A stretch of DNA of 63,762 nt, counting the filler, from Collodictyon triciliatum (lineage: Eukaryota): assembly GCA_043381765.1 (NCBI GenBank). It is 5 parts of 5 records of this genome, joined end to end, with 100 filler letters (N's around TTAATTAATTAA, not from the genome) between each part and the next. Parts side by side here need not be neighbours in the genome. Positions count along the whole stretch, not along the records: positions 17,664 to 36,995 come from JBHJMP010001444.1; 4 more parts are not named here. One strand, written 5' to 3'. Below, piece after piece: positions 1 to 63,762 of this stretch. The notes beneath the pieces were generated by a model. That model did no database searches and had not been told where the DNA came from. It saw nothing but the letters and a program-made list of their open reading frames with translations. Numbering within the stretch: position 1 is the stretch's first letter; each line of letters begins with the position of its first letter. A program made the translations under genes and the position numbers.

Positions 1-10800: not shown

Positions 10801-13800
10801 ATATGAGAAGATTGCTGGGTATGCTTTCGGGAAGAGCTGTAATCAACATGAAAAAAAAAGATGTGTTGCTTGAATAAGAAATTATAGAATCATTCACAAT
10901 ATACCTACTGTCGAAAAAATTGTTTTGAGCTATGATGCCTCTCAAGGATGCAGAGTCTTTGAAGGTGGGTATTGATCCTATGGTTCAAATGAATTGCGCA
11001 CACATTAAACTACTATACCAAGGACATGTCTTGTGGATATCTGAAGTGTATTAGATAGAGGTCTTTTTGGTATACCAGTGAGTCGGTTATTGTTTATCAC
11101 AATACTTTCTAGGTTGCGAAGTGACATAAAATCTGATATTGGTCCTTTGTTGAAATAAATGTGAATAATGATATCGTCATGGTATATACATGTGATAAAG
11201 TATGGCTAGTCTCACCAATAGTTGGTAAATCGTATTTCATATTTTAAAGAATGGAGACCATGTAAGATGAATACCTTCAAATCGATTATTCTCTATGTCT
11301 ATGTTCACCAACGAAGGTAAATACGAAGGTGGTAGCACGCCTAATCATAATAAATTATAAGGAAATAGGTGATTTATTCACACATACCTAATAATTTTTC
11401 CCATGAACACAGCCACGATGATATTTTTGTGTACCACTAAAGTTGTTCATGCTTAAGTGAATTTCCTGAATTCTGGGTAGCTCAAGATAAGGGAGTTCAC
11501 CTTTTGAATTAAAATACAGTCAATACAAACCCTGTTATTCATGTCATCCAAATTGAAGAAAATCAAGGGGGAAAGAATAGGAATATAAAGCAACTGGCTG
11601 GAAATATGTACACGAAAAATCTGCGACGTATTAGCATCAAAATAAAGAAAGCTTACCGGAAAGCTCATTTAAGCTAATGCTAATATTCTCGATGAGAGTC
11701 AAGTTTTTGATGTCTGGGATGCTTCCTTAAATTCGACGTGCAAAGTAAATAAATGAAAATTAAGACTTTGATATAGTAATAATAATATCAGTGATAATAA
11801 TAAATTGAACGAGAAAGAACTATGAAATTTTTTGATTATTTGATGAAGGGCTCACCCCTTAAACGATTGAAGCTCATAAAGTATATCAGCAGAAATGGAT
11901 TATTTGTAACTGGAGCAAGTACTCCTGTTTTAAGGAAAATTAAGAGCCATTATTACCGGCGAGGAAACACATATGAATTACTATATATTCATTCACACCA
12001 GAAAACGAGTTCCCCCAGCCAATTATGGAGCGCAGTTCGAATGAATTGGGTAAGGCAGGTACCCCGCCTTAATAGAAAATATGATTTATGAGCCAAATTT
12101 TTTTGTTGAAAAAATTAATTAACAACAAGGATGAGATTGTACTCGGGAATAGGTATTTTATCTTTCTTATTAACGAGTTCCTTAACCACCTTCGAAGTTG
12201 TTTTCTGAAAAAACAAAGTATTCCAAAGAGCTGTAGTTGAGCATACTTGGTATTGTCCCTGTTGCGATAATAAATATATTGATAATGACTTGTGATTAAA
12301 TAAATATTGATTTAAGTGCATCACTCCTCGATTATTCCATTATTCATGGTAGATATCTGTTCAGACTAACCTGATAAATAGTTTGTGTATATGTGCAGAG
12401 TAAGGACTTTCTCAGGATAACGAAGAATAGGAAAATCACCTAGGTATATATCAATTTATTCAATTTACTTTTCAGTACCGATAATGATGCCAGATGCATT
12501 ATCATGACCATTAAACTCAGAAACCTTTCAGGTTGTTAATCTCGATGAATATCTCTTCTAATACGCCGCAATTAGAGAAAGATGGTATGGTGCCTAGAAG
12601 AAAGTTATATGTAAAATGAATTAATCACGGAATAAGATTTTGATTAAAAGTCAAGTTTTCTTTCAGATTTTTTTAAATTACCTGTAAGATTGTTTTCTCC
12701 TAAGGAAATTCGTTCAAGCAAAGGCAAGCAACAAAAGTTTGGTATATTCCCTAGAAGATTACCGTACTTACAGACTTTAATAATCTTGCCAAAGTATGAG
12801 AATGAAACAGAAGTTATATATTTTTCTTATAACAGAGTTATTAAAAAATTGAACTGATTTTGAGTAAAAAGAAGTCCAACCTGAAAGATTATTAATTCTT
12901 GAGGACAGTTTCCTTAGTACTGGTAATTCTGTGAAATCGGGAATATTTTCTGTTTGCCGTTATTAAAAATTGGAAGTAAGAGATGTGATAATATAATATA
13001 ATTAAGATGAATTTTGAGAAATTAAGATAAGGCACACTAAGTAAATGTTTCTGAATTATCTGCAGCTTTCATAGGCGGGTTTGACTCATTCACCTGATAA
13101 CATATTGCCTCTTATTTCCAGCACTTCTAGCTTCGGCATGTGTTGGAAATTTGGGATGAACCCTGGTGGAAATATGCCAGCAGATATTTAAGTAGGTTAA
13201 ATAAAAGGTTTCACAGACTCTCAAAAAAAGTATTTTTTTTTTTTTTACAAATTAATATTCGATAATAGTGGTCTGATATTATGATTAAAGAATCAACCAT
13301 GCAATTTGTTTTGCATAAGTATCAGATCGACCAAATTCGGGAGCTTCATATCAGGTATCAGTCCGAATATATTGTTAAAGGAGAAGTCTACAAGTGTGAG
13401 CAATGGCATCATCTCCAAGTATACAGCAGCATCACTCATCAAACCCGTAGCATTAATTCCCGCATCTTTGTGACGCTTCAGGTCGATCTTAATTACATCA
13501 CAATCACCAAGCTAATATTTTGATGATTCAATGAGTAAATTTAATATAATATAATAAAATAAAATATATAATTATATAACGATGATTAAGGATAGCCTAG
13601 GTAAGGAAATTTGAGGCTAAAGGCGAGCAGTTTCATGCACAATTGGCAACAGCGTACAATATATGATATGCATACCAAACACGTGGCATTGTTGCATCTC
13701 GAAGTGTCACATGTAACTCCGAACCAGGAACAATAACACACTTTCCGTTGGTTCCAATTAAAGCTGACCGACCAAAAATCTCCGTGAAGTGCATCATACA

Positions 13801-14495
13801 ACCCGCCTAAAGCGTCGTAAGGGTTGATCCCAAGCCTACTCACAGATCGGTTCGCATATACGGCCTCTTTATTTTCAAGTGCCGATGTGTAAGGGTTTGC
13901 AAAGTCGTCAGCGTGTCCATTTTCTTCGCTTGATTGGTCATCACATTCGTCGTTATGCATTTCCAAGAGCAAAGCTATGGCTGAGTCTCTATCCATGTTC
14001 TGGATGCTCCTTTTGTCCAGGGAGCAGAGACCATCAGCGTCTTTGCTGTTGAAGACAATATAATAAACAAAATGCGTCTAATTATTTTTGTTATTATTAT
14101 TCTTAATATTATTATTATTGTTGTTTGTTGTTTGTTGTTTGTTGTTTGTTGTTTTGTTGTTTGTTGTTTGTTGTTTGTTGTTTGTTGTTTGTTGTTTGTT
14201 GTTTGTTGTTTGTTGTTTGTTGTTTGTTGTTTGTTGTTTGTTGTTTGTTGTTTGTTGAAAGCCTTGCCATTGAAATCCGGAGAGTTGCCACTCTTTTTTC
14301 ACACGTATTATTCTTGTAATATCACACACAAAGACGTCAAGAGCTGCGAATAGCGAAATGGTGGGAAGAGTATGTTGTGCATCTATGGAGCAAAGACTAC
14401 CTGGCAACAACAGAGCCTACGAAGCCGGCAGCGCACAGAATCAGCACCGGTGCAATGAGCAGCAGTTGCGAGCGCTTCGAGAGGAACGTCGCCAT
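7820..14495 (-). CDS. Receptor-like membrane protein: signal peptide + plant-type LRR ectodomain + Cys-rich region + multi-TM C-terminus
   Basis: Exon 1 encodes a signal peptide (MATFLSKRSQLLLIAPVLILCAAGFVGSVVA). It is followed by an LRRNT cap (DALGGLYDALHGDFWSVSFNW..CYCSWFGVTC), ~20 GxIP..LxxLxLxxNxLxG repeats, a Cys-rich part (CRCLPGYYG; CEEGYTGRVCSKCKPGYGK) and a TM region with WYLNGYPWLRC, RFGFLFVGYR and YQWEVIALVRRL motifs. Stop at 7820. Confidence 0.85.
14118..14256. repeat. (TTGTTTGTTG)n intronic microsatellite
   Basis: Directly visible, in the first intron of the LRR receptor gene. Confidence 0.95.
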
Positions 14496-14979
14496 CCTTT
14501 CTTGCGGCCGTGGAACTCTTTGCCTCTGAGCGGGGACGAAGCAGGAATCGCTGGGGTTTCTGTATTGTTCGCCTGCTTTGAAATAACAGAGTCAAAAGGC
14601 TTAAAAAACAAAACAAAAAAACAAAAGCTGTCAAAACGTTTTTCAAAACGGGTTTCAGAACTCAATTGTCGACTGACTAATTGTGGAATACTTTGACACT
14701 TTTTTTCTGCTTTGAAAAATGACTTCTGCAGTGATGCAAAGTAAAAGAAAAGGACATAAAATAAGAGTCCAGAACGCGCCTCGAGCCGAAGAGAAGAATC
14801 CGCCTATCTCCCTCGCAAAGCTTTTGCTTCCCACACACAAAGCCTGTGTGTCCATCTCTTTTTGCAGTCTGGCGTAGACGAGAACACATCCTTTCTGTCT
14901 GACATCTCGGTCTTCCAAATCTATCTGCATCGCTTGCCGTCGAGTCGCTCTTGGCAACCAGAACAACACAGTCAAATAC

Positions 14980-14980
<1 letters not shown>

Positions 14981-15060
<80 letters not shown>
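14981..15060. repeat. poly(A) tract, 80 nt
   Basis: Directly visible, upstream of the GAF gene. Confidence 0.95.
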
Positions 15061-15062
<2 letters not shown>

Positions 15063-15179
15063 AGACATTATGATATTATATTTATCTAACTATATAGATA
15101 AATATAATATCACTTTAAATATACTGAACAGAATATCCACAAAGATCAAGGAAAGTAGCTCGCACACGAAAGCCTTGGA

Positions 15180-17310
15180 ATGTTCCGCAAGTTCATCCGT
15201 CTGCGCGGAAAGAACGGCGGAGAAGCAACCTTCGAGACGGAGGACTCGGCCTCTCCGCGGACCTCTGCAAGTGCATCTGCTCCGTGCACGCCGAATCGCA
15301 GCGACTCATTCGAAGCATCGCTTGTGCAGAATCAGACCGACTCGGCAAAGAGCGACCCGCCCAGTACACATCCTGCAACCGGCTCGCAGCCTGACGAGTC
15401 GTTCGCACAGATCAGCACGTCGGACGTCTGCGTGGAGCTGGAAAGCGAAGCAGGTCGTCCGATGCAGAACACACGCACGGAGCAGAATCCACACGTATCG
15501 TCATCGTCATCGTCATCATCACCGCCATCGTTGCCGTTGCCGTCGCAGTCGCAGTCGCTTAATGCTCAGCAGAGAGCGTCTGGTCAGCCTCAGGTAGAAG
15601 TGAGTACACTCTCCTGCTTTGTCGCCCTCTGCCTCCCGTATCCCTGCAATAATTATTACTGGGCAGTAGCATGCATATTAATTCAAAAAAAAACAAGCAA
15701 ACGGAAAAAAAGTCACAAATAATAATAATAATAAAAAAAACACTAGTAAAAGGTGAACGATGTTCTTGCTATATTTTCAATCAGGATGCAAGGTATCGTG
15801 ATGTAGAGCGAATGCTTGGTAAACAAGTATTATTTTATATTAGATATATCTTGATGATGAGCATACGGATATGATGCCTGCGCCGATAAGCCCACGAAGA
15901 ATCACATTCACTGATAACGGGCGAAAGCGCTCTGCCGTGATTATTCCAGTCTTTTCTGCACCAGGTCTCTCTATGTGTTTCATCTGTCTTTTTAGCATTT
16001 TCCTTGCGTTTCTTTTCGATGGATAACAACTAGCATATTTTTTTTTATAATAAATCATTATGTTGAATGTTTCTTAATGCCACGATTATAAAAATAAAAT
16101 TGCAGCTTTTTACAATGGAAACGTGTCTCGCGACCTGTTTATGAGCCAAATGGCAGCTCTCCCTTCCACGTCGCTTATGGACGGCCTCTCGAAGACTTAT
16201 GACCTTACACAGCAGCTCAGCAAAGTTCTTTCGATGATAAACAAACTGTCAGCCGAGGTGAGCTTATGTCATACTTGACTCATGTGTGGGAGTCTATTTG
16301 AGTTTTTCTTGTGGGAATAGCAAGAGTATCGGTAAACCAAGTATTGAAAAATAACATAAATAAAAATAAAAATAGACTGACTTGGGGTCTGCAGTCTCGT
16401 CAATCATCGAAATTGCATATTCACTGATTCAGACGGAGAAAATCAAAGTCTACATAGTGGACTATACAACGGTGAGAAGGCTATAGGAAATGTCTGTAAA
16501 TGTCCAAAAGGGGGGCTCGTGATACATAAACTAATGTAGACACCAATCAAATGCATCACAACAAAACAACAATATTACAGGGTGAGATTGTGAACCCAAT
16601 ACCGATACCAGGAGAAGTCTCTAAGGCTGCGCTGGGAACCGGTCTTGTTGGTCATTCAGCGATGTGGGGCGAAATCATCAACATTTCTGATGCATGTATG
16701 TCCTTCATTCCTGTTCTTTTGGTTCCCGATGAAGAACCTTGTAGTCGATGCGTACTCGAGTATCATCAACTGATCTTCTGATTCAGGCTTCATTTGCGTT
16801 TAATTCTAGACCAAGACCATCGCTTCTATCCAAAAATTGATGAGGGGAAGGGTAAACTGATTCCAATTATTGAAATTTATATGCTATTAATTAATATTTT
16901 GCATGCATTGTGGGTGTTGTGTGTTCCAGTATGCAATTTCATCTTGGTGATATACCTATTTCTATTTTCATGTATTGTATTGTGTAGGAATGTCTGCAAA
17001 ATCCGTTCTTTGCATCCCTGTTCGAGACCACCTGGGTCGCACTGTTGCTGTTATTCAGGCAGTGAATAAAGTAGCATTCTTTTTAACATACATTATTTAT
17101 TGCTATTGTTCTGTGAACATCTTCTATCTTGGTACGGCCACTTTCTGTGTCACAATAATTATCTCATTGATTTATTTATGCCATGATTGGTATAATAAAT
17201 ACTAAATAAGCTTATTGATACACCTTCGCCTTAGATTGCCGATCCGTTCACGTCCGCTGTTGGGAGCTTCACCCGGGACGACCAATCAACCATGGAGCTT
17301 ATTGCAACAG
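15180..17310 (+). CDS. GAF-domain protein (cyclic-nucleotide phosphodiesterase-type GAF), 3' truncated by the assembly break
   Basis: A low-complexity N-terminus is followed by spliced GAF motifs: GTGLVGHSAMWGEIINISDAYQDHRFYPKID, AKSVLCIPVRDHLGRTVAVIQAVNK and FTRDDQSTMELIA. No catalytic domain is visible before the linker. Confidence 0.8.
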
Positions 17311-17563
17311 TTCAGTGACGTGTGATTCATGACAAAAAAAAACAAAAAACAACCAAATATCCAGTCTAACAGAAAGCATATATTCGAATTATCCATAGCA
17401 TATCATGTCTTTAAACAAAACAAAGCCAAACAAAACAAAACAAAACAAAACAAATCAAATCAAAACAAAACAAATCAAAACAAAACAAAACAAAACAAAA
17501 CAAAACAAAACAAAACAAAACAAAACAAAACAAAACAAAACAAAACAAAACAAAACAAAACAA

Positions 17564-17663
17564 NNNNNNNNNNNNNNNNNNNNNNNNNNNNNNNNNNNNN
17601 NNNNNNNTTAATTAATTAANNNNNNNNNNNNNNNNNNNNNNNNNNNNNNNNNNNNNNNNNNNN
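17564..17663. other. Artificial contig linker (N-run + TTAATTAATTAA + N-run)
   Basis: A 12-mer with stops in all six frames at 17608-17619, flanked by N runs. Genes on both sides are cut. Confidence 0.95.
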
Positions 17664-17664
17664 A

Positions 17665-17980
17665 GAAAAAAAATAGAAAGAGAAAAATAGAAAGAGAAAA
17701 ATAGAAAGAGAAAGAGAAAGAGAAAGAGAAAGAGAAAGAGAAAGAGAAAGAGAAAGAGAAAGAGAAAGAGAAAGAGAAAGAGAAATAAGAAAAGAGAAAT
17801 AAGAAAAGAGAAATAAGAAAAGAGAAATAAGAAATAAGAAAAGAGAAAGAGAAAGAGAAAGAGAAATAAGAAAGGAGAAGAAAGAGGAGAAAGAGAGAAA
17901 GAGAGAAAGAGAGAAAGAGAGAAAGAGAGAAAGAGAGAAAGAGAGAAAGAGAGAAAGAGAGAAAGAGAGAAAGAGAGAAA
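17665..17980. repeat. (AGAGAA)n-type compound microsatellite
   Basis: Directly visible, in the first intron of DDX49. Confidence 0.95.
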
Positions 17981-18006
17981 AGCCACAACAAAGCACAAAT
18001 AAGAAC

Positions 18007-18154
18007 CTTGCAGAAGAGGAGGAATGCACTGCTGCTGGATGGGTGTTGGCCTGCGAATACCAACACTCGCAAGATTCTGGACAAGCCACGGAGCGACGCC
18101 CAATTGAGAAAAAGTCCGTACTTTGCTTTGATCGTCCTCTGTCGGGGTCGCCAT
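18007..18154 (-). CDS. DDX49: DEAD-box RNA helicase DDX49/Dbp8-like, first exon only
   Basis: The Q-motif region TFSQLGVAPWLVQNLASVGIRRPTPIQQQCIPPLLQG ends at a GT donor. The rest of the gene lies beyond the contig end. Confidence 0.7.
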
Positions 18155-19499
18155 TCTTTGCGTCTGCCTTTCTCACGAGTCCGTCAACGCGATCGAATGT
18201 GCTGTGAAAGTTAAAGAGTTCAACGACCTTGCGAGACATGGCGAAAGGAATACGGTGCCAACCACACAACCCTGCGAATAAACAAGCTCCTCTTTCAGCT
18301 GATACTTCATTTCTTGTTGAAAAGTTTTGGAGGCCATTGGCACAGTGAATAAGCATATGATTCTATTCTCATTTTCCCTTCCTTATGTTTACTTTTTTCT
18401 GACTTCGTATTTCTTTCGCCCTTGTTGTGTGGCTTTGTCTGTGCGCACCCTTTGCATATCGTCGTGTCATTCTTCCAAGTTTAACTCTTTCATCATCTTA
18501 AGATAGGTCGGCCAGGCATCAGCTCTTCCGTCCCAGTGGCTTATCATCGGAGAAACAGGCAGCCCACACCCATCCCCCTTCATTGCACAGCTTAATTCTT
18601 TTCATGACATCGAGCCGGAGTCGGACTGAGCCATTCTACTTGCGCAGGGATTCTCTGACTTCAGTCTTCCATGAGAGTTCCTCGGGGCTGTACACATCAG
18701 CCTTATGCTTATCTTTTCATAATCAACAGGAGTTTGGGAAAAAGTGATGAAAAGGCTATGAAGACGAAACGAACAAGTAAACTGGGGTATCCTCTGGATT
18801 TTCAACCCAATAAGAGAATCTTGAGTCTCTCAGTGGTAACGTCGATATGAATGACAGAAGTCCCCTTATTGGTAAGTAACTGGACTTGGCCTGATACACA
18901 GTTTTTTTTTTCGCTGAGAGTCTAACACCCACGAAGCCGTATTTGAATCGGGTAAAGGAAGAAAAAGAAACACGCGCACAGCCATATCTAAAAGATGTCA
19001 TTAATAGATAAATGGGGAAGATTTGAGGAATTACCCCAATGGGTCTTTACAGGAAGCATCTTCCTCATTTCAAAGAACGGTAGGTGAACCATTCATCGCA
19101 ATCCAAATCAATAACGTGTGTGAGCACTCCTTATAGACTATCGACACAAGCCTTGACTCAAGAGCTCTTGATGGACCTCTAGGTGAACAGAAATAATCTC
19201 AGAGAACCAGATGAAAATAAGAAATGGAAGCCAAGGAGCCGAAGAGCAAGCCTTTTCTTTTTATAGGGAAATCAACCAGCAATACCATAACAGACTCTTC
19301 GCAGGATGCCTTATTGTGCAGAAGGACTGTGCCCCAATTAGCCACAATTTCTATTCATACAAATAGACTATATTTCAAGCCTCCATCCATATTATAAGGT
19401 CTATGGAACATGGAACAAAAACGGGGACGCTCAATCAATCATCAAGACAGAGTACTAGTAAAGGCTAAAGTAAAGCAAGCAATTTTACAGAGCGATATA

Positions 19500-19704
<205 letters not shown>

Positions 19705-19936
19705 GTTGTTTTTGTTTTCGTAAAAAAAAGTGAGAAAAGGTGTCCTTCAATTTTCATGATACACGACGGAAAAAAAAAAAACACTATTAATGGTGGTAAT
19801 GAAATACCAAATGCAAAATCACATATATTTATTGAACAGGAATCTAAAAGATTTTCTCTCCACCCCCATTCCACCGCAATAGCAGAACATATATAATTAA
19901 TAATGGAACTTTTTATGTTAAAAGAAGAGCTCACGG

Positions 19937-23239
<3,303 letters not shown>

Positions 23240-23729
23240 AACAGAATGGTTTTTCTTTAGAGAAATAAATAAACAAATAAAAAAAAAAAGATAATAGAAC
23301 CATTTCATATATTAATTTATCGTTTTTTTTTTAACTTTTCTTCCTACTTCCTATCATATTTGCGTAATTATCGACACCAAAATCCAAAAAGTAGACTGGT
23401 TATGACACTTATTTCGATGATTAACACTCAAAAAACATTTGAAAACGTTTGCAAACAAACAAACAAAAAAAAAAAAATTAATCGTGAGTACAAGCGGGGG
23501 AATTACGGTTGTCCGCCGATTGCTCGGACTCATTTTTAGTGGCTTTTCCTTCAGTCTTTCCCAAACATACAAAATTTGAACCACCCATCGAGATTACAAA
23601 AAAGCGTGTCATAGGATGATGCATATGTCGAGTGTATGTATGAATGCATGAATGTGGGTGTGGATGCGCCCGAGAGGCAATCCGAAAGAAAAGGAAAAGG
23701 AGGGTGACGAGGGCATGTTTCTGACGAGA

Positions 23730-29203
<5,474 letters not shown>

Positions 29204-29504
29204 GCTTCTTTCTTTCTTTCTTTTTTCTTTTTTCTTCCTTTTTTTTTCCTTTACAGTTCTCCCTTATTGCAGTGGTTTTCTGCTAGGTGTTGTGTGTTGC
29301 GGCGTTTCTGACTTGCTCGTCTTTGCAGTCGGGTTGGCGGGAGTCTGCAGTCTCGAGGCAACTTTTTGGGTGGTGGTGTGTTTGTGTGTATTTGCGCGTG
29401 AGCTGAAAAAGAAGATGTTGAAGCTTTGGAGTGGGCGGATGGGGTGAAGGATTAGAGGATGTTGTTGGATAATGTTATGAATCGGCTGCCTTGCAAAGTT
29501 GTTT

Positions 29505-29603
29505 CCTTTTCTTTTCTTTTTTCTTTTTTCTTTTTTCTTTTTCTTTTTCTTTTTCTTTTTCTTTTTCTTTTTCTTTTTCTTTTTCTTTTTCTTTTTCTTT
29601 TTC

Positions 29604-29664
<61 letters not shown>

Positions 29665-29780
29665 NTTTCTTTTTCTTTTTCTTTTTCTTTTTCTTTTTCT
29701 TTTTCTTTTTCTTTTTCTTTTTCTTTTTCTTTTTCTTTTTCTTTTTCTTTTTCTTTTTTCTTTTCTTTTTCTTTTCTTTT
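29505..29780. repeat. (TTTTTC)n microsatellite
   Basis: Directly visible. Confidence 0.95.
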
Positions 29781-30536
29781 CGATCTATTTTGGTCAAAGC
29801 TTCTGGTTGGTGAGAAAAGGCGGCTATCTGGAAGTCGGCTATGGACAAAGATTGCAGCCTTGATAATACTGAAGAACAAGACACGCCGCCCCGTGAAAGC
29901 GCCACACCCGCGCAAAGGAAGGACGACAGCAAACTCTGCGCGTGAGGCAAAAAGGAGCCCCGAGAGAAAGCAGATGCGTGATCAGTGCTGATTTGTGCGG
30001 GACGGATTCAAACATTCAAAGTGTCGCCGAAGATGGTATGGATGACCGCTCTTTGGCATAAGGAGGGCAATGAGCAAGTAAAGTCAGAGTCACAGACGCT
30101 CGTTCGCCAGATGCAAGGTTGGATTCTGCTTGTATTATAGATATGTCGATGGATGTATTGTGCCGGGTAAAGAAAAAGCTTAAGGATCTTCTAGAGGGTA
30201 TGTATGTGTCACAATGTCGCAATGATTATCATTCATTATAAGCCGAAAAGTGGATTCGCATATATATATATATATGAGTAATTCGTGGTTGGCTTTTGTT
30301 TGATTGCTCTTTTCTTTTCAAATAAGGCTTTTCAAAATAACTAGCGTGTATATTTGCGACTTAATATTATATGTATGATGGTATGTGTTATTTCGGTTTT
30401 TTCGATTCAAAGAATATGGGTGATATGTTAAAAGCCTGCTTTTTATTTTCCTTGCAGGAGAGCAATCCAATCGGCAATTCCATAGAGCCATATTCTGAAG
30501 GCTGTAAAAGTGGTCGACCGCCTCCTTGGGTGCTGC

Positions 30537-33500
30537 TTAGGCACCTTCCTCTGCACCTTCCTCTTCATCTTCCTCTTCACCTTCATCTTCACCTCCATCT
30601 TCACCTTCCTCTTCCTCTTCCTCTTCCTCTTCCTCTTCCTCCTCATCCTCGTAGGAAATAATCTCTTTCGCCTCGGCTATCCTATCCTCACTGAGTTTAG
30701 TTTGCGAATGTTTTAATCCGTGCACGCCTTTGAAAACCATGTTTGCCTTTTCATACACTTCCAACGCCTCGCGGTATCTACCGAGACTTTTATATGTGTC
30801 TCCAATATTGAAATAGGTATTTCCTACTTCATGATGCATTTCACCGAATACAGAAAGTCTGATTTCAAGTGACTTTTGCAAATGTTCCAATGCCTTCTCA
30901 TACCTAGTTTTATGTTATTTCATTATGCAAATATGGACAACATGTACCCACAAAAAATGAAACAAATGCATCTAAACAAATCAAACTTTGCAAGGCTCCT
31001 GTAAACCATTCCTATGTTGTTATTCAATGCAGCTAAAGTGTGATGCATATCCCCAAACACTTTTATTTGAATCTCAAGAGACTTATGGTAGTATTCTAAT
31101 GATTTCTGATGCCTAATGGAAACCATTTTTAAAGGCTTAAATATAATTTTTCTTGAAAAAAGGCATAACAAAAACACCGAAGGCATACTTTCCCATGGCA
31201 AAGTACAGAGTCCCAAGGCTGTTGTAAGATTCAGACACGTCCTGGTGTATTTCCCCAAACATCTTCAATCGAATGTCCAGCGATTTTTGGAGACACTCCA
31301 GAGCCTTTGCATGCCTGAAATTCGGTGCATAAACTTTTTACAAATATAAAAAAAAATATAAAAAATGACAAAAAGCCATACTTTCCAAGATTCTTGTAAA
31401 CTGATCCAATATTGGCATATCCTGCTGCCACGTAATTGTGTGTTTCCCCAAAAACTTTTATTTGTATCTCTAGTGATTTATTGTAAAACTCCAGCGAAGT
31501 TTCATTCCTACGAAACGTGTAAGTTGAACAAAATTTATCACAGTAATTGATTCAGAACATGTCGAATCAGCATACTTTCCAAGATTTTTATAGACCATCC
31601 CTATATTTGCATAAGATGCTGCTACATCGGGGTGCATCTCCCCGCAGAGTTTTTGTCTAATTTCCAGCGATTTACGATACTGCTCCAGAGCCATGTCTTG
31701 CCTTGGATAGTATATTAATTAATAATAATAATAATAAATTATTAAAAGCTTAGAATGATGGGCATAAAAACATGAGAATCTGCAACAAATTTACTTTCCA
31801 AATTTACTATATATCATCCCGATGTAGTTGTATGAAGCCGCTACATCAGGGTGAATATCTCCAAATATCTTCTGTCGAATTTCGAGTGATTTGCGACACT
31901 TTCCTAATGCCTCCTCAAACCTAACAAACAGTCACTCTTATCAAACCAGTAATAAGATTTTATTTTTTTTTTTAAAAAAAAAGGACATACTTTCCAAGAT
32001 TCTTAAAAACCAATCCAATATTATGATGGGACATCGCAACTGTGTGATGGAATTCTCCAAATAGCTTCAATTTTATTTCAAGTGATTTATTGTAAAATTC
32101 CAGAGCACTTTCATGTCTAAAAAAGTATTTTTTTAGTTTGTTTGTTTGTTTGTTTGTTTGTTTGTTTGTTTGCTTGTTTGTTTGTTTGTTTGTTTGTTTG
32201 TTTGTTTGTTTGTTTGTTTGTTTGTTTGTTTGTTTGTTTGTTTGTTTGTTTGTTTGTTTGTTTGTTTGNNNNNNNNNNNNNNNNNNNNNNNNNNNNNNNN
32301 NNNNNNNNNNNNNNNNNNNNNNNNNNNNNNNNNNNNNNNNNNNNNNNNNNNNNNNNNNNNNNNNNNNNNNNNNNNNNNNNNNNNNNNNNNNNNNNNNNNN
32401 NNTTGTTTGTTTGTTTGTTTGTTTGTTTGTTTGTTTGTTTGTTTGTTTGTTTGTTTGTTTGTTTGTTTGTTTGTTTTTAAAAAAAAAAGGGCCTTAAATA
32501 TTAGCTATCCAAATTTGTGAAAATCAGCCATACTTCCCAAGATTGCTATAGACAACTCCTATGTTATTGTAAGACTCGGCTACAGAATAATTCGTTTCTC
32601 CATATTCCTTTTCCCGTAAGCCGAGTGATTTTTGATGGTATTCAAGCGCTTTTGCATGCCTTACAACGATTCGGTGCAATTAATCGATAAATATGACATT
32701 AAATATGGAAATAAAGGAAAATAACTGGATATTTCATCAAACAAACTTTCCGCAGTCACCATAAACGAGACCGATATTGTTGTACGACTCAGCAACTTTT
32801 GGGTGAGTCTCTCCAAACACTTTTAGGCGAATATCCAAAGATTTATTCAAGCTATCAAGTGCATTATCATATCTATCAAAATGTTAAATTAGTTAATTTT
32901 ACATTCGAAGAAATTATAAACAATAAACAAGACAAACTCTGCAAGCTTTCTATGAGCCAGACCCAAGAAATTCAAATTCTCACTGATGGAACCTAGGAAT
33001 ATCAAAATATGTGTGACTCATCATGAAATGCAAACAGTGATGGCTTCACATGCATAGAACCTTCATCTGCGTCGGCTGAAACGCGGTGTTTAAGAATTGG
33101 AATTAAAAAGGCGTTTTCTTGAATATCCCGAAAGTATTTCACCAGGGAAAGTCCAGCGATATTTAATTTCTAAATTACAATAGTAAGTGCATTAAAATAG
33201 AAAAAATGCTTTATTTTTTTGAATATGCTTATTATCACCTTCGTCATCTCCTCGTATGCAACTTTGTCGTTGAACCCGTTTTTGTTTAGGTCTCTCCAAC
33301 ATTCAAAAAACTCGTAGCGATAGTTTCCATCCAATAATTTCTCCACAACCTTTAAGAAATAATGTATTCCATAAATTTCAGAAATATGAATGAGAATAAA
33401 ACAAATGAAAAAACTTTCTTATAAACTGACTTTTTCGTTTCTCAAAAAAACGTCTAGTTTTTTATATTCGCTTGAAATTCTTAATGTGTGGCATATTTCA

Positions 33501-36500
33501 GCAGCGACGCCCGTATCATCAGTCTCAGTTCCATGTTCACTTAGCAGCCATAGTCCATACTCGCGAGCTTCCTCTGTAATCTGAGTTTCATGTGTAAAAT
33601 ATCGCTCTTTGATCGATTCCGTCAACAACTGATGGGAGATGGCATATCTATGAGCATCAAACATTTGAATAAACTAGAAAGACAATAAAACCACTAGAAA
33701 AAAAAAAGGCAGCATGTCACACTTACCTTCCATTCCTTACAAAAAGAGAATCCAGCAGAACAAAAAGGAACGATTTCCTAAAGTGGTGTGAGAAACGGTA
33801 ACAGTATCTTTGTTAATTTATCGGGTTTTTATTTTTTGTGTCTAAGAGAAGCAATGGCATCTTAACAAAATCGGCAAATATGAAAAGAGAAAAAAATCAC
33901 CAAGTTGTCTGGTTGATTTGCTGGCTGATTTGATTCAGTCTATGCAACATGTATTTGTCCAGTTCGTTTTCGTCAAGCCCGATTCGTGATACGTAAAGAA
34001 CACTGATAGACAAACGAACAAGGTCTTTTCCTAAAGGTCATCAGCCAGCTATGTCACTCAGGTACATTTTGAGTTACTTTGATGAGATTCATACGAACCA
34101 TATTTATTTTCCCAGCGGCCCATCACAAGGTCAAATAATTTTACAACGCCCTTTGTCGCCAACATCTCGTGGAGTTCAATATCTACCCTTTCGTAAATCC
34201 CAAAAACGCGGAGTTCATCCAAAACAATGCGCAAGTAAAGTGGATGGCCTGATGTTATGTATATAATAAAGATCGATTACATGACACATATGATATATTT
34301 TCGTCTGCTTACCGGTGTCTTCTTGGTCACTGAGAATCATATCCATCTGTTTCCTGTTCAAAGTTTTGTTATAACGTTTAAAAAAGGATATTGTAGCTTG
34401 TTCGATTCCGCTTGCATCAAGCTTAGAAACAAAGATGACATCAAGTCCAAATGATCTGGCGATCTAAATAGTGGGGGGTTAGCATTGATTGATCAGTATT
34501 AATAAAACCCTGGATGAAATAACAGACTTTGCACGATTCATGGCTATCAATCGTCGACGCCACAATCGAAATGTTCGTTGGTGTTTTCTTCGGAAGCCAT
34601 TCAAGGCGATGAACATGCTTGTATTGCTGAGAATCCACCAGTTGGTTAAAGGCATCGATGACTAAGACAACTTTCTTTTGCCTAAAAGTAATTGGGCAGG
34701 AATCATTGGTTTACATAACAATTCAAATGAGGTATTGAATATTCAAATTTACATATTTCTAGATGCGAGTTTGAGAATATAGTCTAGCCCTTTATCCAAC
34801 TCCTCTTTTCCTACAACACATCGAAAACAAAGTCCCAAATTAAAAACCATATGGAAATTTGGAATCTGATTGATGACGATAGTATCCCTGTTAATTCGAA
34901 AAATTCGGCAAATACATTATATTCAGACCTTCTACCGAGTTCAGGGTCAGCTCAATCACACCATTTTCAACTAGAGAACGAGCCACGCGTTCCACCAAAC
35001 TATGCATATTTCAGTTTGATTTGATAGAAAGGTCAAAATTTTAGAATTTAAATAAACAAATATTACTTTTCAACGTAATTACTCAAGTTTGAGCAACCGA
35101 CAAAGTGGTAAATGACAACTAAATTCGACTCTTTTCTAGTTGTCAGATCACGAATAAGCCCGCTCATAATAGTTGATTTTCCAATCCCAGATTCAGCTCC
35201 AACAACCGTAATATCAGAGTCCTCAAGGTCAAGTTGCCGCATGACTCTTTCATTTAAAATAGCCAGAATATTGTCTCTTCCTTCCAATCCAATCAGTCTA
35301 TGTCTCATAAACTGCTCGTGTGCGATATCTTCAGAATTCTTATCCTACATATCACACGGGCTTAAGTATCGCAAAGGTTCCAAAATAAAAAAAAACCGTC
35401 CATATAAAATAGAGGAATAGGAATCAGCATCGAAATCGTGTATTAACCTCTTGGTCGGGGAAATCTTTGTCAATTGCCTCGATCAAGTCATCCACCACCA
35501 TAACAACTAATTCTTTCGGAGTCTTGTATGGTTTGACAACATGAATATCTCCAATTTTCTTCTTTAGACCATCTTGATTTTCTTTCTAAATTGGAATCAA
35601 ATTATGGAATCGATACAAGCATGAAATTCCGAGGGGAAATAATAGAGTAAAAGTATTTGGTTTAGGGGCCGAGTGGCTTGATGTTAAATTAAAAATCCTT
35701 ACGTCCTTTTCATTTACTGGGCGATATAACGCCCGTTCAGCATCGGTCTCTGCAACATGATTGACTGCATGTTCTTCATCACGAGAATAAAAGAATGCGC
35801 GCCGAGCCACAGCATTATCTTTTAGAGCACCGTGAACAATCTAGATTTCAATCAAAGAGGGAGAAAATTATGGAAGATTTTCATGAGGTTATTGGCAATT
35901 GATTCGATGGAAATATACAGACTTCATAATCAGTCACGCTGAGACCCCTAATTTCCTTGAGGTAAGGAAACTTCAAGTCCGTATCAGGATGCCACTCGGT
36001 AGGATTTTCATAATTTGGAGACCATCCATAACGTGAGCCGAGTGTACATAGAAAGTAAGGACACTCCTCGATGGACTCAAGACAGCTGATAACGACCTGA
36101 GCAGACAAGGCAGAATATTCATTAGAGACGAAGGAGGGAAATCATAGTAACTGTATATTAATTTGGATCAACCAGACCAGTCCATTTTCGGATATTTCAC
36201 TGGTCAGCCCCCAGCGTAAGTCGATGAAAACCAAGATGAGGCCCTTCTTCTTTGCAAAATCTTTGAGTCTGAACATATTTTTTTGATTTAGTTTAGTAGA
36301 TATTATTCTATCTATAATATGACGATTGATGCAAAATTATTGGAAACGTGAGTCATGGCAAGGCATACTTCTTTTCAGCATTGGCGAAAAATTCGTCCCT
36401 TTCTCTTTGCATATCACGAAAAGTAGACGACATGAATATTCTCAAGACTCGTGTATCATGCACTACAGACCACTTCGCTTTTCCGTCACAGTAAAAAGAG

Positions 36501-36613
36501 TCTGGAATAACAAATCCATTATTTTTTGATGGTACTTCGAGTCCGTTGATCGAAACTACTAATTCTTGGATTTCGGTCTCTGCTCGTGTAGGTCGAGTCC
36601 AAGGGCAACCCAT
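30537..36613 (-). CDS. DUF4062 - NACHT/STAND NTPase - TPR protein (NPHP3/TTC41-like, NLR-like architecture)
   Basis: The protein starts MGCPW. DUF4062 motifs are RIFMSSTFRDMQRERD, FIDLRWGLT, CPYFLCTLGSRYGW and SVTDYE. Walker A is GAESGIGKST and Walker B is VVLVIDAFNQL. About ten 42-aa TPRs (KSLEIRxKxFGExHxxVAxSYxNIG) precede an acidic tail. Confidence 0.9.
32137..32475. repeat. (GTTT)n microsatellite with an internal N gap, in a TPR-array intron
   Basis: Directly visible. The same motif occurs at 57035-57186. Confidence 0.95.
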
Positions 36614-36995
36614 TTCTTTGTTGCCGAATTGCTTCTTGCTTTCCTTTTGATATTTAGATGTGTGAGAATAGATATTTATGTGTCCGGGTTTCAAAGAACA
36701 GGTTAATTCCAACAGGAAAAGCTTTGACAACAACATATCTATTGTATTTCCTTGATGAATGATGATTTTTTCATTTTGCGGATTTATTTGACTGAAAATA
36801 AGCTGAAGTAGAGAATAAATAGAATATTTGGTTGCGTGCTTCAAAATATTTGCAGTGTTTGTTTCCTGAATTTAAATTTTCCAATAACTTGAGAATTAGT
36901 ATAGTTATTTACATTTATCTGCAAGGCAAGGAGGATAAAATGACTCTCCATAAACAATTCCCAAAAAAAAAAAAAAGAAGGAATAATTATACTTA

Positions 36996-37095
36996 NNNNN
37001 NNNNNNNNNNNNNNNNNNNNNNNNNNNNNNNNNNNNNNNTTAATTAATTAANNNNNNNNNNNNNNNNNNNNNNNNNNNNNNNNNNNNNNNNNNNN
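36996..37095. other. Artificial contig linker
   Basis: TTAATTAATTAA at 37040-37051 between N runs. Confidence 0.95.
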
Positions 37096-37149
37096 TGTTT
37101 TTGTTTTTTGTTTTTTTTTTTTTTTTTTTTTTTTTGCATATTATCCGAC

Positions 37150-38865
37150 CATTTCTTATCCATAGCCTCATCCCAGCAAGATTCAAACTTCCTTCAAAAA
37201 GAGCAAAAGTCGTCGCTTCAGGGGTAGAAGTTGGAGGGCAGCAGTACGAGTGTATTCTTAGAGAAGCTCTAAAAGAGGAATTCAATTCAATCATCCAACC
37301 AAAAGGCGGATTTGCGTATTGTTCTTATTTGCATCATACCTAGAGTTGTTTATGTTAACCATCACAATAACCTGATGTTATACCGATGGCATCTTGCGGA
37401 TTATAGCATACAACATTTTTTGAATATTTCAGAACACCAATAGAAAATATAGCCACTTAATGTCAAGTTTTTTTTTCTCCCTTCGCTTTGTGTGTGCTGG
37501 AAACCTTCCAAATGTGCGCTTGCTCTTTTTGTGTTCGTGTCTATATAAATCTCACACACAAATTAATCAATTTATTTTTAACCAGAAAATCGATGTGTAT
37601 AGCTGAATGGGATGATACAGAAAATATATCAGTGGTTGCCACAATTCGTGGTGATTTTCAAAAGTCATTTGGATTTATGAGGAATCAAAAATGGTGTCTG
37701 GATGTAGAGGAAACACTGTACGATAGTTTTAGTTGTAGTCAAGTGGAATTGCTTTTTATCTTAGCCATGGGTCGATTAGACTTTGTGCAGCGATGCTATC
37801 GAAAATCTTAACATGACTAATGTGCGAGCCATAATTAAATATAGATTTCTCGTGGACCGGGGGAATTTGGAGGTTTATTTTGGAGGAATGCCGCTATCAT
37901 ACGAACAGATATTCTCTCGCTTGGGGACGGCGTATAACACTGACCGCTACTTTGTCTATGCTTTCATGAGAAGGTTTGACCAATTGATCACACAGTGCGA
38001 TGTGCAGAACAATCGACCACTCATCGCTTTTATCATCATAGGAAAGGATATATTTTGAGACGAAATAAATCATTCAAGGAAAATTTAGTCTCAAAGGTCT
38101 CTTAAATGTTTTTATACCCGTGGATAAATATCAACCATCAATTAAAAACAAACAAGATAGGCGTAATATACTATTGAAGAAGAGTACAAAACTCTAGATG
38201 ATTCCAGAACCTTTGATTCCCATAAGTGAATGTAGAGCATATCAAGTCCATGCTGCTGGTCTCACAATGTCACAGGCTCTAACTAAACTTAATGTGGGCA
38301 TCGTTGTTATTTATAAAAAAAAAATACAATAAATATATTGAATTTAAGGCTATAACTCCGTCCATTTAGGATTCTATCGCTTCTCCACCAGCACATAGTC
38401 TCCTAAATAAAACCCCTGACGAAACACATCCCACAAGTTCAATAGGTATCTAATGATAATAAAGTACTACTATGACATTTGAACTTTGGGACTTATTTTC
38501 TTTTCTTTTCTTTTCTAATTTTTAGACTTTGATGTTTATATCGAAACAAAATCCTTTCGGTTATCGCGGACTCTATCGCCAGATTTTTTCTTGCGAGTTT
38601 TGAGGTGTGTTTTCCTTGACCATACATAGAAAAGAAAAGAAATCAAATGTAAAAATAAATTACCGATGATGTATTGATATTTTCATGTTTGAAATCCAGC
38701 CCATCTCAAGTGATTGACGCCACTTTAGAGTATACTGCGAATATCAAACATACTATCCCGACAAAATACGCTTTATTTGACTCTGGGATAATATCCATTT
38801 TCGAACTTAACCCGGTCAATCTCACTCAGTTTTCGAAAGAAAGGGAAGCAAATCGTTTCAGCTAA
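37150..38865 (+). CDS. TSEN54: tRNA-splicing endonuclease subunit Sen54-like, 5' partial
   Basis: The Sen54 N-terminal pattern reads RGDFQKSFGF...LDVEETL|FLVDRGNLEV....PLSYEQIF.......YFVYAFMRR. The C-terminus has FDVY...KSFR.S...PDF and YALFDSGIISIF. Confidence 0.75.
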
Positions 38866-38959
38866 TGGAAAATAGACCCTCAAACAATTCGCTTCAGCAA
38901 AAATCAGCTGAAATTTCCATAAAGACAACCAACAAATATGAATGCATGTAATTATTATA

Positions 38960-40200
38960 GAATGAATGTCAGCGGATATGGGAACTACTGCTTGTTGGAT
39001 TCGAGAATATCTGATGGTGCTTGGTTGCCAAAACCTGAACAATCCTGCATAAACCGAGGGAAATGTATTTTATTTTTATTCCTCCCTTCAATTTTGTGCA
39101 GGATAATTGGGATTGCGGTTTGGGTTCGCTAGCCATCGTTTGCATGGACGCTACTTGGTGGCCGGGTGGCGGAGAAGTGGTTGGTAATCAGGAATTGCAT
39201 CCTGCAGTTTGGCCTGTAGCCTGGGTCTTGTGCTTGCATGAGACATACAAGGCGAGGTTTAATATCCTTCTCAGCTTTTTTTCCACATGTCTCTTCTCAC
39301 GGGGTCGGAGTAGTAGAAAACGTGCAGGTGGCGAAGGAAGCTGTTGAGGAAAGAGATTTGTATCATATCATCCAGCCTGTTATCTGGAATGAGTGGCTGG
39401 TTGTTGAGTCTTGCTTTGCGTGAGTATATGCGCGCTATCCACATAGTCCATAGCAAATGGCCTCGTGTCACCGCCCAGAATGTTTTTGCATCGGATGCAG
39501 CTGTTGCAGAGGCCCAAATATCGCCTGGATTGGGACAACAGCCGCAGCCGTCTTGAGTGTCAGTCAAAGAGTCTAACCAGCTGTTTCGCGCAGGTTTTGA
39601 GCGAAGGGACATTGCACAATGTATGCTCAATCATTCATCACCGTTGCTGCAAAGTGTGCATTGTTGGGAGACTTTGCCAGCTTTTGCCGCGCGTGTGCTT
39701 ATACATGATATTTCACCCCGAATTGATAAACTGGCATAGAGAACCAATTGAATTCCTAGGGCGAGTGTAATTCCTTCAGCCACCCCTGATGACATCATAC
39801 AAATCTCTTTTCTCAACAGCTTCCTTCGCCACCTGCACGTTCTCTACTGCTCAGACCCTGTGAGAAGAGACATGTGGAAAGAGGCTGAGAAAAAGATATT
39901 ACCTCGCCTTGTATCTCTCATGCAAGCACAAGACCCAGCCTACAGGCCAAACCGCAGGATGCAAACTCTGATGAGTGACTACTTCTCCGCCACCCGGCCA
40001 CCAAGTAGCGTCCATGCAAACGATGGCTAGCGAATCAAAGCCAGCATCTCCACCATCCTGCAATAATTGAAAGGATAAGAAAAATCATCTGAAGGACGAA
40101 TTAGTGTTTTATTTTACACCTGCCCAATATATAATTGCTCTGTGATTCAGGTGATGTCTTTCCTATATGTGTGGCGTTGGCAGCAAGCAGAAGTCCCATC
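38960..40200. mobile_element. Two degenerate LINE-like (zf-RVT-type) 3' remnants in head-to-head orientation, forming a long inverted repeat
   Basis: The minus strand reads, across frameshifts, QCTLCSNGDE-IEHTL-CPFAQNL ... HLLWTMWIAR, the CxxC-H-C / WxxWxxR pattern of L1/Tx1 ORF2 C-termini. 39085-39370 is the reverse complement of 39790-40075 with scattered differences. Confidence 0.65.
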
Positions 40201-40808
40201 TTTGATAGAAAATGAATGATGAAAACAGGGTGGCGCAGCTTAGCCTTTGGCTTTGGTTGACTGAACGGGCGGACGGTGGCCACTTTCGCAACGACTTTCG
40301 TAGAATGTGGAATCAAGACTTCTTTTTCTGACATGATTCAACTATTTTGTGCTTCTCTGTGTCGATTCTTTATTCATAATAGAAAAAATAACCATACACG
40401 CCTCTGATACATCTTACAATAGAATATATGAAAAGCGAGATAAATTAAGGGAGAGACCACATTATTTCTATATTTTCCAGAAATCATCAACGGGTTTCAA
40501 TTTAGTCATGCTTTGCCCAGAGATCGGCTCCGAATAAATCTGTCCCGCTCTTCCAGCCGATCCCTCAAAACCCGCTTAGCCAACTTCGAGTTATCCGCTC
40601 CCCGTTTTCCGCGTTCCGTTCACTCAAGTCTGCCGTGGGGTTCTGAGAAGCTGGCTGATATTGTTTTGCCTGTCCCTTTATCTTTTCTTGTCGGATTGAT
40701 GTCCCCACACCTCACTTTCCGCTTTATACGGCGTGGGAAAGCTTACCTTAATTTTTCTTCTTTTTTTTTCTTTTCATTCTTTCTTCTCCTGTACGTGATC
40801 CCAGCTTG

Positions 40809-52484
<11,676 letters not shown>

Positions 52485-52534
52485 TGGAGCGCGAAGGCAG
52501 AACGATTTCTTTATCCTGTTCTTCTCCTTTATTC

Positions 52535-52770
<236 letters not shown>

Positions 52771-52855
52771 GTCGATAGCTGCGTTGTAATAAAGGCATGT
52801 TTTTGTCATCCTGTCGCGCGTGTATTTGGAGGTGAGAATCGGCGGGTTGCTTATG

Positions 52856-54474
52856 TCAGCGTCGGGTCTTTTCCTTGGCCTTCTGTGCCTTTGCCTTTTC
52901 TTCGGCTTTTGCTTTTTCTTCCTCCTGCTGTGCTTTGAGCAGTTCTTCCAGCAGTGGCTGCATTTTGTTCCAGTGCTCTTCGGCGAGTGCAAATCCTGGT
53001 CGCGTTGTTACGCAGATGTGAAATGAAAAGGCGATTTGAAAGGGTGGTTGGTGTATAAATATCATGAATATAGTAACACCGATGATTAATAATAATGATA
53101 ATAATAAATTAAAAGTAATTACCATCGCGCCGTAAAGTTTTGCCTAGGTGGAAGGTGACATGCGTATGTTTCATTATGTGGGTTAATTATAGGAAATTAT
53201 ATAACATAAAGCAACATAGACCACCAATCAAAATGCAAAAATAAAAGTAAGCTGATGATGAAGATGATGATTGAACCTCCAGAAGAACGGCCTTCCTCTG
53301 CTTTTTGATGCTCGATGGCATGTTGAATCCAATAGTTTGTGGTTCTGGAGTAGAAGTCGCGAAGAGATTCGCCGGGTTTTGGCATACTTTGCTCGTTTTC
53401 CAGACGCAGCTTTCGAATTGCCTGATTATTATTTTTAATTTTGAAGATGATTAACAAGCGATTGGCTGCCTTTTATCTCATATAATAAATTGACTAATCA
53501 CGGGCTTTTGATAGACACAAATCCAATCGTGTAAATTTATGCCTTCGGAAAAGAAAGAGAAAAGAAAAGTGGCAGTAAGACTAATAACACAATATGACAT
53601 ATAACAGCCTATTTCCGAATGTTAATGATTATACGTCTTCGCGCTCTAATCTGCGATTTACTGGTGCAGACGACTTGGGAATCTCATCTGTAAAATAGTA
53701 TTTTTTTTTAAAAGAAACTGAAACTTATCCACTGATGTCAATACTTGGATATACACAACTCTAAATGCCTAGCGCCACACAACTGCACCATGGAAAATAT
53801 GCATCGCATATACCTTTGCTTGCTCCTTTGCTTCCCGCTTTTGTCCCCGATTTTGGCTGGGCGTCTCCATCGCTGTCTTCGTCACTTTGATCTCCATCGT
53901 CGTCTTCTTCATCGTCGTCCTCATCCTCATCCTCATCTTCATCCTCATCGCCCTCTTCCTCATCTCCGCCATCATCATCGCTTTCTTCTCCTTTCCACTC
54001 GTGCTCTTCAACATTTGGTTGGACCAGGCATCTTATATACGTATGGAAAAATTAGAAATATCTCCTTGGGAAAACTACTGTGGGAACAACTGGCATATCG
54101 CACGGCTGGTGGTATCGTGCCGAAAAGGAATGATATATAACATAAAGAATATAGAAATCTAGCTCGATGCTTATGATAAAAGTTTTGATATCTCCAACAG
54201 AAAATGATATTTCGTGTTACTTAAATGTGTCCATTTTATTCAAATCGAGACAATAGAAATCGTCAAAAGTAATTTCTCTATCCTTAGTCTCAAAGATGCC
54301 CCCATATCTATTTAATTTTTTCTCAGAAGCTTTTAAAAGAAAGGAATTCTCCGACATCCTAACACCTAATCGCACCAAAAGAGAAAAAAAAACTCACAGG
54401 TATAAATGATGGCCCAACACAGACACTAACGCATTAAACCGGGGGGACGGAATCAGCGGTCCATCCTGATTAAC
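52856..54474 (-). CDS. KLHDC4: Kelch domain-containing protein 4 (Kel3) C-terminal part with DUF4110, 5' truncated
   Basis: The last kelch repeat reads PSPRFNA..V.GHHLYL|YGGIFETKDREITFDDFYCLDLNK. An acidic stretch follows, then DUF4110-type PKPGESLRDFYSRTTNYW...GKTLRRDGFALAEEHW. Confidence 0.85.
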
Positions 54475-54554
54475 CTGTTAAATGTTCCGTGCGGTGTGTG
54501 TGTAATCAGTCCACAACATGCTCCAAAAAAATTCACTTCATATTCATTTCTAAA

Positions 54555-54649
<95 letters not shown>

Positions 54650-54749
54650 NNNNNNNNNNNNNNNNNNNNNNNNNNNNNNNNNNNNNNNNNNNNTTAATTA
54701 ATTAANNNNNNNNNNNNNNNNNNNNNNNNNNNNNNNNNNNNNNNNNNNN
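54650..54749. other. Artificial contig linker
   Basis: TTAATTAATTAA at 54694-54705 between N runs. Confidence 0.95.
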
Positions 54750-55041
54750 TGTGGCTGACATTGTTATTTATTGGGCGTGTATGCAAGACGGAAGAGTAGA
54801 AGCAGGCGAGAAAAAGAAAAAGAAAAAGAAAAAGAAAAAGAAAAAGAAAAAGAAAAAGAAAAAGAAAAAGAAAAAGAAAAAGGAAAAAGAAAAAAGGAAA
54901 AAAAGAAAGCGGAAGATAAGAGAATAGAAAGAGGAGGATAGGCTGACAGGGTGTGAGTGCAGGCGAGTGGGTGGGCGGAAGGAGAATGCCCAGAAGGAAG
55001 CAAAGAGGCGTTTCTTATCGTATCTTGGATTCCTCTTCTAT

Positions 55042-56286
55042 TTAATACACACTGGGCAAATGCTTGCGGAAGGAGTCGAGGGATACCTGCGGGACGGAAG
55101 ATGAGCGACAAGGTACGAACAAGAATAAGTCAAAGTTTCGTTGTGAATTAAAGTAGGGTGATGGGAAAGAGTCTATATCAAATAAATAAATAAATTAATA
55201 AATCAATAAATAGATGGGGTAATTGAAGAGAGAAAAGAACTGACCTCTGATGAGCCTGTCTCTTTGGATGCCAGCGAGAACGCACGGTCGAATTGTTCCC
55301 CGTTGATGCTGACACCCGAACTCATTATGATGTCCTTCAACTGAACGAAATAAACAGGACAGTTTTTAGTATTCCAACAGAATACTTGTGTGCTGGGTAA
55401 GTGATAATAGAAACTCAGATAGATTTTTGTATGCATATGAAGGGATAAAGATAAAAGTATCAATTATTCGCCTACACAATTTCTTTTTCTCTTTCTCCAA
55501 AAACGATGATAAAAAAGAGAATCACAAGAATACTTTATAACTTATCGGGTACCTCTTCATAGCCAAGTGGCATCAGCATTTCGCGCTCAGAAACACCCAT
55601 CTCAGAAAACCTGTTGGGATTCACTACATTCTTTGCCGCTAGTTCATCGCCGTAGTTCTATGAGACCGAGAAGGCGATGGATTAGGCATAGACTATCAGA
55701 TACATATAAATTGCTGACTGTGGAGCCTCGGCTGAAATGGTGTGTATTAAACGAAATGACATGAAAGAAAAAGAAAAGGGGGAAATATTAGATAAAGAAG
55801 CGCACGAGAGGGTTTGTCACTGATTTGATGGGCGGCAACTTCAAGTCAGACCGAATAGAGGGAGTCCCAAATGTGCGAGAGACATTCAAAACTGTTTGAT
55901 TGTGACATAAAATTAAAAAAAAAAAATAAAACAAAACATATTCAACATTTCTGTTTTCCTTGGAGGATATGCTCTTCTCGCACAATCAAGAATTCGAAAA
56001 CATCTGCAATATAATGAATATGCTCACTTCACTTGTAAATGATAAAGGTTATAAAGAGGAAACGAGAGATGAATACCTTTTGTGTTTGGAGAAATTCCAC
56101 GACGATACGTGCCCAGGTCGGGGTCGGGCTGCTGCTCTTCCTTCGTGTAAAGGCCGCTGATAGCTTCGCCCGCTGTGTAGTTTCTTCCTGTGGATTCCAG
56201 TCCAAAGACACGATTGGGGTCGTGTTGGTCTTTAGCAGCTCTACCATTCGCAGTATTTCGGTTAGATGCGGGAGTGGACGCAGAAG

Positions 56287-56328
<42 letters not shown>

Positions 56329-58768
56329 CGAAAACGTATAAGTACAAGAATGGGGAATCAGGAGTATGCAATAGACCACATCGACACACGAGAAACCCCA
56401 GAGATTTCAGGCTTACAGGGACTTTCGCACTTTCCCTAGAGAGTAATGGACATGTTGTTCACGACGGTCAACTACCGAGTTCACGATTTGCTGAGGCTTG
56501 CCTCTATTGCCATTTTCATGAAATGGAATGATTATTGGCTATGACTGTAACTTATTGACTCCAGCGTGGGGGGAAAAAAGTATGAAGGGAAATAAGACAG
56601 AGCCGATGGACAATTCTGAAGGCAAAACTATACGTTGCTGCATCTCCTCCGTTCCAAATGAGAGACTTCTTCACGGGCTCTTCTTCGTAGGGGAGTTTGT
56701 ATCCGAATGCAAAGGATTTGGGATCGACTCGAGTAGTGCTCCAATCATATCCTCTTGTTCTTTGTTCGCCTGATAGCATGATACAGTTGATTCATATGCG
56801 CAGTCACTTCAAACATGTCTGCGGTATATATTGAACCAGGAGCAGGTGATACGGAATAAAAAAAAAATCGCATAGTATAGTCCCCATCTGCATGAGATAG
56901 AATAAAATCGTTATAATATGTGGGCGATTGTGTACCAGAGTCGTAGTCACGATGTGTTTTTTTGTACAATTCTTTAGCAGCCGGGTCTTCCTGGTGTTCC
57001 AGTGGATACATGATGTCTTTGGCGGGAGGGCCTGTGTTTGTTTGTTTGTTTGTTTGTTTGTTTGTTTGTTTGTTTGTTTGTTTGTTTGTTTGTTTGTTTG
57101 TTTGTTTGTTTGTTTGTTTGTTTGTTTGTTTGTTTGTTTGTTTGTTTGTTTGTTTGTTTGTTTGTTTGTTTGTTTGTTTGTTTGTTTATAGATATGAGAG
57201 GGATTATATTTGGATTGTCAAGCATGCATTCTAATCTGAATGTTTCGATGAGTATGTCTTCGCTAACAGTTTTGTTTTCTTGTTTGGAATAGTGAACACA
57301 TGCAAAATGCAAACATGGCTCAGGTGGATGACCAAACGAGAAGCCTGGCTCATAGACTCGATCAGGATAGGAGTAATTGCGGGATAAGCTACGACCCAAG
57401 GGAGCGTTCTATTTTGATGATTAACAGTATGTTAGAAACCCCTCAAATTAAGATTACTCGACAAGAAGCTATATGAAGGTGATGATTTATTGTTTTACTT
57501 TCATCGCCAAGCATTTTATAGAAAGAAAAATAAAAACAAAAATTAAAAAAAAAAGCCTGCCTTAATTCATATATATTGAGAACTGAAGTCTCACCTTGTG
57601 GGAATGATATATAGACTCTTTATGCTCGATAGCTGCTTGAGCGAAATTAGATATCGGCTGTGGGTTCAGCATCACATTGACCTGTATTATAAAAGAAAAT
57701 GACGGTGCTACTCATTGAAAGTCTGGATATAATTATAAAGAAAAAGAGCGGAAATATGTCGACGAGCTTCGTGGGCGATTCAGACATCTACATACACCGT
57801 ATGTGTAATGAATGCGGTCCCCGTACGCCTCTGACTCTGCCTGGAACGGTGGGTCGTCGGCTCGTCCGGGATGCCTCACTGTGACGCCTACAAGAAATGC
57901 AGACACAGAATCAGCATACAGGAGCAGATAAAGAAAGAAAAAGAGAAATACTTTAATTGGCATTGCTCTACACAAGAACTGACAAGACATTATATGGTCG
58001 ATTATGATATTTTCTGTTGGTGTCATATTAATTCTGAATTCAATTGCAGTTCATCTTGGATTAATTCGATTCCAGTGTGTTTCATTATTCGCCATTCAAG
58101 AAGTGAACTATCGAACGTCTGAGTGTGGCTTTGGCTTTGGCTTTGAATAAAAAAAATATATGTATAATCGAGAAGAACAAAGGACAAAAGAGAAAGCGTC
58201 TTCTTCAGCATGCAGGATATACCTGGAGATCCGCGTCCAGAGAGTCTATATTTGCGCATGTGTTCGGGCGTTGGTGGAGGATCTTCTGGGTTCATGCAGT
58301 CTGCAGTGGATTCGAACGGACGATGCGTTAATCTTCCAGCCTAAATGAGTAGCAAGGTGATGAATACTTGGGGGATGGATCATAGTGCGCTTGGAGGAAA
58401 GACTTCCAGTTTGGTTGAATGTGTTTTTGGCGTCGTATTCTTCCATTCACCCTGTCTGTGCAATGTTACTGAGGATTCTCTTATTGAGTGTTATACTGAC
58501 TGTGAGTTTTTTTTCATCATTGTGGATTCTTATTTGAGGTATTTTTGGAGAGTTTATTGTAAATGTGAGTTGACAATATGTGCCTTTTTTTTCTCGTTTT
58601 ATGTAAATATTGAAGATTTTCTTTTGATTTCTTTTTTTAAGGAACAGGTTACATCATGAAGGATAGTTCATTATTATTAATAAAAAAAATAAGAAAAAGT
58701 ACCGTGGTGAGTCCGGCACAGGTTTCGCGGACGGGATTGATGTTGTTATTTGCAAGAAGCTCTGACAT
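55042..58768 (-). CDS. EFHB: EFHB / CFAP21-like ciliary protein
   Basis: Motifs include PPTPEHMRKYR, KESIYHSHK|NAPLGRS, ELYKKTHRDYD.GEQRTRGYDW, QQPDPDLG, RTFGTPSIRSDL and NYGDE.AAKNVVNPNRF. The gene ends VSLDSFRKHLPSVY*. Confidence 0.85.
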
Positions 58769-59639
58769 TTTCCCGATCTCTTTCACTTGTCTGTGTTTGT
58801 CTCCACGAATACAAGCGGGTTTTCGCCAAACTTTATCTGCGTTTGCAATGACGAAACAAATAAGGACCCGACACTAAAACAACTAAATAGTCATATAATG
58901 GCTTGTGTGAATAAAATAAAAGAAAAAATATACTCTCAAAAATCGGGGTGTTAGAAAGGTAGTTGTGCCTTGAAAAAAAAAAAAGAGAGAGAGAGAGAAG
59001 GGATCTATCCAGGGTTTCCTTTTTCGTTTTTTGTATAATCTAGAATACTCGCTTAGAACAACACGCAGCGCTACGATTTGATAACGTAGACATTTGGGCA
59101 CTTTCGCAGCTAAAACTTTCTCTACCTTCACAAGGACTGGGAAAGTCGATTGGGCAAGTCAAGTCAAAGCTCTTCGCGCCCGATATTCAGCCGATCGGTA
59201 GAGGAAAGGAACGAGAGAGAAAGAAACACAAGACGTATACGACTTTGGCGGAGGACTCGCGATGCCAACAACTCGGCACTGAACACGGGCGACCAACTCA
59301 TGAAAAGTATCAACTGCGCTTTGCGTGCGTGTGTGACTTTCCGCTGCTTTTTCAGAGGCGCTTTGTGTGATTCATCAGCGGGTCTGCGCTTTTGGAAATG
59401 ATCAACTTTGATCAGTGCGTAACGGCTTTCCGTTAAAGGCGATTAATCATTTGATAATGTGGAAAATAATTTAATAATAATATAAATTGATAAGTTTGCA
59501 TCATCGACCATATTATCGAACAATTTGTAATTAAAAAACAATAATATATACAATTGCGTATTCAGCATTCCCTATGTGGTAGAATTCAGTGAGGAAGGCC
59601 GAAAACATCACATCTTCCATTATTGCTTTGATGACGATA

Positions 59640-59739
59640 NNNNNNNNNNNNNNNNNNNNNNNNNNNNNNNNNNNNNNNNNNNNTTAATTAATTAANNNNN
59701 NNNNNNNNNNNNNNNNNNNNNNNNNNNNNNNNNNNNNNN
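59640..59739. other. Artificial contig linker
   Basis: TTAATTAATTAA at 59684-59695 between N runs. Confidence 0.95.
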
Positions 59740-59861
59740 GTTTTGTTTTGTTTTGTTTTGTTTTGTTTTGTTTTGTTTTGTTTTGTTTTGTTTTGTTTTG
59801 TTTTGTTTTGTTTTGTTTTGTTTTGTTTTGTTTTGTTCAGTGAACATATGCATTTGGTTAC

Positions 59862-59927
59862 CTCGAAGATGACGCGGCCGGCAGACTTGCCTCCGATGGT
59901 GATGTCGAAGAAGACGCGGTTGGCCAT
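59862..59927 (-). CDS. Cyclophilin-type peptidyl-prolyl isomerase, first exon only
   Basis: MANRVFFDITIGGKSAGRVIFE is followed by a GT donor and an (AAAAC)n intron that runs into the contig end. Confidence 0.85.
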
Positions 59928-60608
59928 TCCTGGGATGAGTTAGCTTTGTCACAAGCGAAAGCCACAGAGATTGAAGAAAATAAAGCTGGTGAAAGGGCAG
60001 TCGAAAAGGGTTCTGTGCTGTGTGGGGTGATGTCTATTCCAGTAAAATGCTTTCTTTTCATTTGGTTCTTGTTGTCTGTTCCTCTGCTTTTCCTTTCCTT
60101 CCGCCTTTTTATCTTCTTTTTCTCGTTGCTTGCTCTTTCGTGTTGCGTAGAATCGCGTTTGATTGTGTTCGGATCCTGCTAGTGTGAGTGGCAAACGCGA
60201 CAAACTGATTAATGGGGGAAAATCGTCATCCCAACAGATAAAAATCACATTAAATAATATAAACTTAAACCCATAATTCAAGATATCCTTATGTCAATAC
60301 TACATAGATGTTCTAATTTGTCAAAAAGGGTTATAGTTGTGATTGATAGAATTAAAAAAAAAGCGACAAAATTTGATATGAATCAGGGCTTAACGAATCG
60401 CATATATATCTTTTTGGTTGGGTGGTGCCAAAAGCTTCTGTTTTTTTTTTTATGATGGGGGTTTTCTTCTTCGTATTACTGGGTTTTAATCATTGGATTT
60501 TCACAATCAAAAAAAGAGTCTCCATGGAGGGACGGTCTTCTTTGGTTTCAATTGTTTTATTATTTGTTTATATTATTATTTCTGGGATTATTAATGGAGC
60601 ATCAGAAG

Positions 60609-63575
60609 CTAATCGTCTCCTTGGCCTCTCTCCTCTGAGTCGATGGCAGCGTCGGGCCTGTTTCGCTCCATGGGGTACTTGTCCAGGCATCGCAACCAGT
60701 CGGAGACTCTGCACATAATACAGCACATGGAAACCCAGAGAAGAAAATTAGAAAAAAAAATGGATGACAAAAAAGTGTCATCAGTGTAGTCACCCTCATT
60801 AGATCACTTCACATCAATAAAGCAGAAAGAGTCCTCTTCACCAAATACCAGAATATGTATTCCATTCATCAAAACAGTGTTACTGTCCAGCATTCGACTG
60901 TATTGGCTATGTCATCTTTATTGCATTCATCTCTAACTTACATGAACTGTGTTCTCTCTGTCTCTAAGATGTGCGGGATGATATACTTCCTTCGGAATTC
61001 GGTCTTTGTGCCCTATGTTGTAATGTAAGCTCGATTGATTATTCTATGTATGCGAAGCATAGTAAAAAAAACTGCTTGGGACACTGTAAAGATAGGAATA
61101 CATTCCAATGAGGTGTATGTGCATGGAAACTTATGGGATTATCCGCGTACCTCCACTTTCTCGTCAACGAACAACGGTTCCTTGTTCCGATATCTGCTTT
61201 CGTATCCCTTATAGTAGCACTGGAAGAAGAATAAGAATAAGAAATTATTTCTACAACATATATATTTGACTTTATTGACTGTGTTTAGTCGTGAAAAAAA
61301 AAATCCGGGTAATAATGACATATAACGCAAGAAATTTAATTAGCAGTTGGCTGCAAATTCTAATCTCTGGCAGATATCGTAAAAAAGAAGCATTTTAATC
61401 TAAAGAATGTATATTCGGTACGGATCAAGCGAAATGCTAATGAATTGCTTCTTAAATAGGCTAGAGAACAACACTTGTTATTGTTATCATAACAATTAAT
61501 TAAAATCCAAAGTATTTTACTTTTTCAAGAAACAGGCCAGTTGCTGGTGCCATTGGCGTCTTCATAATTTTGGGCAACATTGTTTCCATGAAATTATCCT
61601 CACTCAAATCACCCCGGACGACAGATACAACCGTGCCTTTTTTTATACTTCGTGTCAGTAACTCATTTCAGAATGAAGAAAGGCTGACTTCATAGTTATA
61701 TGAGTACGAAATGGGCCTTCATGTGAAAAAAAAAAGTACATTGGAGGTAATACGTGTTAAATACTTTGAATATTCAGAAATTACCGGAATTCTAAAAAAG
61801 AACTATATAGAAAAATTCAACAAACGTACCGACCATCTTCCTGATTTGATGAAGCATAAAGCTTTGTCCAACAACCGTCATTAAAACAACTTCAAATCCA
61901 TTTTGTTCAAACGGCTCGCTACACTTTTGACACACGAAAAAAAATGTATGAATTACATTAAATAAACGAAGAAAAATTAGTATTATCAAATGCTTTGCTT
62001 AAAAGAGAGTAATCATAATACATCAAAGTTTATGAAACAGTCATATACTTCAAACGATTGAATGACTCTCATCGAGCTTGGGTCTGCAGCTTTCTTTTGC
62101 ACAGTGTAGTTATGGAAGTTGTGTGTACCATCAAATTTTGCTAAGGTTCTTCTTATTAATCCAAGATTTTCTCGAGAAAGCTTAAAATCTGGGGCATAAA
62201 TGGTGTGTTGTTCTACAGGACCGGTGTTTGCAGGAGCAAAAGCAAAAGTGGGTATCATATAGCTGTATTTTCTCCCTTCACAATGATTTTTTGCATTAAA
62301 GGAACCAGTCACACGGGAGTAATCTATAATTCGAATTTTAAACTGTTAATATATCTTTTGGCCTAAAATTATTCAGTAGGTTTGTTATTATATATCTATT
62401 ACATTGCATAGTATCACCATCTCGATATACATATCAGTTTTTAAAAATAGCGCAATTTATATATATATATATTTTTTGCAAATTATTAAATTATTTTGGA
62501 ACAGAAACTTCTACATTTTGGATTCCACTATTTTTTCCTTCATATCATAGTAATATTACCTATGAATCGTATTTGTTCAGGAAGGTGCTGATTGATGCTT
62601 TCGATGATGTTGGGTATCATCAAAGCCTTCACAGTGACAATCTATGGGTAAATTTTGGGCATTTTATCATCCAATTGCATTCGTTTAGTCACAAACAGAT
62701 TTATTTTCTCCTTAATTCGATTCAAAGAGTCACAAACACAATAAATTAATTGATTCAGCGAAACGTTAAGATTTTTTTTAATAGTTTCTTTGATTTCAGG
62801 CCACCTGTCCAAGCGCGCTGACACCCTTATCAGTTCGAGCGGCCCTTTGCCATCCAATCTTTTGAAAGAAAAATATGTTTAATAGTACGCTCTTTGAATC
62901 GAATATGGATAAAAAAAATTGGTTAATAGTACGCTGATAAGTATTGTAAGTTATTATCTTTGCCCCTCTATCTCTCCTTAAATGCAAAGAATATAAAAAT
63001 TAATATAAAGACAGCTGAAATGGTTTATAGAATAAATCACTTTGTGAAAATCCCCGTGATTGTCTGCAGATACCACCCCAGCTTTGAACATGGCCAGTTC
63101 CATCTCACCTTCCAGTGTTTTAGCTCCCGGATTACTATTGAGACATAAGATAAATAGAGGAAATCTAAGAAATTATGTTTATTATAGAAAACAAATGCAT
63201 ATAAAACTGTTTAATCAAAGATTGACACATAATACGCTATCAATAGTCCTTCACACGAGACGGAAAGTTCTAATAGAAATAGAGTCTATGAGCACTCTAC
63301 TATCTATTCACCTTCAAACCCCTTACGTACTTTATGTCGAAAGAAAGAGCTATGCAAACGAGGCAAGAAGAAGAACAAGAAAAAGAAGAAGAAAAAAGAA
63401 AACATCTTTAAAGTCAATAGCGAGCGCCTTACTTTTGGAGACCTTGATAGCCCTCTCCGTTGTAAGAAACCAACAAAGCGATTTTTCTTTTGGGGTAAGG
63501 ACTTCTTTTGGACTGCCCAGCCTCTTCCTGATCCTGCTCGGATCCTTTTTGGCTCCCAAAATCCTCATTGTGCAT
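60609..63575 (-). CDS. PUS1: tRNA pseudouridine synthase Pus1 (TruA family)
   Basis: Motifs [19 protein letters not shown], catalytic [53 protein letters not shown] and [10 protein letters not shown]. Stop TAG at 60609-60611. Confidence 0.93.
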
Positions 63576-63762
63576 GGGGAAGGAATACTCTGGACGGTCC
63601 GGCAGACCAGGAGAGAAGAAACTTAACAAACAGGATATGATATAGGCAAACAGAAAGGCTCCAAACTCAAAAAAAAAAAAAAAAAAAAAAAAGGCACAAC
63701 AAAACCCCCCCCCCCCCCCCCCCCCGGGCCCGTTTTCCGTTCCTTCCCCTCCACCTTTCGCC

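Follow-up and report, generated by a model that had tools for sequence, protein, structure and literature searches.

A literature search for TPR/NACHT genes with one repeat per exon returned only work on brown algae, alongside unrelated papers, and alternative splicing of the algal NB-ARC-TPR genes is reportedly, by its title, the subject of a 2023 Plant J paper. In Ectocarpus, passages of PMC3341825 (Zambounis et al. 2012) describe 124 TPR exons of 126 nt in 13 NB-ARC-TPR loci, each exon encoding a 34-residue TPR plus linker, with pseudo-exons present in the introns; the passages drawn on give no intron phase for these exons. Brown-algal ROCO genes display LRR-exon splice variants, as described in parts of PMC11378527. 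A second group of relevant systems is defined by domain architecture: according to passages of bioRxiv 2026.09.04.749371, eukaryotic NIR domains mostly occupy the N-terminal end of proteins of the NLR-like kind, and those of PsAvs2 and TEP1 act as NADases, while passages of bioRxiv 2026.05.01.722283 name the TEP1 residues R908, R954, R976, and catalytic E1008, and report that purified human NWD1, NWD2, and NPHP3 are inactive in vitro. The passages of these two preprints drawn on here do not mention an exon-per-repeat structure, and the word “exon” occurs zero times in one of them.

Here, we analyzed a minus-strand gene within a 63.8-kb window, i.e., the whole stretch of DNA under study, which is joined from several contigs. 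A preliminary description had placed an NLR-like STAND gene with a TPR sensor of eight one-repeat exons at 30537-32872. This region covers the 3' half of a gene that is transcribed and spliced. Its complete coding region (36613..30537) includes 26 exons and 3696 nt with the stop codon, for a 1231-aa product; the start and stop (ATG at 36613, TAA at 30537-30539) are those of an open-frame model in which all 25 introns are GT..AG and the frame is open throughout. The domain order of the protein is DUF4062/NIR, a P-loop NTPase assigned to the NACHT/NPHP3_N type, a helical region, about ten TPR_12 repeats, and an acidic tail. An artificial contig-join linker (44 N, TTAATTAATTAA, 44 N) is located at 36996..37095, 383 nt upstream of the ATG, with further copies in the window at 17564, 54650, and 59640: the promoter region of the gene may have been cut off at this linker, and genes past it may not be physical neighbors. 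Rfam and tRNA scans of the window returned no match. The attribution to a protist held, as the closest relatives of two unrelated window genes, one of them a housekeeping gene, are proteins of Diphylleia rotans. The source is probably a freshwater diphyllatean of the Diphylleia/Collodictyon type.

The TPR array is built mainly from eight consecutive minus-strand exons that are bounded by AG/GT, start and end in phase 2, and measure exactly 126 nt each, all eight at the coordinates first proposed: exon 18 (32747..32872), exon 19 (32534..32659), exon 20 (31991..32116), exon 21 (31795..31920), exon 22 (31576..31701), exon 23 (31382..31507), exon 24 (31189..31314), and exon 25 (30987..31112). Since the other 18 exons of the gene range from 51 to 367 nt and are never 126 nt long (the sole length recurring among them being 138 nt), eight equal lengths in a row cannot be attributed to chance. 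The nine introns I17-I25 are all in phase 2, and because each 126-nt exon ends in ..AA and the exons that follow begin with a purine, the junction codon is always Lys. The Lys-codon split (AA/R) given in the preliminary description is thus correct in general, except at the 5' end of the first 126-nt exon, where the split codon is Glu (GA/A): the preceding exon 17 (55 nt, 32938..32992), which encodes helix A of the first TPR and is supported by RNA-derived contigs (the I16 joint and the loose end at 32938), ends in phase 2 with GA/. With phase 2 at both ends, the exons are symmetric, and skipping any of them would indeed be frame-neutral. Within the array, intron 19 (32117..32533) is 417 nt long as assembled and includes a 134-N gap at 32269-32402 with (CAAA)n on both sides; its true length is not fixed by the assembly, and the gap may hide sequence, including an extra exon.

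Next, we evaluated the gene model against contigs from other data sets. The contigs of one public run (X1), for which only the spliced joints speak for RNA and the assignment is otherwise a guess, included 11 CT..AC joints, all of which correspond to model introns and confirm 11 of the 25, among them I11, I13, I14, I15, and I16. Two loose ends match exon ends and support two further boundaries; one of these, at 32938, continues with the first 12 bases of the exon starting at 32872, confirming the acceptor of exon 18. At the other end of the array, the splice between exon 25 and the terminal exon is captured precisely at 30987/30903 (joint 30901>30985, cut +2) by a contig that thereby confirms the donor of exon 25 and also extends 35 nt into intron 24. 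Intron I10 is read through unspliced in one contig. This data set lacks cover for some parts of the gene, e.g., exons 19, 20, and 23, and I18-I24, i.e., seven of the nine TPR-region introns, are seen in it neither spliced nor skipped, while I6-I8 are placed by frame and homology only. A freshwater-metagenome DNA contig (X3 record 11) is colinear with 31477-31857 and spans two introns: it covers exon 22 completely along with both flanking introns, and exon 21 partially.

Two other signals at the 5' end were set aside. An X3 joint at 36098>36176 (GA..AG, side 21) did not fit splice sites and was considered a metagenome artefact, and a candidate spliced leader, a 20-nt loose end at 36645, appeared by eye to be diverged genomic 5' UTR, on a contig with 11 mismatches over 277 nt. 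Small shares were also observed in nine metagenome runs, eight from freshwater and one from the subsurface, with contigs aligned for three of these. A metagenome scan with the terminal exon yielded 483 pattern matches that reduced to 16 loci of 33–61% identity, which are not relatives: an HMM of the TPR unit matched 10 of these 16 loci, always inside long uninterrupted frames (67-982 aa), identifying them as generic intronless TPR proteins.

These data bear on whether the array could be an assembly or reading artefact, i.e., collapsed or duplicated repeats, or open frames arising by chance. Such errors are conceivable in a window joined from contigs via linkers and including several N gaps, one of them within the array. 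However, pairwise nucleotide differences among the nine units amount to 32–48%, so that they are not assembly duplicates, the RNA-derived contigs are spliced exactly at the predicted sites, the independent metagenome contig is colinear over exon 22 and the intron on either side of it, as well as over portions of exons 21 and 23, and the translated array is colinear with transcript-derived proteins of D. rotans. We consider an artefact to be hardly credible.

While the 42-aa unit proposed for each exon was recovered, an exon does not encode one structural TPR. In the register of the Pfam 34-residue TPR models, exon junctions fall between TPR positions 16 and 17, so that each exon encodes helix B, the linker, and helix A of the next repeat. 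The array continues beyond the eight exons: its first helix is in exon 17 (32938-32992), and the terminal exon 26 (30537..30903) adds the ninth full unit along with a half unit, after which come a brief unique segment, the acidic E/D/G tail, and the stop codon. This terminal exon matches Pfam TPR_12 (PF13424) with 55.1 bits (E=8.9e-15, cut-off 30.1). Overall, nine 42-residue units are contiguous, with zero spacing between them. Variation between units had been described as confined to one segment, but was found to be dispersed: 15 of 41 columns reached an entropy ≥1.75 bits, only one of which is inside the AESYNN segment. Within helix A, the more variable columns are TPR positions 2, 5, 9, 12, and 13, which form the concave ligand-binding face.

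Upstream of the array, the alignment of residues 1-760 to the D. rotans paralogues is colinear and free of unexpected gaps. The window gene was scanned against Pfam exon by exon, and domain calls draw on single exons and on paralogues. Exons 1-3 (35923..36613) encode an N-terminal MGCPWT, then a DUF4062/NIR (TIR-like NADase) domain indicated by Pfam, PDB, and a paralogue, with the motifs RIFMSSTFRDM, IDLRWG, GSRYGW, and SVTDYE. Exon 3 matches DUF4062 (PF13271) with 27.8 bits (cut-off 24.7), and exon 1 with 17.4 bits, which is below this cut-off; the two exons correspond to colinear portions of one domain. The sole PDB match of exons 1 and 3 is TEP1 chain 11gz_A, to which the N-terminus of the D. 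rotans paralogue P0024 aligns with E=3.6e-15; the SVTDYE motif of P0024, identical to that of the window protein, falls opposite SVTEME. Among the offsets tried, only 893 placed R908, R954, and R976 on Arg residues of 11gz_A, from which we infer that the catalytic E1008 would be the second Glu of the motif, conserved in the window protein as the putative catalytic Glu170 (codon at 35923-35925); this assignment is ours and is not stated by bioRxiv 2026.05.01.722283. In the alignment, the domain thus retains the catalytic Glu position along with two of three active-site Arg positions, and is predicted to have NADase activity.

The P-loop NTPase is encoded by exons 6-9 (34528..35344), and was assigned to the NACHT/NPHP3_N type from Pfam and paralogues. 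A Walker A motif (GAESGIGKST, K318; exon 6, 35067-35344) and a Walker B motif (VVLVID, D407; exon 9, 34528-34681) can be read in the model and are conserved in paralogues. Taken alone, exon 6 scored below the cut-offs for NPHP3_N (PF24883, 21.3 bits, cut-off 24.8) and NACHT (PF05729, 16.1 bits, cut-off 26.7), as did exon 9 for NACHT (14.8 bits, cut-off 26.7), whereas D. rotans paralogues 38–47% identical across the entire region pass these cut-offs, with 28.1–30.2 bits for NPHP3_N, and 34.7 and 29.6 bits for NACHT. NB-ARC (PF00931) scored 12.3 bits on the P-loop exon (E=0.097), below its 23.5 cut-off, and was absent at E≤1e-4 from the complete family lists of five D. rotans paralogues, as well as from the best 25 of 52 families of paralogue P0003: the protein is NLR-like, but not NB-ARC. 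A word-index protein search with the P-loop exon, directed at longer proteins, gave 107 candidates, none of them significant. Between the NTPase and the TPR array, exons 10-16 (33061..34463) encode a helical region with GHPLYLR, WKSF, and RNGRY motifs, colinear with the D. rotans paralogues.

The sole close relatives of the gene are at least 12 paralogous Trinity genes of the freshwater protist D. rotans (EukProt EP00002), which, together with the Pfam domains, support its identification as an NLR-like STAND gene whose TPR array is C-terminal. These proteins are 30–49% identical to the N-terminal, non-TPR 760 aa, most of them over >600 residues: P0026, P0024, and P0022 display 44–47% identity, each over >700 of the 760 residues, and P0013, an isoform of P0029, 30% identity over >700 residues. 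Even the best match is 49% over 607 residues, and none of these paralogues is an orthologue. They resemble the window gene in end-to-end architecture and in the 42-residue TPR period, and pass Pfam cut-offs for DUF4062 (36–44 bits), NACHT and/or NPHP3_N, and TPR_12; unlike it, one has added WD40 propellers and one a degenerate set of NIR motifs. The unit model detected 2–9 repeats in ten of these proteins and none in two truncated ones, and the seven with contiguous arrays include 4–9 units, compared to nine full units in the window gene. The mean amino acid identity between units is 51% within the window gene, and 36% to D. rotans units. Both the differing repeat counts and this greater within-gene likeness indicate exon gain or loss at some time. 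The D. rotans paralogues are known from transcripts alone and their exon structure is inferred. Four of five truncation points within their TPR arrays coincide exactly with the end of a unit, and share the register of the window gene's exons.

A different reading of the same domains would make the protein a scaffold of the NPHP3/TTC41 type without an immune role, e.g., at the flagellum or membrane, in which the NIR and NTPase domains would be regulatory and the exon pattern historical. The best Pfam match of the P-loop exon is NPHP3_N, and the NPHP3 TPR model (PF24885, 100-bit cut-off) scores 134 bits in P0024 and 121 bits in P0026, compared to 27 bits for the terminal exon of the window gene alone; the TPR type is NPHP3-like, yet this does not amount to NPHP3 orthology. 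The N-termini of the window protein (MGCPWT) and of P0029 (MGVLVS) fit the MGxxxS/T myristoylation pattern, and in humans, myristoylation of NPHP3 serves its targeting to the cilium. Diphyllateans are also flagellates, as described in parts of PMC11603278, and the absence of in vitro NADase activity reported for human NPHP3 in the cited passages of bioRxiv 2026.05.01.722283 would be consistent with a scaffold. However, instead of the single-copy NPHP3/TTC41 orthologue that the preliminary description had named as evidence against its own reading, we found the aforementioned D. rotans genes with varied repeat counts, and the nearest proteins outside of this EukProt Trinity set, one of them named as a NACHT-WD repeat protein, are only 25–32% identical to a D. 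rotans paralogue. The retained catalytic Glu and Arg positions of the NIR domain also argue against a scaffold, and the combination of lineage expansion, varied arrays, and WD40 in one paralogue is the usual signature of an NLR-like sensor family. Overall, we regard the scaffold reading as possible but rather unlikely.

The preliminary description had further suggested that the eight symmetric exons are cassettes of a combinatorial receptor. Several features would suit such a system: any subset of exons could be skipped in frame with a Lys codon at each junction, D. rotans has multiple copies of the family that differ in repeat count, the helix-A columns at TPR positions 2, 5, 9, 12, and 13 are variable, and precedents exist among brown algae in the TPR exons and ROCO splice variants described in the cited parts of PMC3341825 and PMC11378527. 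However, no exon was skipped in any of the 11 X1 joints, which cover one of the eight junctions after 126-nt exons, and none of 13 isoform comparisons in seven D. rotans Trinity genes, sampled as the listable members of 90%-identity clusters, displayed an internal 42-aa indel. The isoforms differ by truncations only, mostly at repeat boundaries, a pattern that fits intron retention. A candidate two-cassette skip, suggested by an 84-aa (2 × 42) difference between P0013 and P0029, was rejected as a C-terminal divergence after residue 1178.

The age of the array also argues against ongoing cassette exchange. Exon pairs are 52–68% identical in nucleotides, dS is undefined in 27 of 36 unit pairs, and third-position identity is 0.35, compared to 0.27 expected by chance; with dS saturated, dN/dS between repeats is not meaningful. 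The TPR introns are mutually unrelated (mean z of 0.06 over 28 pairs), with one pair, I17/I24, at z=4.3. Searching all six frames of the window with the unit HMM recovered the nine full units, all located inside the gene, without any pseudo-exon or additional unit (all other matches E≥0.58), whereas passages of PMC3341825 describe pseudo-exons in Ectocarpus introns; a second copy of the gene was likewise absent from the 63.8-kb window. With anciently diverged exons and no evidence of mixing observed, the array as a combinatorial cassette system is not supported, and we consider this use of the exons improbable.

Taken together, the locus is probably an NLR-like STAND gene whose 126-nt exons are the trace left by old tandem duplication in a lineage-expanded family. 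Under this reading, an exon-plus-intron unit would have been duplicated in tandem long ago to yield the eight phase-2 exons, a process able to keep the reading frame since the exons are symmetric. The layout would have been inherited stably since then, as suggested by the shared register at paralogue truncation points in the sister genus, and the exons would be spliced constitutively as far as the data reach. By analogy with the NIR-STAND-TPR protein Avs2 and other NLRs, the TPR array may bind a ligand, upon which the NTPase would oligomerize and the clustered NIR domains would hydrolyze NAD+.

Compared to TTC41, NPHP3, NWD1/NWD2, and TEP1, as these are described in the cited passages, the window protein shares an N-terminal DUF4062/NIR domain adjoining a probable NACHT-type NTPase and followed by repeats, which in TTC41 and NPHP3 are TPRs as they are here. 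The catalytic Glu position is common to them, and the NIR domain of TEP1 is the only relative in PDB. The window gene is nevertheless distant from these proteins in sequence (25–32%, as measured with a D. rotans paralogue) and belongs to an expanded family, which in D. rotans numbers at least 12 genes. Bacterial Avs2 (PsAvs2), as presented in passages of bioRxiv 2026.09.04.749371, similarly combines an NIR NADase effector, a STAND NTPase, and a C-terminal TPR sensor, but is prokaryotic and intronless and senses phage terminase, so that its likeness to the window protein is one of architecture only. The NIR(DUF4062)-NACHT-TPR architecture, only recently recognized as a NADase-bearing NLR-like design, is thus found expanded in a protist lineage that branches deeply and has received little study.

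For the exon layout, the closest described system remains Ectocarpus. The brown-algal likeness noted in the preliminary description was borne out: tandem exons of 126 nt and 42 residues, C-terminal to a STAND NTPase and in a multi-gene family, match those of the 13 Ectocarpus NB-ARC-TPR loci as reported in passages of PMC3341825, from which this layout is already known. The differences are nonetheless substantial. The NTPase of the window gene is assigned to the NACHT/NPHP3_N type rather than NB-ARC, it is preceded by an N-terminal NIR/DUF4062 domain, its introns are without pseudo-exons, and its exons are anciently diverged, with no evidence for shuffling obtained within the window. Junctions between TPR positions 16 and 17 also contrast with the 34-residue TPR plus linker per exon given for Ectocarpus in that source, and the lineage of the window organism (Diphyllatea, CRuMs) is very distant. 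We consider it improbable that diphyllateans have an expanded, NADase-armed receptor family in which symmetric TPR exons are kept as splice cassettes or recombination modules to diversify recognition. If true, this family would represent either a second origin, independent of the first, or an anciently shared one of an exon-per-TPR design otherwise described only in brown algae, coupled to a different NTPase class and an NIR effector, and located in a lineage that branches deeply, close to the base of Amorphea. At present, array growth suffices as an answer, which makes this gene a useful annotation and a point of comparison, not a new mechanism. The 126-nt exon-per-TPR-unit layout that NB-ARC-TPR genes have in brown algae recurs here with a different NTPase, and opens a second lineage to the question of whether symmetric repeat exons reflect mere array growth or are exploited for receptor diversity.

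Overall, the exon pattern highlighted in the preliminary description was correct and clearly non-random: the eight minus-strand stretches it listed as TPR exons, when read in the sequence, were each exactly 126 nt long, preceded by AG and followed by GT, and all eight had AA as their terminal bases and encoded one 42-residue unit (x-x-x-A-L-..-K-S-L-x-I-..-F-G-E-x-H-..-V-A-x-S-Y-N-N-I-G-x-V-Y-..-G-K). The gene model comprised 26 exons (3696 nt with the stop codon, 1231 aa; ATG at 36613, TAA at 30537–30539), with GT..AG at 25 of 25 introns (I1–I25) and phase 2 at all nine introns I17–I25; the remaining 18 exons measured 51–367 nt, none of them 126 nt. A 55-nt exon (32938–32992, minus strand) provides the first helix of the TPR array, and the terminal exon (30537–30903, minus strand) contributes one more full unit, the ninth, and half of another, as well as a short unique stretch and the acidic tail. 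Twenty-four introns were 64–123 nt long, the exception being I19 (417 nt as assembled), where two (CAAA)n runs enclose a gap of 134 N. Long microsatellites of the (CAAA)n / (GTTT)n type were observed at 32117–32533, i.e., in I19, where the tract interrupts the assembly, and at about 56750–57190, and the same repeat type flanks two of the linkers joining the parts of the window.

Splicing could be assessed from X1, a public sequencing run whose RNA label is a guess and whose data are contigs only, hence without information on isoform ratios: 11 joints, with skipped parts ending CT..AC on the plus strand, all coincided with model introns (I1–I5, I11, I13–I16, and I25), the I25 joint confirming the donor site that follows the last 126-nt exon. 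Two loose ends, of 12 bases at 32938 and 14 bases at 34463, corresponded to the beginning of the first 126-nt exon and the end of exon 9, respectively. Unspliced forms were also present, one contig reading through I10 and another extending 35 nt into I24. None of the 11 joints linked one 126-nt exon to another, and none skipped an exon. A run search detected freshwater metagenomes that share small portions of the gene, and a DNA contig from one of these, X3 (379 nt, 1 mismatch, 2 gaps), was colinear with 31477–31857, i.e., exon 22 and both its introns. At position 31803, the X1 and X3 contigs carry A where the window has T, which changes the third base of a Lys codon in exon 21 (Lys to Asn at unit position 39, a variable TPR position); this is a single strain difference without statistical weight.

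In Pfam scans of single exons, DUF4062 was matched by exon 3 (27.8 bits, cut-off 24.7) and, at 17.4 bits, by exon 1, and the terminal exon matched TPR_12 (55.1 bits). The P-loop exon scored below cut-off for NPHP3_N (21.3 bits) and NACHT (16.1 bits), as did exon 9 for NACHT (14.8 bits). NB-ARC reached 12.3 bits only, on which basis an NB-ARC-TPR identity was rejected. Walker A (GAESGIGKST) and Walker B (VVLVID) motifs were intact, and full-length proteins of Diphylleia rotans passed the Pfam cut-offs for DUF4062, NACHT and/or NPHP3_N, and TPR_12, so that the earlier assignment to NLR-like STAND genes with a TPR array held. Two D. rotans proteins also passed the NPHP3 TPR model, and one had extra WD40 propellers.

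The relatives of this gene were few. When the 92-residue P-loop exon was compared exhaustively, by phmmer, with 1.84 billion representatives, only 17 proteins reached E ≤ 1e-3: 12 EukProt transcripts of D. rotans, each from a Trinity gene of its own, three fragments of short length (81%, 60%, and 52% identity), and two unnamed metagenome proteins. These 12 genes led us to reject a one-to-one NPHP3/TTC41 orthologue. A further search added three EukProt Trinity proteins; outside the EukProt Trinity set, the proteins detected were only 25–32% identical, one of them being named a NACHT-WD repeat protein. Model residues 1–760 were 30–49% identical to D. rotans proteins, mostly over >600 residues, and the absence of unexpected gaps from this alignment also validates three introns lacking RNA support. 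Likewise, the only homologue detected for a pseudouridine synthase exon of an unrelated gene (62016–62345) was a D. rotans protein (64% identity). The window thus most probably derives from a diphyllatean that is a relative of D. rotans but a different organism, in keeping with the protist origin given in the preliminary description. The gene itself is NLR-like, has an NIR(DUF4062)-NACHT-TPR architecture, and belongs to a lineage-expanded family of this diphyllatean group.

According to two preprints, DUF4062, now called NIR, is a NADase of TIR-like type that serves as effector in some bacterial Avs2 and other defence systems, is active in human TEP1, and in eukaryotes lies mostly N-terminally in NLR-like proteins, the mammalian ones being NWD1, NWD2, TEP1, and TTC41, with NPHP3 marginal (bioRxiv 2026.09.04.749371; bioRxiv 2026.05.01.722283). 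The sole PDB relative of the gene's N-terminus was the TEP1 domain 11gz_A, matched by the D. rotans paralogue P0024 (E=3.6e-15) and by window exons 3 (E=0.07) and 1 (E=0.18). The P0024 alignment places SVTDYE opposite TEP1 SVTEME. Among the offsets tried, only 893 puts R908, R954, and R976, published as TEP1 active-site arginines, on Arg residues of 11gz_A, so that the catalytic E1008 (bioRxiv 2026.05.01.722283) falls on the second Glu of SVTEME. This Glu was invariant in all six aligned sequences, five of them from D. rotans paralogues and the sixth the window protein, in which it is Glu170, encoded by the last codon of exon 3; the paralogue P0029 has lost most NIR motifs and kept the Glu. 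Two family members start with MG and Ser/Thr at position 6, MGVLVS (P0029 and its isoform P0013) and MGCPWT (window 36596–36613), which as sequences fit an N-myristoylation pattern.

Variation among the units was not confined to one segment, as had been proposed, entropy being spread over 15 of 41 columns with just one inside the segment singled out. In the Pfam TPR register, the columns that vary within helix A are TPR positions 2, 5, 9, 12, and 13. These form the concave face used for binding, a feature common to TPR proteins at large, so that their variability does not specifically indicate an immune receptor.

The array itself appeared old. Pairwise identity among the nine units was 52–68% for nucleotides and 37–63% for amino acids, dS was undefined (saturated) in 27 of 36 unit pairs, and third-position identity was 0.35, where composition predicts 0.27. 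The eight array introns free of gaps did not resemble one another: across their 28 pairs the mean z was 0.06, with a single pair reaching 4.3. Within the gene, no duplication, conversion, or shuffling has taken place recently. A unit-HMM run on six frames of the window recovered the nine coding units and no extra units or pseudo-exons, everything else being at E ≥ 0.58, whereas NB-ARC-TPR loci of Ectocarpus carry inactivated TPR exons within introns (PMC3341825). No paralogue was found elsewhere in the 63,762-nt window by tblastn, which says little on clustering as the window is chained from contigs by linkers.

In D. rotans, a member of a sister genus, none of 13 isoform comparisons in seven Trinity genes showed an internal insertion or deletion; all 13 differed by terminal truncation or divergence. 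Within the TPR arrays, four of five truncation points coincided exactly with the end of a unit, in the register of the window's 126-nt exons, and the fifth lay two residues further. One truncated isoform stops exactly at the Lys whose position matches the split codon, and the last residue of another is the equivalent Arg; reading on from an AA|G or AG|G codon into a GTAA.. intron would have this outcome. In a third, the extension residues read like a GTATGC.. intron. We read these isoforms as products of probable intron retention; the layout of one exon per unit would then be family-wide and older than the paralogues, and its products would be truncations, not cassette combinations. With a unit model built from the window's units, which undercounts those of D. 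rotans, we counted nine units in the window gene and 4–9 in seven D. rotans proteins with contiguous arrays; two long proteins of that species gave 2–3 units, scattered along them, and two truncated proteins gave none. Mean unit identity was 51% within the window gene, 26–45% within single D. rotans genes, and 36% between window and D. rotans units. This combination of differing number and likeness indicates past growth or shrinkage of the arrays by whole units, a process that symmetric exons permit.

Other features were also observed in the window. Its four artificial linkers (17564–17663, 36996–37095, 54650–54749, and 59640–59739), each 44 N-TTAATTAATTAA-44 N with stops in all frames, usually adjoin microsatellites, and genes across a linker therefore need not be neighbours. 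Downstream of the gene lie an almost pure (AG/GA)n / poly-Lys-coding repeat (29450–29990) and a 363-aa open frame (28172–29263, minus strand) with an N-terminal stretch that is SAM-like by eye, then a very long low-complexity tract. Open frames at 9615–10445 and 13589–14077 (both minus strand) display plant-type extracellular LRR features, i.e., a ..CSWFGVTCD cap-like motif and LxGxIP-style repeats, which suggests LRR receptor-like genes in the assembly. An inverted repeat (39085–39372 / 39788–40074), with arms of about 290 nt lying about 415–600 nt apart and complementary over 197 nt at 83% and 93 nt at 92%, has open frames in both arms encoding the same peptide (..CMDATWWPGGGEVV..); a foldback element and an inverted fragment of a gene are both possible readings.

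Taken together, the best explanation for the 126-nt phase-2 exons is ancient tandem exon duplication, of which they would be a stable residue, and their combinatorial use, as initially envisaged for receptor diversification, seems improbable. From the architecture, the conserved catalytic residues, and work on Avs2 and TEP1, we infer that the TPR array would bind a ligand, the NTPase would drive oligomerisation, and the clustered NIR domains would then hydrolyse NAD+. The elements of this design have precedents: an exon-per-TPR layout in brown algae (PMC3341825), brown-algal LRR exons with their splice variants (PMC11378527), and NIR-NLR-like proteins across eukaryotes (bioRxiv 2026.09.04.749371; bioRxiv 2026.05.01.722283). 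To the first and last of these known designs, the gene adds an under-sampled lineage.
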